Part shown: piece after piece, positions 1-64,000 of the stretch | Layout of the letters: each line of letters begins with the position of its first letter | Numbering within the stretch: position 1 is the first letter of the stretch | Assembly (NCBI RefSeq): GCF_002087085.1 | Contig: NZ_MWQY01000004.1 | Span: 62,001 to 126,000 of the forward strand | Length of the DNA stretch: 64,000 nt | Direction: 5' to 3' | Position numbers and translations under genes: made by a program | Notes under the pieces: model-generated | The model's database searches: none | What the model was told of the DNA's origin: nothing | The model's input: the letters and a program-made list of their open reading frames with translations, nothing else

Positions 1-894
1 AAGAAGACCGGCGTCAAGGTCCCTCCGATACCAGGGATACATATACTGGTCAAACCTTCCGGGAGAAATACTGTGTCCGTTCGATTCGATCTGCAGAACG
101 AGATGAACAAACCAGAAGGACTGCAGGGCTTCATGAAAGGTTCTGGCGGGCTCATCCGGAATCCTGGAACAAATCTCAGCTATTCCCGAGAGCTCCTTCC
201 GGCGCTCAGGATCCGTCTCTTCTGCCGCAAGCTTCTGTGCATAGCTGCTGCATCGCCGGGCAAAGCGGATAAGGGCCTCACAGACGATCCGTAGCGCCCG
301 GTAGAAATTCCTCTTTTCGATTGCTTCCTGTGAGTCCGTGATCAGGGCAGCTTCGAGGCGGGAAGAATCATCGATGATCCTGCGCAGACCGTAACGGATG
401 CAGCGTTCGTAATCGACGGCGATATGTCCGACGCCGCTGGACAGGGAGGTCAGAATAAAGACCAGCTCCCGGTTGGCGGATTCGATTTCCTGCGGCAGCA
501 ACTGCAACACCCTGTCCTGAACACACCTGCCCTCCCACCAGGGAAGAATATTCCGCAGACTCCCTTTGACGCTTTCATCGATGGTGAAAATATCCGAATC
601 CCGCTTTTCAAAATCATCAAGCTCTTTCAGGATCCAGCGGGTTGAGAATTCCGGAAAAACCTCGGCACAGCGGGGCCGGGGCGCCTGGTTCCCGGCCAGG
701 AGATCGTTTTCAAGAATATAGAGGGTTTTATTGTCAAGGATATCCTCCAGAGCCCTGGCACGCAGAATCAGGGGGTCCTCATGTCCATATTTCTTATAGG
801 AACGGGTTACAATCTCCGCCCGTTCGGCGGAGATGGAAGGTGTGCAGCTGACTACCTGATCCTTCAGAGACTGACCACGCTTACTGATTCCCAT
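1..894 (-). CDS. Glycyl-radical enzyme (PFL-like/diol dehydratase-like family), N-terminal part; runs off the window edge
   Basis: Not in the ORF track. Manual translation from ATG 894 (RBS AGGAGG at 901-906): MGISKRGQSLKDQVVSCTPSISAERAEIVTRSY...LRARAL...LLAGNQ...VFPEFS...GVGHIAVDY...PARTFHEALQSFWFVHLVLQIESNGHSISPGRFDQYMYPW. Directly downstream of a GRE activase. Confidence 0.9.
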   Translation of the reverse strand, partial: MGISKRGQSLKDQVVSCTPSISAERAEIVTRSYKKYGHEDPLILRARALEDILDNKTLYILENDLLAGNQAPRPRCAEVFPEFSTRWILKELDDFEKRDSDIFTIDESVKGSLRNILPWWEGRCVQDRVLQLLPQEIESANRELVFILTSLSSGVGHIAVDYERCIRYGLRRIIDDSSRLEAALITDSQEAIEKRNFYRALRIVCEALIRFARRCSSYAQKLAAEETDPERRKELSGIAEICSRIPDEPARTFHEALQSFWFVHLVLQIESNGHSISPGRFDQYMYPWYRRDLDAGLL

Positions 895-904
895 ACGGCT
901 CCTC

Positions 905-1819
905 CTAACCTCTCAGGATTACCCTGACTCCCTTTTCTTCCACGATTCTCCTGGCCTCTTCTATCTCTCCGTCAGTGAGCCGGGGAACATCCTCGATCGC
1001 ATACGGCATGGAAAGCCGGTCATACTTGGACCTCCCAAGACGGTGATAGGGAAGCAGATGAATATCGGAAATGTGATTTTGGCGGGCAAAATCAGAGATC
1101 CCCTCCAGGGTATGCCTGTCGTTGTTGAATCCCGGAATAAGGGGGACCCGTATGATAATCTTTGAGTGCCTGTCGCTGAGGTGCGCGAAGTTCTCCAGAA
1201 TCAGGCCTGTATCCACTCCGGTAAACCGTGCATGCTTTTCGCCGTCCAGATGCTTGATATCGAAGAGAAACAGATCGCTTACCTCGGCCAGCCTGTCCAG
1301 GTCTTCACCACGGCCGTATCCGCAGGTTTCCACGGCCGTTGAATACCCCAGTTTTTTGCACTCCCTCAGGATCGCGCTGCTGAACTCCGGTTGCGACAGG
1401 GGCTCTCCTCCGGAAAGCGTAACGCCGCCGCCGGATTTTCTGTAGAAGAGTTCGTCCCTTCTCACCCGGTCGACAACTTCCACAACCCGCATCTTCCTGC
1501 CGAAGCGTTCGATGGCACCGGTGGGGCATGCATCGGCGCAGGGCTGATCCGGACATTCGGCACATACTTTTACCGCGAAGCGTCGTTGCCCCTGTTCATC
1601 AACAGAAACAGCATCAAAGGGGCAGGCCTCCATGCAGATGTTACAGGAAATGCACTTCTGCCGGTCATAGCCGATCTGCGGATAGACTGCCTGGGATTCA
1701 GGATTACAGCACCACAGGCAGGAAAGAGGACAGCCCTTCAGGAAAACCAGGGTCCGTATTCCGGGACCATCATGTAGAGAAAATCGCTGTATGTCGAAAA
1801 CCATCCCCGCAGGTTCCAT
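905..1819 (-). CDS. Glycyl-radical enzyme activating protein (radical SAM, with ferredoxin-like insertion)
   Basis: FDIQRFSLHDGPGIRT, CPLSCLWC radical-SAM motif, two extra Cys clusters (CISCNICMEACP, CAECPDQPCADACP), GGVTLSGGEP, LLPYHRLG. Confidence 0.95.
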   Translation of the reverse strand: MEPAGMVFDIQRFSLHDGPGIRTLVFLKGCPLSCLWCCNPESQAVYPQIGYDRQKCISCNICMEACPFDAVSVDEQGQRRFAVKVCAECPDQPCADACPTGAIERFGRKMRVVEVVDRVRRDELFYRKSGGGVTLSGGEPLSQPEFSSAILRECKKLGYSTAVETCGYGRGEDLDRLAEVSDLFLFDIKHLDGEKHARFTGVDTGLILENFAHLSDRHSKIIIRVPLIPGFNNDRHTLEGISDFARQNHISDIHLLPYHRLGRSKYDRLSMPYAIEDVPRLTDGEIEEARRIVEEKGVRVILRG

Positions 1820-1850
1820 AATCCATCCGGTATTAGTCTGTTATCGTATT

Positions 1851-1906
1851 GCAAACGTTTGCCATACTCCTTCTCCCAGCTTAGCAAACGTTTGCAGAGC
1901 TGTCAA
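1851..1906 (-). promoter_or_regulatory. Sigma70 promoter of the GRE operon with two LacI-family operator palindromes
   Basis: Minus strand TTGACA(1906-1901)-N17-TAAGCT(1883-1878). Perfect palindrome GCAAACGTTTGC at 1884-1895 (in the spacer) and at 1851-1862. Confidence 0.8.
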
Positions 1907-1982
1907 ATTTTACCTTCTAATTTTTCTGCAAATCATCCCAGGGGGGATGACAGGCTGGTCGAAAGCGGTGTTCACTGTATTC

Positions 1983-3167
1983 ATGGCGCTGGATAAACGT
2001 ATAAAACGACACATCTGGGCAAAGGAACACCGCTTTCTGGTGACCCAGGTACCTCAGCTAAGAGCCGTCTGTGCCAAAGAGATACGGGAGGAAGGCCTTG
2101 CACTATCCGAGGAGACGGAGCAGGGGATCTATTTTACCGGCAGAATCGAGGATGCCTACCGGGCTCATCTGATGCTGCGCAGCGCCTCCAGGATCTGGCT
2201 CTGCCTTGAGAGTTTCAAGGCAGGTGCCAGGGAAGAGCTCTTCCGCAGGGCGACGGCCCTCCCCTGGGAACTCCTTCTCAACCCCCGGATACCCCTGGAT
2301 ATCTCCGCCCGGGTACGCCACAGCCGGCTGGAACACGAAGGGGAGACCGCCGAAACCCTGACGGCGGCAATACAGCGCCGCTTCAGTGAAGCGGGAGGGA
2401 ATTCACCGAAGGAGAAAGGTGCCGGAGACGAGAGTCCCGGTCAGCGCCTCCGGGTAATTGTGGAGAACAACCGCGTGGAGCTGCGGGTCGACCTGAGCGG
2501 AGAACATCTGCACAAACGGGGATACCGGCTGCGGCAGGGAGCCGCCCCCTTACGGGAGACCCTGGCGGCGGGAATTATCCTGTGGGCCCTGGAGATCCGG
2601 CGGAAGAGGCACCCGGAAGCAGCCTGGCCGGAAAGGATCCATGATCCCTTCTGCGGCTCCGGAACCATCCCCATCGAGGCGGAGATGCTGCGCCTGGGAA
2701 TCGGTCCCGGGGCAGGACGGGAGTTCCTCTTCATGCAGCAGCCCCACTTTCGTGCGGCCGCCTTCGGGCACCTCAGAAAAAAGGCTGCGCAGCCCTCCGG
2801 TCAGCCGCCGGCGTGCAGGGTCGGCGGCTCGGACTCCTCACGGGAAATGCTGGAGATTGCCCGGCAGAACTGTGCCGCGGCGGGACTGGAAATCGGATTC
2901 GATTACGCTGACGCCCTCGGCGCTTCTTTGGACAGGATATTTTCAAACGGAACCCTGATTATCTGCAATCCGCCCTACGGCGAGCGCCTGGCGGAAGGCG
3001 GGGTTCTGCTTTTTAGAAGGATTTTCGCCAGGATACAGGAGACGGGATGTTCCGGAGTTATTATCCTGCCCCGCGCCCTGGAAGCAAAGCTTCCCCATGA
3101 CGGATTTACCCGGAAACTGAGCTTTACCAACGGGGGAATCCCGGTATCCGCGGTCTACCTGGACTGA
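1983..3167 (+). CDS. THUMP-domain SAM-dependent RNA methyltransferase (RlmL-like)
   Basis: SGEHLHKRGYR, APLRETLAAG, DPFCGSGTI, NPPYGERL. Start reassigned to Met65 of the track ORF because the upstream part overlaps the divergent promoter. Confidence 0.85.
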   Translation: MALDKRIKRHIWAKEHRFLVTQVPQLRAVCAKEIREEGLALSEETEQGIYFTGRIEDAYRAHLMLRSASRIWLCLESFKAGAREELFRRATALPWELLLNPRIPLDISARVRHSRLEHEGETAETLTAAIQRRFSEAGGNSPKEKGAGDESPGQRLRVIVENNRVELRVDLSGEHLHKRGYRLRQGAAPLRETLAAGIILWALEIRRKRHPEAAWPERIHDPFCGSGTIPIEAEMLRLGIGPGAGREFLFMQQPHFRAAAFGHLRKKAAQPSGQPPACRVGGSDSSREMLEIARQNCAAAGLEIGFDYADALGASLDRIFSNGTLIICNPPYGERLAEGGVLLFRRIFARIQETGCSGVIILPRALEAKLPHDGFTRKLSFTNGGIPVSAVYLD

Positions 3168-3180
3168 CGGACGGCTGCGT

Positions 3181-5406
3181 TCAGCGGACGGTAAAACTCG
3201 ATTCAATCCGTCTGTCTGCCCCCTCCAAACCTATCCGGTGGGTCCCCGGACTCAAGGGGAAGCGAAGGGAAACGAAGTCTCTGCCCCTGGCCTGCAGGCT
3301 GCCGTTTATACTGAGAAGCAGCTCCCCCTGACCCTCAGCCTCGATACTCAGCACCTGGCTTTTCCCCGGAAGAGTGGGATCGAGATAAAATACCGCCCCA
3401 TCCGCGGGAGAAAGGATTCGCAGGGCCTGGTCCATTCTGTACTTCCAGGGAAGTCCCCGTTCATCTCCCCAGGACCGGTACAACGAAGGCATGTAGATTC
3501 CGTCCTCCCGGTGAGCGCCGCAGGTATCCGGCTCGGTGCCGGTCCGGAAGTACTCCTCCAGGCTCCCGGGACAGTGAGGCCCGGCCCGTTCTCCCGTCAA
3601 GGGACAGATCCTCACCAGGACAATCCCCGCGGGAGGAGAGCCGGGTTCTTCCGTTACCCGGTAGACCGGATTTTCCTGCAGAGCCGTCAGAACAGCCACC
3701 GCAGCTGCTGCGGGGATGGAGCTGCCGGGACGACCGATAACCGTCTCCCCGGAGAAATTCCCCATCCAGATCCCCAGGGCCACCTTTTCCGTGGCCCCCA
3801 GGGCCCAGATATTGTTGAACTGGTTGGACGTCCCTGTTTTAAACATTGCGGGATAGGAAGTATTCAGGATACTGCCGGAACCAAAGCCGGTGATCCGTCC
3901 CGACTCGGAGGAGAGGATATCCCGGATCAGAAAGGCGGTCTCCCGGGACATCACCCTTCGTGGGGAAGATCCCGGGAGCTCCCGTTCCACCGACGAGGAG
4001 AGAAACAGCCCGTCGCGCTGAAAAACCGAGAAAGCGCTAAGCAGTTCCAGCAGGCTGATCTCCGCGTTTCCCAGGGCAATACCTGCCCCCAGGGAATCCC
4101 TCTGGTCCTCAAGGGAGTCAAAACCCAGGGCAAGGAGCCAGTCTGCAAAATCCGCAACGCCGGTCCGCACCACAGTATGGACGGCGGGTATATTCAGACT
4201 CGAAGCCAGGGCTACCCGCAGCCGCACGGGACCGTGAAAGGTATTGGAAAAGTTCTCCGGAAGATACACGGCCTCGCTGCCGAAGGCTGAAGGGATATCC
4301 GGCAGGAGCGTGGCGGGAGTCATCCCCTTCTCCAGGGCAAGGGCGTAGAGGAAGGGCTTGATGGTCGAACCCGGCTGACGCCTGATCCGGACTCCGTCGA
4401 TCTGCCCCTGGCTTTCGGTGTCGAAAAAATCAGCCGAACCGACCCAGGCCAGGACCTCCCCGGTCTCCACGGAGATTGCGAGTCCGGCGCCGTTGCTTAT
4501 CCGGTTCTCTCCGGCGGAATCGACCCTGGCGGAGATCTCTCCCTGAAGGATTTCCTGCACCTCCGGGTCAAGACTGCTGACAAACGCTTCTTTGCTGTTT
4601 ATTCCAGGAAGGCCGTCGACATAGCGCACAAAATGGGGCGCCCGAAAGGGCCAGGGCTCTGTTTTCCCGATAGCTGCACCTCTTTCGGTAACTGCTCTCA
4701 GCTTCTTCCGGTCCGTTACAATTCCAGCCCGGTGCAGCAGATTCACGGCAGCCTCGATGCTGCCGCCCTGCCGGGGATCGTAACGCCGGGGATTCCGGGG
4801 GATGAGGGCCAGCAAAGCCGATTCTTCCGGGCTGAGGCTCTGAATATTCCGGGAAAAATACTCCCTGGCGGCGGAGGCGACGCCTTCAACATTGGACCCC
4901 ATGGGCAGGGTATTGAGCCACAGCTCGAGGATTTCCCCTTTCGACAATCGAGCCTCTATACGCAGGGCATTCCAGGCTTCACGAAGTTTCCCCCCCAGCC
5001 CCGGTCCTTCGGGAGCCGCTCTTCCGGCTAGCTGCATGGTAATGGTGGAAGCTCCGGAGACAACACCTCCTGCACGTAGATTCGAGACCGCCGCCCGGAC
5101 TGCCGCCGCCGGGTCCACCCCGGGATGCAGGAAAAACCTGTCGTCCTCTCCCGCGATGAATATGGCAAGCAGATACTGGGGCAAAGCATCCAGGGGCAGG
5201 TATTCCCTCCGCAGCCCCTCATCATTGACCGGCAGCACCTGCAGGAGCCCGCCCCTCCGGTCCTCCACTCTCAGGCTCCAGGGGCCTGAGCGGAGCTCCC
5301 GGAGTTCAGGGAAGGGAAGAAGCAGGGAGAGGCCTGCAAGCAGAGCTGCCGCAAGAATGCAGACCCAGGGCAGAAACAGCAGACCGGAGAGGGAGCGTTT
5401 ACTCAA
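3181..5406 (-). CDS. pbpC: Penicillin-binding protein 1C
   Basis: Transglycosylase motifs EDDRF/GVD/GASTITMQ, transpeptidase SxxK (GSTIKPF), SLN, KTGT, C-terminal BiPBP-like domain; adjacent to an alpha-2-macroglobulin. Confidence 0.9.
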   Translation of the reverse strand: MSKRSLSGLLFLPWVCILAAALLAGLSLLLPFPELRELRSGPWSLRVEDRRGGLLQVLPVNDEGLRREYLPLDALPQYLLAIFIAGEDDRFFLHPGVDPAAAVRAAVSNLRAGGVVSGASTITMQLAGRAAPEGPGLGGKLREAWNALRIEARLSKGEILELWLNTLPMGSNVEGVASAAREYFSRNIQSLSPEESALLALIPRNPRRYDPRQGGSIEAAVNLLHRAGIVTDRKKLRAVTERGAAIGKTEPWPFRAPHFVRYVDGLPGINSKEAFVSSLDPEVQEILQGEISARVDSAGENRISNGAGLAISVETGEVLAWVGSADFFDTESQGQIDGVRIRRQPGSTIKPFLYALALEKGMTPATLLPDIPSAFGSEAVYLPENFSNTFHGPVRLRVALASSLNIPAVHTVVRTGVADFADWLLALGFDSLEDQRDSLGAGIALGNAEISLLELLSAFSVFQRDGLFLSSSVERELPGSSPRRVMSRETAFLIRDILSSESGRITGFGSGSILNTSYPAMFKTGTSNQFNNIWALGATEKVALGIWMGNFSGETVIGRPGSSIPAAAAVAVLTALQENPVYRVTEEPGSPPAGIVLVRICPLTGERAGPHCPGSLEEYFRTGTEPDTCGAHREDGIYMPSLYRSWGDERGLPWKYRMDQALRILSPADGAVFYLDPTLPGKSQVLSIEAEGQGELLLSINGSLQARGRDFVSLRFPLSPGTHRIGLEGADRRIESSFTVR

Positions 5407-8400
5407 TGATTACCAGCCTTCCGGCTCCCCTGCCGAATACCTCCTCCTCGTAGATTCCCCGGATCTCCGCCGGAGGAGTCGGAAATATACCCTTCCCTGT
5501 GGCACGTACCAGAAAATCGAGCTTCTGCTGTCCGGCGTAGAAGTGCCGAAAGTAGCAGCGGGCCTCATTGTCGAGAATCTTCCGTTCCGGCGCCAGGGAG
5601 CGGAAAATCATGAGGTCGGGATAGTAATACCCCTCGTCAAGGACCGTAATCTCCTCACCGTAGACCGTCTCCCGCTGAAAGCTGCCGCCGTCGGCTCCCC
5701 CCTCTTCCGCATAGCTGCGGGTACTGATCAGGTTCGCATCGACAATCTCGCAGCCCGAGGGGACGGGCACACGGAGCAGGGCCATGGAGCGGTCCCTGGC
5801 GGAGGAGACTGTCACCCGTACCCGATAGGTCTCTCCGGCAGCAAGGGTCGTAACCTTCTTCCCGTCCAGGCTCTCCATGGAGGTATATACGGAAAATCCC
5901 TCGTCCCTCGGCAGAGCGGCCTCGGCGGGCAATCCATAGCTGATGGTACCGGAGTAAAACACCGGGGAGCTTCCACTGCGGTTGAAGCTCAGGGGCAGCA
6001 CTGTATCCCTGGGCAGGGAAGCCGCAGGTTCCTCAAAGAGGGGAAGTTCAGCAGATACGGGGTCGGGATTCTCCGACGAAGCTGAGAGGATCGTCTGCCC
6101 CTGCAGACTGACCTCCGCGTTCAGCTCGCCGGAGGATTCGATGAAATCCCGGAAACTCTCTGCAAAACTTATCAGGACCCAGGTGTTGTCGTTCAGGGTC
6201 CCCCAGCGACCGTAGCGCTGACGCTGAATCAGGGTGTTTTGAACCCGGGTCAGCAGAGATGCCGGATCATCAAGGGAATGGAGAGCCATCTGCAGCAGAG
6301 AGAGTGCAGTCAGCTCCGAATCAAAGTAGAAACGCTTCTCATAGGTTTCGGTGATGTCCAGAGAGCGGGTACCGAGTTTCAGAAATTTCCGGACCCTTTC
6401 GAGGATCTCCCCGCCTTTATCGGGCCTGCCGATCTCGTTGAAACTGAGGGCCAGTAAAGCATATCCCGAGATTCCCAGGGCATCCCCCCGGGACAGGGCA
6501 TCCTTCAGCTCCTCCTCCGGCCGGTCCCTCAGCAGGCTGCGTACATAAAGGGAGTAGAGCCTGGTGAAATCGGAAAGCGTCCCGTTGCCGTACAGTCCCT
6601 TGAGGTAGGCCATGAGCCGGTCTGTATCCGGTTCCTGTACATCGAAGTCTCCCACCCGTGCCAGCGCCAGGTAGTGGGCAAGGCGGACGCTCAGCCAGGC
6701 CGACGAGTACTCACTGCCGGGCCGGTATCCGAAACCGCCGTCCCGGTTCTGATAGCCCTTGAGCATGGTGAAGAATTTCTCCACCTCCCGGGAATCATGG
6801 ACCGTATTGAAGAACTCCAGCTTATCCTTCAGAACCAGATGGGGGAGCACCCGGAACATTTCACCCTCAAGAATCTCATAGTCGGTTTCCAGAAGGCGTT
6901 CCACCAGATCCTTCAAAGGCCCCAGGGGATTGGGACTGAGGCGAAGACTGATGCTTCCGTACCCCGGTGCGATGGATGAAGGAACAAGCAGGGCCTCCTG
7001 CGCCGTATCGGACTCGTCCAGGGTCCCGGCTATGGTAAAGGATTCCCTTACCAGGGGTTTATCCACCGTCAGGGTCGACTCCAGGATCTCCGACAAAACC
7101 CCGGAGCGCAGAGTAAACTCGAGCTTTGCCTCTCCGCTCTCCTCTGCAAGCAGCGTAAAGGTCACCTCCCGGCTCTCGCCGGGTCCAAGGCTCAGGCTTT
7201 TTCGGGACTCCCCGTGGACACGGATCTCCGGCTCCGGGGAAGTACAGGCCAGGTCAATCTCCTGGACCTCGGCGGACAGATTGGTCAGAACGACTCCCGC
7301 TTCTGCAGTATCCCGCATCCTGAGCTTCCTCGGAAGAGCTGCCCGCATGGTGATGGGGTTCCGAACCGCCAGCTCCTCTTCCTTAAGACCGAAGCGGTTT
7401 CCCTTTACCGCCACCGCGGTGACCCGGTAGGTGGTCAGGGTATCCGGCAGGGTAAAGACCGCTTCGGCATACCCGTCAGGCCCGGTAACAAGCACTGGTT
7501 CAAAGACAGCCAGGGGAGAAAAGTCCTTCCTCCGCTCCAGCTTGCCCTCATCGTCACCGTCGCCGCCCTGAAGGTCCCTGACCTCGTAGGTTACCGGATT
7601 GATAAGCAGGGAACGGCTGTCCGCTCCCAGTACACCCAGGGGAAACTTGTGTTCGGCATAAAAAAAGCTCATGGGATCCGGAACATGATAATCGACGAGG
7701 TCCACGACTCCCCGGTCAACCGCCAGAAGGGTGACCTCCGCAGCTTCCACCGGGACACCGCCGGAGCTTACCCGAATTCGTGCCCGTCCCTCGTCTCCCG
7801 GACGGTAGAGCTTTTTATCCTGGCTCACGGAGACGTCCAGTGCAAGGCTCTCGGGACTGACCCGGAGACGGGCGATACCGAAAAGCCCCCGGGGCTTGCC
7901 CAGGTCCGGATCAAAGTAGCTTTTGGGAGCCTCGCCGCGGCGGGTATGGGAACTCAGGGCCACGTAAACCACCGGAATATGCTCACCCCTTACCGGAACA
8001 TCGATGGTGGCCGCGGATCCGGAGAGTTCCACAAAACGTTCCTCAACGATACTTTCCCGCTCCACGGTCAGCAGATAGGTTCCCGAGGGCAAAGGTGATT
8101 TGACCAGAATCCGCGCCGTATCCCCGGGGGAATACTGCTCCCTGTCGGGAACAAGTTCGATATCCCCGGGATCCGGCTGGTTCCACTGAACATAGCTGGA
8201 ACCCGTGGCGTAGAAGTCTATCTCCGAGAGGGCCCGTCTTCCTTCTCCGTCGGCGGCGGAGATGCGCAGTAGATACTCTCCCGCCTCGGGCGGGGTAATC
8301 TGGAACTCAAGTCTTTCTTTCCCGGCTTCCAGATCAAAGGCGGAAACGGGTTCTTCCACCAGTTCATAGCGATTGTTCAACCTGTCGTAGACCCCCCGCT

Positions 8401-11194
8401 GGCGGCTTACCTGCCAGCGCCTCCTGATCAGTTCTCCCCGGATTTCCTTACGTGGACCGCTGTATGCTGCACCGTCGGGTCGCACAAATACAGCCTCCAC
8501 GGAGACCTTCTCCCCGGCTTTTACAAAGGTGGACCAGCCGCCCTCGTGTCCGTCAAGAAACCTGGACCCGATGTAGAAGGCCGCCGGATGTACCAGCACC
8601 GAAGCCCGGGCGGCCAGTTCCTGCCTTGACTGGTCCCGGACGGCAAGCTCTGCCTGATAACGGTAGGGGAGCCCCGGAATATGATCTCCCCCGCTCTCCC
8701 GGGAGAGCAGAACCGTCCCCGTTCCGTCCAGGGCGCCCCGGTCCTCCTCCACGACCTGAAGTCCGCCCCAGCGCCGGGGAGCGAAGCGATAATCCCGCCA
8801 GGATGTTCCCGGGGGGACATAGGACCAGGGTTCCCGCATCCATAGGCTGTGGTAGAGACCTCCGGCAAGGGAGCCTCCGGAGAGGAAACGGGCCGTCCCT
8901 GTCATGTTGACGGTATCCCCGGAATAAAGCAGCCTCTCGGGGGATTGAAGCTTTACCTCGAAGGCCGCCCTGCGGAACTCCGCCACGGTAAAGGGGATCT
9001 CCTCGGTATGCCCCTCCCGCCGGTAGATGATGCGGTACTGTCCCGGCTCGAGCTCCTCGGGCAGGGTAAAACTGCCGTAAAAGCCGCCGGAAGCACTGCT
9101 TGTGCCCTCCGCACGATGGAAGGCCTCGGCCCTGTAGCGCTGCTCGCTCACCTCCAGGGTATAGGGTCCCTGGTAGGGGCTGTAGCTTCCGGCGCTCCAG
9201 CTGCGGTCGATTCCCCGGAAGGTTACCGTCTCGCCCTTCCGGTAGAGTCCCCGGTCGGTAAAGATAAAAGCCTCCATGCGCTCTTCCTCGATACTGCCGG
9301 GACGGGTAAAAGAGTAGACGCCGAAGTGATACTGGTTATGGGACCCGTTGGGGATAAACTCCGCCCTGTCCGCACCATTGCTTACACGGATACGCAGCCT
9401 GTCTCTCCCATCCACCAGAAAAAACCTTGAGTACTCACCCTCGGAAAAGGAAATTTCCCCCAGCCCTGACTGGTCGGTCAGGGTTTCAGCCAGAGCTGTC
9501 CGGTTTCTGAGGAGCTCCACCCGGGCCCCGGCTATCGGCTCTCCCGTCGACAGGGAGGCCGCCCAGACCAGGGCCCTGTTGTGGGCGATCCGCGTCGTTA
9601 TTCCGATATCGGTGACCTGAAGCTGAAGGTTGCGCTGTTCCCAGGAATTTCGCTTGCCCTTTTTCTCCTCACCGAAATTCCAGGAGATACCCACAGTGCC
9701 GAAGCCCTGAGGATTCAGGTAAGGAGAAAGATCGAGAACCTCAAAGTGCTTGGTATTCCGGGGGAGGCTGGAAAAATCGTAGGGTTCCAGGGCCTTCGCA
9801 TCAAAGGATGAGTAGGGATCATCGATGGACGATATGTGCCAGAGCCCGTCAAAAACATTCTGATACTCATAGATGATCTTCGGGTCAAACTGTGCTTCCA
9901 GCATGCGGCTTCCGGTGTCGGGAAAATAGTAGTACCTGGTTGCGGGTCCTACCTCCACATCCAGGCTTTCACCCGCAGCCAGGCTCCTGCCGTGGACATC
10001 CCTGAGCCCCGGGGCAATATCCACCCTGTAGACCGACTCATACTCCACCGGCAGATTGTTGAGCTTGATGGTATTGTCCCAGATCTCGATATGATCGGCG
10101 ATATCATCGACCTCCAGGCTGGTGGAAATAAAAGGGGCTATCTCCTCCGGCTCCGTCTCCCCCAGGGGATGGCTGAACTCGAGGAAGAGGGGATTCGCAT
10201 CCCCCTTGTCGCTCCCGGGAAAGGTATAGGAATAACTGCGCATGCGTCTGAAGACGAAGGGTTTCAGGGTCCGGAAGCTGCGCATCGAATCCTCCGTCCT
10301 TCCAAGGTATCCCTCGTCGGAAGCCGCGCCGGATTTCAGTACAACCTGGACATCACTGTCCTCAGGCAGGATCCTGTCCAGGGTCAGGACCAGGGTCCGT
10401 TCCAGTCGCTGCGCCGGTCCATCAAAGCTCTCCTCCCCGGGCCTTTCGGCCCTGAAGGAGTACTCAGTATTCCCGCTCCGGACCGACAGAAAGGAGGCTG
10501 TATACTCCGGATTCACCGGCCAGGTGAACTCACAGGTAATGTGCCGGGCGGTTTCCGGGGGAACGTCATCCTGATCAACCAGACCGAAGCTTTCCGGTTT
10601 TCCGGCGTAAACCTGGGAGAAATCGAGATGTTCCGTATGAAAGGTAAACTCCAGGGCTTCATCGAGCTTTTTACCCCCCAGGCTGGCAATTCCCCGCTTC
10701 AGGCTCACCCGATATTCCCGCTGCCCCTCAAAAGGCTGAGAGGGCTCAAAGCTGAGCAGGCGTGAACCGTACCAGCGAAAGAAACCGTCCACAGGAGGCT
10801 CGATGCTCAGATGGGGATGCGTCTTCAGGGGATCTCCCAGCTTCGAAAGGGGGACCATGGGCTGGTTGAAAGCCACATAGATATCCGGTCTCTTCATCTC
10901 CACCGGAAGCTCCCCTTCAGGGCCATAAGCCGTTACCGTCAGGGAATCAGCGGTCTCAACAGGAGAAAAAAACTCGTCTCCTTTGACGTCGGCATCGTAA
11001 TAGACGATTCCCCCCTCCCGGTTCAGGGACGACTCTTTCAACCCCAGCTGCAGCGCCTCACTTGCAGCACCTCCCTTTACGGCGGAGCTAAAACTCACTT
11101 CGGGAGCCCCTCCACAGCCGGTAATCGAGACTGCAAAAAAAATAGATAAAACCGGGAAAATAAAGCCTTTAAGGATGAGACCGATGTTTTTCAT
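5399..11194 (-). CDS. Bacterial alpha-2-macroglobulin family lipoprotein
   Basis: ~1930 aa; lipobox ITGC; FTDRGLYRKGE, AVDRGV, LPDTLTTYR, QNRDGGFGY motifs. Start placed at MKNIG (uncertain). Confidence 0.9.
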   Translation of the reverse strand: MKNIGLILKGFIFPVLSIFFAVSITGCGGAPEVSFSSAVKGGAASEALQLGLKESSLNREGGIVYYDADVKGDEFFSPVETADSLTVTAYGPEGELPVEMKRPDIYVAFNQPMVPLSKLGDPLKTHPHLSIEPPVDGFFRWYGSRLLSFEPSQPFEGQREYRVSLKRGIASLGGKKLDEALEFTFHTEHLDFSQVYAGKPESFGLVDQDDVPPETARHITCEFTWPVNPEYTASFLSVRSGNTEYSFRAERPGEESFDGPAQRLERTLVLTLDRILPEDSDVQVVLKSGAASDEGYLGRTEDSMRSFRTLKPFVFRRMRSYSYTFPGSDKGDANPLFLEFSHPLGETEPEEIAPFISTSLEVDDIADHIEIWDNTIKLNNLPVEYESVYRVDIAPGLRDVHGRSLAAGESLDVEVGPATRYYYFPDTGSRMLEAQFDPKIIYEYQNVFDGLWHISSIDDPYSSFDAKALEPYDFSSLPRNTKHFEVLDLSPYLNPQGFGTVGISWNFGEEKKGKRNSWEQRNLQLQVTDIGITTRIAHNRALVWAASLSTGEPIAGARVELLRNRTALAETLTDQSGLGEISFSEGEYSRFFLVDGRDRLRIRVSNGADRAEFIPNGSHNQYHFGVYSFTRPGSIEEERMEAFIFTDRGLYRKGETVTFRGIDRSWSAGSYSPYQGPYTLEVSEQRYRAEAFHRAEGTSSASGGFYGSFTLPEELEPGQYRIIYRREGHTEEIPFTVAEFRRAAFEVKLQSPERLLYSGDTVNMTGTARFLSGGSLAGGLYHSLWMREPWSYVPPGTSWRDYRFAPRRWGGLQVVEEDRGALDGTGTVLLSRESGGDHIPGLPYRYQAELAVRDQSRQELAARASVLVHPAAFYIGSRFLDGHEGGWSTFVKAGEKVSVEAVFVRPDGAAYSGPRKEIRGELIRRRWQVSRQRGVYDRLNNRYELVEEPVSAFDLEAGKERLEFQITPPEAGEYLLRISAADGEGRRALSEIDFYATGSSYVQWNQPDPGDIELVPDREQYSPGDTARILVKSPLPSGTYLLTVERESIVEERFVELSGSAATIDVPVRGEHIPVVYVALSSHTRRGEAPKSYFDPDLGKPRGLFGIARLRVSPESLALDVSVSQDKKLYRPGDEGRARIRVSSGGVPVEAAEVTLLAVDRGVVDLVDYHVPDPMSFFYAEHKFPLGVLGADSRSLLINPVTYEVRDLQGGDGDDEGKLERRKDFSPLAVFEPVLVTGPDGYAEAVFTLPDTLTTYRVTAVAVKGNRFGLKEEELAVRNPITMRAALPRKLRMRDTAEAGVVLTNLSAEVQEIDLACTSPEPEIRVHGESRKSLSLGPGESREVTFTLLAEESGEAKLEFTLRSGVLSEILESTLTVDKPLVRESFTIAGTLDESDTAQEALLVPSSIAPGYGSISLRLSPNPLGPLKDLVERLLETDYEILEGEMFRVLPHLVLKDKLEFFNTVHDSREVEKFFTMLKGYQNRDGGFGYRPGSEYSSAWLSVRLAHYLALARVGDFDVQEPDTDRLMAYLKGLYGNGTLSDFTRLYSLYVRSLLRDRPEEELKDALSRGDALGISGYALLALSFNEIGRPDKGGEILERVRKFLKLGTRSLDITETYEKRFYFDSELTALSLLQMALHSLDDPASLLTRVQNTLIQRQRYGRWGTLNDNTWVLISFAESFRDFIESSGELNAEVSLQGQTILSASSENPDPVSAELPLFEEPAASLPRDTVLPLSFNRSGSSPVFYSGTISYGLPAEAALPRDEGFSVYTSMESLDGKKVTTLAAGETYRVRVTVSSARDRSMALLRVPVPSGCEIVDANLISTRSYAEEGGADGGSFQRETVYGEEITVLDEGYYYPDLMIFRSLAPERKILDNEARCYFRHFYAGQQKLDFLVRATGKGIFPTPPAEIRGIYEEEVFGRGAGRLVIIE

Positions 11195-11359
11195 TTTTAC
11201 CTTGTTCCTGCCCTTGATGTTTTTGCTGATTTCGAAAGCCAGTATAGCAACATTCACCAGGACACTCCACAAGAAAAGACAGGCAGAACCATCACTTGAT
11301 AATTTTTCCGGAATAAGAAGTGCCGGAGCCGGTGATATGGATTACAATGAAAGGGAGGA

Positions 11360-12505
11360 ATGGAAATCAACACAAAAACCAAGGCAGGTCTCATTACCGT
11401 GATCCGGGTACTGCGAAGACTCTGGACGGGCGGGCCAGCCAGCCGGGCTACACTGGCCCGGGAGCTCGAACTGGACAAGTCGACCCTGACCAAGGTATGC
11501 GGAAGGCTGATCAAGGCCGGTCTCATACACCGGGTCATGGAAGGTACGGTAGGGCGTCAGGGCGGAAGACGTCCCACCCTGCTGGACATCAGGGCCGCGA
11601 AAGGAGCCGTCGCCGGTCTGGAAATTCAGCCGGACCGCATACGCATGGTGTATACGGATCTTCAGGGGCAGACTCTTATGGAAGAGACCCGGGAAATCCT
11701 CAGCAGCAACAGAAAACTCAGCGCCATACTCGATACAGTGGCAGAAGGTTTCTCCCGCGACCGTGACGGACTCCCCGTTCTGGGAGCGGGCATCGCCATC
11801 CCGGGGATCATCGATCCATGGGAGGGAAAAATTCTCCGATCAACACCCCTGCAGGTGGACAAGGCCTTCCCCCTGGCAGAGGAGATGGAGCAGCGCCTTG
11901 CGGTTCCGGTGATCTGCGATAACGATGCCAACTGCTGCGCCTGGGGATCCATTTTCGCTATACCCGACCTGGGAAACCGGACCAGTTTCGCAGCCCTGCT
12001 TGGGGATCTTCGGGGCAGTGTTTTGTCCACCGGCTTCTCCCTTGTCCTCGGGGGCGAAGAGGTCTACCACGGTTCCGGATATTCCGCCGGAGAGTTCCGG
12101 AGCATCTTCTGTCCCGAAGGAGGGGACAGGCAGTTTGCCGCTGCTGCACGGCCCCGGGAAGAAACACTCCCGGCTCATACCCCGGCAGACACTATGGAGG
12201 AACTCTGCCGAAATACAGCCTTCCTGGTGAATATGCTGAACCTCAATGCCGTTGCCATCGCCGGGACCCTGGCGGATGAGCGTGAAACCTTCAGTTCCAC
12301 CCTTCAGCGGGAGATCAGGCGCAACTGGATTTATCCCCCCGCCCCTGAATGCCCGGTCTATTGCGCCCCCGGAGGAAAGCACTCGTCCGCCTTCGGCGCC
12401 GCCGCACTCTTTCTGCGGCAGCTCTGCCGGGTTCCTGTTCTGAGCAGAACAGGATACGGTTACGACGGAAGCCTGTTTCTCAGGGTTTTCGGTTCCTCCC
12501 TCTGA
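11360..12505 (+). CDS. ROK family transcriptional regulator
   Basis: N-terminal HTH ([17 protein letters not shown]), GGRRP, GIAIPG, NDANCCA, GYSAGEF; SD GGGAGG. Confidence 0.88.
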
Positions 12506-12612
12506 TCCGGGTCATCATCATCCGGAAAACGGCTTGCCTTCTCATTCCTGACTATTTAGATTATATATACGGTTTCAAGAAAACCGACAACTCAAAATCC
12601 GAGGAGGACTAT

Positions 12613-13218
12613 ATGAGTCATACTTTACCCGATCTGCCCTATGCGTTTAACGCGCTGGAACCATATATCGATGCCCGTACCATGGAAATTCATCATGACA
12701 AACACCACGGAGGCTATGTATCGAAACTGAACGATGCCCTGTCAAAGCACCCGAATCTGGCGGAGAAACCCCTGGAAGAGCTGCTGTCGGATCTCAGCGC
12801 CGTTCCAGAGGATATCCGTACCGCCGTCCGGAATAACGGCGGTGGTCACTTCAACCACAGTCTCTTCTGGAAGGTCCTGGGTCCCGGAGGCGGCAGTCCC
12901 GAGGGAGACCTCAAAGCGGCTCTGGAGAGCACCTTCGGCAGCCTGGAGGCTTTCAAGGAGAGTTTCAGCAATGCCGCGGCGACCCGTTTCGGCAGCGGCT
13001 GGGCATGGCTGTCCGTTGATTCCCAGGGAAAACTGGTGGTTCACTCAACCCCGAACCAGGACACGCCCCTGGCAGAAGGCCTGCGTCCGATCCTCGGACT
13101 GGATGTCTGGGAACACGCCTACTACCTGAATTATCAGAACCGCAGGCCCGAATACATCAAATCCTTCTGGGAAGTGGTCAACTGGAAGCAGGTGGCAAAG
13201 AACTTCAGCGCTGCATGA
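12613..13218 (+). CDS. sodA: Superoxide dismutase (Mn-type signature)
   Basis: [53 protein letters not shown] before ATG 12613. Confidence 0.93.
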
Positions 13219-13229
13219 GAAATCAGCTG

Positions 13230-13261
13230 GCTCTCCCGCCCCCAAGGCGGGAGAGCTTTTC
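13230..13261 (+). terminator. Rho-independent terminator after sodA
   Basis: GCTCTCCCGCC-loop-GGCGGGAGAGC followed by TTTT. Confidence 0.85.
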
Positions 13262-13352
13262 TGCCGAAAGGCAGGGTATTTTGCCTTTTGGGAACCTCTA
13301 AAACCAGAGGCGCCTTTGATAAAATCCGGAAAAAGGTCTACCCTTATGGGGT

Positions 13353-14390
13353 ATGAAACGTGACTCCTCTGCCAGCGATCTTGTCAAGCTCTCCTATTTT
13401 GCCGACATGGCAAAGAGGATTACCTCCGCGTATACCGTCTCCGAAACAATAAAAGCCCTTCAGCATCATATAGGAACAATATTCTCTCCCAGGAACTGGT
13501 CCATCCTGCTCACCGAGCCGGAGAGCGGAAAGCTTCGTTTTCAGGAGGTTACCGGAGAGGGGGCCGACAAGCTGAGGGGACAGGAAATACCCCGGGGCTC
13601 GGGAATCGCCGGCTGGATAGCGCGAAACGCTCTGCCCCTGATCGTGGAGGATGTCTCCAAAGATCCGCGTTTTGATCCAAGCATGGACGAACTGATAGGA
13701 TTTACCACCAAATCCATCATAGGGGTACCCCTCATCAACCGCGGCAGGGTTTTCGGCGTAATCGAACTTGTCAATAAACTTGACGGAACCAGCTTCAGTC
13801 CCCTGGAGCTGAAAACCCTGGTCACCATCGCCGAATTCGGGGCTATCGCGATAGAGAAAGCCTATTATACCGCGGCCCTGAAAAGAATCGCCATGACCGA
13901 CCCCCTTACCGGAGCACTCAACCGGCGGGGCATGGAAAAATCCCTGGAACGGGAACTTTCGCGGTGCAAACGAAAAAGCGCACCCGTCACGATCCTCATG
14001 TTCGATGTCGACCATTTCAAGGAGATCAACGACACCTACGGGCACATCAAGGGAGACGAAGTGCTGAAGGAACTGGCGGATGTCCTGAAAAAAAATGTCC
14101 GAAAAGCGGATATTATCTGCCGCTACGGAGGCGATGAGTTTGCGGTCATCATGCCCGAAGCAGGCCCGGAAAAGGCCGAGTTTGTCAAAAGCCGGATCCA
14201 GGCCCATCTTGCCATCGAAAACGATCGGCGGGAATTCCCCTTCGGCGTCAGCATCGGTATCCATTCCGGAGAACCCGATACCCTGGCGGATATCTTCGAT
14301 TCCGCCGACAAGGCCCTCTATTTTGAAAAGACCCGCAAGATTGAGATGGACATAGACAATCTGAGTACAAATCTGCCGGAATTCCTCTGA
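13353..14390 (+). CDS. GAF + GGDEF diguanylate cyclase
   Basis: GAF (GSGIAGW..DPRF..GVIEL); TDPLTG; RKAD I-site; RYGGDEF intact. Confidence 0.92.
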   Translation: MKRDSSASDLVKLSYFADMAKRITSAYTVSETIKALQHHIGTIFSPRNWSILLTEPESGKLRFQEVTGEGADKLRGQEIPRGSGIAGWIARNALPLIVEDVSKDPRFDPSMDELIGFTTKSIIGVPLINRGRVFGVIELVNKLDGTSFSPLELKTLVTIAEFGAIAIEKAYYTAALKRIAMTDPLTGALNRRGMEKSLERELSRCKRKSAPVTILMFDVDHFKEINDTYGHIKGDEVLKELADVLKKNVRKADIICRYGGDEFAVIMPEAGPEKAEFVKSRIQAHLAIENDRREFPFGVSIGIHSGEPDTLADIFDSADKALYFEKTRKIEMDIDNLSTNLPEFL

Positions 14391-14452
14391 TCAATCCATT
14401 GCCGTACATGGCGCTCTTGCTCATCTGCCGCAGGGAGTGATACTGTTCGCCC

Positions 14453-15424
14453 ATGTCCGGATCCATCGCCCCCCTTATCCTGGAAAAACTTGCCGTCCTT
14501 TTTCTTCTTATCGGGACCGGCGGCTTAGTACGCAAAGCAGGCCTCATCTCCGAGGAAGGAGAATCCGTCGTCAGCACCCTGCTGGTGGACCTCTTCTGGC
14601 CGGCTCTTATCTTTACCTCCATTACCATGAACCTGAGCAGGGACGATATTCTCCGCAATATCAGCCTGCCCCTCTTTGCGGCTGTAACCATCCTCACCGG
14701 CGGAGGTCTGGGACTTATCGCCGTAAAGCTGATGAAATACCGGGGTGTCCGGCGAAACAGCTTTCTGTTCCAGAGTATGATGAACAACTTCGTCTTTCTG
14801 GTTCTTCCTTTTGCAGTCCTCTTCCTTCCCGAACGGGGAGCGGGACTTCTTTTTGTGCATAACCTGGGGACAATCCTGCTTCTCTGGACTCTCTGCGTCC
14901 CGGTGCTGCAGGGAGAAAACCGCGACAGGGAAAAGGTACTGTTCAAGAGCCTTCTGAAGAACCCGGGAATCATATCCACCCTGGCTGCCATTATCCTGGT
15001 GCTGACAGGGCTCAATACCCGGCTCCCCGCGGCGATTACAATAACCATGGATTATCTTGGTGCCCCCACCATGGCCGTTGCGATGCTGGTAGCCGGTTCA
15101 CGAATCGCGGGAACCGGCCTCAAGGCAGTCCGCCTGGACGCCTGGAACCTGCTGATCGCCCTGATACGGCTTATCCTGGTTCCCCTTATCCTGCTGGGAC
15201 TCTCCCTGATAATCTGGAACGCCGGACTGGCGGGCCCGGAGACCCTGCTGATCTTCATGCTGGTCAACATCGTCCCCGTGGGGGTCTTTTCCGTCAGCCT
15301 TGCCAACAAGTACAGGGCATCCCCGGAGCTCATGGCCCAGTCGGTCGCCCTGACTCACGTAATCGGCGCGGGTACAATGCTTGTCTGGCTGCTTGTACTG
15401 CAGAAGATGCCCTTTTTTCCCTGA
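14453..15424 (+). CDS. AEC (auxin efflux carrier/malate permease-like) family transporter
   Basis: ~10 hydrophobic segments, PALIF, NFVFLVLP, KNPGII, RLILVP. Confidence 0.8.
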   Translation: MSGSIAPLILEKLAVLFLLIGTGGLVRKAGLISEEGESVVSTLLVDLFWPALIFTSITMNLSRDDILRNISLPLFAAVTILTGGGLGLIAVKLMKYRGVRRNSFLFQSMMNNFVFLVLPFAVLFLPERGAGLLFVHNLGTILLLWTLCVPVLQGENRDREKVLFKSLLKNPGIISTLAAIILVLTGLNTRLPAAITITMDYLGAPTMAVAMLVAGSRIAGTGLKAVRLDAWNLLIALIRLILVPLILLGLSLIIWNAGLAGPETLLIFMLVNIVPVGVFSVSLANKYRASPELMAQSVALTHVIGAGTMLVWLLVLQKMPFFP

Positions 15425-15445
15425 TCCGACATAAGGAGGAGACCC

Positions 15446-15841
15446 ATGGACGCAGACCGTTTTTACCGCCGTATGCTGAAAATCGCCAAGGAGAAGAGCA
15501 GTGAGGAAGAACGCCTGGACTGGATCCGGGATGCCTTTGTGGAGGGGCTCCCTCCCCTTCCCGGAGAGATGGGCATCGACCTCTTCTGGGAAATCGCCGA
15601 TCTTCTGGATATGCGAAGCACCCTGCAGGAACAGCGGCCCCGGGAAGAGTTTCTGCAACTCGCCGTAATCCTTACCCAGGTGGTGGAACTCTTCCGGGAA
15701 GAGTTCGGCGCCACGGAAGGTGAGTTTCCCGATGGACTGTGGGAGATAGTACGGGACTGTGTAAACGACTACGCCCTGGAACTGGACGAGGACCTGTTAA
15801 ACTACCTTATGGGCCTGGTGCTGGATCACGGGAAGATATAG
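15446..15841 (+). CDS. Hypothetical acidic helical protein
   Basis: 131 aa ORF with strong SD AAGGAGGAG. Confidence 0.7.
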   Translation: MDADRFYRRMLKIAKEKSSEEERLDWIRDAFVEGLPPLPGEMGIDLFWEIADLLDMRSTLQEQRPREEFLQLAVILTQVVELFREEFGATEGEFPDGLWEIVRDCVNDYALELDEDLLNYLMGLVLDHGKI

Positions 15842-16503
15842 GCCAGCAGGGTAATAAAGATAAGCGCCGGAAGCAGGTTCGCGATCTTTATCTTTTTGAT
15901 CTCCAGAATCGACAGGCCAAGGCCCACCAGAAGTACACCCCCCACGGCGCTCAAGGCTGCGATCATCTCCGGAGTAAAGAGTTCGTGCAGCCAGGACGCA
16001 AAGAGGGTAAGTCCCCCCTGAAACAGAAAGAGAGGAAGCGCGGAAAAAAGGACCCCCACCCCCAGGGATGCAGCCAGGGCGATGGATGAGAAACCGTCCA
16101 GAACGGCCTTGGTCATCAGCAGGGTCGGCTCGCCCCCCAGCCCCTCCTCAAAAGCACCGAGAATCGTCATGGAACCCATGCAGAAGAGAAAAAACGCCGT
16201 AATGAGCCCCTCGGTAAAGCCGGCGTGGGATATCTTCAAACGTGTTTTCAGTCTGTCGCTCAGGGAGTTCAGCCCGGCATCGATATCCAGAAGCTCCCCC
16301 GTAATTGCACCAAGAACCAGACTGAAGATCATGATAAGATAACGGTCCGACTTGAAGGCCATAGTAAACCCCAGGACCAGGGTAAAAAGACCGATGGCCT
16401 GAAAGACGATCCCGCTGATCTTCCTGGGCATCCTGGAATGTATCAGCAGTCCCAGAAGACTGCCGGCAATCACGGTGGCGGTGTTGGTTATGGTTCCGAT
16501 CAT
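15826..16503 (-). CDS. DUF554 family membrane protein
   Basis: MIGTITN..., LFCMGSMTILG, KAVLDGFSS, LFQGGLT, KIANLLPAL. Confidence 0.88.
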   Translation of the reverse strand: MIGTITNTATVIAGSLLGLLIHSRMPRKISGIVFQAIGLFTLVLGFTMAFKSDRYLIMIFSLVLGAITGELLDIDAGLNSLSDRLKTRLKISHAGFTEGLITAFFLFCMGSMTILGAFEEGLGGEPTLLMTKAVLDGFSSIALAASLGVGVLFSALPLFLFQGGLTLFASWLHELFTPEMIAALSAVGGVLLVGLGLSILEIKKIKIANLLPALIFITLLAYIFP

Positions 16504-16598
16504 TGATGAAACTGGTACTCCTTTGATTCTGTTCAATGAGACAGTCTCAAGGATTCAGGAAAATCGCCTTTTCTGCAATACCCTGACGCCGCACATCT

Positions 16599-19049
16599 TC
16601 AGACCACGGGAAAAGTAATGTAAAACACGGGGACAGGTTTGCGGGAAAGCGTAATACTCCCCTGAAGCTGTTTGACAAAGGCTGGAATCAGCTGCATCCC
16701 CAGGGACCGGGCATCGTTAAAATCGATATCCTCCGGGAAAGGACGTCCGGAATTGGAAAGCGTAAGGGAATATTCACCCCTGCTGAAATCCTGCGTCAAC
16801 TGTACCGTGAAGGACGGATCTTTTTCTTCACCGAAGCCGTGTTTGAGAGCGTTTATCGCTATCTCGTTCGTCAGCAGCGCGATGGGTATCGCCCTCCGGT
16901 GGTCCATGGAAATCTCCGCGACATCGTTGACTATCCGGATCGGGAACGATGAAAATGAAAAGACCGTTTCCAGGACCTCCTGCAGGTAGGTATGCAGATT
17001 TATACTTGAGAAGCTGTTTCCCCGGTACAACCTGGTGTTAAGAATATTGATGGCCTCAATATGCCGTTCTATATCCGACAGATCAACCTGATTCTCCAGT
17101 GTCGTACTTTTAAGCCTGATGAGGGACAGAATCATCGCCAGGTTATTCTTTGCCCGGTGACTGAACTCCTTCATCAGATAATCCTTTTCCTCCACCAGGG
17201 ACTGCAGATGCTGCTCTTCGTTTTTCCTGCCGGTAATGTCCCTGACTATTACAACAAGCGCATTCTCGTTGGGAAGAGGAGTCGCGCTTACTTCTACAAA
17301 GAGGCTGTTGTCTCCCGCGGTCCGATGAATCGTCTCAAAGGTTTCTCCTCCGCTCTCCATAATCCGGTGAAGATGGTCGTGAACATCCTTTCCTGTCTCC
17401 AGCAGATCGATATCCCCGATGGACATCTCCAGAAGCTCCGCTCTCGGGAATCCGGTCAGCGAACAGTAGGCACCGTTGACATCGGTTATGTGTGCATTGC
17501 CGTCGATCAACAGAAAACCGTCCTGCATGGTATGAACGATGGTTCGGTACTTTTCTTCCGCCAGCTTCTGTTCGCTTATATCCATATTAAATCCGACGAA
17601 GCGGACAGGAACACCTTCCGCATTGAAGATCGCCTTGCCGCGGCCAGATATCCAGCGATAGCTGCCGTCTTTGGCCCGCAGGCGAAAGACAGATTCGTAT
17701 ATATCCCTGGCCCCCGAAAGATACTCCTCCACACTCCTGAAGGCCTGCTCCCTGTCCTCAGGATGCAGCAGCTCGCTCCAGGCTTCGGATGTGTAGGGCA
17801 GTTCATCGGGATCATAGCCCAGCATGCGGGCGAAACGGTCTGAATGATATGCCTCGTTGGTTTCCAGGTTCCAGTCCCAGAGCCCGTCCCGGCTGCCTTC
17901 AACTGCCATACGCAGGCGTTCCTCGCTGATCATGAGGGATTCCTCTGCTGCCCTGAGACTGGAAATATCGTGAAAAATAGCCTGCAGGCAGTCATCGTGA
18001 ACCTTTTTACTGTTCATGATCACCGGGACAAGAGTCCCGTCTTTTTTCCGGATATTACGTTCCCGCTGTACGGTTTCACCCGCGTATACACGGCGGTAGG
18101 AGAGGGGATGCTCCGCCATTTCCTGCTGATCAAAAAGCACCCGGATATTTCTGCCCACCAGTTCTTCCCGGGAATACCCGGTAAGCTCGGTCATGTTTCT
18201 GTTAGCTTCGGTGATTATCCCCTCGGCATTGCCTATAAGAATGCCGTCTGCAGCCTGTTCAAAAATTGCCTTGAACCGATGTTCGCTTCTTTTCAGCTGT
18301 ATTTCGACTTCCTTCTTTTCACTGATGTCCCTGGTAATCGACAAAATATGAGGTTCGCCGTTCAGGGTGATCAATCGTGCCGACATCAGACCGGTTTTCC
18401 GACTGCCGTCCCTGCAGCGGAATACGGATTCCAAGTTCTCAACGATTCCGTCCTGTTTCAAGCCATTGACCAGTTTTTCCCGGTCCTCAGGTGATGCCCA
18501 GATATCGATATCGGAGGAGAGACGGCCGATAACATCTTCCCGGGTGAATCCGGTCATAGAAGTAAATCCTTCGTTGATATCCACATAGAGACCATCGAGC
18601 CTGTTGATGTTTATCGAATCCGGGCTGGTCATGAATGCAGCCCGATACTTCTGCTCGCTCTCTTTAATCTTCGACGAGGCATCGAAGAGCTTGTAGGCCA
18701 TCCGGATTGATTCGATCAGGATAAATTCCCCCGAATTCTTGAGAACATATCCGTACCCGCTGATCTGTTCCACCCGGTCAACGTACTGCTTTTCCGAGTG
18801 GCTGGTTAAAAAGATTATGGGAAGGTCCCGGATTTCGAGGATGCCCGCGGCCGCCGCTGTTCCGTCCATACCCTTGCCGAGATCGATATCCATGAGAACA
18901 AGGGAAATATCCGGATCCGATTGTACCAGGGATATGGCATCCTCTCCGTTTAACGCCGTATCAACAATAAAGTTGTGCTTTTTCAGTACCCGTGCTTCGG
19001 AGAGGGCGATAATAGATTCATCCTCGACCAGCAATATTTTTTTCGGCAT
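16599..19049 (-). CDS. Receiver-multi-PAS histidine kinase (HisKA_2-type)
   Basis: N-terminal REC (LLVEDE, LMDI), about four PAS domains, HRAKNNL H-box, NEIAINALKHGF, SLGMQL. Confidence 0.9.
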   Translation of the reverse strand: MPKKILLVEDESIIALSEARVLKKHNFIVDTALNGEDAISLVQSDPDISLVLMDIDLGKGMDGTAAAAGILEIRDLPIIFLTSHSEKQYVDRVEQISGYGYVLKNSGEFILIESIRMAYKLFDASSKIKESEQKYRAAFMTSPDSININRLDGLYVDINEGFTSMTGFTREDVIGRLSSDIDIWASPEDREKLVNGLKQDGIVENLESVFRCRDGSRKTGLMSARLITLNGEPHILSITRDISEKKEVEIQLKRSEHRFKAIFEQAADGILIGNAEGIITEANRNMTELTGYSREELVGRNIRVLFDQQEMAEHPLSYRRVYAGETVQRERNIRKKDGTLVPVIMNSKKVHDDCLQAIFHDISSLRAAEESLMISEERLRMAVEGSRDGLWDWNLETNEAYHSDRFARMLGYDPDELPYTSEAWSELLHPEDREQAFRSVEEYLSGARDIYESVFRLRAKDGSYRWISGRGKAIFNAEGVPVRFVGFNMDISEQKLAEEKYRTIVHTMQDGFLLIDGNAHITDVNGAYCSLTGFPRAELLEMSIGDIDLLETGKDVHDHLHRIMESGGETFETIHRTAGDNSLFVEVSATPLPNENALVVIVRDITGRKNEEQHLQSLVEEKDYLMKEFSHRAKNNLAMILSLIRLKSTTLENQVDLSDIERHIEAINILNTRLYRGNSFSSINLHTYLQEVLETVFSFSSFPIRIVNDVAEISMDHRRAIPIALLTNEIAINALKHGFGEEKDPSFTVQLTQDFSRGEYSLTLSNSGRPFPEDIDFNDARSLGMQLIPAFVKQLQGSITLSRKPVPVFYITFPVV

Positions 19050-19250
19050 TCAGGTCCCCAGAACTCCACCGGCAAGATACCTAGAAGTATACGGGACTTT
19101 CAGCGGGAAAACAAACAGCTCTGGTCGAAAATACGGGTCCCGGAAGAAAACGTCTGAGCACATAAACAGGCAGGCCGGCAGAAATTACCGGCCTTTTTCG
19201 TGCATCATGCACAACGCGGCTGCAGGGCATACCGGGATCAGCGGGAAAAA

Positions 19251-19279
19251 TTGATTCGTCCCGGGAAATGTGATAGTCT
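19251..19279 (+). promoter_or_regulatory. Putative sigma70 promoter of the protease-cystatin unit
   Basis: TTGATT-N17-TAGTCT with an extended -10 TG. Confidence 0.45.
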
Positions 19280-19327
19280 GGAGTATAAACAATGGTTTAT
19301 CCATAAAAATGTATCGAGGAGTATCCC

Positions 19328-21565
19328 ATGAAAAAACCCGCAGCGGCAGCCGTTCTGTTTTACCTTGCCATCTTTACAGCTTTTATCCTTACAGGCTGCA
19401 GCGGCGGTGGGGCCGGGGGAGGAGAGCAACCCTATGCTCCTCAATCATCACTGGACGATATAATCCTGGACACGGATTTCTTACAACATGTCTATCTCGA
19501 CATTACCCAGAGTCAGATTGCCAATACATCCGTGGATATGGAATACAGCCTTACCGATGGATCCACCTGGGTGGACTGTACCGACAATCCCCAACCGGTG
19601 GTATTGACGGTCGGAACCGGAGTGTGGATCCGTAATGAAGGAGACGGTTCATCCGAGCGCTTTCTCGGCCAGGTGGATGCTTTATCCGGTCCCGATATTA
19701 ATGCGGGGGATGAGCTGTATGTCGGTGTCTATGACGCCGGAGCCAACACCTGGGACGATGTCTCCTCTGTGTCACCGGGAAATATCCTCAATATTCTTGC
19801 CTATATCCAAAATATCGGTACCGATGCCTGCCCTTCCGGTCACCGCTTCGACTTCTATATTTCGGATGACACGACAATAACGACTGCCGATACATTGATC
19901 CGCAGCTATGTGTATACCTCCGCTACAGCTGCCGGCGGAACAATGTCTTTCGTCCTCACCTTCCAGGTTCCCTCCGGCTTCTCCGCCGGGACCTACTACA
20001 TCGGATATATCGCCGACGCAGGGAATACTGTCAGCGAGATGAACGAGGGCAACAACACCTCCGCTCCCGAGGGGGTTACTCCGCTGATCGTCAAGGACAA
20101 TTCAGCAGTCCCGGGCGGGGCCGTTAAAATCTACAATTCCTGGGGTGAAGGGAACGGCTGGGAGAATAATGCCGACGGATACTACTGGATGCCCTACGAG
20201 GTCCTGAAAAATAACCGGATGCTGGTGAGCTACTACTACAACGATTTTACCCGGGAGTATAATCCCACCTCTGTACTGGTCTTTTCACTGACCCATCCGG
20301 AACGGGATAAGCTGCGCGTTACCGTCGGCCTGGGAGATCCAGCTGATCCGTATATGAAAAAAACATTTCAAAGTGAATGGAACAGCACAGACCTGATCAG
20401 CGGAGCGATCCCTTTTCCAGCCAACAGCATGATCCTGGATATAAGTGAGTTCGCAAGCGGCATCAACAGCTACGATCTCTTTTTCATGGTGGAAAATTCC
20501 AGCGGTACTTCCGGTTCACTTGGCAATCTGAGTCTCGAACTCTACGGCGATTATGATTCCCCCGCAATAAGAACGCTGAATTCTGTCTCCACCACATTAC
20601 CCGCAACCCTTTCTGCAAACGCAGAAACAACCGTATACCTCAGCACTGCAGGAGAACTGACCCTGACCGAACAACAGCAGATTCTCCCCATGTCCCGTTC
20701 CACGAGCCTGTCGGGCATTACTTTTAATGAACGTATGCCCTCCTCCGGAGAAATTGCCCGAAACATAGACCGCTACGGAGTGTATATTCCCGGAAAAAAC
20801 TACAACACAATAGTCAAGCAAGGTTTCGGAACCGGATATGCCCCCCCGTCTCGAAGCGTATGGGAAAGCACCAGGATCCTGGAGAGTATCGATACCGGAA
20901 TAACCAGGGGTACACTGCCCATGGCGGTTGACAACTCCGCCAGCGTTTATTTCCCCCCAACAGGCAATCAGGGATCCGAAGGTTCCTGTTCAGCCTTCTC
21001 GGTGGGCTATTACATCCAGACCTATACGGAAGCAAAGGAACACAACTGGGATCTTTCTTCAACAAGCTGGACCGGCGGCGCCACAGGTTCACCATCTTCA
21101 AACCTGGATAAAATTTTCAGCCCGGATTTTATCTATCATCAGATAAACGACGGCGGTGATAACGGGTCGAACATCATTCAGGCGGCCGGGCTGGTAACCA
21201 GAATCGGCGGCGCGACATGGAACACCATGCCCTACGATACTGCTGATTCAACCTCCTGGCCATCGGAGGCCGCCTGGCGGGAAGCCCCGAAATACCGGGG
21301 GCGGGAACCGGCCAAGTATTATTGGGACAATCTTTCAGCCGGTTATTTCGTTATAGAAGACGATTCAGGCATTCAGCTTCTGAAAAGTCTTCTCAACGCG
21401 GGCTACTGCGTCAGTACCGGTATTGCAGCAGAAACGGTGTATAACGGACTCGATATCAATGACGTCGTGAATTCGGCTGTTACGTGGACATCCACCAATC
21501 ATGCCCAGACTATTGTAGGCTATAAGGAGGGGACCTCGTGGGACCCGTCAAATCCCGACTCCTGA
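19328..21565 (+). CDS. Lipoprotein with CARDB domain and circularly permuted papain-like (C1) cysteine protease
   Basis: Lipobox LTGC24. CARDB-like domain (IQNIGT..YISDD..GTYYIGYIAD..VSEMNEGNN). KIYNSWG..DGYYWMPY at N270; LPMAVD..GNQGSEGSC554; FSPDFIY; NH725AQTIVGY. Confidence 0.85.
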   Translation: MKKPAAAAVLFYLAIFTAFILTGCSGGGAGGGEQPYAPQSSLDDIILDTDFLQHVYLDITQSQIANTSVDMEYSLTDGSTWVDCTDNPQPVVLTVGTGVWIRNEGDGSSERFLGQVDALSGPDINAGDELYVGVYDAGANTWDDVSSVSPGNILNILAYIQNIGTDACPSGHRFDFYISDDTTITTADTLIRSYVYTSATAAGGTMSFVLTFQVPSGFSAGTYYIGYIADAGNTVSEMNEGNNTSAPEGVTPLIVKDNSAVPGGAVKIYNSWGEGNGWENNADGYYWMPYEVLKNNRMLVSYYYNDFTREYNPTSVLVFSLTHPERDKLRVTVGLGDPADPYMKKTFQSEWNSTDLISGAIPFPANSMILDISEFASGINSYDLFFMVENSSGTSGSLGNLSLELYGDYDSPAIRTLNSVSTTLPATLSANAETTVYLSTAGELTLTEQQQILPMSRSTSLSGITFNERMPSSGEIARNIDRYGVYIPGKNYNTIVKQGFGTGYAPPSRSVWESTRILESIDTGITRGTLPMAVDNSASVYFPPTGNQGSEGSCSAFSVGYYIQTYTEAKEHNWDLSSTSWTGGATGSPSSNLDKIFSPDFIYHQINDGGDNGSNIIQAAGLVTRIGGATWNTMPYDTADSTSWPSEAAWREAPKYRGREPAKYYWDNLSAGYFVIEDDSGIQLLKSLLNAGYCVSTGIAAETVYNGLDINDVVNSAVTWTSTNHAQTIVGYKEGTSWDPSNPDS

Positions 21566-21936
21566 TCATACTCATGATCCCGGCAATTGCGGCTCCAGCG
21601 TTCTCTTCAGGTCCCCGGGAGAGAGCGCAGGAAAACGTGGTCAATCCAGCCCCGGAGACTGAAGCGTCAGGCGGTCTTACGGGGGGATTCAGGAAAGCGG
21701 AAAAGGACAATCCTCATGTAATCGAATCTGTCCGTTTTCTGAAAGCAGAAATGGACGCCCGGGGGATCAGGGTTCAGGAAGTCCGCAGTTCGGAAATCCA
21801 GGTTGTATCGGGATATAAAGTGCATCTTGTGGCTGAGTACCGAAAAAATGGAACCAGCGACGTTCTGGATGCCCTGATCTATCTGCCTCCCCGGGGAGAG
21901 CCTCAGTTATTATCGCTTACATACGGTGCTGAATAA
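21538..21936 (+). CDS. Secreted cystatin-like cysteine protease inhibitor
   Basis: GTG start with SD AAGGAGG; signal peptide; LTGGF N-terminal Gly motif, helix, QVVSG (QxVxG) loop at 21799-21813. Confidence 0.8.
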   Translation: MGPVKSRLLIILMIPAIAAPAFSSGPRERAQENVVNPAPETEASGGLTGGFRKAEKDNPHVIESVRFLKAEMDARGIRVQEVRSSEIQVVSGYKVHLVAEYRKNGTSDVLDALIYLPPRGEPQLLSLTYGAE

Positions 21937-21974
21937 AAAGCAGGAGTCAGCTGTACAGGTCTGAAGCTTCCCCC

Positions 21975-22703
21975 TCAGGCATACCACCGGCAAAACAGCC
22001 GCTGCAGCAGGTCCAGGACCGCAAAAAAGAGAAGTCCCGCCAGGCTCAGGGCCATGATGCCGGCGTACATACGGGTGTAGGAGATCCTGGACCAGCTGTC
22101 CATGATGTACCAGCCTATCCCCGTCTGAGTGGCGAAGGTCTCAGCCAGAAACAGCACCGCGAAGGCGGTCCCCAGAGTCAGCCTCAGGGAGCTGAAAATC
22201 CGCGGAAGCAGGGCAGGCAGAATCACGTGGACCAGAAGGTCCCGCCTGCTTCCCCCCAGGGTATAGAGAGAGTCGAAATAATGCCTGTTGATTCCCGCGG
22301 TTCCGTCCCGAATTTCCAGGTAAAACTGAAAGAAAACGATCAGGGCCACGAGAAATATCTTTGAAAGGTCCCCAAGCCCCAGAAAGAGCAGAATGATCGG
22401 CAGAAGGGCGATTTTCGGAACCGGAAAGAGAACATAGACCACGGGGCTCACGACAGAGTCCGCTGCGCCGACGGTCCCGGAAAGAATTCCCAGAACCAGG
22501 GCTGGAACAAAGGCCGCAGCCAGTGCGGCCAGCACGCGAAAGAGAGAAGAACCGAGATGGAGCATCAGTTCGCCCCTGACAATCTCCGTAAACATTTCAC
22601 GGCCGACGGACACGGGGGAGGGCAGAAAGGGCCGGGCCACCAGGAACGAAGCGATCCACCACAGGGCAAAGAGGAACACCACGGCAAAGGCTGTCCTTTT
22701 CAT
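21975..22703 (-). CDS. ABC transporter permease (NitT/TauT family)
   Basis: LPSPVSV, PVPKIALLP, LGGSRRD..VILPA, AET..GIG. Confidence 0.9.
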   Translation of the reverse strand: MKRTAFAVVFLFALWWIASFLVARPFLPSPVSVGREMFTEIVRGELMLHLGSSLFRVLAALAAAFVPALVLGILSGTVGAADSVVSPVVYVLFPVPKIALLPIILLFLGLGDLSKIFLVALIVFFQFYLEIRDGTAGINRHYFDSLYTLGGSRRDLLVHVILPALLPRIFSSLRLTLGTAFAVLFLAETFATQTGIGWYIMDSWSRISYTRMYAGIMALSLAGLLFFAVLDLLQRLFCRWYA

Positions 22704-23452
22704 ATCCTGCCTCCGGCGGGCTTCGCGGTAATGCTTTCCAGGGTATTCCTGATTTCGACACAGCTGGAAAAAAAACCGCCGCTTTTTCGGTCCCCTGCCC
22801 TGGAGGATGTATTGCTGATCCTCGTGATGCCGCCCTGCATGTCCATTACATGAATCTCATCGCTCAGATAGGCGGCCTCTTCAATGCTGTGGGTAACCAG
22901 GATAATCGTCATGGCCCTCTCCCGGTGAACGGCAAGCAGGTAGTCCTGAAGCTGTTCCCGGGTCATGGCGTCCAGGGACGAGAAGGGTTCATCCAGGAGC
23001 ATCAGGTCCGGGTCGAGGACCAGGGAGCGCCCCACGGCGAGGCGTTGCTTCTCTCCTCCCGAGAGCTTTGCGGGATAGCTTTTTTCCTTGCCCCCGAGAC
23101 CCAGCTCCCCCAGGACCCGGTCGATCCTGAAAGCCCGTTCAGTCCGGGAAAAACCCCGGAGCCTGAGGCCCAGGGCCATGTTCTCGCAGACCGTCTTCCA
23201 CGGAAAGAGCCCGTACTCCTGCAGGATTACCGCCGTCTTCTCCCGTCCTCTTTGGGGAGCCTCCCCGTTCAGGAGCAGACCTCCCCGTTTGGCAGACAGG
23301 AGCCCGGCGATGAGATAAAGCAGGGTTGTCTTTCCGCAGCCCGATGGCCCTATGACCACATGCAGCTTCCCCGCCTCAAAGGAGTGGGAAAGTCCCCGGA
23401 ACACCCGCTGTCCGGAGCTATAGTCAAAATCCAGGTCCCGGATATGAATCAT
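22700..23452 (-). CDS. ABC transporter ATP-binding protein (NitT/TauT family)
   Basis: GPSGCGKT, LFPWKTV, LSGGEKQR, LLDEPFSSLD. Confidence 0.93.
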   Translation of the reverse strand: MIHIRDLDFDYSSGQRVFRGLSHSFEAGKLHVVIGPSGCGKTTLLYLIAGLLSAKRGGLLLNGEAPQRGREKTAVILQEYGLFPWKTVCENMALGLRLRGFSRTERAFRIDRVLGELGLGGKEKSYPAKLSGGEKQRLAVGRSLVLDPDLMLLDEPFSSLDAMTREQLQDYLLAVHRERAMTIILVTHSIEEAAYLSDEIHVMDMQGGITRISNTSSRAGDRKSGGFFSSCVEIRNTLESITAKPAGGRI

Positions 23453-23460
23453 CTAAGGTT

Positions 23461-24408
23461 TTATTGCTCCAGTTCTTCAACTACGGCATCAAAACAGAGA
23501 TCCTCGTATTCCGGAGGGGCTTCAATCATTCCGCGCCGCATCATCCAGTCGGCGGCAGCGCTTATCTCCTCCCGTTCCGGAAGCCGGGGATACTCATACT
23601 CCACAAAGGAGAAGCTTTCCCTGATCACCGGCGGAAATCCCATTACGTCCACCAGAAAATCCCGGTAGGCGTCAGGATCGGTGTTGATATTCCTGCAGGC
23701 TTCCCAGTAGGCCCGGTAGACCCGCACTATCTCATCGGAGCGCTCCCGGAGGACCTCCCCGTCAAAGAGCATGACCCCCGGATCCATACCCAGGGCATTG
23801 CTGTCTCCCAGGGGCACCGCACCTCTGGCCACCGCGAGGGCATAGAGAGGTTCAGGAAGACAGGCTGCAGGGAGCTTTCCGTTAAGAAGAAGTTCCATCC
23901 TTACCGGGATTTTGGGTACCGCCAGGGGCTTGAACCCGGAATCCGGAATCCCTGCCTCGCTGAGCAGGCTGGAGGCCACGTACTCGATCACGGTATTGGA
24001 TGAGACACCGATCTCCTTTCCTGCAAGATCCGCGGGGCTCCCGGCATTCGATCCCGGGGCGGCGGCCAGCCCGTAGCGTCCGGTGGTAATGGAGGCAATC
24101 CGGACGTCCATGCCCCCGGTAAAAAGGAGGATCGATCCGATGGCATCGGCAATGATTCCATCGATCTGCCCTGCCTGGAAGGCTGCATCCCGTTCCACGG
24201 GATTCTGAAACATCACCAGTTCAACCGCCGCCCCTGCATCGGAAAAACGACCCTCCTCCCGGGCGACCAGAAAAGGCAGGGAATCGGCATCCGGGAGAAG
24301 TCCGATTTTAAGGGCCTCGTCAGGTTTTTCACCGGCACCTCCGGCAAAGAGCAGGGCGGAAACAGAAAACAGCAGAATGAGAAAAATTGTTGTTCGTTGT
24401 GCAGACAT
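23461..24408 (-). CDS. ABC transporter substrate-binding protein (SsuA/NMT1-like)
   Basis: Signal peptide ending LFAGG; KIGLLPDADSLP, ERDAAFQAGQID, LPEP. Confidence 0.85.
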   Translation of the reverse strand: MSAQRTTIFLILLFSVSALLFAGGAGEKPDEALKIGLLPDADSLPFLVAREEGRFSDAGAAVELVMFQNPVERDAAFQAGQIDGIIADAIGSILLFTGGMDVRIASITTGRYGLAAAPGSNAGSPADLAGKEIGVSSNTVIEYVASSLLSEAGIPDSGFKPLAVPKIPVRMELLLNGKLPAACLPEPLYALAVARGAVPLGDSNALGMDPGVMLFDGEVLRERSDEIVRVYRAYWEACRNINTDPDAYRDFLVDVMGFPPVIRESFSFVEYEYPRLPEREEISAAADWMMRRGMIEAPPEYEDLCFDAVVEELEQ

Positions 24409-25004
24409 TACGACTCCTGACCCGAATTCCAGCGGCGCGCCCTGGATGACGGGAGCCCCAGAAGGTCGAGGACCCGGTAAAGGCTCTGGTCAACAAGCTC
24501 GTCGATGCTTTTCGGCTGGGTATAAAATGCGGGAACAGGGGGCATGATAATGCCCCCCGCCCGGGTTACTTTCAGCATGTTCTCCAGGTGTATCCCCGAA
24601 AGGGGGGTCTCCCTGGTCAGCAGAATCAGGGGACGCCGTTCCTTGAGGCTCACGTCCGCCGCCCGTTCCACCAGGGAATCGGAGGTTCCGGAAGCGATTC
24701 GTCCCAGGGCGCCCATGGAACAGGGAGCCGCGACCATACCCCGGGTAAGGAATGAACCCGAGGCGATGGGGGAAAAATAATCCGTAATCTCCGGGGTTTC
24801 AAGGCTCCCGACGGCGCGAAACTCCCGCAGCCACTCGTCCCGGCTCCGGCCGGTCTCCTGCAGGATTACATCCTCACCGTTTCTCGAGAGGAGCAGATAA
24901 AGGGGTATACCCTGCTCCATCAAGAGCTGCACCAGACGCAGACCGTAAACGGCGCCGCTTGCTCCGGTGATGGCGACGACAACGGGGAGTCCACGTTCAG
25001 CCAT
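24408..25004 (-). CDS. ubiX: UbiX family flavin prenyltransferase
   Basis: VAITGASGAVYG, IASGSF, PCSM, RAADVSLKERR, RETP, PAFY. Confidence 0.93.
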   Translation of the reverse strand: MAERGLPVVVAITGASGAVYGLRLVQLLMEQGIPLYLLLSRNGEDVILQETGRSRDEWLREFRAVGSLETPEITDYFSPIASGSFLTRGMVAAPCSMGALGRIASGTSDSLVERAADVSLKERRPLILLTRETPLSGIHLENMLKVTRAGGIIMPPVPAFYTQPKSIDELVDQSLYRVLDLLGLPSSRARRWNSGQES

Positions 25005-25887
25005 GGAGTCCTCCGGGAAGGTAGACCGCCGCAAGTGCAAAGAGCAGGAATATCGGAGACAGAGTCTGATTCAATTTATAAGCTGCAAAGGGGATCCTGT
25101 TTTCCGGGGACTTTTCACTCTTCCAGGCTATCAGCAGTTCCCAGCAAAGGATTCCCCCGGAAACAGCGACCCCGGCGTAATACCAGGCATTGAATCCGTA
25201 AAGCAGGCCGTGCATTACGGTACCGGCCATAAAGACGGCAAAACTCGCCGCAGCGAATCCGAGAGCGGGGAATCTGCCAAAGCGGGCCGGGATAGATCGG
25301 AGTCCGTGGCTTCGGTCGTGGTCGATATCCTGCAGGGCGTAGATTATGTCGAAACCGGCCACCCAGAACATGACCGCCCCCGTCAGCGGAAAAAAGCGCC
25401 ACTGAAAGCTGCCGGTCAGAGCCAGAAAGGTACCCATGACCGCGGCGGAGCAGGTAAATCCCAGCCAGTAGTGACAGAGCCAGGTAAAGCGCTTGGTGTA
25501 GGAATACCCCATGATCATGACAGCGGCTGCCGGTACCAGAGCCAGGCAGAGGGGATTCAGCATCCAGGCGGAAACCAGCAGCAGGAGCCCGCAGAAGAGG
25601 GTAAAGAGTATCAGCTCCAGGCGACGGACCCTGCCTGTCTGCAGGGGTCTGTCGGCGGTCCGGGGGTTTTCCGCGTCAATCTTCTCGTCCACCAGGCGGT
25701 TGAGGGCATTCGCCCCGTTTCTGGCGGCCACCACGGCCAGAATGATCCAGCCCACCGTGCTCCAGGGGGGTCGTCCCGCACTCTCGGAGAGGAGGGCGAC
25801 AAGGGCAAAGGGCAGGGAGAAGAGGCTGTGCTCGATCATGACGGCCCTGCCGATGCCCCGTCCCCTTCGAAGGAGTCTTTTAATCAA
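24997..25887 (-). CDS. UbiA-family polyprenyltransferase (MqnP-like)
   Basis: EHSLFSLPFA, NRLVDEKIDAENPRT, YSYTKRFT, FDIIYALQDIDHD; TTG start at 25887 with SD AAGGAG. Confidence 0.88.
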   Translation of the reverse strand: MIKRLLRRGRGIGRAVMIEHSLFSLPFALVALLSESAGRPPWSTVGWIILAVVAARNGANALNRLVDEKIDAENPRTADRPLQTGRVRRLELILFTLFCGLLLLVSAWMLNPLCLALVPAAAVMIMGYSYTKRFTWLCHYWLGFTCSAAVMGTFLALTGSFQWRFFPLTGAVMFWVAGFDIIYALQDIDHDRSHGLRSIPARFGRFPALGFAAASFAVFMAGTVMHGLLYGFNAWYYAGVAVSGGILCWELLIAWKSEKSPENRIPFAAYKLNQTLSPIFLLFALAAVYLPGGLHG

Positions 25888-27328
25888 GACCAAACTCCTT
25901 CCAGCGCTCGTCGACCCTGCGGACGATCTCATCGCTCATGACGATGTCGTCGGGCCACTCCCGTTCATGCCCGTCCAGAGGCCCTTTCCGGGTTGCATCC
26001 ACCCCCAGGCGGGTACCGAAACGGGGCCGCGGAGAGGCATGGTCCAGGGTATCCAGGGGCCCCTGGGAGAAGATCAGGTCCCGTTGGGCATCGATATTGT
26101 TGAAAACCTTCCACATTACGGTGCTCAGGTTCTGCACATCCACATCAGCGTCCACGACTATGATCATCTTGGTGTACATCATCTGCCCAAGTCCCCACAG
26201 CATGTTCAGCACCTTGTGGACCTGACCGGGGTAGCGTTTTTCTATTGAAATGATCGCACAGTTGTGGAACACCCCTTCCAGGGGCAGGTTCATATCCTGA
26301 ATTTCCGGAGCCATCCGCTTTAAGAGGGGCAGAAATATCCGCTCCGTGGCCTTTGCCATATAGCAGTCCTCCATGGGGGGCTGCCCTACGATTGTGGCGG
26401 GATAGACGGGCTTTTTTTTGCGGGTAATACAGGTCACATGAAAAACCGGGTAGTCATCGCAGAGGGAGTAATACCCCGTATGGTCCCCGAAGGGCCCCTC
26501 CTTTCGCAGAGCTTCGGCGGGATCAACGTAGCCTTCCAGCACAAACTCCGCGTTGGCGGGAACCTGAATATCGCAGGTCAGGCATTTGACCGTCTCCACC
26601 GGCTTTCCCCGGAGGTAGCCGGCAAAAAAGAGTTCCGATATACCCTCAGGCAGGGGCGCCGTGGCGGCGTAGGTTACCGCCGGATCATCGCCGAAGGCAA
26701 CGGCCACCGGCATCTTCTCTCCCCTTTTCCGGTACTTCTGAAAATAGTGGGCCCCGTCCTTATGGTGATGCCAGTGCATCCCGGTGCTGGTCTTATCGAA
26801 ACGCTGCATGCGGTACATGCCCATGTTCTGATTTCCCGTGTCAGGATCGATGGTAAATACCATGGGCAGGGTAAAAAATGGCCCCCCGTCCCCGGGCCAG
26901 CAGGTCAGCACCGGCAGCTTCGTTAAATCCGGGTCGTAATCGACGATCTCCTGGCAGGGCGCCTTGTTTACCCGGCTGGGAAAAAAGAGTCTGGCCCACT
27001 TGAGCTTCGGAAAAAAACTGGCGATATCGAGCTTGCGCGCCTGGGAGAATCCCCAGTCCATCAGCTCCTCAAGCTCCCCGGCCTTTTCTTCCAGAGACTT
27101 CGCACCCAGGGCCAGGGCCATACGTTCATAGGAACCGAAGGCATTAATCAGGACGGGGAACTGCGAACCCTTCACCTTTTCAAATAAAAGTGCGGGACCT
27201 CCCGACTTGCTTACCCGGTCGCATATCTCGGTGATTTCCAGGTAAGGATCAACCTCCGCGTGTATACGCTTCAGTTCTCCCCTGGACTCGAGGAGCTTCA
27301 TGAATTCCTGAATATTCTTGTAAGCCAT
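25880..27328 (-). CDS. UbiD family decarboxylase (menaquinone futalosine-pathway MqnL-like)
   Basis: LEITEI..GGPALLFE, WPGDGG, NMGMYRMQ, EGPFGDHTGYY, VGQPPMED, GPLDTLDHA, DATRK. Confidence 0.9.
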   Translation of the reverse strand: MAYKNIQEFMKLLESRGELKRIHAEVDPYLEITEICDRVSKSGGPALLFEKVKGSQFPVLINAFGSYERMALALGAKSLEEKAGELEELMDWGFSQARKLDIASFFPKLKWARLFFPSRVNKAPCQEIVDYDPDLTKLPVLTCWPGDGGPFFTLPMVFTIDPDTGNQNMGMYRMQRFDKTSTGMHWHHHKDGAHYFQKYRKRGEKMPVAVAFGDDPAVTYAATAPLPEGISELFFAGYLRGKPVETVKCLTCDIQVPANAEFVLEGYVDPAEALRKEGPFGDHTGYYSLCDDYPVFHVTCITRKKKPVYPATIVGQPPMEDCYMAKATERIFLPLLKRMAPEIQDMNLPLEGVFHNCAIISIEKRYPGQVHKVLNMLWGLGQMMYTKMIIVVDADVDVQNLSTVMWKVFNNIDAQRDLIFSQGPLDTLDHASPRPRFGTRLGVDATRKGPLDGHEREWPDDIVMSDEIVRRVDERWKEFGLD

Positions 27329-27334
27329 GGGGGG

Positions 27335-27363
27335 AGTATACCGACAGAAAAGGATACTGTCTA
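27335..27363 (-). promoter_or_regulatory. Sigma70 promoter giving a probable leaderless ubiD-like transcript
   Basis: TAGACA-N17-TATACT-N6-ATG, no SD. Confidence 0.6.
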
Positions 27364-27400
27364 TTTACGACTCAAAGGACAGCATTATTTTCAGAGCCCT

Positions 27401-28567
27401 TCAGCGCGTCAGGTTGCGCCAGCTGAAGGGTTCGAGGAGATCCTGCAGGGGTTCTTCCCTGAGACTGTAGAACTGCTTCCACAGGGGATCCATTTTCTCA
27501 TCCGTGATCAGTTCGGTGTAGGAAGCAAGCACCATCCCTCGTCCGGGGTCCCGGTACGAGATAACCGGGACAGCGCTGACACCGCGGATTGAGGCGCCCC
27601 GTTCCGGAGAATGGACCAGATTGACCCGGTAGATAGCCCCTTCCCCGCGGGAGGGAATTTCGGTATGAACCTCATCGGGCGTCATATGCCAGGTCTGTCC
27701 GCTGATAAAGTTTCCCGCAGAGTTGATGATCAGGGCCTGCCTCCCGTCATGGCGGAGAACCATCTCCCAGGGCTGGAGTACATGGGGATGATGTCCCCAG
27801 ACAATATCCACCCCAGCCTCGATGAGTTCATGAAAAAACGCGTGTTTCCCCCTGCCGGGAAGCGTGGCATATTCCACCCCTCCATGCACCGAAAGAATGA
27901 ACAGATCGTACAGCTTCCGGATTTCAGAGATATAGTTCAGAAAGGATTCACGACGCTCAGGATCAGCGTAGTCGATCCGATTCACAAGGGCACTCCCCTC
28001 ATCCATGTTCAGGAAAGCCGTGACGGCGAGAAATCCGATCCGCATGCCTTCGGCTTCGATCAACTCCGGCAACAAGGGATCATCGGCATGATGCCGCAGT
28101 CCCGACCAGCGCGTCTCCTTCTCTGAACGCAGGATGTCGAGGTATTCGGCGGTGGCCAGGATCGATTCAGGCCCCTGGTCGGCGGAGTGGTTATTCGCCG
28201 CCGAAAAAACCTGAAAACCCGCATCCACCGCCGCATCCACATAGGAGGGATGCACATTGAAACGCGGATAGTTCTGCAGAGGCTTTGATGCATCCACGGG
28301 AAACTCAAGATTCCCGAAACTGAGGAGATCCTGCTGCAGGAAGGGTCCCACCCCGCGGTAAATCTCTTCGTAGGAGGGATTCAGGTAGTTCACATCATGA
28401 GCCATTATGTCACCGACAAAACTGAGGACAAAAACCTCGCTTGTGCGGGCCGGCGACGGGGGCGGTGTTCTGCGAATATAATCCAGACGCTGATACAGGC
28501 CAAGGAGATTTATGCAGACAAGCAGGACTGTACATAAAATAATCGTTAGACCCGGAGAGACTCGCAT
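27401..28567 (-). CDS. CapA family metallophosphoesterase-like protein
   Basis: FVGDIM, GNLEFP, AANNHSAD, SVHGGVEY, GHHPHVLQ, SAGNFIS; N-terminal TM anchor. Confidence 0.88.
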   Translation of the reverse strand: MRVSPGLTIILCTVLLVCINLLGLYQRLDYIRRTPPPSPARTSEVFVLSFVGDIMAHDVNYLNPSYEEIYRGVGPFLQQDLLSFGNLEFPVDASKPLQNYPRFNVHPSYVDAAVDAGFQVFSAANNHSADQGPESILATAEYLDILRSEKETRWSGLRHHADDPLLPELIEAEGMRIGFLAVTAFLNMDEGSALVNRIDYADPERRESFLNYISEIRKLYDLFILSVHGGVEYATLPGRGKHAFFHELIEAGVDIVWGHHPHVLQPWEMVLRHDGRQALIINSAGNFISGQTWHMTPDEVHTEIPSRGEGAIYRVNLVHSPERGASIRGVSAVPVISYRDPGRGMVLASYTELITDEKMDPLWKQFYSLREEPLQDLLEPFSWRNLTR

Positions 28568-28630
28568 AAGCTATCGGATAGATAGTATTGACCATGGGAG
28601 GATATTTTTCCATTCTTTTTTCAATTTTTC

Positions 28631-28776
28631 TTGTTGTACCTTACTTATTTAATTATATTTAATCCCGAACAGATGCTTTATTACGGCGGTTTTGCAGATC
28701 CGCCGTCTGCAGAAAAAAAGTCGTACCCTCCGTTTCTCCCGCGTAAACGTGCCCCGCTCCGGGGCACGTTTTTTTT
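28631..28776 (+). ncRNA. Candidate ~110-nt small RNA or attenuated leader (own promoter and terminator)
   Basis: TTGTTG-N17-TATATT (28631-28659), hairpin 28683-28706, CU-rich stretch, terminator 28745-28776. Confidence 0.4.
28745..28776 (+). terminator. Rho-independent terminator within the capA-hyd intergenic region
   Basis: AAACGTGCCCCG-ctc-CGGGGCACGTTT followed by a T-run. Confidence 0.8.
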
Positions 28777-28806
28777 GATCCTGTATTAACTTTATACGAA
28801 TATTAT

Positions 28807-28886
28807 ATGTTATATTTTTCACATAAAGCACTATATTTATATATTCATAACAATATTTTGACAATATGCACATTATATGATATTTT
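28807..28886 (+). promoter_or_regulatory. Hydrogenase operon promoter with a putative Rex box
   Basis: TTGACA(28858-63)-N17-TATTTT with extended TG. ATGTTAT-ATTT-TTCACAT at 28807-28824 resembles the Rex consensus TTGTGAA-N4-TTCACAA. Confidence 0.55.
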
Positions 28887-29000
28887 TTTGCAAGAGGCAG
28901 AGCCTCTCTACACAACAAAACGCAACTGCACCAGTAATGCATCCGGTCAGGCTCCAGTTCACTGAGGTTCTCCTCATAACCGCGCCAAAAGGAGTACCGT

Positions 29001-29531
29001 ATGCAGACGCAGACAAATCCCGCAAAGCAGACTGTTTCATCGGAATCTGAACAAGAGCTTCTAAAAAATTTTCAGGAATTACTCCCGCAATTTGATCCCG
29101 AAAAAGGTGGTCTGATTCCTGCCCTGCAGTCTGCACAGAACCTCTTCGGATACATTCCCGAAGAGGCCATGCGCCTTATTTCCCGCTCCATGGATATACC
29201 CTTCAGCGAGGTAGCCGGGGTAGTCAGTTTCTATTCCTACTTTTCCACCGTACCCAGGGGGCGCCATGTTGTCCGGGTCTGCCTGGGAACCGCCTGCTAT
29301 GTTCGGGGAGGAAAGGAGGTACTGGCGGCTATGCAGAATGAACTGGGTATCGGAATCGGAGAGACCACCGAGGACAGGCAGTTCAGCCTGGAGGTTGGAC
29401 GCTGCTTCGGCGCCTGCGGCCTTGCTCCCGTTGTAATGATTGACGATCAGGTCCATCAGAGGGTACGCCCGACCTCTATCCGCAGCATTATAGACGCCTA
29501 CAGGGACGATAGCGAAGAGGAGGTACTATGA
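29001..29531 (+). CDS. [FeFe]-hydrogenase gamma subunit (NuoE/HydC-like, 2Fe-2S)
   Basis: LIPALQSAQNLFGYIP, VCLGTACYVRG, CFGACGLAPV. Confidence 0.92.
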   Translation: MQTQTNPAKQTVSSESEQELLKNFQELLPQFDPEKGGLIPALQSAQNLFGYIPEEAMRLISRSMDIPFSEVAGVVSFYSYFSTVPRGRHVVRVCLGTACYVRGGKEVLAAMQNELGIGIGETTEDRQFSLEVGRCFGACGLAPVVMIDDQVHQRVRPTSIRSIIDAYRDDSEEEVL

Positions 29532-32500
29532 TCCAGCGTATCAACGACAGGGAACACCTGGACAAGCTCTCACGGGAATATGCTGCGGACAAAAATGAGC
29601 AGACCATACTCCTGTGCGCCGGCGGCGGATGCATGGCCTCCGGGGCCATGGATGTAAAGGAAGCCCTTCAGGATGCCCTGAAGCGCAACAGTCTCTCCAT
29701 ACCCGTTAAGGAGACGGGCTGCATGGGGCCCTGCGCCGCGGGACCGGTTATAATGATCCATCCGGAAAAAATCGTCTACGAACGGGTGAGCCCGGAAGAT
29801 GCCGACGAGATCGTCACTTCCCATTTCATCGGGAAAAAACTCCTCAGCCGGCTGATCCACAAAAACTCCGGGTCCCGGGAAGAGGCCCCGGAGATGGATT
29901 CCATCGATTTCCTGAAGAATCAGAAAAAAATCGTCCTGAGAAACTGCGGCCGGATCGATCCCGGAAGAATCGAGGATTATTATGGCGAAGGGGGATACAC
30001 CGCCCTGGCGAAAGTTCTTACAGGCATGAAACCGGAAGATGTGGTTCAGGCGATAAAGATCTCCGGACTGAGGGGACGGGGAGGAGCCGGATTCCCCACC
30101 TGGATGAAGTGGGAGTTTACCCGTAAAGCAGAAGGGGACCTGAAATACGCATTATGCAATGCCGACGAGGGAGACCCCGGCGCGTTCATGGACCGCAGCG
30201 TGCTTGAAGGGGACCCCCACAGTCTGATAGAAGGCATGGCCATTGCCGCCTACGCCATCGGAGCCAGAGAAGGTTTCGTCTACGTACGGGCCGAATATCC
30301 CCTGGCGGTTTCCCGACTCCACAAGGCCCTGGAACAGGCCAGGGAGGCCGGGCTGCTGGGTGAAAACATTTTGAACACCGGCTTCTCCTTTGATCTCTCC
30401 ATACGGATGGGCTCGGGCGCCTTTGTCTGCGGAGAAGAGACCGCCCTCATCAGCTCCATCGAAGGACACCGGGGAGAACCGCGTCCCCGTCCTCCCTTTC
30501 CCGCCCAGAAGGGTCTCTGGCAGAAACCGACTTTGCTGAACAACGTGGAGACCTACGCCAATGTTCCCGCCATCCTGATGAACGGTCCGGAAAAGTACGC
30601 CGCCATCGGGTCGGACAAGAGCTCCGGAACCAAGGTCTTTGCCCTGGCGGGGGCCATCGAGACCAGCGGCCTGGTGGAAGTCCCCATCGGCACCTCCCTT
30701 GGAGAACTGATCTACGATATCGGCGGCGGTATCAAGAACGGGAAAACCTTCAAGGCCGCCCAGATAGGGGGTCCCTCGGGGGGCTGCATTCCCAAGGAGC
30801 ACCTCTCGGTACCCCTGGATTACGACAGCCTCGCGGAGCTGGGTGCCATCATGGGGTCCGGCGGTCTGATCGTCATGGACGAGGACACCTGCATGGTGGA
30901 TGTGGCCAGGTTCTTCCTGGAGTTCGTTCAGGAAGAGTCCTGCGGCAAATGCGTCCCCTGCCGGGTCGGCACGAAGCGCATGCTGGAGATTCTGAACCGG
31001 ATATGTGAAGGCAAGGGAGAAGAAGGCGATATCGAGCGTCTCATCGAGCTGGGCACAATGATCAAGGAGACCTCCCTCTGCGGCCTGGGCCAGACGGCTC
31101 CGAACCCCGTCCTGTCGACGATCCGTCACTTCCGTCACGAGTACGAAGACCATATCCGGCGGAAGCACTGCGAGGCGGGGGTCTGTCCGGGACTCGTACG
31201 GGCACCCTGCCAGAGCGCCTGCCCTGCGAATGTGGACATTCCCGGTTTTGTCTCGCTGGTCAGGGAAAAGCGCTACGCCGAGGCGCTCCGGCTGCACCGG
31301 GAACGAAACCCCTTTGCGGCGGTCTGCGCCAGGGTATGCTTTCATACCTGCGAGGATCACTGCCGCCGCTCGACCCTGGACGAGCCGGTTTCGATCCGCG
31401 GGATAAAGCGTTTCCTGGTAGAACAGGAGGTTACAATTCAGATCCCCGAGGTTCGGGAGAATCCCGAAAACGAAAAGCGGCGGGTAGCCATTATCGGGGC
31501 CGGCCCCGCGGGCCTCTCCTGCGGATTCTTCCTCGCACGGCTGGGCTACAAGCCGGAGATTTTCGAAGCGGAATCACGCCCCGGCGGCATGCTGGCCCAG
31601 ACGATTCCGGCCTACCGTCTGCCCCGGGAGACTCTTGCCCGGGAGGTCCGCATGATCGAGCGTATGGGGGTAAAGATCCATACCGAAAAGCGGCTGGGCA
31701 GGGACTTTAGCCTGGAGGGCCTTAAGGAGGATGGTTACGAGGCAGTATTCATGGCCCTGGGAGCCCCGGAGAACCTGCCCCTCGGTGTAGCGGGAGAAGA
31801 CGCGAAGGGTGTCGTACAGGCCGTACCATTCCTCAGGGAGTACAACATACGGGGATCCGTTCCGGTGGGGAACCGGGTCATCGTAATCGGCGGCGGCAAC
31901 GCTGCTGTTGACGCTGCCAGGACAGCCATCCGACTGGAGGCGGAGGAGGTTACCATCCTGTATCGCAGGAGCCAGGAACAGATGCCCGCCTATGCGGAGG
32001 AACTGGAAGAGGCCCTCAATGAAGGAGTCGCATTGCGTACCCTGGTGCAGCCGGTGGAGATAGTCTCCGACAAAAACGGCACTGTCACCGGTCTGCGCTG
32101 CCTGCCAATGACCCTGGGCGACTTTGACCGAAGCGGCCGCCGGGGACCGAAGGCCGTGGAAGAAGAGCCCGAGTTCATTCCCGCTGACCAGATCATCATC
32201 GCCATCGGGCAGCGCCTGGATCCCAAACCCGTCCTTGGATCCCTGGAGCTTGCAACCAGGCCTGACCACTTTATAATCGCAAATCAGATTAACGGCCAGA
32301 CCTCGGTTCCCTGGATTTTTTCCGGGGGAGACATGGTTTCCGGTCCCTCCTCGGTGGTCTCCGCCATCGCCGCCGGAGAACGGGCTGCTGCGGGAATTGA
32401 CGAATATTTAAGCGGAGAAAACCACGCCTTCTGGCGTGAAGAGTGGAACAACGATACCGCCTACGATCCGGATGAGGCCCCGGTACCCTACCCCAGGGAG

Positions 32501-32668
32501 AAGCTGCCCACCATAGACGTGGAACGGAGACGATCAAACTTCGATGAAGTGGAACTCTGCTGGACCGAGGCCTCGGCCATGCGTCAATGCGGCCGCTGTC
32601 TGCGCTGCGATTACGGTAAATCCCCGGTCCGCCGGGAGACAAAGGAAAAGGAGGCCGCCCATGTATAA
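29528..32668 (+). CDS. HydB/NuoF-like NADH-FMN subunit fused to a GltD-like FAD/NAD(P)H oxidoreductase
   Basis: 2Fe-2S Trx-like domain, GLRGRGGAGFPT, NADEGDPGAFMDR, GGPSGG, CGKCVPCRVG; then PCQSACP..CARVC..CEDHCRR, GAGPAG, GGGNAAVD, YRR, CLRC. Confidence 0.9.
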   Translation: MIQRINDREHLDKLSREYAADKNEQTILLCAGGGCMASGAMDVKEALQDALKRNSLSIPVKETGCMGPCAAGPVIMIHPEKIVYERVSPEDADEIVTSHFIGKKLLSRLIHKNSGSREEAPEMDSIDFLKNQKKIVLRNCGRIDPGRIEDYYGEGGYTALAKVLTGMKPEDVVQAIKISGLRGRGGAGFPTWMKWEFTRKAEGDLKYALCNADEGDPGAFMDRSVLEGDPHSLIEGMAIAAYAIGAREGFVYVRAEYPLAVSRLHKALEQAREAGLLGENILNTGFSFDLSIRMGSGAFVCGEETALISSIEGHRGEPRPRPPFPAQKGLWQKPTLLNNVETYANVPAILMNGPEKYAAIGSDKSSGTKVFALAGAIETSGLVEVPIGTSLGELIYDIGGGIKNGKTFKAAQIGGPSGGCIPKEHLSVPLDYDSLAELGAIMGSGGLIVMDEDTCMVDVARFFLEFVQEESCGKCVPCRVGTKRMLEILNRICEGKGEEGDIERLIELGTMIKETSLCGLGQTAPNPVLSTIRHFRHEYEDHIRRKHCEAGVCPGLVRAPCQSACPANVDIPGFVSLVREKRYAEALRLHRERNPFAAVCARVCFHTCEDHCRRSTLDEPVSIRGIKRFLVEQEVTIQIPEVRENPENEKRRVAIIGAGPAGLSCGFFLARLGYKPEIFEAESRPGGMLAQTIPAYRLPRETLAREVRMIERMGVKIHTEKRLGRDFSLEGLKEDGYEAVFMALGAPENLPLGVAGEDAKGVVQAVPFLREYNIRGSVPVGNRVIVIGGGNAAVDAARTAIRLEAEEVTILYRRSQEQMPAYAEELEEALNEGVALRTLVQPVEIVSDKNGTVTGLRCLPMTLGDFDRSGRRGPKAVEEEPEFIPADQIIIAIGQRLDPKPVLGSLELATRPDHFIIANQINGQTSVPWIFSGGDMVSGPSSVVSAIAAGERAAAGIDEYLSGENHAFWREEWNNDTAYDPDEAPVPYPREKLPTIDVERRRSNFDEVELCWTEASAMRQCGRCLRCDYGKSPVRRETKEKEAAHV

Positions 32669-34436
32669 CATTACCATCAACTCACTCCCGGTCAGCGTGG
32701 ACAGGAACATGACCATCCTCGAGGCGGCCAGGAAAACAGGCATCCGCATACCGACCCTCTGTTTTCTCGAAGGACACGCTCCCCTGGGAGCCTGCCGGGT
32801 CTGCGTCGTAGAAGTGGAAGGGGCGAAAACCCTGATGCCCGCCTGCGCCACCCCGGTACAGGACGGCATGTCAATAAAAACCAACAGCCGCCGTGTACGG
32901 GAGGCCCGCCGCATGGTTGTGGAACTGCTGTTGAGCGAGCACAACGGCGACTGCAAATACTGCGACCGGGGTGAGGACTGTGAACTGAAAGATCTGGCCA
33001 TCGAACTGGGAATCGAGGATGAGCGCTTCAGCGGAGAGCGGCTGGAACCCACCCTGGACGATTCCACCCCGGCGCTTACCAGGGAAGCATCAAAGTGCAT
33101 AAAGTGCCGGCGCTGCGTAACCGTCTGCAACGAGGTACAGGGGGTTGGAGCGCTGTTTCCCCAGTATCGGGGCTTCTCTGCTGTTATAGGACCTGCCTTC
33201 AGCCGGCCCCTGGACAGTGTAGCCTGCGTGCAGTGCGGCCAGTGCGCCGCGGTCTGCCCCGTGGGGGCCATAACCGAACGCAACCACATAGACGCGGTCT
33301 GGGCAGCCCTGGACGACCCCGGTAAACACGTGGTCGTGCAGACCGCCCCGGCAATCAGAGCCGCCCTGGGAGAGGAGTTCGGCCTGGAACCCGGCACCCT
33401 GGTGACCGGCAGGATGGTGAGCGCCCTCCGGGCTATGGGCTTTGACGCGGTCTTTGATACCAACTTTGCAGCAGACCTTACAATCATGGAAGAGGGCAGC
33501 GAGCTGCTCATGCGCCTGACCAGACTCCTCAAGAACCATGAGAAAGCCGCCCTTCCCCAGTTCTCATCCTGTTCCCCCGGCTGGATCAAATACCTGGAGT
33601 ACTACTATCCCGAGATGATCCCCAACGTTTCATCATGCAAGTCCCCCCAGCAGATGTTCGGTGCCCTGGCAAAAACCTATTACGCCGACAAAATCGGTAA
33701 GAAAGCGGAAGAGATCACCGTGGTTTCGGTAATGCCCTGTACGGCCAAGAAGTTCGAAGCCCTGCGGCCTGAAATGCGGGATTCCGGAGTCCAGGACGTG
33801 GACTACGTCCTGACCACCCGGGAGCTGGCACGGATGATAAAGGGAAGCGGCGTCGCCTTTACCGAACTTCCCGAGGGAGAGATGGACGCCCCACTGGGAC
33901 TCTCCTCCGGTGCGGCGGACATTTTTGCCAATACCGGCGGCGTTATGGAAGCCGCCCTGCGCACTGTTTATGAGCTCGTTACCGGACGTCCCCTGCCAGG
34001 AGAAAACCTTCATGTTCAGCCCCTTGCAGGTCTGGAAGGGATAAAAGAGGCCTCCCTGATTCTGGAGAACGTCAAGCCGGAGTTCGATTTTCTTGAAGAG
34101 GTAGAGGTTCGTGTAGCCGTTGCCCACGGCCTGGGGAATGCAGGAAAACTCCTGAACAGGATTCAGGCCGGAAAAGGGGACTACCACTTTGTCGAGATCA
34201 TGACCTGCCCCGGCGGCTGCATCGGCGGCGGCGGACAGCCCCGTTTTACCGATGATTCGGTCAGACAGAAGAGGATCGAGGCAATCTACAAGGAGGATGA
34301 GGGCAAACCGATACGGAAGTCCCACGAAAATCCGGCCATAACCCGGATCTACGAGGAGTATCTGGGAGAACCGTTGAGCGAACGCTCTCATCATCTGCTG
34401 CATACGAAGTACAATGCCCGGGAAGTAGTGCAGTAG
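32661..34436 (+). CDS. hydA: [FeFe]-hydrogenase catalytic subunit (group A)
   Basis: N-terminal 2Fe-2S, His-ligated and 2x4Fe-4S clusters; H-cluster motifs SSCSPGW, MPCTAKK, EIMTCPGGCIGGGGQP; ATG 32661 with SD AAGGAGG. Confidence 0.95.
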   Translation: MYNITINSLPVSVDRNMTILEAARKTGIRIPTLCFLEGHAPLGACRVCVVEVEGAKTLMPACATPVQDGMSIKTNSRRVREARRMVVELLLSEHNGDCKYCDRGEDCELKDLAIELGIEDERFSGERLEPTLDDSTPALTREASKCIKCRRCVTVCNEVQGVGALFPQYRGFSAVIGPAFSRPLDSVACVQCGQCAAVCPVGAITERNHIDAVWAALDDPGKHVVVQTAPAIRAALGEEFGLEPGTLVTGRMVSALRAMGFDAVFDTNFAADLTIMEEGSELLMRLTRLLKNHEKAALPQFSSCSPGWIKYLEYYYPEMIPNVSSCKSPQQMFGALAKTYYADKIGKKAEEITVVSVMPCTAKKFEALRPEMRDSGVQDVDYVLTTRELARMIKGSGVAFTELPEGEMDAPLGLSSGAADIFANTGGVMEAALRTVYELVTGRPLPGENLHVQPLAGLEGIKEASLILENVKPEFDFLEEVEVRVAVAHGLGNAGKLLNRIQAGKGDYHFVEIMTCPGGCIGGGGQPRFTDDSVRQKRIEAIYKEDEGKPIRKSHENPAITRIYEEYLGEPLSERSHHLLHTKYNAREVVQ

Positions 34437-34462
34437 CAGAACAATCCGGCAAAATAATCAGC

Positions 34463-34490
34463 GGACGGTGTCTTCGGGCACCGTCCTTTT
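34463..34490 (+). terminator. Rho-independent terminator of the hyd operon
   Basis: GGACGGTGTC-TTCG-GGCACCGTCC-TTTT. Confidence 0.85.
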
Positions 34491-34530
34491 GTCATCAGGG
34501 ATTGCATGGAAACGCGCATCAGGATAATAT

Positions 34531-34546
34531 AGTTGCAATTGCAACT
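34531..34546. promoter_or_regulatory. Putative MarR operator upstream of MATE-marR
   Basis: Perfect 16-bp palindrome AGTTGCAATTGCAACT just downstream of TTGCAT-N17-TAATAT. Confidence 0.65.
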
Positions 34547-34571
34547 TTCTGTTCGCAGGAAAGGATCTTTC

Positions 34572-35990
34572 ATGAAAACGCTCAACAATCAGAATGATCG
34601 CTATATTCGCATGACAACCGAACCCGTATCGAAGCTCATTACAAGCCTCGCCACTCCGACCATCATGAGCATGCTCGTAAGCGCATTCTACAACACGGCG
34701 GATACCTACTTCGTCGGAAAAATCAATACAAGTGCGACCGGTGCGGTGGGGATTGTTTTTTCCCTGATGATTATCATTCAGGTAGTGGGAATAATGATCG
34801 GGGTCGGCTCCGGCAGCTACATTGCACGACTTCTGGGAAAAAGACAGGCAGACAGGGCAAGCAGGGCCACATCCACCGCCTTTTTCATGGTCATTGCCTG
34901 GGGCATCGGCCTGACTGTTCTCGGTGAAATCTTCCTCGATCCATTTATGCGGCTGTTGGGTTCAACGGAAACGATACTGCCCTACGCCAAATCCTACGGG
35001 GGAATCATCCTGCTGGGAGCTCCCTACATGGCGGCCAGCTTCGTTATGAATACCAACCTCCGATCGGAAGGAAACGCCCTCCTGGCGATGATCGGTATTG
35101 TCAGCGGTGCTGTTGTGAATATCATTCTGGACCCGATCTTCATCTTCGGTTTCCGTATGGGTATCGCCGGGGCGGCGACGGCGACCATAATAAGTCAGCT
35201 GATCAGTTTCCTTATTCTCCTGTCCCACTACATCAGACGACGAAGCACCCTTCGGATACATCCGAAGAATATTCTGTTCGAAAAGGAGATGTTCCGTGAG
35301 ATCCTGGGTTCCGGGCTGCCCTCATTTTTCAGGCAGTCCGTTGCAATTCTGGCTGCCATTATTCTGAACACCTGCGCCGGCGTTTACGGTGACGCCGCTG
35401 TAGCGGGTATGTCCGTGGTGAATAGGATTATCCTGTTCCTGGGTTCGGCCCTTATCGGTTTCGGCCAGGGATTCCAGCCGGTGGCGGCTTTCAACTATGC
35501 CGCCGGATTCGGACGGCGGGTTTATGATGCCTTCTGGTTCGCGGTAAAAACCGGCACAGTGTTTCTTCTGATTTTCTCGACCGCCGCGTGCATTTTCGCC
35601 CCCCAGATTATAAGACTCTTCAGGAATGATCCCGAGGTAATCCGCATCGGTGCTCTGGCCCTGCGACTGCAGTGCGTCACGTTTCCCTTTTCCGCCTTTA
35701 TCGTAATGTCCAACATGATGTTTCAATACATAGGAAAGCCCGCAAAGGCCTCATTGCTGGCCCTGTCCCGGCAGGGGCTGGTGTTCATACCGGTAATCAT
35801 GATCCTTTCACAAGTCCTCGGTTTGAGGGGAATACAGATGAGTCAGGCCCTGTCGGACGGAACGACCTTCCTGATTGCTGTTCCACTGACGGCGGGGACC
35901 CTCAAAGTACTGAAAAACCCGGAACCCCTTCATGAAACCGGCGAAATCCCCGGAAGAGGAAGCCTGAGAGACTGCACTCAGAATGCCTGA
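34572..35990 (+). CDS. MATE family efflux transporter
   Basis: YNTADTYFVG, RSEGN, NIILDPIFIF..GIAGAATAT, GFQPVAAFNYAA. Confidence 0.93.
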   Translation: MKTLNNQNDRYIRMTTEPVSKLITSLATPTIMSMLVSAFYNTADTYFVGKINTSATGAVGIVFSLMIIIQVVGIMIGVGSGSYIARLLGKRQADRASRATSTAFFMVIAWGIGLTVLGEIFLDPFMRLLGSTETILPYAKSYGGIILLGAPYMAASFVMNTNLRSEGNALLAMIGIVSGAVVNIILDPIFIFGFRMGIAGAATATIISQLISFLILLSHYIRRRSTLRIHPKNILFEKEMFREILGSGLPSFFRQSVAILAAIILNTCAGVYGDAAVAGMSVVNRIILFLGSALIGFGQGFQPVAAFNYAAGFGRRVYDAFWFAVKTGTVFLLIFSTAACIFAPQIIRLFRNDPEVIRIGALALRLQCVTFPFSAFIVMSNMMFQYIGKPAKASLLALSRQGLVFIPVIMILSQVLGLRGIQMSQALSDGTTFLIAVPLTAGTLKVLKNPEPLHETGEIPGRGSLRDCTQNA

Positions 35991-36004
35991 GGAGAAGAAC
36001 GAGC

Positions 36005-36463
36005 ATGAACAGACCCACCATACTCCGATACATATCCATTCTGTACCGCTTCAGCCAGATCCATATCGCCCAGCAGCTGAAACCCCATAAAATCGGATCG
36101 GGACAATACCCTTTTATATTCTCAGTCTGCCGGAATCCCGGGATTAACCAGGACGGGCTTTCGGAACGGCTCCTTATCGACAAAGGGACCACCGCAAAGG
36201 CGGTAAAAATCCTTGAAGCCGGAGGCTTTCTGCGCAGGGAACAGGACCCTGCCGACCGCCGCGTATACCGGCTCTATGCCACTCCCGAAGGTGAGAAACT
36301 GGGAAAAACCCTGGAGTCGATTCTTCCCCTGTGGCAGGAACTGCTGTGGAAGGGTTTCAGCCGGCAGGAAAAGGAGCAGGCCTATTCCCTGGTTCAGCGT
36401 ATGTCCGAAAACGCAAAAGACTTCCTGACCCGTTCCGCGGAGGAGAACAGTGCCCCTTACTGA
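36005..36463 (+). CDS. MarR family transcriptional regulator
   Basis: GINQDGLS..DKGTTAKAV..LE..GF..DPADRR. Confidence 0.9.
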   Translation: MNRPTILRYISILYRFSQIHIAQQLKPHKIGSGQYPFIFSVCRNPGINQDGLSERLLIDKGTTAKAVKILEAGGFLRREQDPADRRVYRLYATPEGEKLGKTLESILPLWQELLWKGFSRQEKEQAYSLVQRMSENAKDFLTRSAEENSAPY

Positions 36464-36870
36464 AACCAGCTGCTTTCATACCCGGGATCGCTGGAATCTG
36501 CGTGCTCGAAAAGACCGCCATCAATAACGGATTCAGCGAGTTCCCGGAAATATGCCCGGCGCAGGGCGGCATCCTGGATTCGCGGGAGAGCGAAGAATCC
36601 TCCGACCGCCAGCATGAACATGAAAACCGCCGCCGCGCTAAGCAGAGCAGGCTTGCGTCGGGAAGCAGCAGCACAGACAGGATTCCGTTCCGAAACAGGG
36701 GAGGACACTTCCCGTCCGTACGCGGCAATGATACGGCGGTACAGCTTCAGGTTTTCTGAACAAAAAGAGCATACCTCCAGATGATCCCGTACCCCCACGG
36801 AAAACTCATTCCCTGAATCAAGCTCGTTTTGTATCTTTTTCCATTCTCTGCATTTCATTGCCTTCTCCAT
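36457..36870 (-). CDS. Putative zinc-finger anti-sigma factor
   Basis: MKC...HLEVCSFC (HxxxCxxC) followed by a TM segment; directly after an ECF sigma gene. Confidence 0.7.
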   Translation of the reverse strand: MEKAMKCREWKKIQNELDSGNEFSVGVRDHLEVCSFCSENLKLYRRIIAAYGREVSSPVSERNPVCAAASRRKPALLSAAAVFMFMLAVGGFFALPRIQDAALRRAYFRELAESVIDGGLFEHADSSDPGYESSWFQ

Positions 36871-37414
36871 CTTTCCCCAACATGCGCCTGCCTGTTTTTA
36901 TCATTGTGTTTCTGGCCCGATGCAGCCGGGACTTGACAGTCCCTTCCGGAATTCCCATCAGTTCAGCCACATCCTTCAAGGAGTACCCTTCGATCTCCTT
37001 CAGTAAAATGAGACTGCGTTCTTCTTCCTTCATTCTGTTCAGGACCTTATATAAAAAATGACGGTCTTCAGCCTCCATACTGCCTTGTTCGGGACTCCAG
37101 GGTCCCGGGATCTCCGGCACAGCATAAACAAGATGCTTGCGCCTTTTGGCCAGAGACCGAAGATGATCGATTCCCTTGTTCCGTGTCAGGCGATACAGAT
37201 ACGTAGTGAACTCTGCCGCATGAGAAAAATTCTTCACCCCCCCGGCAAGGGCTATCAATACTTCCTGCTCCGTCTCTTCCGCCTCGTCAGGCCAGCCGCC
37301 AAAGACGCCAAAGATGATGCGCCGGATAAACCGCCGATGACGGGAGACGAGCATCTCGAATGCGACCTCGTCTCCCGAATCAATAAACTGTTTAATCAGG
37401 TCAGAGTCGGACAC
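36818..37414 (-). CDS. ECF RNA polymerase sigma factor
   Basis: GDEVAFE..., FTTYLYRLTRN, EGYSLKDVAELMGIPEGTVKSRLHRAR. Confidence 0.92.
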   Translation of the reverse strand: MSDSDLIKQFIDSGDEVAFEMLVSRHRRFIRRIIFGVFGGWPDEAEETEQEVLIALAGGVKNFSHAAEFTTYLYRLTRNKGIDHLRSLAKRRKHLVYAVPEIPGPWSPEQGSMEAEDRHFLYKVLNRMKEEERSLILLKEIEGYSLKDVAELMGIPEGTVKSRLHRARNTMIKTGRRMLGKDGEGNEMQRMEKDTKRA

Positions 37415-37420
37415 AGAATA

Positions 37421-37984
37421 CTATCGCCGCCCTGAAGACCCGGAGCCACCGGAGGAACCGGCATCACCTGAAGAACCGGACGACCCGGCCCCCCCGCCGC
37501 TTCCCGTTCCGGAGCTTTCACCGGAATTGCGGGATGAACGGGACTCCCTGTTTTCCGCCGGTTCATTGCCGGAGGGAATGTCTCCGGTACGAGTTGAAGT
37601 TTGCCGGCGATATTCATTTCGATATCGCAGGAATTCCATCCATTTCTCCTCGCCCAGCAGCCGACGCATTTCCATGGTTCGTTCAATATTCTGCATTTCG
37701 ACCTTCAGTTTCAACTCCAGGGACTCCCGAAGCAGCTCTTCTATCCGCTTCATATCCGGATTTCTGTCAAGCAGCATCCTTTCGAGTCGTGCCTGGAGTA
37801 TCTTCTGTTCCGCTCCTGCCGTAATGACGACATCGATCCTGTCCCTGTCCATATCCCGGAGCCGGTCTCTGGTTGCAGTGGACAGTCGAAGCCGGTCAAG
37901 GATTTGACTGTCCGGTAAATCCTGGGCTTCTGCAATGACGACAAATACCAGGAGAACTGCCATGAGGACAATAATTTTTTTCAT
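37421..37984 (-). CDS. Exported helical protein (Spy/CpxP/periplasmic sensor-like) with Gly/Ser-rich tail
   Basis: Signal peptide MKKIIVLMAV..AEA, LL..NPD..I, MRRLLGEEKW; SD GGAGG. Confidence 0.65.
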   Translation of the reverse strand: MKKIIVLMAVLLVFVVIAEAQDLPDSQILDRLRLSTATRDRLRDMDRDRIDVVITAGAEQKILQARLERMLLDRNPDMKRIEELLRESLELKLKVEMQNIERTMEMRRLLGEEKWMEFLRYRNEYRRQTSTRTGDIPSGNEPAENRESRSSRNSGESSGTGSGGGAGSSGSSGDAGSSGGSGSSGRR

Positions 37985-38018
37985 ATCCGTACACCTCCCA
38001 TTCAATGGAATCTGTACA

Positions 38019-38864
38019 TTAGTCGGTGGAGGGGCCCTCCAGGTTCCATAACTGATCGACTTTTTGTCCGAAAAACGAAGAACTGACAATTCTTCCCTTC
38101 ACCACATCCAATCGGATACTCCGGTCTTCGAAAAGAAGATCAAAGGCGAAACGGGGCGTCCGGCCGAAGATCCACTCCCAGGAGGAGAACTCTTCCATCC
38201 TGTGCCGGCTGTTGCGGTAAAGCTCAGCTTCCGGCGGGATCTCCTCCCACACACCGCGGTTGAAGCTCTGCACCAGGGTATGGATGACATGCTCGACTCT
38301 GAGCTCCGGAACCACCTGGTTCAGGCAGAGCACCGGCGACCTGACCGAAGCCACACCCTTCCCCTCGATTCCGGGAAAACTCGGTTTGAGGGCGGAACTC
38401 AGAAGGGAGAGGTCCGAGGAGATCAACAGGGTCCCGTGGTGCAGGGCCTTCTCCTTTGTAAGGCGATAGGCGCTGCCGGAGAATTTTTTTCCCCCCGCCA
38501 CCAGGTCGTTTCTCTCGGTCACCTCAGCGGAGATTCCCAGCTTTGCCAGGGATTCGATGATCCGGCGGGAGTTCTGAACCTTGTCATAGCCACGGCGAGG
38601 CTGAATAAAGGTGTAATTCAGGTTTCCGGGATCGTGGTAGACCGTCCCGCCGCCCGTGTAGCGCCGGACCAGGGGCATTCCATATCGCCGCAGAACCCGC
38701 AGATCGGCCTCAAGAAAGGGGTTCTGGGATCGGCCTATCACCACGCAGGGCCGGTTCACATACAACAGCAGCATCTCTTGATTCGGATCACAGCTTTCAA
38801 AGAGAAAACGCTCCGCCGCCAGATTGGCAAAGGGGTCCCCGGACCCCAGCAGGAGGACCCGCAT
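38019..38864 (-). CDS. lplA: Lipoate-protein ligase A family
   Basis: DPFANLA, VVIGRSQN, RRYTGGGTVYHD, KKFSGSA, HHGTLL. Confidence 0.9.
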   Translation of the reverse strand: MRVLLLGSGDPFANLAAERFLFESCDPNQEMLLLYVNRPCVVIGRSQNPFLEADLRVLRRYGMPLVRRYTGGGTVYHDPGNLNYTFIQPRRGYDKVQNSRRIIESLAKLGISAEVTERNDLVAGGKKFSGSAYRLTKEKALHHGTLLISSDLSLLSSALKPSFPGIEGKGVASVRSPVLCLNQVVPELRVEHVIHTLVQSFNRGVWEEIPPEAELYRNSRHRMEEFSSWEWIFGRTPRFAFDLLFEDRSIRLDVVKGRIVSSSFFGQKVDQLWNLEGPSTD

Positions 38865-40999
38865 CAGGCTTCCCGGACAGCCGCAGCGCCGCTGTACTGG
38901 AGCCGGTACAGGTTGTAGTAGAGTCCTTTAAGGGCGATAAGCTCTTCGTGCTTCCCCTGCTCCACCAGGTGTCCATGGCTCAGGACCAGGATACGGTCCG
39001 CATTTTTTATGGTGGAGAGACGGTGGGCGATTACCAGGGAGGTGCGTCCTTCCAGCAGCACCTTGAGGGCGCTCTGTATAAGCCGCTCCGTTTCGGTGTC
39101 CACGTTGGAGGTCGCTTCATCAAGGATCAGGACCCGGGGATTCTGGGCGATAACCCGGGCGAAAGAGATCAGCTGCTTCTGCCCGGTGGATATGTTGCTA
39201 CCCCTCTCCTGCAGCATGGTATCGTAGCCCTGGGGCAGCTTCTCGATAAAACTATGGGCGTTTACCATCCTTGCCGCTTCTATGACCTCCTCCCGGGGAA
39301 TCGGGGCGCCCAGGGTAATGTTTTCCTCGATGGTTCCGGAAAAAAGGAACACGTCCTGCTGCACCGGCTGAATAAGACTCCGCAAGGCTGCCAGGGAGAG
39401 ATCCCTGATGTCCATCCCGTCCAGGAGGATCCTGCCTTTCTGGATGTCCCAGAAGCGGGTCAGCAGGTTCGCGATGGTTGTTTTACCTGCTCCGGTGTAA
39501 CCCACAACCGCCACGGTCTCCCCCGGATTCACCGAGAAAGAGAGATTCTTGAGCACCGGTTCATCGGGAACGTAGGCAAAATCGACTCCCTGGAACTGCA
39601 GTTCACCCCTGACATCCCCGGTATTATGCATCTGCCGGGTTCCCATGTCCGGTATTTCCTGCCGGGTATCCAGGATTCCGAAGATCCGTTCCCCCCCGGC
39701 CATGGCGGACTGCATGATGGTGAACTTTTCCGAGAGATCCATAACCGGCTGGTAGAACATCCTGATCAGGCTGATAAAGGCTATCAGCACCCCCAGGGAG
39801 ACCGAAAGCTCCACGAACATTCCGGCACCATAATAGAGAATCACCCCGGTGGAAATGGTGGTAAGAAAATCGATGGAAGCCCGAAATGGGGCGAACACGA
39901 AAAGCTCCTTCATGGAGGCGTCGTAAAGCTCGTCGTTCCTCTGGTTAAAAGCCTCTCCCACAGCTTTTTCCCGGCCGAACATCTGCACAACCTCCATTCC
40001 GGAAAGGTGTTCGGAGAGATAGGCGTTGACCTTCGCCACACCGGAGCGTACAAGGCGGTAGGCCTCCCGGGCTTTGACCCGGAAGTAGAGGGTCGCGATA
40101 ATCACCGGGGGCAGAGTGAATACGGTAATGGTGGCAAGCCGGGGATTCATCAGATAGAGGGTTACCACGACCCCTATCATCAGGCTGAAGTTCTTGATAA
40201 AGGAGATCGCAACGGTGGCGAAGAGTTCGTTGATGGTATCCACGTCGCTGGTCAACCGGGACACGAGACTCCCCACCGGGGTCCGCTGCAGGTAGGCCAG
40301 GGACTGACGGAGCAGATGACCCAGCAGGGACAGCCGTAAATCCCGCATTACGTTCTGCCCCAGGGCTGCCATGATATAGATCTGCAGGAAGGTAAAGACC
40401 AGGTTGCCCCCCAGGAGTCCCAGGTAAAACCAGGCATTACCGGCAATTCCAAGGCGGTCCGCGCGCCTGAGCAGTCTTCGTTCCCCGGCATCGAAGGAAT
40501 TCAGCACTTCCCTGGTAAGGGCGAAGCCTCCGCCTTCCCGCTGAATCCCGTTTCTGTCCGGATCCAGCAGTCCCAGTACCCGACCCCATTCCTCCGAAGA
40601 ATAATCTTCAGGCAGGACAAGATACCACCCACCCTCCTCCAGGGCGCCGGCATCCCGCAGGCGGCGCTTCTCCTCCCCCGAAAGGGACGAGGCGATATCC
40701 TGGGGCAGATATACGCGTCCGTCATTGCCGGCGACAACAGCAGGATCATCAAGACGTGCCTTGAGTCCGGCCCCTTCGGCTCCGCTGTCCTTTTGGGGAC
40801 TGTAGCGCAGGTAGTAGCCCATTATATGCCGGTCGATGGCCCGCTGCAGCACCACGGGACCGGCGAGTTCTGCAACTGTGGCCGCCAGCAGAGCGATAAC
40901 GGCAACCAGGGCAAGGGCCTTGTAGGGTTTCAGGTACCCCGCAAGACGGCGGACGATCTTCCAGTCGAAGGCCTTTATTTGAAGCTCCCCGCTCCTCAT
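38864..40999 (-). CDS. ABC exporter subunit (MdlB-like) with a large insert after TM1
   Basis: TMD + NBD; GYTGAGKT, ISTGQKQ, LDEATS. Confidence 0.9.
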   Translation of the reverse strand: MRSGELQIKAFDWKIVRRLAGYLKPYKALALVAVIALLAATVAELAGPVVLQRAIDRHIMGYYLRYSPQKDSGAEGAGLKARLDDPAVVAGNDGRVYLPQDIASSLSGEEKRRLRDAGALEEGGWYLVLPEDYSSEEWGRVLGLLDPDRNGIQREGGGFALTREVLNSFDAGERRLLRRADRLGIAGNAWFYLGLLGGNLVFTFLQIYIMAALGQNVMRDLRLSLLGHLLRQSLAYLQRTPVGSLVSRLTSDVDTINELFATVAISFIKNFSLMIGVVVTLYLMNPRLATITVFTLPPVIIATLYFRVKAREAYRLVRSGVAKVNAYLSEHLSGMEVVQMFGREKAVGEAFNQRNDELYDASMKELFVFAPFRASIDFLTTISTGVILYYGAGMFVELSVSLGVLIAFISLIRMFYQPVMDLSEKFTIMQSAMAGGERIFGILDTRQEIPDMGTRQMHNTGDVRGELQFQGVDFAYVPDEPVLKNLSFSVNPGETVAVVGYTGAGKTTIANLLTRFWDIQKGRILLDGMDIRDLSLAALRSLIQPVQQDVFLFSGTIEENITLGAPIPREEVIEAARMVNAHSFIEKLPQGYDTMLQERGSNISTGQKQLISFARVIAQNPRVLILDEATSNVDTETERLIQSALKVLLEGRTSLVIAHRLSTIKNADRILVLSHGHLVEQGKHEELIALKGLYYNLYRLQYSGAAAVREA

Positions 41000-42804
41000 G
41001 CCGATTCCTCCTCTTCAAGGCGCTGGAGATTCGCGATCTCCGCGTAGAAGCCCTCCCTGGCGATCAGCTCTTCGTGGGTTCCGGCCTGTACAATGGCCCC
41101 CTCTTCGAGAACAATAATGTGGTCCGCAAATTTCAGGGTCGACACCCGGTGGGATATGAGAATATTGGTCTTTCCCCTGCGGAGGTCGATGAAGCCCTCC
41201 AGGATGCTCTCCTCGGTGGAGGTATCCACCGAGGCCAGGGCATCGTCGAAGACAAGGATCTCAGGCTTCGTGAGCAGGGCCCGGGATATGGCAATGCGCT
41301 GTTTCTGACCTCCCGAGAGGGTTATTCCCCGCTCCCCGACCTCGGTCTCGTAGCCATGAGGAAAAAGTCGTATATCCCGGCTGATGGTGGAGGCCTCCGC
41401 CGCCGCTTCCACGGCTTCCCGGGGGGCATCGTCAACACCGAAGGCTATATTGTCGCTCAGGGTGCTTGAAAACAGAAAAGTCTCCTGGGGAACGATACCG
41501 AAGGAACTCCTCAGACTGGAGAGTTCATACTCCCTGACGTCCCTGCCCGAGATAAACACCGTTCCCGGAGGCGTATCCAGAAGCCTGGGGAGCAGCCGTA
41601 TAAGGGTGCTTTTCCCGGATCCCGTGCGGCCCAGAATACCCAGGGTCTGTCCCGGACGGACCGTAAAGGAGACATTCCGCAGGGCGGGAACGCGGGAACC
41701 GGGATAGGTGAAACTCAGGTCCCGTACCTCGATTGGACCGGCCTGGGGACAGCAGACGCCCTCCTCCGGGGAACGGATCTCCGGCTCTTCCCGGAGAATC
41801 GCGTTGATCCGGGCCAGGGACGCCCCTCCACGCTCCAGCATATTGACGGTAAATCCCATCCCCAGCATGGGCCAGATCAGCATTGCAAGATAACTCATGG
41901 CGGCTACAAAATCACCGGGACTCATGCCCCCCTCAAGAACCGACATCCCCCCGAAACGCAGCAGCAGGAGGGTTACAATGCCGCCGAGAAAGTGAATCAT
42001 CGGAAAGGCAAAACCCCACAGGCGTACCAGGGCCAGGTTCCGGTGCTTGTAGTCTTCGTTCTTGCCGGAGAATACCTTGAGATTGGAATCCTCCCGGACA
42101 AAGGCCTTCAGAACGAGGATTCCGCTCAAAGCCTCCTGCACGTGACTGCTCAACGAGGCATAGCCCTCCTGAACGGCCTTGAAAAGACGCCCCAGAAAAC
42201 GCCCAATCCCCAGTACCTGCAGGGTAATCAGCGGAAAGGGGGCAAGCACGATCAGGGCAAGCTGGGGAAACTGGAAAACAATAATCGCGATAATGAACAG
42301 GGTCATGAAAAGACCGTCGAAGAGGGCCACGAATCCCATTCCCGAGGCCATGCGTACATGGTGCATGTCGCCGGTTGCCCTGGCCATAAGATCGCCGGTG
42401 GAGATTCGTCCGTAGAAGGATGGGGAAAGGGTCAGCAGATGCCCGAACAGTCGGGCTCGAAGTCTCTTTTCGATTTTCCGGGAGGCCCCGTGAATATAGT
42501 AGCGCCATCCGAAGCGTCCCACCGCCACCAGAAAAGCAATACCAACCATGAAAAGAACCTTCATACCCACCAGGGAGAGGTCCACATTCCCGGCGGATAT
42601 ATGGTCGATCACCGATCGGATAAGCTGGGGAAGATAGAGCTGCCCCGCGTCTGTGATAAATAAAAAGAGAAAGCCCATGGCATAGCGTCCGGCATAGGTT
42701 TTGTAATAGGGAAGCAGGGTACGAAATTCCTTCAGCATCGCGTGTTGTATCCTCAAATCGGTCGTATCGAGCGCCATCGGCAGGGCGATTTTCTTTATGG
42801 GCAC
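40996..42804 (-). CDS. ABC exporter subunit (MdlA-like)
   Basis: TMD + NBD; GRTGSGKS, LSGGQKQR, FDDALASVD. Start is either GTG 42804 (leaderless) or ATG 42738. Confidence 0.9.
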   Translation of the reverse strand: MPIKKIALPMALDTTDLRIQHAMLKEFRTLLPYYKTYAGRYAMGFLFLFITDAGQLYLPQLIRSVIDHISAGNVDLSLVGMKVLFMVGIAFLVAVGRFGWRYYIHGASRKIEKRLRARLFGHLLTLSPSFYGRISTGDLMARATGDMHHVRMASGMGFVALFDGLFMTLFIIAIIVFQFPQLALIVLAPFPLITLQVLGIGRFLGRLFKAVQEGYASLSSHVQEALSGILVLKAFVREDSNLKVFSGKNEDYKHRNLALVRLWGFAFPMIHFLGGIVTLLLLRFGGMSVLEGGMSPGDFVAAMSYLAMLIWPMLGMGFTVNMLERGGASLARINAILREEPEIRSPEEGVCCPQAGPIEVRDLSFTYPGSRVPALRNVSFTVRPGQTLGILGRTGSGKSTLIRLLPRLLDTPPGTVFISGRDVREYELSSLRSSFGIVPQETFLFSSTLSDNIAFGVDDAPREAVEAAAEASTISRDIRLFPHGYETEVGERGITLSGGQKQRIAISRALLTKPEILVFDDALASVDTSTEESILEGFIDLRRGKTNILISHRVSTLKFADHIIVLEEGAIVQAGTHEELIAREGFYAEIANLQRLEEEESA

Positions 42805-42905
42805 CTTTAAATGTAGCCAATGCGCCCCGTCCCGTCAATTTACCGGGAATCATTTACCGGCCCCTTGACGAAAAATGTAAAACGGTTCAGGATTCGCCAT
42901 AAATA

Positions 42906-42923
42906 CCGTGAAATATTTCACAG
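42906..42923. promoter_or_regulatory. Rex operator upstream of rex (autoregulation)
   Basis: CCGTGAAATATTTCACAG with perfect core palindrome GTGAAATATTTCAC. Confidence 0.75.
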
Positions 42924-42938
42924 GTCAAGGGGGCTTTA

Positions 42939-43580
42939 ATGAAAAGGACCCTCCCGCTTCCCAGCCTGGAACGCTTGTGCGGGATCTACGGACTGCTGGA
43001 CAGTCTGCCGGAGACACTGGGCAACCGGGTTTCCTCCAGGGAACTTGGCCGCGCCATCGGCCAGACAGCGGAAACCGTACGCAAGGATATTGCCCACATG
43101 AAGGCGGATATTGTTTCGGCGGGAGGATACGATCCGGCGGAACTCAAAGGGGCGATCGCTTCCTACCTGGGTCTTCAGGAGCCCCGCAGGGCCTGTATTG
43201 CAGGACTCGGCAGGCTGGGGCAGGCGATTCTGCGCTATCCGGGATTTCAGGACGCCGGAATCGAGATATGTGCCGGTTTCGACAGTGACACGAACAAGCT
43301 GGAACTCCTTGCCTCGCCGGTGCCCCTGCTGCCCTCGTACCGGATTACCGAGTATGTTCAGAAAGAGAAGATCAGCCTGGGTATCATCGCCGTTCCTCCC
43401 GATCAGGCCCAGATTACAGCTGACCGCCTGACCGCAGGGGGCGTCCGGGGAATAGTAAATTTTACCGTTCCCGTTTCGGTACCTGAGACTGTGAACATGC
43501 GTCATGTTTCCGTTCTTGACGAATTACGTATTCTGGCCGCCCTGGCGGACGGCGCGGATCAAAACATACAGGAGAAATGA
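42939..43580 (+). CDS. rex: Redox-sensing transcriptional repressor Rex
   Basis: PSLERL..Y, VSSRELG..ETVRKD, GLGRLGQA, GIIAVP..AQ, GIVNF. Confidence 0.9.
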   Translation: MKRTLPLPSLERLCGIYGLLDSLPETLGNRVSSRELGRAIGQTAETVRKDIAHMKADIVSAGGYDPAELKGAIASYLGLQEPRRACIAGLGRLGQAILRYPGFQDAGIEICAGFDSDTNKLELLASPVPLLPSYRITEYVQKEKISLGIIAVPPDQAQITADRLTAGGVRGIVNFTVPVSVPETVNMRHVSVLDELRILAALADGADQNIQEK

Positions 43581-43581
43581 T

Positions 43582-44754
43582 ATGCACAAGATTCTGACCC
43601 TCAACAAGATTGCTTCCAAAGGTCTGGACCTCTTTTCCAGGGACCTCTACGAGGTAGCTTCCGAGATAGGCCACCCGGACGCGATCATCGTCCGAAGCCA
43701 GGACATGCACTCCTTCGAGATCCCGGAAACCGTAAAGGCCATCGCCCGGGCCGGTGCCGGGACCAATAATATTCCCGTGGATACCTGTTCTCAGCGGGGA
43801 ATTGTGGTCTTCAACACCCCGGGGGCTAATGCGAATTCCGTCAAGGAGCTCACCCTCACCGGGATGTTCCTCGCCTCCCGTAAAATATTCCGGGGCATGG
43901 AATGGGTAAAGAGCCTTGTCGGAAGAGGAGACGAGATTCCCGCCCTGGTGGAAAAAGGGAAGAAGGAGTTCACCGGCAACGAAATCCGCGGCAAGAAGCT
44001 GGGGGTAATCGGGCTGGGGGCCATAGGCGTTGACGTGGCCAACGATGCCGAACGCCTGGGGATGATCGTCAGCGGCTATGACCCCTTCATTTCGGTGGAA
44101 GCAGCCTGGGGACTCTCTCCCAGCATTAAAAAAGCTGAAACCCTGGAAGCCCTGATCTCCGAATCCGATTATATCAGCGTCCACATACCCCTGAACGATC
44201 AGACCAGGGGAATCCTTAACCGGGAGCGCTTTTCCAGGATGAAGAGAGGTGTGAAGGTGCTGAACTTCTCCCGGGGAGGACTGGTGAACAACACCGACAT
44301 GCTGGAGGCGATTCAAGCCGGTATTGTGGACCGCTACGTTACCGATTTTCCCGACGACAGCCTTCTCAGGGAGGAAAACGTAATCGCCATTCCCCACCTG
44401 GGAGCTTCCACACCGGAGGCGGAGGAAAACTGTGCCGTAATGGCTGCCCGACAGCTGATCACCTTCCTGGAAACCGGGAACATATTGAACTCCGTCAACT
44501 TTCCCGACTGCTCCATGCCCCTGACGACGGGTACCCGGATCATCATCGGCAACAGAAACATCCCCAACATGGTCGGACAGATTACCACCATTCTTGCCGA
44601 GGAGTCCATGAATATTTCGGAAATGATAAACCGTCACAAGGACGGCTACGCCTACAACATCATCGACGTCGAATCCCCGGGGACGGATGCCCTCCTGACA
44701 AAACTTAAGGGAATCGAAGGGGTCGTTATGGCCAGGATTATCGATAAAAAGTAA
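43582..44754 (+). CDS. serA: D-3-phosphoglycerate dehydrogenase family with C-terminal ACT domain
   Basis: ARAGAGTNNI, TPGANANSVKE, GLGAIG, NFSRG, PHLGAST, NIPNMV. Confidence 0.85.
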   Translation: MHKILTLNKIASKGLDLFSRDLYEVASEIGHPDAIIVRSQDMHSFEIPETVKAIARAGAGTNNIPVDTCSQRGIVVFNTPGANANSVKELTLTGMFLASRKIFRGMEWVKSLVGRGDEIPALVEKGKKEFTGNEIRGKKLGVIGLGAIGVDVANDAERLGMIVSGYDPFISVEAAWGLSPSIKKAETLEALISESDYISVHIPLNDQTRGILNRERFSRMKRGVKVLNFSRGGLVNNTDMLEAIQAGIVDRYVTDFPDDSLLREENVIAIPHLGASTPEAEENCAVMAARQLITFLETGNILNSVNFPDCSMPLTTGTRIIIGNRNIPNMVGQITTILAEESMNISEMINRHKDGYAYNIIDVESPGTDALLTKLKGIEGVVMARIIDKK

Positions 44755-44804
44755 AAGTCCGCTTGACCGTAACAGTCGGGTCCGCCTATGCTGAGAACCG
44801 AAGA

Positions 44805-46757
44805 ATGGAAACACAGGGCCCGACGTATCGGAAAAAACAGGAAACCACCGGATCCGGGGCCGCTTCAAAAGAACGGCCCTCCAGTCCCTTTCCGGGTATC
44901 TCCTTTGATCTGGAACTGGACGCGGACGGTACCGCCCGGGTGCTTGATGTCGGTCCGCTGCCGGACCTCATCACCCGGATGTCTCCGGACCCTGTGGCAG
45001 CGTTAGGCTCTCTGCTGGGGGAACACTGGAACCGGCTGATCCGCCTGGCGAAGGACACGGCAGCAACAGGTATTCCGGGGGTGGTCGACATTCCCCTGGA
45101 TGTGTCCCGGGAAAATAAAGAGGAACCCCGCTGGTTTATGCTTTCCACCTCCCCGGACCTGTCACACCCCGGAAGCGGGAAGATCCACGCACTCCTGCTG
45201 GACATTCACCAGGAACATGCGGCCTCGGAAGACCTGGTAAGGGCCAAAGAGGCGGCGGAACAGGCAAACCGGACCAAGACGGAATTTCTTGCCAATATCA
45301 GCCACGAACTCAGGACGCCCCTGAACGGTATCATCGGCATGACAGACCTGCTGCTGGAAACCGAACTGAGCAGCGAACAGGCCGAGTTTGCCCGTACGGT
45401 AAAGATTTCCAGCGATTCCCTGGTGGCCATAATCAGCGATATCCTTGACCTCTCCAGGATTGAAGCGGGAAAGCTGATCACCATCGACAAATCCTCCGTC
45501 AACCTCTACAGCCTGGTCCGCAGTGTCTGTGAAACCCTGCTCCCCGCGGCGGAGAGTGCCGGGCTGGACCTGCTTTTTTATTATGATCCGGGACTCCCTC
45601 TGGAATTTCTCGCCGACAATGCCCGGCTGAAACAGATTCTGTACAACCTTGTGGGCAATGCCGTCAAGTTCACCCCCGAGGGATACATCATGGTAAAAGT
45701 CGAAGCAGGAGACTCCAGACATCCTCAGAGGGGAATCCGATTCAGTGTTATGGATACCGGGATAGGAATACCCGAGGACAAGCATGAGCTGATTTTCGAA
45801 AAATTCAGTCAGGTCGACGCCTCCATAACCAGACGTTACGGCGGTGCGGGTCTCGGACTGCCCATAAGCCGCTCCCTCATCGAGGTTATGGGAGGGACCC
45901 TGAAGCTTGAAAGCCGGGAGGGAGAAGGATCCAGATTTACATTCACCCTTCCCCTGGACAGTGCACCGGGGAGCGCCCTGTTCGGGGAGCTTCTTGATCT
46001 GAAACAGGCGAGGATCGCTCTACTCTGCAAAAACCGAAGAACGGAGGAGCTCTACGCATCCTATTTCCGTGCATGGAAAGGCAGCCCCGTTATCTTGAAC
46101 AAGAATGAATTATCCCGGGAAAAATGGACCCTTCTGCTCACCGATTTGGCTGCGGAGGAGCTTGAAGCCCTCATGCCGGGTCTGTCGGAGGTGGAAATGC
46201 TGATAATCATCTCCGACATTCGAAGTATCCATACCTACGGAAAAATCGGCCTGAAAAACAGCATTATAACAAATCCGCCTTTCGACCTGCTGAGGATCGT
46301 GGAGTCCCTGACAGGGAATAAAGCATGCGAGACCTTCCTGAGCTCCAGGGTTCCCGACAGCCCCCCGACCTTCCGCAGGATACTGATCGCCGAGGACAAC
46401 GAGATCAACCAGGACGTACTGTCAAAGATCTTTGAGCGTTTTGGATGCAGTGTAACCCTGGCCAATGACGGAGACCAGGCCCACCGGATCTGGAGCAGGA
46501 GTACCTTTGATGCGATTTTTATGGACTGCCAGATGCCCGGAGTGGACGGACTCGAGGCCACCCTCCGGATTCGTTCGGAAGAACCAGAGGATCAGCACGT
46601 TCCAATAATAGCCCTCACCGGCCATGCCATGCCGGGTGACCGGGAACGTTTTTTATCCGTCGGAATGGACGATTACCTCAGCAAGCCGGTGAGCGCCGCA
46701 GACCTGAAAGAGGCGCTGGAACGCTGGACACGGCAGGCGGCGGAGAAAACTTCCTAG
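44805..46757 (+). CDS. Hybrid sensor histidine kinase/response regulator
   Basis: FLANISHELRTPLNG, NLVGNAVKFT, DTGIGI, GAGLGL; C-terminal REC (AEDN, MDCQMP); start uncertain. Confidence 0.92.
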   Translation: METQGPTYRKKQETTGSGAASKERPSSPFPGISFDLELDADGTARVLDVGPLPDLITRMSPDPVAALGSLLGEHWNRLIRLAKDTAATGIPGVVDIPLDVSRENKEEPRWFMLSTSPDLSHPGSGKIHALLLDIHQEHAASEDLVRAKEAAEQANRTKTEFLANISHELRTPLNGIIGMTDLLLETELSSEQAEFARTVKISSDSLVAIISDILDLSRIEAGKLITIDKSSVNLYSLVRSVCETLLPAAESAGLDLLFYYDPGLPLEFLADNARLKQILYNLVGNAVKFTPEGYIMVKVEAGDSRHPQRGIRFSVMDTGIGIPEDKHELIFEKFSQVDASITRRYGGAGLGLPISRSLIEVMGGTLKLESREGEGSRFTFTLPLDSAPGSALFGELLDLKQARIALLCKNRRTEELYASYFRAWKGSPVILNKNELSREKWTLLLTDLAAEELEALMPGLSEVEMLIIISDIRSIHTYGKIGLKNSIITNPPFDLLRIVESLTGNKACETFLSSRVPDSPPTFRRILIAEDNEINQDVLSKIFERFGCSVTLANDGDQAHRIWSRSTFDAIFMDCQMPGVDGLEATLRIRSEEPEDQHVPIIALTGHAMPGDRERFLSVGMDDYLSKPVSAADLKEALERWTRQAAEKTS

Positions 46758-46823
46758 AGCTTACCGGAGACCGATCCCCCACCCGCTTGCCCCCCCGTCC
46801 CTTCCGTGGTAGCATTGCGTTCT

Positions 46824-47885
46824 ATGACACATAACACAGGAAATCTTTTCGCCCCCGCAAGGCGCGGTCTGCTGCGGACCCCCGGGGGCATAATTATCAG
46901 CCTGTTATTAGGAGTATTTTTCATGACCAGCTGCAATGCTCAGCCGGAGTTCAGCGACGGACTCTACGCCGCGATTAACACGGAGAAGGGAACCATCTAC
47001 CTTGAACTCGAATACCGGAAAGCCCCTCTGACGGTGTCCAATTTTGTGGGTCTTGCCGAAGGAAGTATCGACCATGATGAAGGAGACGGCCCTTTTTATG
47101 ACGGACTGAACTTTCACCGGGTGGTGGATGACTTCGTTATACAGGGAGGCTGTCCTCAGGGAAACGGAACCGGAGGTCCCGGGTACAGTTTTCCCGATGA
47201 ATTTCACCCCGAGCTGCGCCACGACGGACCGGGAATCCTCTCCATGGCCAACAGCGGCGCCAATACCAACGGAAGCCAGTTTTTCATTACCCACCGGGAA
47301 ACTCCGCACCTGGACGACCGACATTCGGTATTCGGCCGCGTAGTCGAAGGAATGGATGTGGTCAACAAGATAGAGGCGGGAGACCGGATCAATTCCGTGG
47401 AGATACTGCGCGTAGGTTCCGAGGCGGAAGCCTTTACCGTAAACCAGGACGGTTTCGATGAGCTGATCCAGAAAATCCGGAAGGAGACAGCGGAGAAAAA
47501 GGCAGCGGCACAACAGGGACTTTTAAAGCAGATAACCGACAAATGGCCCGGCCTGTCTTCAACAGAATCCGGGGTATACTACGAAATCCTGCAGTCCGGC
47601 TCGGGTCAGACTGCGGACGCAAAACGTCCCGTTACCGTACATTACAAGCTCAGCCTTTTGAACGGCAGCGTCATACAGTCCAGCTTCGGAGGAGACCCGG
47701 TGGAATTCTCCCTGGACAAGGTAATCCCCGGATGGCGGGAAGGAATCCTTGCCGGAGACGGCATGAAGGCCGGAGAAAAGAGACGCCTGGTAATCCCTCC
47801 CCACCTGGGATACGGAGAACAGGGGTATCCGGGAGTCATACCTCCCAACTCCTTTCTGGTTTTTGTTGTCGAATTGTTGAAATAA
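46824..47885 (+). CDS. Cyclophilin-FKBP dual peptidyl-prolyl isomerase (probable lipoprotein)
   Basis: FHRVVDDFVIQGG, LSMANSG.NTNGSQFFIT, HLD..HSVFG; then VTVHY, VIPGW.EG, IPPHLGYG..IPPNS. Confidence 0.92.
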   Translation: MTHNTGNLFAPARRGLLRTPGGIIISLLLGVFFMTSCNAQPEFSDGLYAAINTEKGTIYLELEYRKAPLTVSNFVGLAEGSIDHDEGDGPFYDGLNFHRVVDDFVIQGGCPQGNGTGGPGYSFPDEFHPELRHDGPGILSMANSGANTNGSQFFITHRETPHLDDRHSVFGRVVEGMDVVNKIEAGDRINSVEILRVGSEAEAFTVNQDGFDELIQKIRKETAEKKAAAQQGLLKQITDKWPGLSSTESGVYYEILQSGSGQTADAKRPVTVHYKLSLLNGSVIQSSFGGDPVEFSLDKVIPGWREGILAGDGMKAGEKRRLVIPPHLGYGEQGYPGVIPPNSFLVFVVELLK

Positions 47886-47933
47886 CAGTACCGGCATGAG
47901 TATTTTGAGTCAAATACATACGCGAGGTGATAC

Positions 47934-48389
47934 ATGAGACGCAATCTTCTGATTCTTCTTGTGCTGCTGATCTTTGCCCTCCCCGCCGCCGCCAGCGATA
48001 TCGGCGCGGGCATCATTATTGGTGAACCCACGGGACTGAGCTTTTCCCTGAACAACCAGTTCGTTCTGGGGGCCGCCTGGTCCTTCCGGGAGTATGTGCA
48101 CCTCCACGGTGATTACATCTTCCTGCGAAACGGAATCGAGAAAATCGAAGAAGAGATTGCCAAGCCCTTCGGCTGGTATCTCGGCGGAGGAGCAAAGGTG
48201 AGAATCTTTACCCGGGACAAGGACACCGATGATTCCGCCGTCGGCCTGGGTCTCAGAATTCCGGTGGGAGTAACCTTTTATCCCGCCGAGAAGATCGAAC
48301 TGTTCCTCGAGCTGGCTCCCGGAATCGCCCTCTTTCCCGATACCGAAGGCGATCTCGACGGCGGTATCGGCATTCGGTACCACTTCTGA
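47934..48389 (+). CDS. Small outer-membrane beta-barrel protein
   Basis: Signal peptide, GEPTGLS, alternating beta-strands, C-terminal GIGIRYHF. Confidence 0.8.
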   Translation: MRRNLLILLVLLIFALPAAASDIGAGIIIGEPTGLSFSLNNQFVLGAAWSFREYVHLHGDYIFLRNGIEKIEEEIAKPFGWYLGGGAKVRIFTRDKDTDDSAVGLGLRIPVGVTFYPAEKIELFLELAPGIALFPDTEGDLDGGIGIRYHF

Positions 48390-49738
48390 AAAAAAACGCC
48401 GTCCGCTTCGTCTGCTCTTCCTGCGGGCATGCGGAAGCAAAGTGGCTCGGCCGCTGCCCCTCCTGCGGACAGTGGAACACCCTCACCGAGGAGAGTGTCT
48501 CTCCCCGGGAGGGGAAAAAGCCGCCTTCCCGACGTACAGCACATCAGGCCGAAACCCTCTCCCGGATACCCGAGGATGCCGTTAAACGGCTGGATACGGG
48601 CATCCCCGAACTGAACCAGGTCCTGGGGGGCGGCATGGTCCCCGGCAGTTCGGTACTCATCGGCGGTCAGCCTGGAATCGGAAAATCCACCCTGCTGCTA
48701 CAGGTATCCCGCAGCGTCCGCTGTTCCGGTACGGTACTGTACATCTCCGGGGAGGAATCCCCCCGGCAGATCGCCATGCGGGCCCGGCGCATCGGGGCTG
48801 CTTCGGACACGATAAAGGTCCTCTGCGAAACCGACGTTACCAGCCTGCTGCGGCACATGGAGGCCATACAGCCCGCCCTGGTGGTGGTGGATTCCATCCA
48901 GACCCTGATCTGCGAAGAGCTGGGGCCGGTACCGGGGACGGTGAACCAGATAAAGTACGGCAGTCACGAAGTCAGCGACTGGTGCCGGGAACACCAGGTG
49001 CCCCTCTTTCTGGTGGCCCACGTAACAAAGGAGGGCTCCATTGCCGGTCCCAAGGTGGTGGAGCACATGGTGGATGCGGTGCTCTATTTCGAGGAGGCCG
49101 AGGGCGGTATCCGGCTTCTCCGGGCCATGAAAAACCGCTTCGGACCGGTGAACGAGCTGGGGATCTTCTCCATGGAGGAGCGGGGTCTCATCGGCGTGGA
49201 CAATCCATCCTCCCTCTTTCTGCAGAACCGCGAAGGGGGACTTCCTCCGGGAGCTGCAATCGCTCCGGTTTACGAAGGCAGCCGGGTGCTTCTGGTGGAG
49301 ATCCAGGCTCTTACGGTTCCCGCAAAGAGCGGTATTTCCCGGACCTTCGCCGACCGCATAGACTCACGCAGGGTGTCGCGCATCGCGGCGGTCCTGGAAA
49401 AACACGTGGGTCTGCGCTTCAGCGACCAGGATCTCTACGTCAACGTTGCGGGAGGTATCCGTCTCGACGAGGTGGGAATCGATCTTCCCCTGGCGGTGGC
49501 CCTCTATTCCGCCCGAACCGGTCTGGCCGCTCCTGAGGGTACCGTATTCGCCGGAGAGGTCAGCCTTGCCGGGGAGGTCCGGCCGGTCCCTCAGGCGGAG
49601 ATGCGCAGCAGGGCCGCGGAGAAGCTCGGGTTTTCCGCCCGCATCGGTCCCGGAAGGGATGGCGGAGACGAAAAGGGGAAAAATCTCCGGGGCCTCAAGG
49701 ATACCCTGGCAGAGCTCTTTTCAGCAAAACAGAACTGA
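48386..49738 (+). CDS. radA: DNA repair protein RadA/Sms (apparent CTG start)
   Basis: In frame upstream of the track ORF: KKNAVRFVCSSCG..KWLGRCPSCGQWNTL zinc finger; GQPGIGKSTLL, KNRFG. Confidence 0.92.
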   Translation: MKKNAVRFVCSSCGHAEAKWLGRCPSCGQWNTLTEESVSPREGKKPPSRRTAHQAETLSRIPEDAVKRLDTGIPELNQVLGGGMVPGSSVLIGGQPGIGKSTLLLQVSRSVRCSGTVLYISGEESPRQIAMRARRIGAASDTIKVLCETDVTSLLRHMEAIQPALVVVDSIQTLICEELGPVPGTVNQIKYGSHEVSDWCREHQVPLFLVAHVTKEGSIAGPKVVEHMVDAVLYFEEAEGGIRLLRAMKNRFGPVNELGIFSMEERGLIGVDNPSSLFLQNREGGLPPGAAIAPVYEGSRVLLVEIQALTVPAKSGISRTFADRIDSRRVSRIAAVLEKHVGLRFSDQDLYVNVAGGIRLDEVGIDLPLAVALYSARTGLAAPEGTVFAGEVSLAGEVRPVPQAEMRSRAAEKLGFSARIGPGRDGGDEKGKNLRGLKDTLAELFSAKQN

Positions 49739-49775
49739 TCCTTCCGCCTGCGGGAAGATTGAGGAGGAGCCTTCC

Positions 49776-50084
49776 ATGTATCAGCTCTATTTCTACGTAC
49801 CCGAATCCCATAAGGAGAAGGTAAAAGAGGCCTGTTTCGGCGCCGGAGCCGGTACCATCGGGGAGTACAGCCGCTGTTCCTGGGAGGTGAAGGGAAGCGG
49901 ACAATTCCTGCCGGGAGATGCAAGCACTCCCTTTCTGGGCAAGAAAGGGCAGCTTCAGAGAGAGCCGGAATACCGTGTGGAGATGGTTCTCGAAGATCCC
50001 CTGAAAGAAGGGGTCATACAGGCACTGAAAGAGACCCATCCCTATGAAACTCCCGCTTTCGGACTTCTGCGAATCGAGATATAA
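49776..50084 (+). CDS. NIF3/YqfO-like small protein
   Basis: MYQLYFYVPESH, AGAGTIGEYSRCSW, HPYETPAF; SD GAGGAGG. Confidence 0.85.
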   Translation: MYQLYFYVPESHKEKVKEACFGAGAGTIGEYSRCSWEVKGSGQFLPGDASTPFLGKKGQLQREPEYRVEMVLEDPLKEGVIQALKETHPYETPAFGLLRIEI

Positions 50085-50127
50085 TCTGCACTGATCACCT
50101 TAATGTAAAATCAGGAGTACGGAATCA

Positions 50128-51456
50128 ATGAATTTTCCAAAGGATTTTCTTTTCGGCTCAGCTACGGCCAGCTATCAGGTGGAAGGCGCCTGGGACAAAG
50201 ACGGCAGAACCATGAGTATCTGGGACACCTTCTGCAGGACCCCCGGAGCGGTGCGTCACGGCCACACGGGGGACAGGGCCTGCGACCAGTACCACAGATA
50301 CCCTGAAGACATCGACCTCATGTACCGGGCCGGGATCCAGTCCTACCGCTTCTCCCTCGCCTGGCCCAGGATCTTTCCGAAGGGAGGCAGTACCCCCAAC
50401 CCCGCAGGAATCGATTATTATAATCGCCTTATCGACGCCCTTCTGGATAAGGGCATAACACCCGCAATCACCCTCTATCACTGGGACCTTCCCCAGGAAC
50501 TGCAGGATTCGGGGGGCTGGACCGTCAGGAAAACCGCCGAAAAATACGCTGATTATGCAGCCTTCTGCTTCAAGACCTTCGGCGACCGGGTGAAGACCTG
50601 GATCACCCTGAACGAGCCCTGGTGCTCATCCCACCTCGGCTACCTTCATGGCGAACACGCACCGGGTATTCGTGACCGGGCCATGGCCTACAGGGCTGTA
50701 CACCACCTCAACCTGGCCCATGGCCTGGCGGTACAGCGCTTTCGCAGCATGAACCTGAAGGGCAGAATCGGCATATCCCTGAACCTGAGCACCCCCCGGC
50801 CGGCTGCACGCCACCCGGAAGATCTCCACGCTGCGGACCGGGCCGCCGACGGCCAGAGCAGGATCTACCTCGACCCGCTTTTCGGAAAAGGCTATCCCCA
50901 GCGGCACCTGGATACAGAACCGGCTGTGCACATGCCCATAGAGCCCGGAGATATGGAAATAATCTCATCCCCCATCGATTTTCTCGGTCTGAACTACTAC
51001 TGGGAGGAGGTGGTTCGGCATGACGCCTCCGCAGCGGAGGAGTTTGTCGCCGTCCCTTCTCATTTCAAAAAGACCGCCATGGGCTGGGATGTGGTACCTG
51101 AGGGGCTGTACCGGCAGATCAGATGGGTCCACGAAACCTACGGTCCCCTGGACCTCTACATCACCGAAAACGGCGCGGCCTTTCCGGACCGGCTGGACGA
51201 AAGCGGAACGGCCTGCCATGACCCGGAGCGCATCGAATATTTACGAGAGCACCTGCGGGTGTGCAAACGCCTCTGCAGCGAAGGCATTCCCTTGAAGGGC
51301 TACTTTCTCTGGTCCCTCCTGGACAACTTTGAGTGGGCCCACGGCTATACGAAGCGTTTCGGGATTATCTATATCGACTACGGCGATATGCGAAGGATCC
51401 CCAAGGACAGCTACTATTTTTACCGGGATGTTATAGCGGGAACGGAGCCGCTGTAG
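50128..51456 (+). CDS. Glycoside hydrolase family 1 beta-glucosidase
   Basis: ATASYQVEG, TLYHWDLP, NEP acid/base, ITENG nucleophile, DNFEW. Confidence 0.95.
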   Translation: MNFPKDFLFGSATASYQVEGAWDKDGRTMSIWDTFCRTPGAVRHGHTGDRACDQYHRYPEDIDLMYRAGIQSYRFSLAWPRIFPKGGSTPNPAGIDYYNRLIDALLDKGITPAITLYHWDLPQELQDSGGWTVRKTAEKYADYAAFCFKTFGDRVKTWITLNEPWCSSHLGYLHGEHAPGIRDRAMAYRAVHHLNLAHGLAVQRFRSMNLKGRIGISLNLSTPRPAARHPEDLHAADRAADGQSRIYLDPLFGKGYPQRHLDTEPAVHMPIEPGDMEIISSPIDFLGLNYYWEEVVRHDASAAEEFVAVPSHFKKTAMGWDVVPEGLYRQIRWVHETYGPLDLYITENGAAFPDRLDESGTACHDPERIEYLREHLRVCKRLCSEGIPLKGYFLWSLLDNFEWAHGYTKRFGIIYIDYGDMRRIPKDSYYFYRDVIAGTEPL

Positions 51457-52199
51457 TCGGACAGCCAGATCCAGCCCTCCCTGCGGACCAGGGATTCCTT
51501 TTCCGCGGGGGGACGGATTACCCTGCCTTCAAGATAGTCCCTGCAGACAAGGGTACACAGGAGGGCATCCAGAATATCAGCATCCTCGAGGAAAGGCTCC
51601 CGGGGAACTTCCATGAACAGCTCCTTTTCAAGCTCTGCAAGAATAAACCTCCGCTGGTCCAGCTGGTCCTTCTTCTTGTAGGAATGGTCCGGCAGTCCTG
51701 AAACCTTGAGCCAGGCTGCGGGGTAAGTCTCCAGCACCGCGGAACGTGCCGCTGTTCCCGGATCCCACCCCGGGGAGAAGGAAAGACTGCTCAGGCGCCT
51801 TATTTCATCCAGGAGGCGAAGAGCGGCATGGGCCGTGCGGGCAATGCGGTCCGCCCCGACGTCCATGGGACGTTTACCGATTGCCCGGGCGGTAAAATCA
51901 TCGGTGTAACGGCGGAAGAGTTCGTTGGCAGGGGGGAGCAGGGCATCCCCGGCGCGGTGGAGGCTCAGAGATTCCGACAGAGCAACCGGCCAGCCCAGGG
52001 GTGCATCCATTCCCAGCAGAACCGGAAGCCCGGGTTTTGCCGCTATCCAGCGGGCTGCGATCTCCGCCGGAGAATCCTTAAGCCCGGAGCAGGCTTCCAG
52101 GACACGCAGGGTCTCACCTTTCCGATACTGCGCCAGGCACAGCCCGATATTGGAAGGATCGACAGCACAGTCAATCCCGATGAGCAGTACGGAGCTCAC
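51420..52199 (-). CDS. DUF429 family protein (predicted RNase H-fold)
   Basis: GIDCA, MDAPLGWP, RYTD, ETYPAA, DILDALLC. Confidence 0.8.
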   Translation of the reverse strand: MSSVLLIGIDCAVDPSNIGLCLAQYRKGETLRVLEACSGLKDSPAEIAARWIAAKPGLPVLLGMDAPLGWPVALSESLSLHRAGDALLPPANELFRRYTDDFTARAIGKRPMDVGADRIARTAHAALRLLDEIRRLSSLSFSPGWDPGTAARSAVLETYPAAWLKVSGLPDHSYKKKDQLDQRRFILAELEKELFMEVPREPFLEDADILDALLCTLVCRDYLEGRVIRPPAEKESLVRREGWIWLSDYSGSVPAITSR

Positions 52200-53350
52200 G
52201 ACAGGCGGTCCCGGTAGTCCCCGTAAGCGAATTCCCGCAGCAGCTCGCGGCTGCCGTCCCTCCTGACAATTCCGATGGAAGGATGGGCGACCCCGTTGAA
52301 CATGCTGGTCTTTACCATGGTGTAGTGAATCATGTCCTCGAATATAATCTCGTCCCCCGGGGCCAGGGGTTCATCGAAGAGCCAGTCGCCCATTACGTCC
52401 CCGGCAAGACAGCTGTTTCCCCCCATGCGGTACCTGTAGCCCCTCGTATCCTCTGCGGAAGCAATCCGCGCCCCCCGGATCCGGGGCTGATAGGGCATCT
52501 CCAGACAGTCGGGCATGTGGGCGGTAAAGGAGACATCCAGGATCGCAGTCAACACCCCTCCCCTGCTTACAATGTCCTGGACCGTGGATTTCAGGTACCC
52601 CGTCTCCCAGGCGAAAGCGCTGCCGGGCTCGAGGATCACCATCAGGTTCGGATACTCCGCCTTCAGGCCCTTGAGGCTGCGGTCAAGAAGGTCCAGATCA
52701 TAGGTTTTCCTGGTCAGCAGGTGGCCGCCCCCCAGGTTCAGCCAGGAAAGGGAGGAAAGCAGATCGCCGTAGCCTTCCCGTACAGCCTGGATAAGGTCTG
52801 CGCTGTTCCGGGCACTGGACTCGCAGAGGGCATGCACATGAAGGCCCTCGGGGGAACACTCAGTCATCAGCTCATCAAGCTCTTCCCGGGGCATTCCCAG
52901 GCGGCTTACCGGCGAGGCGGGATTGTAGAGGGCCGTCTCGACGGGAGACCATCCGGGATTGACCCGCACACCCCAGGAGACCCCGGCTGCAGCCCTCTTG
53001 TTGTACCCCTGAAGTCGGGGCAGAAAACGCCGCGCCTGAGCGGCGGAGTTGAAGGTGATATGGGAGGATATATCCAGGAGCCGGCTGAACTCCTTTTCTG
53101 CATAAACCGGGGCGTAGGTGTAACAGGGACGCCCCATCTCTTCGGCTATGAGGCGTGCCTCGTTCAGGGAACTTGCCGCTGCCCCATCCACGTACTCCGC
53201 CAGCAGGGGAAACACCCTCCACAGGGCAAAGCCCTTCAGGGCCGGGATAATGCGTACGCCGGCACTCCGTGCCAGGGAGCTGATGGTTTCGAGATTGGCA
53301 GTCAGCAGCTCTTCTTCCAGAACATAACAGGGAGACGGAAAGGATTTCAT
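52196..53350 (-). CDS. nspC: Carboxy(nor)spermidine decarboxylase
   Basis: PSPCYVLEE, ALKGFA, SSLNEARL, GLHVHALCE, NLGGGH, HMPDCLEMPY, CLAGD, HYTMVK..FNG. Confidence 0.92.
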   Translation of the reverse strand: MKSFPSPCYVLEEELLTANLETISSLARSAGVRIIPALKGFALWRVFPLLAEYVDGAAASSLNEARLIAEEMGRPCYTYAPVYAEKEFSRLLDISSHITFNSAAQARRFLPRLQGYNKRAAAGVSWGVRVNPGWSPVETALYNPASPVSRLGMPREELDELMTECSPEGLHVHALCESSARNSADLIQAVREGYGDLLSSLSWLNLGGGHLLTRKTYDLDLLDRSLKGLKAEYPNLMVILEPGSAFAWETGYLKSTVQDIVSRGGVLTAILDVSFTAHMPDCLEMPYQPRIRGARIASAEDTRGYRYRMGGNSCLAGDVMGDWLFDEPLAPGDEIIFEDMIHYTMVKTSMFNGVAHPSIGIVRRDGSRELLREFAYGDYRDRLS

Positions 53351-53411
53351 ACAGATCAGAGTACCCGTTGAAGAGTTCCTGTACAAGGGACCTGTTTCCG
53401 GCTCCCGACAG

Positions 53412-55079
53412 CTAGGTCTCCTGCATTGCCAGGTAACGCTTCCGGGCGAAACTGTCAATGCCTCTCTGTTCGGCGATTCCCCTGAACCTGCCCTCCCCGT
53501 CAACGGCGGCGATATACTCGACCCCCGTTTTCCGCATTCTTTTCTCAGCCTCCCGCAGACTGAGTTCCGGGGAGGCGAGCACGGGAAGAGGACTCATGAT
53601 ATCCACAGCCAGCAGAAAATGGTTCAGTTCCGATGAAACGAGTACGGTCTTCAGATTATCGAAGCTTATTACCCCGATAAGCCGGTCGTTTTTATCCAGC
53701 ACGCACAGTTCGCTGAAGGAGGTCTCGGCAAAACGGTGTATTACTTCGCTGATGGGAGTCGCGTCCCTGACAAAGGCATCCTCCGGGCTCAGGAGTTCCG
53801 CAAGCTTGAGCTGCTCTTTAAGGACCTCCTCGCTGATATTTTTCCCGGCCTCATCCGCTTTATCGACGGCGTATTTAATCAGGGTCGGCCCCAGCAGCTG
53901 CAGTATGAATGTGGAGGTGGTAACCATGATCAGAATCGTTTCGCCGACGGCGCCGGGAAAACGCTGGGCTGCAACAATGGCCAGACCGACAGCCACACCG
54001 GACTGGCTGAGCAGACAATAGGGAAGATATTTCCTGAGTTTATTCGGCGCTCCCGAAAGACGACCGCCAAGACGTACACCCAGAGTTTTTCCCGTAAAAC
54101 GGGCAAGGATGAATATTCCGATCATCAGGAGAATCAGGGGAGACAGGCTTGCAAATTTAAGCGATGCACCGACAAAAACGAAAAAGAGAACATAGATGGG
54201 CGTGGAAAACCGCTCGATCAGATTAAAAACAATTTTGCTTTTCCTGGGAGCTTTATTTACCAGGACGGCACCCATGATCATGGCGGTCATAAGCATGTCG
54301 ACATCAAGAAAGATGGAGGCCCCAAGGACCAGAAGAATCGCCCCCATGGCAAAGACGAAGATCTTCTCCTCTTCGGTGTATTTCTTCAAAAGCCAGATCA
54401 ATGCAAAGCCCGAAAGCAGGCCAAGGGCCACCGCGCCGAAGGTTTCGTAGAGGGGAAACATCATGGAAGCCAGAAGGTTCTCTCCGCCGAAGCCCAGCAG
54501 AGGCGCCGCAACTCCCGCGAGAATGGTAAACAGAAACAGGGCGAGAATATCATCCAGAGCTATAATCCCCAGCAGGGTGGAGGTTACAATACCCCGTGCC
54601 CGGTACTCCGAGAGAACATCAGTGGTTCCGGCTGCAGCAGTGGCAGCGGCAATACTGCCCAGAAGAAGGCTGACTGCAAGAGCGACGGAATCGGAAAAAA
54701 GAAGCCGCAGGGGCCAGAAGACTGCCAGGCTGACCAGAAAGAAAGCACCCAGGGCCTCTAAAAACAGTATATAGGTAAACTGCCGGCCGTTCTTTTTCAG
54801 GGTGGCGAATTTGAGTTCCCCTCCCAGGCTGAAGCTTATCAATCCCAGGGCAAAATAGTTGATCGCCTGAAAACGGTCCAGAGTCACGGAGGAGAGAAAG
54901 CCCATGCCCGACTCCCCCAGGGCAAGACCGATGAGGATATACCCCACAACCTGGGGTATCCTGATCTTCTGAAAAAGCCGCCCCCCTATGGTACCGCCGA
55001 AAAGCGCAATGCCGATGAAGAGCAGGGCATTCAGCTCCTCGATCCTCATGCTGCCATTAATCAGTTCCAGAATCTTCAT
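53412..55079 (-). CDS. Cation:proton antiporter (CPA2-like) with C-terminal CBS pair
   Basis: IPQVVGYI, LGGEL, ALDD, QSGVAVGL, followed by two CBS-like repeats. Confidence 0.85.
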   Translation of the reverse strand: MKILELINGSMRIEELNALLFIGIALFGGTIGGRLFQKIRIPQVVGYILIGLALGESGMGFLSSVTLDRFQAINYFALGLISFSLGGELKFATLKKNGRQFTYILFLEALGAFFLVSLAVFWPLRLLFSDSVALAVSLLLGSIAAATAAAGTTDVLSEYRARGIVTSTLLGIIALDDILALFLFTILAGVAAPLLGFGGENLLASMMFPLYETFGAVALGLLSGFALIWLLKKYTEEEKIFVFAMGAILLVLGASIFLDVDMLMTAMIMGAVLVNKAPRKSKIVFNLIERFSTPIYVLFFVFVGASLKFASLSPLILLMIGIFILARFTGKTLGVRLGGRLSGAPNKLRKYLPYCLLSQSGVAVGLAIVAAQRFPGAVGETILIMVTTSTFILQLLGPTLIKYAVDKADEAGKNISEEVLKEQLKLAELLSPEDAFVRDATPISEVIHRFAETSFSELCVLDKNDRLIGVISFDNLKTVLVSSELNHFLLAVDIMSPLPVLASPELSLREAEKRMRKTGVEYIAAVDGEGRFRGIAEQRGIDSFARKRYLAMQET

Positions 55080-55552
55080 ACCTTCTGCTCCGTCGTTCCG
55101 TTCAGATAATCCCGGAGAAGATCATAACCCTGCTGAGCCGAGGAGATTGCCGCAAGCTGATTCCGCAGGTGCTCCATCTTCATAAGGGAGACAATTTCCG
55201 ACAGCAGGGCCACGTGCTCCCGCTGCTGATCCTCTTTTAAAAGAATCATAAAGAGTATTTTTACCGGCAGACCGTCTATGGACTCATAATCCGGGATCCC
55301 TTTGGGCTGAACGCCGATCCGCAGCACAGGCGTATTGATTCCAGCAGCGCGTATATGGGGAATACCGAGCCCCAGACCAATTCCGGTGCTCATAAGCTCC
55401 TCCCTGGCAAGGAGTTTCTCCAGAATCTCCTTGCCGCTCAGGGAAGAAGCGGCCTCCGGCACCGAGGAGACAAGCTGTCCCAGGGTATCGGTTTTTCCAG
55501 CCTCCTTGAGCAGCAGAATCGAGTCCGGGGTAATCAGTCTATTCAAATGCAT
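55076..55552 (-). CDS. PTS EIIA (Fru/Ntr-type) domain protein
   Basis: REELMSTGIGLGLGIPH, DGLPV, H..LL. Confidence 0.88.
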   Translation of the reverse strand: MHLNRLITPDSILLLKEAGKTDTLGQLVSSVPEAASSLSGKEILEKLLAREELMSTGIGLGLGIPHIRAAGINTPVLRIGVQPKGIPDYESIDGLPVKILFMILLKEDQQREHVALLSEIVSLMKMEHLRNQLAAISSAQQGYDLLRDYLNGTTEQKV

Positions 55553-55712
55553 ACAAGCCTCTCTTGTTCATATTTGTCATTTTCAGGGCACATATGTACA
55601 ATATAGTCCTTTATTGTCCATTGTCAAGGATGCCTGAAAAAAATGCTCCGCAGAAATTGTTATTTTCTCTCTTTTATTACAATTTTTGTTATATTTAAAA
55701 CAAGGAAGAAGT

Positions 55713-56369
55713 ATGAGAGTAAAAATATGTGTGTATTCCCTGGTCCTCATGTTTATCAGCATTACAATAATAGCAGAAAGCTGGATGATAGCCTACATCG
55801 AAGGCGAAACCCATATTCACCGTGGAAGCACGCAGGAAATCGCGGATTTCGGTTCTCGGCTGCAACCCGGTGATACCGTGTCGACCGGAGCTGCCTCCCT
55901 GGCAATACTGGAGAGCAGCCGGGGAAGCAAAATAAAAATGAAGGAAAACACCCGGCTTCGCCTGGACAGCCTGGAGGAGAATGTGAAAGTTCATCTTCAG
56001 CGGGGAGGCGTTTTCTCCCGGATTGTCCGTCTTCTTAAGGACTCCTTTACCGTCACAACACCGTCGGTAGCTGCGGGGGTACGGGGAACGGAGTTCTTCA
56101 TCGCCTACGGCCTGGTAATAGAGGATGAGGCGGACATCTGGCTCTGCGTCAACGAAGGTTCAGTGGCAGTCAGGTCGGCACAGCAGGAGGTCCTGGTACA
56201 GGCCGGAGAGGGGGTCAATATTATAAACGGGTCCAGGATTACAGAGCCAAGGTTTTATCCCTGGACCCGTGGGCTGAACTGGAATACCGATCCGGAAGCT
56301 GGAAATGTCCGGGACACCACCGATCTGATCGCTCTTTACTACGATTTACTGGATATCGATTATGACTGA
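55713..56369 (+). CDS. FecR-like domain exported protein
   Basis: Signal peptide, GDTVSTG, ENT, TPSVAAGVRGTEF, VNEGSV. Confidence 0.8.
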   Translation: MRVKICVYSLVLMFISITIIAESWMIAYIEGETHIHRGSTQEIADFGSRLQPGDTVSTGAASLAILESSRGSKIKMKENTRLRLDSLEENVKVHLQRGGVFSRIVRLLKDSFTVTTPSVAAGVRGTEFFIAYGLVIEDEADIWLCVNEGSVAVRSAQQEVLVQAGEGVNIINGSRITEPRFYPWTRGLNWNTDPEAGNVRDTTDLIALYYDLLDIDYD

Positions 56370-57135
56370 ACTATTTTTACTCCTTCGCAGACCGTCTGTA
56401 CTGATCCTGCTTATCCTGACGGCAATGCCGGGTATTTCCGAGCACATCCCGTCAGCCCGCACCGGAGAGTTCGATTATCAGTTCAGAATCAACCTGGCCA
56501 AGGATTATGGTTCCCTGGAACCTGTTGCCGAAGTCAGCGGACGTATCGAGGAGGGGGAATTCCGGTACCGCGCCCTTCTGGCAGGGGCTTACTATCGGTT
56601 TCACAAAAACCTTAAAGCAGGCGGCTTCTACACCCTGCTGGCCGGAGCCCGGCACGATGACGACTGGGTCGGCGACCCATCCCGCTGGTGGTGGGAAAAA
56701 ACAACTGACCGGCCGGAGCAGCTGCTTAGCCTGGATGTCAGTCCCCGCTTTCTCCTGGCCTCACTGCCCGGGGAAAACTGGGTCTTTATGCTGAAGAACA
56801 GGTACATATTCAATACCTATAACGGTCACCAGACCCTGATGGTCCGTCCCGGACTGACCTATGTACACATACAGGACCGGGAACCGGTCTTCAATATCGG
56901 CTTCCACTACGGGGTATACCTGCCCCTGAACTTCTCGGAAGTGCTGATCTATGAACACGATCCCTATGTCAATCTGATCTACCATGTGAACCGCAGGGTG
57001 AAACTGGAACTTTTCGGGGCATGGCGCTTTCGCACCTGGAGCACCTCGGAGGATGTTTCCGATGCGGGAGAGTCGGGGTATCGGGTTCAGGACCGGGTCT
57101 TTGTTCTGGGAACCGGGCTTATTGTACGCCTCTGA
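56362..57135 (+). CDS. Predicted outer-membrane beta-barrel protein
   Basis: Signal-like N-terminus, aromatic-rich alternating strands; overlaps the FecR-like gene. Confidence 0.6.
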   Translation: MTELFLLLRRPSVLILLILTAMPGISEHIPSARTGEFDYQFRINLAKDYGSLEPVAEVSGRIEEGEFRYRALLAGAYYRFHKNLKAGGFYTLLAGARHDDDWVGDPSRWWWEKTTDRPEQLLSLDVSPRFLLASLPGENWVFMLKNRYIFNTYNGHQTLMVRPGLTYVHIQDREPVFNIGFHYGVYLPLNFSEVLIYEHDPYVNLIYHVNRRVKLELFGAWRFRTWSTSEDVSDAGESGYRVQDRVFVLGTGLIVRL

Positions 57136-57140
57136 AGCAG

Positions 57141-58343
57141 CTATAACTCAAGATCCCCGTCATGCTCCTCATGCCAGGGCAGTCCGTCGGATGCAAGCTG
57201 CTCAAGGAAGGGATCGGGATCAAACTCCTCAACGTTGTACACGCCGGGGCCCTTCCATTTTCCCTGGATGAACATCAGAGCCCCCACCACTGCCGGGACG
57301 CCGGTGGTATAGCTGACCCCCTGGGCGCCGGTCTCCTTATAGGCGTCTTCGTGGCTGCAGTTGTTCCAGATGTAGTAGCCGCGCTCCTTACCCCCTGCAA
57401 GGCCGCGGATACGGCAGCCGATGGAGGTTTCCCCGGTGTAGTTTTCTCCCAGTTCTCCGGGATCGGGAAGAACGGCCTTCAGGAACTGGATCGGCACAAT
57501 CTCTATGCCTTTGTAGATGATCGGATCGATCCTGGCCATCCCGATATTCTGAATCACCCGCAGGTGAGTCAGGTACTCCTGGCCGAAGGTCATCCAGAAG
57601 CGGGCCCGCTTCAGGCTGGGAAAGTTTTTTACCAGGGACTCCAGCTCCTCGTGGTAGATAAGGTAGGACTCTTTGGGGCCGATATTCGGATAGGTGACGG
57701 GCTGATGGATCTCGTGGGGTTCCGTGTAGACCCACTTTCCGTTTTCCCAGTATTTTCCTTTCTGGGTAACCTCGCGAATGTTGATTTCCGGATTGAAATT
57801 GGTTGCGAAAGCCTTTCCGTGGTCCCCGGCGTTACAGTCGATGATATCCAGGTAGTTGATCTCGTCAAAATAGTGTTTTGCAGCGTAGGCGGTAAAGACC
57901 CCGGTTACCCCCGGATCAAAACCGCAGCCCAGGATCGCCGTAAGTCCGGCGTCCTCGAACTTCTTTTTATAGGCCCACTGCCATTTGTATTCGAATTTTG
58001 CTTCATCCCTGGGTTCATAGTTGGCGGTATCCAGGTAATTTACCCCGGCGGCAAGGCAGGCATCCATAATGCACAGATCCTGATAGGGCAGAGCCACATT
58101 GATAACGATGTCGGGGGAAAAGTCCTTGAGGAGCGCCGTCAACGCGGGAACGTCCTCGGCGTCAACACCCGCCGTAGCAATGCGCACCCCGGTTTTCTCC
58201 TCCACCGCAGCGGCTATCGCATCGCACCTTTCTTTAGTGCGGCTTGCAAGGAGTATTTCAGTGAAATTCCCGCTGTGCCGGGCAGCTTTATGGGCAACAA
58301 CGGTTCCCACACCGCCGGCCCCGATAATCATCAGTCGTGCCAT
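57141..58343 (-). CDS. Carboxy(nor)spermidine dehydrogenase (saccharopine dehydrogenase family)
   Basis: IIGAGGVG, NVALPYQD, YLDTANYE, GFDPG, ATNFNPEINIRE, HEELESL, SYTTGVP. Confidence 0.9.
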   Translation of the reverse strand: MARLMIIGAGGVGTVVAHKAARHSGNFTEILLASRTKERCDAIAAAVEEKTGVRIATAGVDAEDVPALTALLKDFSPDIVINVALPYQDLCIMDACLAAGVNYLDTANYEPRDEAKFEYKWQWAYKKKFEDAGLTAILGCGFDPGVTGVFTAYAAKHYFDEINYLDIIDCNAGDHGKAFATNFNPEINIREVTQKGKYWENGKWVYTEPHEIHQPVTYPNIGPKESYLIYHEELESLVKNFPSLKRARFWMTFGQEYLTHLRVIQNIGMARIDPIIYKGIEIVPIQFLKAVLPDPGELGENYTGETSIGCRIRGLAGGKERGYYIWNNCSHEDAYKETGAQGVSYTTGVPAVVGALMFIQGKWKGPGVYNVEEFDPDPFLEQLASDGLPWHEEHDGDLEL

Positions 58344-58400
58344 TTTCGCCTCCTGCAAAAAGGTGGATATCTATTTTCTACACCGCAAAGAAGGGTACTG

Positions 58401-59540
58401 TCAAAGGGAGGGGCGGGAAGAATCGACGAAGAGGATATGGAACTCTGTTCCGTCCTGTTCAGTGCTGGTAAACCCGACGGAGGCCTTTAAATACCCCTCA
58501 CCCAGTAGTTTCATGCTGTAGGTCCCGAGGCCCCGGTTCTCCCCCTTGGTGGAGAAGGAGCGGGTGAAAACTCTGAGCCGGGCTTCCTCATCCATGACTC
58601 CGGGATTCCAGACACTGAAAACTTTTCCCCCGGAGCGGGTACCGCAGAAAAGAGTAACCGTATCTCCCGATTCGGAGGCTTCAAGGGCGTTCTTCAGCAT
58701 GTTGCCCACCACCCGCCTCAGGAGTCCGGCGTCGGTAATCAGGGAGAATACCTCTGCAAAGGGTCGGATCTCAATGGAAACACCCCGCTTTTCAGCGAAA
58801 CCGCTGAACTGGTCAGCCAGGACTTTCAGCAGCTCCAGGGAGTGGACAAAATCCTTCCGCACCTGGAGGGTACCGTTTTCCGCCCCGCTGAGGGTCTTCT
58901 GGTCCTCGATTTCGCCGGTGAGACTGCTGCTGATCTCAAGAAGTTTCGTAACATCCGCCCGCACACCCGGCGGCAGATCCTTGCGGGCCAGCAGTTCAAG
59001 GTGCATCCGCAAACCCGTGGCGGTATTGAGCACATCATGAAAAAAGAGGCGCTCCATTACCATGCGGCGCTTTTCATCGCTCCTGTCCTCGAGAAACAGC
59101 AGAATGTACGGTTCATTCTCCCAGGAGATCGGGACCGCAGTTACCTGGTACTCAATCCCCTCCTCGGATACGGCGCCGCTCCGCCGCAGCAGACAGCGGC
59201 GCTTGACGGAGATACCCTCTTCCTGGGCTTCCAAAACGGCCAGAGCCAGCCCGCAGAAGCGGCAGGCTTGGGAGGTGCCGCAGCCCCCGGGGCAGCTTTT
59301 GGCGTGAACGCAGCCCAGGGCCTCTCCGGGACGCAGGCCGAGACCTTCCAGCAGATCCTCATGAAACCGGCCGGCATCCTCAGGATAGCTTTCCACGATC
59401 TGCCGCTGCCGGTTCAGTACAAAAAGGAGGAAATCGATGCGGGTAAAAAGCGCATCGAAGGGGAAGCCCTCTTTCAGTTTTACCCGCTGTTTCTCGATCT
59501 GAGCACGATCAAGGCGTTCCGGAAGGGCCGTACTACTCAT
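58401..59540 (-). CDS. Sensor histidine kinase with a Cys-rich PAS-like domain
   Basis: GEALGCVHA..GCGTSQACRFC; FFHDVLN; NMLKNALEA; STKGENRGLG. Confidence 0.88.
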   Translation of the reverse strand: MSSTALPERLDRAQIEKQRVKLKEGFPFDALFTRIDFLLFVLNRQRQIVESYPEDAGRFHEDLLEGLGLRPGEALGCVHAKSCPGGCGTSQACRFCGLALAVLEAQEEGISVKRRCLLRRSGAVSEEGIEYQVTAVPISWENEPYILLFLEDRSDEKRRMVMERLFFHDVLNTATGLRMHLELLARKDLPPGVRADVTKLLEISSSLTGEIEDQKTLSGAENGTLQVRKDFVHSLELLKVLADQFSGFAEKRGVSIEIRPFAEVFSLITDAGLLRRVVGNMLKNALEASESGDTVTLFCGTRSGGKVFSVWNPGVMDEEARLRVFTRSFSTKGENRGLGTYSMKLLGEGYLKASVGFTSTEQDGTEFHILFVDSSRPSL

Positions 59541-59550
59541 GCGGCACCCT

Positions 59551-60744
59551 TCAGCCTCCGATCAGGGAGGTCAGATAGGGAATTCCGATAAAGGTGCCGA
59601 CGGCGCTCCCCACGGAGGAGAGAAAAAAGACCAGCAGCGCATGGGTAAAGCGGTTGCGGTAAAATCCGCGGATACTCAGAATATCGTCATGGAGGGTCTC
59701 AAAGTCCTTTACCCGGGGCTTTCTCAGGACCCCTTCGATAAGCCCGGCGACGATACCCACCCCGATGGTCGGATTCAGCGAGGTAATCGGCGCCGCCACA
59801 AAGGACAAAATAATCGTCAGGGGATGGGCCAGGGCAATAATCGCTCCCAGGGCCGAGAGGGTTCCGTTGACCAGCACCCACATCCAGAGCATGGAGAGGG
59901 CGTTCTGCCAGCCGGAACTGACAAAACCGAGGCCTACAATTACAAGGATTACCGCCGGTACAAGCCAGGGCAGCACCCGGGAGATTCTTCCCCGGGGGGG
60001 AACACTGCTGATATCGGATAAATCAGTATTCCCGTTCTCCTCGTCAAGTTCGTGGAGGATCCTGATAATACCGGGACCGTGCCCGGCTCCGATTACCGCT
60101 ACGTTGCGTTCTCCAGGGGCCTGGAAGATCTTTGTTGCCAGAAAACGATCCCGCTCATCAATCAGCACCTCCTTTACGGACGGCAGATAACCGGCAAGCT
60201 CCTGCATCATGTCTTCCAGAGCGCTCTTCTCCTTGAGGCGTTCTATCTCCTCTTCCGAGAGCTTCTCGTTGGTAAACGCGGAACTCAGGAGGGCCGCAAC
60301 GAGCTTGTTCTTGCCCCAGAATCCGGATTTGGCCCAGGCCCGTCGCAGGGTGGTCTGGATCTCCCGGTCGGCAAAGGAAAAGGAGATATCCTCCTCTTCG
60401 CAAACAGAGACCGCCCGTTTCATCTCCTCCCCCGGGGCAATACCCAGGTCCATTCCCATGCGTCGCTGAAAGGAGGTAAGCACCAGGTTGACCAGAAGCA
60501 GAAAGGCCTTTCCCTGCTTCATGACCTGGCCGATATTCATGCTTTCCCAGCTCTGCTTCTTTTTCATGGCCGCGAATCGGCCTTCGTCAATCTCAATACA
60601 GACATGATCGGGCTTCTCTTCCCGGATTACCCGTTCCACCTCGTCGGCACTCTCTGAGGAGACATGGGCGGTTCCGATCAGAACGACTTCCTTGTTCCGC
60701 AGCTTTATTCTGGTCACCGTATCGCTTACATGGATATCCTTCAC
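59551..60744 (-). CDS. TraB/GumN family protein
   Basis: GTAHVS, EID..R, PGEEM, ADREI, ERD, VIGAGH, C-terminal TMs. Confidence 0.9.
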   Translation of the reverse strand: MKDIHVSDTVTRIKLRNKEVVLIGTAHVSSESADEVERVIREEKPDHVCIEIDEGRFAAMKKKQSWESMNIGQVMKQGKAFLLLVNLVLTSFQRRMGMDLGIAPGEEMKRAVSVCEEEDISFSFADREIQTTLRRAWAKSGFWGKNKLVAALLSSAFTNEKLSEEEIERLKEKSALEDMMQELAGYLPSVKEVLIDERDRFLATKIFQAPGERNVAVIGAGHGPGIIRILHELDEENGNTDLSDISSVPPRGRISRVLPWLVPAVILVIVGLGFVSSGWQNALSMLWMWVLVNGTLSALGAIIALAHPLTIILSFVAAPITSLNPTIGVGIVAGLIEGVLRKPRVKDFETLHDDILSIRGFYRNRFTHALLVFFLSSVGSAVGTFIGIPYLTSLIGG

Positions 60745-62147
60745 TCAATAACTCCCCGGCGCTTCAGGAACTCCCTGGCAAGCCGTGTCTCCCGGAGGGA
60801 GAGAATATTCGCGTCCGCCGTCTCCATTAAAAGGGTCTCCCCCAGGGCGGACATATCATGGGTGATGTAGAACATCCCCAGATAAAAAAACATCTGACTT
60901 TTCAGAAGAGGCTGCTTCTCCTCTTTCAGCTTCCTCAGGGCCGTTCCCTCGTAGCCGGGTTCCACAAAAGTCCTGGCAACATGATAGGCCCCGGAATCCC
61001 GCGGAAAGGTATTCACGATACCCCGGAAATACTCTGTTCCCTTCTCGGCATCCCCTTCCACAAAATAGAGAGCCCCGACCATCAGCTTGAATCCGGGGTT
61101 CTCCTGATCCTGTTCACTGCTCATGCGATAAAGACGGCGGGCCTCCGGGTAGCGCTCTGCCAGCACATAGAGCATACCGAGATCCGGATATACCGGATAG
61201 TAGTCCGGCCGCCTGGAAATAACAAACTCAAGATCCTTCAGGGCCTCAGCGTAGCGCCCCAGATCTATCAGGATGCCTCCCCGATAGACGTAGGCGTAAA
61301 AAAGCTCAGGGTTGATCTCAACGGCACGGTCGAAATCCTCCAGGGCCAGGGACGGTTTTGCAAGATCGATGAGCCGCACCTTGCCCCGGTCAATATAGTG
61401 CCAGTAGTGGTCCGGGAGCGCCTCTATGGCCCTGGTCAGATCCTCTTCCGCGCCTTTGGGGTTTCCGAGCCTGAGTTTGCTGCGGGCACGGTCGGCATAG
61501 ACGAAGGAGTAATCCGGGTCGATTCTGGCGGCCTCATTGAACTGCTCGACTGATTCCTGATAGTCCTCGGTCCTTCTGAGGGCATTCGCGTAACCCAGGC
61601 GGGCAACAAAGCTGTCGGGATCCGATTCCAGGCTGCGCCGGAAGGATTCCTTCGCTTTGCGGTATTCCCTGCGTTCCAGGTAGAGTTCGCCCAGGGAGGC
61701 GTTCGCCCGGGGCTCTCCCGCATCTATACTCAGGATCTCCTCCAGCGTTGATTCCCTGTCCTTGTTTTCTCCCCGGGCACCCTGCACAAGGGAAAGGTTG
61801 TAGAGGGCATTTATATTCTCCGGGTTCTCCTTAAGGACCGCTTCAAGCTCCGACTCCGCTTCGTCGAACTGTCCCACCGCCAAAAGCAGCGAAGAGTAGA
61901 GAACCCGGGTTTCCGGGTCCTCCGGAGCCTCCCGCTTCGCCCGTTCGAAGGCGGAGATCGCCGCTGAGGGATCTCCGGTGGCGGCGTAGTAGCTGACGCC
62001 CCGGTAGGTCTCTTCCTCCAGGCTGGTTTCCGGTATCGCTTCGGGTTCAGGTTCTACAGTTTTTGGCGCCGTGGCACAACCGAAGAAAATATAGGCAGCC
62101 AGGAGAGAAACAAGAAGCGGGGAGAATATGCGGTGCGTAGCTGACAT
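60741..62147 (-). CDS. Tetratricopeptide-repeat lipoprotein
   Basis: Lipobox FFGC and multiple TPR repeats; start 62147 or 62156. Confidence 0.85.
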   Translation of the reverse strand: MSATHRIFSPLLVSLLAAYIFFGCATAPKTVEPEPEAIPETSLEEETYRGVSYYAATGDPSAAISAFERAKREAPEDPETRVLYSSLLLAVGQFDEAESELEAVLKENPENINALYNLSLVQGARGENKDRESTLEEILSIDAGEPRANASLGELYLERREYRKAKESFRRSLESDPDSFVARLGYANALRRTEDYQESVEQFNEAARIDPDYSFVYADRARSKLRLGNPKGAEEDLTRAIEALPDHYWHYIDRGKVRLIDLAKPSLALEDFDRAVEINPELFYAYVYRGGILIDLGRYAEALKDLEFVISRRPDYYPVYPDLGMLYVLAERYPEARRLYRMSSEQDQENPGFKLMVGALYFVEGDAEKGTEYFRGIVNTFPRDSGAYHVARTFVEPGYEGTALRKLKEEKQPLLKSQMFFYLGMFYITHDMSALGETLLMETADANILSLRETRLAREFLKRRGVIE

Positions 62148-62237
62148 GAAACTCAACCTCTACGTATAGGAAAATCTCCCGGAAACTCTACACGAAAGAG
62201 AGGCCCTCCGCAAGAAGATGAAAACCGGCACTTTTTA

Positions 62238-62289
62238 TATCGCGCACGATAAAATCGCACTTGATTCTTATTTGTAATGCAGGTATATT
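62238..62289 (+). promoter_or_regulatory. gpx promoter with putative OhrR box
   Basis: TATCGCGCACGATA-AAATCGCAC imperfect inverted repeats; TTGATT-N17-TATATT. Confidence 0.55.
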
Positions 62290-62295
62290 ACTCCC

Positions 62296-62784
62296 ATGAA
62301 ATCACCATTTTACAGTTTTCAGGCAGAAAGCCTGCAGGGTAAACCGGTATCCTTCGATGAATACGAAGGCAGGGTTGTGCTGGTCGTCAATACCGCAAGC
62401 AAATGCGGTTTAACCCCTCAATATGAAGGTCTCGAAACACTCTATAAAAAGTATCGGGATCGGGGACTCGTAATACTTGGATTTCCCTGCAATCAGTTCG
62501 GCAATCAGGAACCGGGAAACGAGAACTCGATACAAGAAGGATGTCTGATCAATTACGGAGTCAGCTTTCCCGTATTCAGAAAAATCGACGTAAACGGAAA
62601 TGACGCTCATCCGCTTTTCGCCTACCTGACTAAATCCCTTCCGGGAATATTCGGAGGAAAAATCAAGTGGAACTTTACCAAGTTCCTGCTGGATCGAAGG
62701 GGTAATCCCGTAAAAAGGTATGCCCCGTCGACAAAACCGGAAAAACTGGAACCTGCAATCAGGATGTTGCTGGATAAGAGCTGA
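62296..62784 (+). CDS. Glutathione peroxidase family (Cys-type, probably thioredoxin-dependent)
   Basis: VNTASKCG, GFPCNQF, WNFTKFL; extra Cys in EGCLINY. Confidence 0.93.
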   Translation: MKSPFYSFQAESLQGKPVSFDEYEGRVVLVVNTASKCGLTPQYEGLETLYKKYRDRGLVILGFPCNQFGNQEPGNENSIQEGCLINYGVSFPVFRKIDVNGNDAHPLFAYLTKSLPGIFGGKIKWNFTKFLLDRRGNPVKRYAPSTKPEKLEPAIRMLLDKS

Positions 62785-62802
62785 AGAGGCTATACTTGCT
62801 GT

Positions 62803-63240
62803 ATGGCTGATTCTGATGATGTACTGAAACTGGAAAACCAGCTCTGTTTTCCCTTTTACGCGGTCTCCCGGCTCATTACCCGTCATTATCAGCCCCTGCT
62901 GGAAAAACTGAACCTGACCTACCCGCAGTACCTGGTTCTTCTGGTACTGTGGGAGCGTCAGTCCTCCAGCGTTACGGAGCTGAGCCGGATTCTTCTGCTC
63001 AACTCAAACACCCTGACCCCCCTGCTCAAACGCCTGGCAGCGCAGGGTTATATCGAGCGCACCCGCAGCGACGAAGATGAACGGAGGGTAATGATCAGTC
63101 TTACAGAAAGGGGCTGGAATCTGCGCAAAGAAGCCCTCGGCATTCCAGAAAAGCTGGTCGCCTCCCTGGAGTATTCAGAGGAAGATCTCATTGCATTGAA
63201 AAAACTGATCGATCCTTTCCTGGAAGCTTTGAAAAAATAG
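62803..63240 (+). CDS. ohrR: OhrR-type MarR regulator (1-Cys)
   Basis: LENQLCFPFY, LTYPQYLVL, TLTPLLKRL, DERR. Confidence 0.85.
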   Translation: MADSDDVLKLENQLCFPFYAVSRLITRHYQPLLEKLNLTYPQYLVLLVLWERQSSSVTELSRILLLNSNTLTPLLKRLAAQGYIERTRSDEDERRVMISLTERGWNLRKEALGIPEKLVASLEYSEEDLIALKKLIDPFLEALKK

Positions 63241-63259
63241 AGGGCATCCCTGCAGTTTT

Positions 63260-63628
63260 TTACTCTCGCAGATTTGTTCTCTGATGAAAGATTACCTTCC
63301 ATTCCCCGTTCGTCGACTTCCAGATTGAGCTGCAGTTCGCCTTTGTTCTGCTGTTGTTCTTCGTTTTCACAGCTTCGTACAGCAAAAGGGCCGTATCCTC
63401 GGACAGCATGATCATTTCAGACGCTGTATCCGAGATGTAAAAGACACCGTCAAGTTTTTCCAGCCCGGCCTTGCTTGAATAGGCCTTTCGGCCATGTTCA
63501 TCGATTTCGATACAATTTTCTTCGACAATCCGGTTGATCTGCTCCCTGTCGTTCCGAATACCCTTATTCAATAACAGTTCTTCCCGCGCAATGAGTTCCT
63601 TTTTGCTTATCCCATTAGTATCCGTCAT
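63260..63628 (-). CDS. DUF4440/NTF2-like small protein
   Basis: EELLL...EID..G, SSIW..GEWKVIFHQ. Confidence 0.75.
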   Translation of the reverse strand: MTDTNGISKKELIAREELLLNKGIRNDREQINRIVEENCIEIDEHGRKAYSSKAGLEKLDGVFYISDTASEMIMLSEDTALLLYEAVKTKNNSRTKANCSSIWKSTNGEWKVIFHQRTNLRE

Positions 63629-63651
63629 ATAACATGCTCCCGAGGCCCTGA

Positions 63652-63744
63652 ATGTTTCTCCATGATATCAGATTCCCGATATCTTTTCTAATACCCTTCT
63701 GCGAGGAGATCCTGAAGTCTGCCAGGGAATATGGACGTCAATGA
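63652..63744 (+). pseudogene. Remnant of a type II antitoxin gene (C-terminal fragment)
   Basis: 30-codon ORF ending EEILKSAREYGRQ*, ATGA-overlapped with the PIN gene; no DNA-binding N-terminus. Confidence 0.4.
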
Positions 63745-64000
63745 TCGTCGTCGATACCAATGTAATCGCCTGGATGTTTCTCTTATCCCCATACAGAAAA
63801 GCTGCTGAAGAGCTGTACTGCAACGATTCTGACCGGGCGGCTCCCCGGCTCCGGCGCAGTGAGTTTCAGAACGTTCTGACTCATTATGTGCACAAACAGC
63901 TTCTCAGTACGGATGATACTGTCGGTATCTTTACTGCTGCATCGGATGTAACGAAGGGAAGGGGGTTCGGCCTATGTCTGCGAATTTGTGGATACAGCCC
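63741..64000 (+). pseudogene. vapC: VapC-like PIN-domain toxin, degenerate/frameshifted; runs off the window edge
   Basis: MIVVDTNVIAW..AAPRLRRSEFQNVL; the downstream SAYVCEFV motif lies in the +1 frame from 63967. Confidence 0.7.

Follow-up and report, generated by a model that had tools for sequence, protein, structure and literature searches.

Overlapping genes for a circularly permuted papain-like lipoprotein and a divergent cystatin: a predicted protease-inhibitor pair in a marine spirochaete

Bacterial operons in which a gene for a cysteine protease is followed by a gene for a small inhibitor are known from the staphopain/staphostatin and SpeB/Spi systems, where a specific inhibitor, acting in the cytoplasm, protects the producer. 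Neither system uses a cystatin, and the proteases come from other families of clan CA. The locus that we describe here has the same arrangement of genes; it differs in that the presumed inhibitor carries an export signal. This small protein shares with members of the cystatin superfamily (MEROPS I25; phytocystatins, chicken cystatin, stefins) a helix and a four-strand sheet, the QxVxG motif and an N-terminal Gly, but it is bacterial, has no Pro-Trp second hairpin and is encoded beside its presumed endogenous target. Chagasin has an Ig-like fold that is unrelated to that of cystatin. The chagasin/ICP family (MEROPS I42) is considered to supply the natural inhibitors of C1 peptidases in prokaryotes, and the sole systematic study of prokaryotic cystatins that we found argued that these are unlikely to regulate bacterial proteases (PMC2784779).

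The larger protein of the pair shares with the C1/C1A peptidases (xylellain, 3ois; cathepsins K and L; procaricain) a common fold, the catalytic residues (Gln, Cys, His and Asn-Ser-Trp) in their customary local motifs, and a pro-region-like segment ahead of the mature N-terminus. It differs from them in the order of its parts, which is Asn block, pro-like linker, Cys and His where the usual order is pro, Cys, His and Asn, and in that the permuted domain, which falls below Pfam detection, forms part of a lipoprotein that also contains CARDB and further beta domains. Natural circular permutations that retain the catalytic residues are described for the papain-like fold in the NlpC/P60 superfamily (LRAT, YaeF/YiiX and C97/PPPDE), in the parts of a 2023 survey available to us (PMC10318531), and permuted OTU/LupA is a further example, according to the available part of its description (PMC3142127). 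In these cases, as presented in the same parts of both sources, it is the Cys helix, with or without strand beta1', that has moved, and His precedes Cys, whereas in the protein described here Cys comes before His and the part that has moved begins with the Asn strand. The available parts of the survey describe cluster I, which holds papain and the cathepsins, as keeping canonical structures (PMC10318531). The literature that we searched yielded no account of either a permuted C1 peptidase or a bacterial cystatin-C1 operon.

The pair lies within a 64,000-nucleotide stretch of DNA, which we call the window, and comprises the following features.

16599-19049, minus strand: response-regulator/PAS/HisKA_2 kinase gene, the upstream neighbour
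19050..19327, no strand: divergent intergenic region, with a 9-bp GC-rich hairpin (19172-19194) and the Shine-Dalgarno sequence GAGGAG (19316-19321)
19328..21565, plus strand: protease gene, an ORF of 745 aa with an ATG start
19328..19399, plus strand: signal peptide and lipobox (MKK...ILTG-C24) of the protease, from the translation
Protease residues ~51-140: beta domain before CARDB
19760..20062, plus strand: CARDB beta-sandwich, residues 145-245 (Pfam PF07705, E 1.3e-9; fold matches 3idu and 2kl6)
20099..20242, plus strand: displaced C-terminal papain strands, residues ~258-305, with Asn270 and Ser271-Trp272-Gly273
20243..20656, plus strand: beta-sandwich domain, residues ~306-443, from strands in the model
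20657..20908, plus strand: internal pro-region-like linker, residues ~444-527
20909..21562, plus strand: main catalytic part, residues 528-745, with a mature-type N-terminus (LPxxVDxS), Gln548, Cys554 (codon 20987-20989) and His725 (codon 21500-21502)
21524..21565, plus strand: translational-coupling junction, with the Shine-Dalgarno sequence AAGGAGG (21524-21530), the GTG at 21538 and the 28-nt overlap
21538..21936, plus strand: cystatin-like gene, an ORF of 132 aa with a GTG start; signal-like segment 1 to ~24, disordered linker to ~45, cystatin domain 46-132
21682-21684, plus strand: codon of Gly49 of the cystatin-like protein
21799-21813, plus strand: QVVSG, residues 88-92 of the cystatin-like protein
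21975-22703, minus strand: ABC permease gene, the downstream neighbour

The two reading frames named in an earlier, letters-only reading of this DNA (the original prediction) are thus present, with their 28-nt overlap (21538-21565), and they do lie between opposite-strand genes, the kinase and the ABC permease genes both being on the minus strand. The Shine-Dalgarno sequence of the cystatin-like gene lies inside the protease gene, and the N-termini of homologues (MGPVKS...) are consistent with the GTG start. The overlap and the internal Shine-Dalgarno sequence point to stoichiometric co-production of protease and cystatin, and they also imply that the two genes are probably co-transcribed. Three metatranscriptome runs contain short contigs (151-261 nt, at least 95% identical) over parts of the protease gene and in run X18 a contig also covers 21771-21941 in the cystatin gene, DNA carry-over being possible in each case; none of the contigs in the RNA libraries bridges 21538-21565, though pieces of both genes are present. 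The original prediction had also given the pair its own promoter. We place an operon promoter in 19050..19327 on the sole ground that the upstream gene is divergent, a consensus scan of 18900-22200 having returned 0 sigma-70-like sites against 3.1 expected in shuffles. A scan of 18900-22100 gave no match to an Rfam family.

On its sequence and predicted structure, the 132-aa protein is a genuine, divergent cystatin with predicted Sec export. It has GG at residues 49-50 and QVVSG at 88-92; an alignment of 26 sequences shows no variation at G49 or G92 and conservation of at least 90% at Q88 and V90. In the model a helix (59-74) is followed by strands 78-89, 93-103, 106-116 and 123-129, the domain (53-129) having a pLDDT of ~90, and QVVSG lies between the first two strands, in the first hairpin. 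The first 25 rows of a Foldseek search with the model were all cystatins (best E 1.5e-3), and in an independent VIA-align search cystatin-superfamily chains took the top 11 places (Z 8.5-10.1). A search of 1.84 billion representatives with a 6-sequence profile (hmmsearch) gave 55 matches at E<=1e-3, of which the best non-self ones (P0098 and P0099, E ~2e-15) are multicystatins with 8-10 Cystatin/SQAPI repeats that match Pfam Cystatin at 1e-106 and 2e-81; 17 of the 41 profile matches that were scanned pass the PF00031 cut-off. The 132-aa protein itself stays below the Pfam thresholds. The Pro-Trp second hairpin of type-2 cystatins is absent, the loop being LPPRG and variable in relatives; stefins likewise have no Pro-Trp. 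Many of the cystatin-like relatives have a lipobox where the 132-aa protein has a signal peptide. The multicystatin matches, the predicted fold and the conserved Gly49 and QxVxG together uphold the proposal that the small protein is a cystatin.

The two genes also recur together in other genomes, as a cognate pair should. A cystatin-like ORF lies directly downstream of the protease gene on the same strand at 14 of the 33 permuted-protease loci with at least 400 nt of downstream sequence, and the proteases of these 14 loci are only 41-82% identical to the query. This count comes from an iterated HMM trained on its own matches; the first-round profile alone gives 8 loci at E<=2e-6. Among 401 genomes sampled from the phylum, five of the seven strong cystatin matches adjoin a C1 peptidase, permuted or canonical (nine weak matches, E 7e-5 to 9e-4, are left out of this count), as do 4 of the 10 cystatin loci from a metagenome scan whose narrow alignment by design finds only QVV[AS]GY-type relatives. 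In other spirochaetes the same cystatin family is paired with C1 peptidases of canonical order, and across divergent genomes the paired reading frames usually overlap or abut. At one further permuted locus, L030, a chagasin gene (Pfam I42, E 6.3e-19), of a family absent from the window, occupies the slot held elsewhere by the cystatin. No further inhibitor family was assigned by Pfam to 50 of the 119 small same-strand ORFs that flank protease genes, the 50 being the longer, non-nested and previously unassigned ones. In the window's genome, which is 97% complete, this cystatin is the only one, and there is no C1 peptidase besides the permuted protease; the lack of a second C1 peptidase, like the chagasin at L030, strengthens the idea of a cognate inhibitor.

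We consider it probable that the two genes form an operon, in a free-living, Marispirochaeta-like marine spirochaete, that makes a protease and its cognate inhibitor by coupled translation. The protease gene encodes first the Asn-Ser-Trp strands and the beta-sandwich that follows them, then the pro-region-like linker, and then the Gln/Cys helix and the His strand. We infer that the cystatin binds and inhibits the protease; by analogy with eukaryotic cystatins and papain, its Gly49-containing N-terminal segment and QVVSG hairpin would sit in the active-site cleft. This would block the enzyme, at the envelope or in the periplasm, for as long as the cystatin is neither released nor outcompeted, with cleavage at the linker as the presumed activating step. 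The original prediction had placed the protease at the surface, which goes further than the lipobox, the one indication of location that we see (Cys24 is at least 90% conserved in an alignment of 25 relatives).

A different role was proposed for bacterial cystatins by Kordis and Turk in 2009 (PMC2784779), that of "emergency" inhibitors directed at the papain-like proteases of other organisms, be they hosts, grazers or competitors. On this account the adjacency of the two genes would be incidental or only regulatory. In line with it, no C1 peptidase gene is found next to some of the cystatin-like genes (G186, G367 and L099/L100, the last beside HNH and Mu-transposase-like genes), and 18 of the 33 permuted loci, including all 7 Riflebacteria loci and a spirochaete subgroup of 34% identity, have no adjacent inhibitor gene, so the protease evidently needs none encoded alongside. 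We nevertheless think this account unlikely: in divergent genomes the cystatin gene is repeatedly found beside a gene for a C1 peptidase of permuted or canonical order, an unrelated family of C1 inhibitors takes the same slot at L030, and the overlap with its internal Shine-Dalgarno sequence suggests that the two proteins are made in stoichiometric amounts. Moreover, half or more of the sampled words of the stretch were found in each of 16 sequencing runs from several studies, and these are marine, seawater and sediment metagenomes rather than host samples, which fits a free-living organism without host proteases to fend off.

It is also conceivable that the small protein is mainly a helper in maturation or transport, acting as an intermolecular, pro-domain-like chaperone for folding or export and not as a reversible off-switch. 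The barrel would have to be assembled from segments ~450 residues apart, translational coupling would supply the partner at the time of synthesis, and the pairing is conserved, all of which would suit a chaperone. We judge this quite improbable, since this cystatin family also accompanies C1 peptidases of canonical order, the permuted protease is encoded without a neighbouring partner at more than half of its loci, and the conserved residues of the small protein, the N-terminal Gly and QxVxG, are exactly the inhibitory elements of cystatins. In addition, a pro-region-like segment is still present in cis. The linker is the counterpart of the pro-region found at the N-terminus of canonical relatives and of zymogens with solved structures: in profile alignments protease residues 431-551 match procerain B 28-169 and residues 486-539 match procathepsin L 82-143, and structural alignments begin within the pro-segments of xylellain, procathepsin X, Cwp84 and Lpg2622. 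The same observations lend no support to the rationale offered in the original prediction, in which the permutation impairs propeptide control and a cystatin is needed for that reason: the permuted protein keeps a segment that aligns with zymogen pro-regions, canonical C1 peptidases pair with the same cystatins, and the 18 permuted loci without an adjacent inhibitor gene do not follow it.

The preferred reading of the pair as protease and inhibitor requires the 745-aa protein to be an enzyme, and we infer from its conserved residues that it is catalytically active. Its motifs are NSWG (270-273), GNQGSEGSC with Q548 and C554, and NHAQTIVGY with H725; 51 sequences of 34-86% identity all retain N270, S271, G273, Q548, C554 and H725, and conservation of at least 90% is seen at W272. 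A profile of the protein aligns with cathepsins K and L (best E 3.8e-6, cathepsin K), the Q-x5-C segment GNQGSEGSC aligning with cathepsin K NQGQCGSC and the His strand NHAQTIVGY with NHAVLAVGY, and the NSWG strand aligns with the same strand of xylellain. In VIA-align the AF2 model (pLDDT 86.1, pTM 0.79) superposes on xylellain over 204 residues with an rmsd of 3.4 and a Z of 16.0, and it also matches a dozen C1A zymogens, with Z between 13 and 15; the papain fold emerged with VIA-align alone, the top 50 Foldseek rows for the whole 745-aa model being CARDB and macroglobulin-type beta-sandwiches only. Residue conservation and model confidence suggest that strand 264-289 lies beside the His strand, and the displaced strands probably fold back into the papain barrel. 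Pfam PF00112 does not match the protein at E<=1. Three permuted relatives, P0054, P0055 and P0084, do pass this model (22.5-31.9 bits against a cut-off of 20.7), matching HMM positions 1-177 of 220 only and up to their C-termini. Since Pfam and NCBIfam return neither a C1 match for the protease nor a cystatin match for the small protein, both assignments rest on profile and fold evidence. The missing Pfam C1 match and the multi-domain beta-sandwich architecture with CARDB, typical of surface proteins, might instead suggest a former peptidase that is now a binding or adhesin-type lipoprotein with the cystatin-like protein as a structural partner. We reject this pseudo-enzyme reading as very improbable: if catalysis had been lost, it would be hard to see why Gln, Cys, His and Asn-Ser are invariant, and Trp conserved at 90% or more, among 51 sequences whose identity goes down to 34%, and the fold matches active C1 enzymes at up to Z 16.

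The catalytic residues occur in the order Asn270-Ser-Trp, Gln548/Cys554 and His725, and the linear order of Cys, His and Asn in one contiguous domain is not found. A database search gave 92 homologues, and in a motif census with segment typing 61 database proteins share the order N..QC..H with the query, 24 have QC..H..N and 4 were left untyped. By BLASTP, query residues 464-734 match residues ~30-290 of ~20 canonical relatives (28-288 in P0063), and residues 264-443 match, as one block, residues ~303-477 of ~20 canonical relatives (303-477 in P0063), where ~60 other relatives are colinear with the query. The canonical relatives thus carry the same two blocks in the usual order, which makes this a true circular permutation. 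The displaced strands align with the canonical relatives from residue ~303 onward, past their His, and with the C-terminal residues 252-283 of xylellain (3ois) in a profile alignment, and in canonical relatives the same beta-sandwich also comes straight after the NSWG strand. At the other end, the protease stops 20 residues past His725, and the C-terminus of the model maps to procaricain residue 173, which we take to be ~173 in papain numbering. On these alignments, the 745-aa protein is a circularly permuted C1 peptidase lipoprotein, cut in the hairpin between the His and Asn strands, and the original prediction of such a protein holds on motif order, on block-swapped relatives and on fold matches to xylellain and C1A zymogens.

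That the order could be an artefact of assembly or gene calling, for example through fusion of tandem protease genes by misassembly, can be dismissed as exceedingly improbable, for tandem protease genes are real in some relatives but the same uninterrupted architecture, with a C-terminus always 10-21 residues past the His, is found in ~60 proteins from many independent assemblies and sources and at 36 genome loci, and of the words sampled from this stretch the 16 sequencing runs each carry at least half. The relatives with tandem protease genes are L014, L064, L065 and L071. In a quick IQ-TREE analysis of the Cys-His segment (90 rows, 228 columns; the CARDB-only matches P0089, P0090 and P0092 were left out) the main permuted clade comprises 60 rows with an SH-aLRT of 99, and three small permuted groups (P0084; P0062/65; P0060/61/64) branch close to the canonical clade, their support being under 95. 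This tree needs at least 2 state changes, and the permutation may have arisen once or several times.

A broader reading, which we hold as tentative and rather doubtful, is that bacterial cystatins are endogenous regulators of their producers' own C1 peptidases, and that the enzyme described here was permuted by duplication and fusion, with its pro-region as an internal tether and a two-chain active form. In that two-chain enzyme, formed on activation, one chain would contribute the strand that completes the barrel of the other. If true, the papain family would gain a new type of zymogen architecture, and the origin of cystatins, bacterial or eukaryotic, would again be an open question. The conserved operons with C1 peptidases and the exchange for chagasin at L030 do point against the view that prokaryotic cystatins are unlikely to regulate bacterial proteases (PMC2784779).

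Family C1 is among the best-studied protease families, and the permuted form is represented by ~60 sequence clusters in Spirochaetota, Riflebacteria and relatives. Given that the family is described as canonical in the available parts of the 2023 survey, a natural and widespread form in which the cut separates the His strand from the Asn strand would extend the known tolerance of the fold. A pro-like segment that is tethered at both ends would also offer a natural experiment on zymogen control, and the protease-cystatin pairs provide a directly testable system in a marine bacterium that is harmless. Profile models of both families would improve annotation; at present the protease is annotated as a "CARDB domain-containing protein" and the small protein as a "hypothetical protein".

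We have found that the two overlapping genes proposed in the original prediction are both present in the ORF listing, with a 28-nt overlap and with flanking genes on the opposite strand:

16599-19049, - strand: response-regulator/PAS/HisKA_2 kinase, upstream neighbour
19328..21565, + strand: gene 1, 745 aa, ATG start
21538..21936, + strand: gene 2, 132 aa, GTG start
Downstream neighbour, - strand: ABC permease, then an ATPase and an NMT1-like binding protein

A Shine-Dalgarno-like GAGGAG lies 6 nt 5' of the gene 1 ATG, and an internal Shine-Dalgarno, AAGGAGG, lies within gene 1, 7 nt 5' of the gene 2 GTG. A consensus scan of 18900-22200 returned no sigma-70-type promoter (versus 3.1 expected by chance) and an Rfam scan of the locus returned no match, so that the proposal that the pair has its own promoter draws only on the divergent gene arrangement. 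We note a 9-bp GC-rich hairpin (AGGCCGGCAGAAATTACCGGCCT; 19172-19194) midway through the intergenic region that separates the divergent genes, upstream of each of them; T-rich sequence follows the hairpin, which matches nothing in Rfam and for which no role suggests itself. Among named relatives, the product of gene 1 is closest to a 'CARDB domain-containing protein' from Marispirochaeta sp. (86% identity) and that of gene 2 to a 'hypothetical protein' from Marispirochaeta aestuarii (92%), which places the source organism in this genus (Spirochaetaceae) or close to it. The stretch is contained in marine, seawater and marine-sediment metagenome runs.

Several lines of evidence bear out the proposal that gene 1 encodes a circularly permuted papain-like protease, namely swapped alignment blocks, motif order, and profile and fold matches. 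In the 745-aa protein Pfam detects a CARDB domain alone (residues 145-245, E 1.3e-9) and NCBIfam has no match; three papain-family signatures are nonetheless there, in a changed order:

Residues 266-273: KIYNSWG
Gln548 and Cys554: GNQGSEGSC
His725, 20 residues before the protein end: NHAQTIVGY

A search of 5.8 billion proteins returned 92 homologues, of which by BLASTP ~60 are colinear with the query and ~20 align in two swapped blocks, query residues 464-734 with residues ~30-290 of these canonical relatives and query residues 264-443 with their residues ~303-477; the latter proteins have the ordinary order of pro-region, Cys, His and Asn-Ser-Trp, then a beta-sandwich domain. By motif, 61 database proteins and the query have the order Asn, Cys, His and 24 have Cys, His, Asn, while 4 are untypable, yet colinear with the query; the His is 10-21 residues from the C-terminus in every permuted protein. 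Across 51 permuted sequences (34-86% identical), there is no variation at N270, S271, G273, Q548, C554 or H725, and conservation at W272 is 90% or higher, a pattern that argues for a working active site. The profile of these 51 sequences matches cathepsins K and L, procerain and xylellain in the PDB (E down to 3.8e-6) over the mature N-terminus and Cys motif, with the His motif aligned separately, and in xylellain the displaced NSWG strand is aligned with the strand at the C-terminus. Three permuted relatives exceed the Pfam Peptidase_C1 threshold, matching only HMM positions 1-177 of 220, to their C-termini, as expected for a domain without its last strands at that end.

An AlphaFold2 model of the protease, built from the 51-row alignment, has a mean pLDDT of 86.1 and a pTM of 0.79, with pLDDT 86-97 in the blocks spanning residues 261-300. 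Foldseek matches of the model are dominated by beta-sandwich domains. VIA-align, run against 48,161 chains, matched model residues 489-744 to xylellain (Z 16.0, 204 residues, rmsd 3.4) and also found a dozen C1A zymogens at Z 13-15, Cwp84 (Z 12.1), cathepsin C (Z 11.7) and Lpg2622 (Z 10.3). The last aligned model residue, 739, corresponds to procaricain residue 173, which we take to be just short of the Asn175 strand in papain numbering; an end at this point would fit a cut in the hairpin that joins the His strand to the Asn strand, and we infer that strand 264-289 is packed beside the His strand. Several of the VIA-align alignments start inside the pro-segments of solved zymogens (model residues 472-494), and the sequence profile aligns protease residues 431-551 with procerain B and 486-539 with procathepsin L, in each case over a part that includes propeptide. 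Residues ~444-527 therefore look like a pro-region that has been kept and now serves as an internal linker.

The 132-aa protein is a cystatin, an identity for which profile matches, predicted fold and conserved residues agree with the original prediction. Pfam, NCBIfam and a PDB sequence search returned nothing for this protein, and a word-based search turned up no more than five close relatives; an exhaustive hmmsearch of 1.84 billion representatives with the alignment of these relatives gave 55 matches at E<=1e-3. The best non-self matches (E 2.0e-15, 2.5e-15 and 4.4e-13) are multi-domain proteins that Pfam scores as Cystatin/SQAPI, with 4-10 repeats. In a Pfam scan taken over 41 of the 55 matches, 17 exceeded the Cystatin cut-off, 7 had weak cystatin or SQAPI matches and 17, single-domain proteins of ~100-150 aa, had no match. 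In the AlphaFold2 model residues 1-50 are disordered and are followed by a confident domain (pLDDT ~90) made up of one helix (59-74) and four strands, the first hairpin of which carries QVVSG. Each of the first 25 Foldseek rows is a cystatin or a scaffold derived from one (best E 1.5e-3, none reaching 1e-3; target-normalised TM up to 0.72), and in an independent VIA-align search cystatin-superfamily chains fill the first 11 rows (Z 8.5-10.1), including chicken cystatin and tarocystatin from their bound complexes with falcipain-2 and papain, respectively. An alignment of 26 bacterial sequences shows no change at Gly49 or Gly92 and conservation of 90% or more at Gln88 and Val90; the Pro-Trp of type-2 cystatins is absent. 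The N-terminus of the window's cystatin is signal-like and without Cys; many relatives have a lipobox.

The pairing of protease and cystatin is also found in other genomes. A profile scan of genome contigs with the protease alignment gave 72 loci (36 permuted, 33 canonical, 3 untyped), and at 14 of the 33 permuted loci that were assessable, with at least 400 nt of downstream sequence, a cystatin-like gene lies directly downstream on the same strand. The Marispirochaeta-type cystatin profile alone detects 8 such loci (E<=2e-6) and the iterated profile all 14 (L001, L003-L006, L010-L014, L016, L023, L025 and L029), whose proteases are 41-82% identical to the query. The cystatin-like ORF of L012 (4799-4975) encodes only 59 aa, the N-terminal part of the domain, and may be a decayed or frameshifted copy. 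No cystatin-like ORF at E<1e-5 was found at the 33 canonical loci, just 13 of which have at least 400 nt downstream. At another permuted locus, L030, the slot after the protease holds a member of the chagasin family (Inhibitor_I42; Pfam E 6.3e-19, above cut-off); this gene encodes a lipoprotein (7084-7521, + strand) and the protease gene ends at 7079. Here one C1 inhibitor seems to have been replaced by a non-orthologous one. That an unrelated C1 inhibitor fills the same slot argues more strongly than any other single finding that a cognate inhibitor of the protease is encoded there. At 18 of the 33 assessable loci the slot has no recognisable inhibitor gene; these comprise all 7 Riflebacteria, 6 of the spirochaete subgroup at 34% identity and 5 others. 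In two Riflebacteria loci (L008 and L022) the slot holds a ~330-360-aa protein with what look, by eye, like Sel1-type repeats.

In the reverse direction, the cystatin alignment was run against 401 Spirochaetota genomes and gave 7 strong matches (E<1e-10) in genomes other than the window's. In genome G036 the cystatin adjoins a permuted protease. In G159 the inhibitor gene immediately precedes a canonical Pfam Peptidase_C1 gene (E 6.4e-17), the two genes abutting. G171 has one place and G397 two at which the cystatin is encoded straight after a canonical-order C1-plus-FN3 protein of ~820-860 aa (Pfam E 4e-13 to 2e-16). No C1 peptidase lies within 1.5 kb of the cystatins of G186 and G367. In G397 (twice), G171 and G159 a cystatin-like lipoprotein accompanies a canonical Pfam C1 peptidase with FN3 and GH85_C-like domains. 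The pairs of cystatin and canonical C1 peptidase are at these loci:

L090: 1292-4139
L091: 1501-4443, - strand
L092: 1501-4307, - strand
L075: 1417-3344

In G186 (L078, 760-1770) the cystatin-like domain is C-terminal in a 337-aa protein with an N-terminal hydrophobic segment. On metagenome contigs a permuted protease is directly upstream of the cystatin in 4 of 10 loci, and 3 further loci are too short to assess; the cystatin-like gene of L102 adjoins a GDSL lipase, and in L099 and L100 a short cystatin-like ORF adjoins HNH-endonuclease and Mu-transposase-like genes, which suggests that some copies are mobile. The window's genome (97% complete) has exactly one cystatin-like gene and no Pfam C1 match, with gene 1 as the sole member of the permuted family, leaving the adjacent protease as the only candidate endogenous target.

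The best-supported reading of these sequences is that the overlap and internal Shine-Dalgarno would couple synthesis of protease and cystatin, that both products would be exported, and that the N-terminal Gly segment and QVVSG loop of the cystatin would block the cleft of the lipoprotein protease until the enzyme arrives where it acts or the inhibitor is taken away. RNA-library contigs carry pieces of both genes, none across the 21538-21565 junction. The original interpretation was largely right as to the permuted protease and its pairing with a cystatin. Its rationale, that the cystatin is possibly there because permutation impairs propeptide control, is not supported, since cystatins pair with canonical C1 peptidases too and the association thus extends beyond the permuted form.

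A 2023 classification of papain-like enzymes describes permutations in NlpC/P60, LRAT, C97, C92, OTU and LupA, and cluster I (papain, cathepsins) is said there to keep canonical structures (PMC10318531), whereas the window's protease is a circular permutant of family C1. Bacterial cystatins and stefins are rare according to Kordis and Turk 2009, who include stefins in Spirochaetes (PMC2784779). In full-text searches that covered few subscription journals, we found no description of a permuted C1 peptidase or of a bacterial cystatin-C1 operon. What is new, on the basis of comparative genomics, is a circular permutant of family C1 and a putative protease-inhibitor operon using a cystatin.

Lastly, it is plausible that the permutation arose by duplication-fusion: the block formed by the NSWG strand and beta-sandwich is contiguous in permuted and canonical forms, query homology restarts at canonical residue 28, just past the signal peptide of those proteins, and relatives have tandem protease genes, which are raw material for such an origin. 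These tandem genes are of canonical order in L064, L065 and L071; in L014 two permuted protease genes (4842-6524 and 6604-8313) precede a single cystatin-like gene (8226-8648). A quick tree of the Cys-His segment recovers a main permuted clade (60 rows, SH-aLRT 99) and requires a minimum of 2 state changes, with weak backbone support that makes it compatible with one or more origins. We also note that in L101 the permuted protease upstream of the cystatin seems split into two ORFs (2157-3224 and 3300-3836), with NSWG in the first and the His near the end of the second, which may be a natural form of the gene or the result of a frameshift or sequencing error.

Follow-up and report, generated by a model that had tools for sequence, protein, structure and literature searches.

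Two overlapping spirochaete genes on the forward strand are the subject of this study, one for a putative papain-family peptidase and one for a cystatin. Both lie in the window, i.e., the whole analysed stretch of 64,000 nucleotides (Table 1).

Table 1 Features of the peptidase-cystatin locus, with positions numbered from the first letter of the window
Feature	Position	Strand	Basis and remarks
Shine-Dalgarno-like GAGGAG	19316..19321	+	6 nt upstream of ATG; read from sequence
Probable permuted C1 peptidase gene	19328..21565	+	745 aa + stop, one open frame
Predicted signal peptide with lipobox L-T-G-C	19328..19399	+	Cys24 = 19397-19399; motif, by eye
CARDB domain, residues 145-245	19760..20062	+	Pfam PF07705, 38.6 bits against a cut-off of 22.7
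Relocated C-terminal papain-fold strands, residues 262-305, with N270 and SWG	20111..20242	+	alignments, model
Beta-sandwich domain, residues 306-443	20243..20656	+	homology to canonical relatives; all-beta in model
Junction, residues 444-463, from old C-terminal side to old N-terminus	20657..20716	+	gap between HSPs
Pro-like region, residues 464-530	20717..20917	+	homology to canonical relatives
Catalytic core, residues 531-733, with Q548, C554 and H725	20918..21526	+	conservation, profile, fold
Shine-Dalgarno AAGGAGG within the last peptidase codons	21524..21530	+	7 nt ahead of GTG 21538; read from sequence
Conserved C-terminal tail KEGTSWDPSNPDS and stop codon	21527..21565	+	remnant of the His-Asn hairpin loop
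Cystatin-family gene	21538..21936	+	132 aa with signal peptide; start GTG 21538

The peptidase gene and its cystatin neighbour

A previous sequence-only reading of the locus had claimed an uninterrupted frame with the catalytic residues in permuted order, and translation bore out each of its positions. N270 (codon 20135-20137) is found in GAVKIYNSWG...DGYYWMPY, C554 (20987-20989) in GNQGSEGSC, and H725 (21500-21502) in NHAQTIVGY. The Asn precedes the Cys by 284 residues (about 280 claimed), and VGY is followed by 13 residues (about 12 claimed) and the stop, with the chain ending 20 residues past the His. The oxyanion Gln is Q548 (20969-20971), six residues ahead of C554, as is likewise the case in papain. 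The linear order in the peptidase is Asn270, Gln548, Cys554, His725, and not the Gln, Cys, His, Asn of the papain family.

Read from motifs and homology, the domain order of the frame is lipobox, CARDB, Asn strand plus beta-sandwich, pro-like linker, and Gln/Cys...His core. The product is predicted to be a lipoprotein, as based on L-T-G-C after a hydrophobic stretch, read by eye. Among permuted homologues whose N-terminus is signal-like, 71 of 83 had a lipobox-like motif, against 4 of 62 relatives of canonical order, as counted among non-independent kin with a crude regular expression of our own. Residues 264-443 (Asn strands and beta-sandwich) align with subject residues ~303-477, i.e., with what follows the catalytic domain in canonical relatives (BLASTP). 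The beta-sandwich itself (residues 306-443) had weak PLAT- or P-domain-like matches (Z 5.7-6.9), and also Atlas leads. The junction is without counterpart in canonical relatives (BLASTP HSP gap, alignment) and is poorly defined in the structural model (pLDDT <50 at model residues 202-205, block mean 62). In contrast to the junction, the pro-like region is homologous to the canonical stretch between signal peptide and Gln/Cys motif, with HSPs that begin at subject residues 28-72 (BLASTP). A search of this linker for Pfam Inhibitor_I29 gave no match.

The product of the downstream gene is a cystatin (MEROPS I25), on the basis of motif, profile, and predicted fold. G49, Q88, and G92, which represent the N-terminal Gly and the QxVxG motif, are invariant across 14 cystatin sequences, and a profile built for the gene found a multicystatin at 4e-9 as well as sialostatin, stefin A, and cystatin C. 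The model of the product has a pLDDT of ~95 over residues 50-130, and most of the listed Foldseek matches to it are cystatins, nearly all with probability 1.0. Pfam gave no match to the single sequence, and the PW motif was absent, by eye, from the second hairpin. The cystatin gene overlaps the peptidase gene by 28 nt. Of 42 permuted-type loci, 15 have a cystatin gene as the immediate downstream neighbour (13 of the 15 went into the profile), and none of the 37 canonical loci has one within 3 kb. The translationally coupled cystatin probably holds the peptidase in check, and the two would then form a bacterial protease-inhibitor pair. In the accessible text of PMC2784779, bacterial cystatins and stefins are described as rare and patchy, and defence against host proteases is proposed as their role; unlike in that proposal, the cystatin gene here is translationally coupled to a C1 peptidase gene of the same cell.

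Scans detected no promoter-like site and two terminator-like sites, fewer than the shuffled mean and neither of them between or after the peptidase and cystatin genes. In RNA runs, at most 0.14 of the sequence words were present. Not noted in the sequence-only reading were the lipobox, the retention of the pro-like linker, and the downstream cystatin gene.

Swapped homology, cut point, and fold

The sequence-only reading had proposed a permuted order of the papain-family catalytic residues, with the chain opened in the loop that links the His strand to the Asn strand. This is upheld by swapped homology, by conservation in relatives, and by the cut point. BLASTP aligned residues 264-443 with canonical relatives at E-values of 1e-14 to 1e-27 and residues 464-738 at 1e-42 to 1e-59, in swapped order; on this sequence evidence, the match of both peptidase segments is far beyond chance. 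The swapped HSPs that were sought against non-permuted C1 peptidases occurred in 23 of the 92 first matches (query 264-443 to subject ~300-477, query 464-738 to subject ~28-300), and another 65 first matches were collinear with the query, i.e., permuted. The homologous segments are swapped, the new termini lie inside the domain, and the old termini are joined, as in a circular permutant.

The 217 fetched proteins comprise 110 permuted, 98 canonical (core then Asn), 6 partial, and 3 CARDB-only forms, and none has a duplicated intermediate order (B-A-B or A-B-A). The 110 permuted proteins come from many assemblies and range from 32 to 99% identity. At 50% clustering, the 150 best representatives divide similarly (65 permuted, 82 canonical), as do 80 genome loci (41 permuted, 37 canonical, 2 partial). 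A collinear order in close kin would have spoken against the permutation; close and distant relatives instead keep the permuted order (the 110 proteins and 41 loci). The permuted clade occurs in Spirochaetota, Riflebacteria, Thermotogota, and Cloacimonadota, and the permuted order is common to a whole family of proteins from uncultured bacteria. Split forms were sought among short matches, 33 of 34 of which were examined by BLAST: all 33 start or stop mid-domain, most are on short contigs, and no clean stand-alone core gene was found.

The N, S, W, G, Q, C, and H columns are invariant in all 37 aligned permuted members, which have 38-90% identity to the first row. Across the 110 permuted proteins, Q and C are present in 110, H in 108 (2 unaligned), and N in 107 (3 unaligned), without any substitution. 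In the alignment, the canonical hairpin reads NHANTIVGYDDNFGPYTESGxxxxYGAFKVANSWG, whereas in permuted proteins the tail reads VGYKEGxxWxPxNPDx or VGYDD.. and the head starts with ..GAFKxxNSWG. All 40 permuted frames with a 3' stop end 10-22 residues past the His, and canonical frames run >100 residues further. As judged from this alignment, the cut point is the His-Asn hairpin loop, as the earlier reading had it.

Pfam PF00112 did not match the query at E <= 1 as a whole or at E <= 0.1 as halves, nor its own genome at E <= 0.01, and the family assignment therefore rests on homologues, profile, and fold. Four permuted homologues (P0056, P0057, P0062, P0086) score 22.1-31.9 bits against a cut-off of 20.7, with matches at their extreme C-termini that cover only profile positions 1-177 of 220; in canonical relatives the match reaches position 195-206. 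Searched against the PDB, the permuted-family profile found cathepsin K at E 2.5e-6, its positions 504-532 corresponding to cathepsin K residues 2-30 and 660-714 to 119-173. The relocated strands were matched separately, to xylellain (profile 244-277 to 3ois_A 251-280; query 267-302 to 3ois_A 252-283). The query also has Q-x5-C at the start of a helix, the His motif H-A-x-x-x-V-G-Y, and the Asn in N-S-W-G.

The AlphaFold (AF2) model is a single compact body (pLDDT 91.6, pTM 0.92) with a papain-like two-lobe fold (Foldseek probability 1.0). The relocated region forms strands at model residues 7-12, 28-32, and 42-46, with pLDDT 92-98 over residues 11-40. VIA aligned model residues 232..483 with xylellain 26..250 (Z 15.7), 273..484 with the cathepsin L heavy chain 1icf_A 1..175 (Z 13.7), and 273..478 with papain 2cio_A 1..169 (Z 13.1). 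Of 48,161 representatives, 25 chains reached Z >= 8, and all are C1 family entries. The core of the model matches papain and cathepsins only as far as the His strand; Foldseek and VIA are sequential aligners and cannot superpose the relocated strands. Among the same representatives, this sequential search returned no solved chain that shares the permuted topology.

A probable circular permutant and its rivals

Taken together, homology, conservation, cut point, and fold make it very likely that the product is a papain-family (MEROPS C1 / Pfam Peptidase_C1) cysteine peptidase that has undergone natural circular permutation, its chain opened in the His-Asn hairpin loop. Behind the predicted lipoprotein signal and CARDB stand the Asn strands with the beta-sandwich (262-443); the 20-residue junction then leads into the old pro-like N-terminus (464-530), which is followed by Q548/C554 and finally H725. 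The N-terminal Asn strand may pack back beside the His strand, and N270 would therefore orient H725 as Asn175 does in papain. We infer a putative active, lipid-anchored extracytoplasmic peptidase, which is probably synthesized in zymogen form, with later cleavage of the pro-like linker.

A chimeric contig that fuses parts of two tandem peptidase genes could mimic such a gene, and its probability is negligible. The same order recurs in the 110 permuted proteins and in 40 other genome loci, and conservation extends to the frame, the stop, and the downstream gene with its overlap. The assembly check asked for by the sequence-only reading agrees: in runs X1 and X2, Logan contigs extend across 19900-21700 without gap, joint, or indel, and those of X5 and X11 cover most of this region. 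The four runs come from four coded studies, and one of the runs may be the window's own source. Misassembly is excluded because the contigs of all four runs show the same order; together with the permuted relatives, they refute it for practical purposes.

The N-S-W-G piece could also be the leftover of an old fusion that folds alone outside the active site of a Cys-His dyad enzyme or pseudo-enzyme. Papain-like dyad enzymes exist, as described in the available part of PMC10318531, but this reading is improbable here, given N, S, W, and G without exception in the aligned permuted members and N in 107 of 107 alignable proteins. Moreover, the model is one rigid body that includes the confidently predicted relocated strands, and a core without residues 262-305 would miss three strands of the R domain. 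Equally improbable is trans-complementation, in which one chain would supply its Asn strands to the core of a second chain in a domain-swapped dimer or oligomer. Termini within a hairpin and a long linker could permit such swapping; against it stand the confident monomer model and the ~87-residue linker (junction and pro-like region) plus 138-residue beta-sandwich, which are ample for intramolecular closure.

Why a circular permutant of this kind would be retained is a more tentative matter. It is tempting to propose, although we regard the proposal as rather doubtful, that the permutation reconciles anchoring at the N-terminus with activation of a zymogen, two demands in topological conflict, giving a two-chain anchored enzyme with a cystatin guard. 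In a canonical C1 zymogen, the parts N-terminal to the propeptide are lost once the propeptide is cut, and the anchors of canonical relatives are therefore C-terminal. Once the pro-like region is preceded by the Asn strands and the beta-sandwich, N-terminal lipidation and adhesion domains would become possible in the spirochaete and Riflebacteria enzymes. After the linker is cut, a non-covalent two-chain enzyme might stay on the cell; its anchored chain would carry the Asn and the partner chain Cys/His, and until export the cell would be protected by the co-translated cystatin.

Relation to known peptidases

The papain family is among the best-studied enzyme families, and its Gln-Cys-His-Asn order is treated as fixed. 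The proteins described here form a sizeable natural clade in which the opening of the papain fold falls between the His strand and the Asn strand, with all catalytic residues kept, and which offers a natural test case for the tolerance of a catalytic triad to re-threading. Several members, the query included, are missed by the C1 model of Pfam and carry no annotation beyond 'CARDB domain-containing' or 'hypothetical', and peptidase inventories of sediment bacteria therefore undercount them.

The closest canonical counterparts are multidomain prokaryotic C1A peptidases from Bathyarchaeia, Thermoplasmatota, Ignavibacteriota, Bacteroidota, and Calditrichota (e.g., P0065, P0068-P0085, loci L035-L080), with 35-45% identity to the query over both segments. 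They share its pro-like region, Q/C/H/N residues, and beta-sandwich, but are ordered as signal peptide, pro-like region, Gln-Cys...His, a hairpin loop of ~20 residues, Asn-Ser-Trp-Gly strands, beta-sandwich, and accessory and anchor domains. In these relatives 28-30 residues separate the His from the Asn behind it, a median of 488 residues follows the core (12 in permuted forms), and accessory and anchor domains are C-terminal (TM tails, T9SS-like ends).

Natural circular permutation with retained catalytic residues is described, in the accessible portions of PMC10318531 and PMC3142127, for LRAT / YaeF-YiiX (NlpC/P60 superfamily), C92, C97 PPPDE, and LupA, in which the Cys helix, with or without strand beta1', is at the C-terminus and the His precedes the Cys. 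The query differs from all of these: it belongs to another family, its Cys still precedes its His, and the post-His strands have moved to the front. The papain/cathepsin cluster is called canonical in the accessible text of a recent survey of the papain-like superfamily (PMC10318531), and multidomain forms were left out of the analysis in a 2023 survey of prokaryotic C1, in which the stem 'permut' does not occur. Permutations are known elsewhere in clan CA, and we found none in print for family C1.

Among structurally characterized C1A enzymes, xylellain (PDB 3ois), papain, and cathepsins K and L are the best structural and profile matches (Z 13-15.7) and have the same Gln-x5-Cys spacing and H-A-x-x-x-V-G-Y motif as the query. 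Their chains align only up to residues ~169-186; the last ~40 residues, with the Asn and the Trp, correspond to the upstream residues 262-305 of the query. A parallel is two-chain cathepsin L, in which the His is on the heavy chain and the Asn on the light chain. This enzyme, with a heavy chain of 175 residues, is active despite a chain break between the strands that bear these two residues, but its break is post-translational and its gene order canonical.

The peptidase gene and its assignment to the papain family

We regard it as very probable that the peptidase gene encodes a functional intramolecular circular permutant, the doubt concerning geometry and activity and not the permutation itself. 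The sequence-only reading had placed the catalytic residues in the order Asn, Cys, His within an uninterrupted frame, and translation returned a single open frame with all three codons at exactly the proposed positions (see the table of features). The chain stops 20 residues past H725 and begins with a hydrophobic signal sequence closing in L-T-G-C24, a lipobox as judged by eye. The sole Pfam match of the query is CARDB (residues 145-245); Peptidase_C1 is absent from its Pfam matches, even at E <= 1, and an NCBIfam search gave zero matches. Close homologues are publicly named 'CARDB domain-containing protein' or 'hypothetical'. The peptidase is single-copy in its own genome (completeness 97%), in which a PF00112 search gave zero matches; as the enzyme escapes both Pfam PF00112 and NCBIfam, this genome seems devoid of C1 peptidases.

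Features of the peptidase-cystatin locus
Feature	Position	Strand	Description
Upstream gene	16599..19049	-	receiver-PAS-histidine-kinase hybrid, from reading the translation
GAGGAG	6 nt before the ATG of the peptidase ORF	+	sequence reading
Peptidase ORF	19328..21565	+	745 aa, single open frame (translation)
Conserved region of the peptidase	19490..19750	+	residues ~55-140, no Pfam match; consensus EYS...W..C.G among full-length homologues
N270 codon	20135	+	
C554 codon	20987	+	
H725 codon	21500	+	
Cystatin-family gene	21538..21936	+	132 aa, GTG start, signal peptide
Downstream genes	21975..24408	-	ABC transporter genes, from reading the translations

Assignment to family C1 is based on PF00112 matches of permuted members, from profile matches and from the conservation of the catalytic residues. 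Four permuted proteins (P0056, P0057, P0062, P0086) exceed the Pfam cut-off for PF00112; the match sits at the very C-terminal end of each chain and covers only profile positions 1-177 of 220. Coverage in canonical relatives, with the core before the Asn part, reaches position 195-206. A profile built from 37 permuted members matches cathepsin K, cathepsin L, procerain, and papain, with the Gln/Cys motif at residues 2-30 and the His motif at residues 119-173 of cathepsin K, and the N-terminal NSWG part matches xylellain at its C-terminal end (residues 251-280). In the permuted alignment the columns of N270, S, W, G, Q548, C554, and H725 are invariant, and Q, C, H, and N show no substitution across 110 permuted proteins, a few ends of which are unaligned.

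The AlphaFold2 model of residues 258-745 (37 sequences) has a mean pLDDT of 91.6 and a pTM of 0.92, with confident N-terminal strands. Its top Foldseek matches are xylellain, procathepsin K, and papain (probability 1.0), and scanning 48,161 chains independently of Foldseek yielded 25 at Z >= 8, all of the C1 family. VIA-align pairs xylellain with the model over 203 residues (Z 15.7, rmsd 3.4), papain (2cio_A) 1..169 with model 273..478 (Z 13.1), and the cathepsin L heavy chain 1..175 with model 273..484 (Z 13.7). Mature reference enzymes always align only to about residue 170-186, and the last ~40 reference residues are unpaired at the model C-terminus because the model ends there. Judging from homology and model confidence, N270 would lie in contact with H725.

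Swapped segments and the site of chain opening

Each of 92 homologues from the database search was sorted by pairwise BLASTP against the query. While 65 are collinear with it over residues ~260-745, 23 give the two swapped HSPs expected of non-permuted C1 relatives, query 264-443 corresponding to subject ~300-477 and query 464-738 to subject ~28-300; the others match in the core alone (1) or CARDB alone (3). Representatives were searched exhaustively, giving 2873 clusters at E <= 1e-3, of which 352 reach E <= 1e-30; the best 150 comprise 65 permuted, 82 canonical, and 3 partial sequences. The Asn part stands ahead of the core in 110 of 217 fetched proteins and behind it in 98 (core alone 5, Asn part alone 1, neither 3); duplicated intermediates were not found among the 217. 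Swapped HSPs, invariant residues, profile, and fold together support a papain-family enzyme in permuted order, as read from the sequence.

An artefact of assembly is excluded by relatives and contigs alike. The permuted order is common to 40 other genome loci, drawn from many independent MAGs, and Logan contigs of four runs from as many coded studies, one run perhaps being the source of the window, retain it with neither joint nor indel (all of 19900-21700 in X1 and X2, 20001-21697 in X5, 19900-21338 in X11).

In canonical relatives the sequence NHANTIVGYDDNFGPYTESGxxxxYGAFKVANSWG separates His and Asn by 28-30 residues. Permuted tails read ...NHAQTIVGYKEGxxWxPxNPDx or, shorter, ...VGYDD..., and the permuted Asn segment opens with ...GAFKxxNSWG immediately after an N-terminal accessory domain. 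The cut thus falls within the His-Asn hairpin loop, where the sequence-only reading had located it. Permuted ORFs with a 3' stop number 40, and every one terminates 10-22 residues past His; canonical ORFs extend >100 residues past it, up to >1200. Query residues 464-547 align with the canonical stretch between signal peptide and Gln/Cys motif, and by this alignment the old N-terminus is kept, the signal peptide alone missing. Residues 444-463 form the junction, the sole low-confidence stretch at a domain boundary of the model.

Distribution and evolution of the permuted forms

Among 41 related genomes, that of the query included, 9 have a match at E <= 1e-10, which is a patchy distribution. 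Permuted forms are found in Spirochaetota, Riflebacteria, Kosmotogaceae/Mesotoga, Cloacimonadota, and one Bathyarchaeota MAG, and canonical sisters mainly in Bathyarchaeia, Thermoplasmatota, Ignavibacteriota, Bacteroidota, and Calditrichota. A Spirochaetaceae MAG locus (L025) gives two tblastn matches per segment; two family members may stand side by side there.

In a quick IQ-TREE analysis (82 rows, 350 columns, core and Asn segments aligned separately; outgroup of three canonical proteins with clear PF00112 matches), the main permuted clade comprises 35 rows with SH-aLRT support of 100 and the nearest canonical clade 39 rows with support of 92. Two further permuted groups, both small and short-tailed, lie at the unresolved base: (L030, L064) and (L060, L038, L039). 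These five loci represent a second permuted type, ending 10-15 residues past His (VGYDD.., VGYRDD) and closer to canonical relatives near the cut, and may derive from an earlier or separate permutation event. The free tree has 2 state changes, only 1 of them forced by well-supported branches. Forcing all permuted rows into one group lowers the log-likelihood by 2.66 units (p-AU 0.423, hand-picked 33 of 82 rows); a single origin is compatible with the AU test, not established by it. The permuted gene of the Bathyarchaeota MAG (L040) is nested within a spirochaete clade; gene transfer could account for this, as could misbinning of its very short contig (1576 bases).

Putative anchoring, the cystatin neighbour, and known permutants

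Permuted proteins have a median of 288 residues before the first catalytic segment and 12 after the last, canonical proteins 111 and 488. TM-plus-basic tails end 10 of 98 canonical proteins by our own heuristic, and some canonical proteins have T9SS-like ends as judged by eye. A crude pattern of our own picks up a lipobox-like [GAS]C behind a signal-like stretch in 71 of 83 permuted versus 4 of 62 canonical proteins, an association that counts as a lead and not a test because kin share traits; proteins with no signal-like or Met start were left out (27 of 110 permuted, 36 of 98 canonical). The architecture suggests a possible use for the permutation, namely that an N-terminal lipid anchor and N-terminal adhesion domains would stay on the catalytic domain even were the pro-like linker excised.

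The cystatin ORF starts 28 nt inside the peptidase gene, 7 nt after AAGGAGG, and the flanking genes are on the opposite strand, so that the pair looks like its own two-gene unit. Other permuted loci carry like ORFs immediately downstream; a profile scan placed one there in 15 of 42 permuted-type loci, of which 13 had supplied the profile, and in none of 37 canonical loci. A Gly, a Gln, and a second Gly are invariant among the 14 aligned sequences, the first being the N-terminal G and the other two belonging to the QxVxG motif, and the profile of these sequences matches multicystatin (E 4e-9), tick sialostatins, stefin A, and cystatin C. The AlphaFold2 model (pLDDT ~95 over residues 50-130) has one helix and four long strands, and cystatins make up most of its listed Foldseek matches, nearly all at probability 1.0. 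This coupling points to putative control of the cell's own enzyme. Bacterial cystatins, according to PMC2784779, are rare and may serve as defences against host proteases, whereas here the target proposed is the cell's own peptidase.

Circular permutation is documented in LRAT, YaeF/YiiX (NlpC/P60 superfamily), C92, C97, and LupA, in which the Cys helix was relocated behind the His, and the papain/cathepsin cluster is called canonical in the first of these sources (PMC10318531, PMC3142127). A 2023 survey of prokaryotic C1 leaves multidomain forms out of consideration, and words starting with 'permut' do not occur in it; full-text searches covering the main texts of articles outside subscription journals turned up no published permuted C1 peptidase. 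Cathepsin L in its natural two-chain form, with His and Asn on different chains, is likewise broken between the His and Asn strands, which shows that a break there is compatible with activity. What is new in this C1A homologue, whose residues and fold are unchanged, is the cut point and the residue order Asn, Gln, Cys, His, permutation as such being known from other papain-like families.
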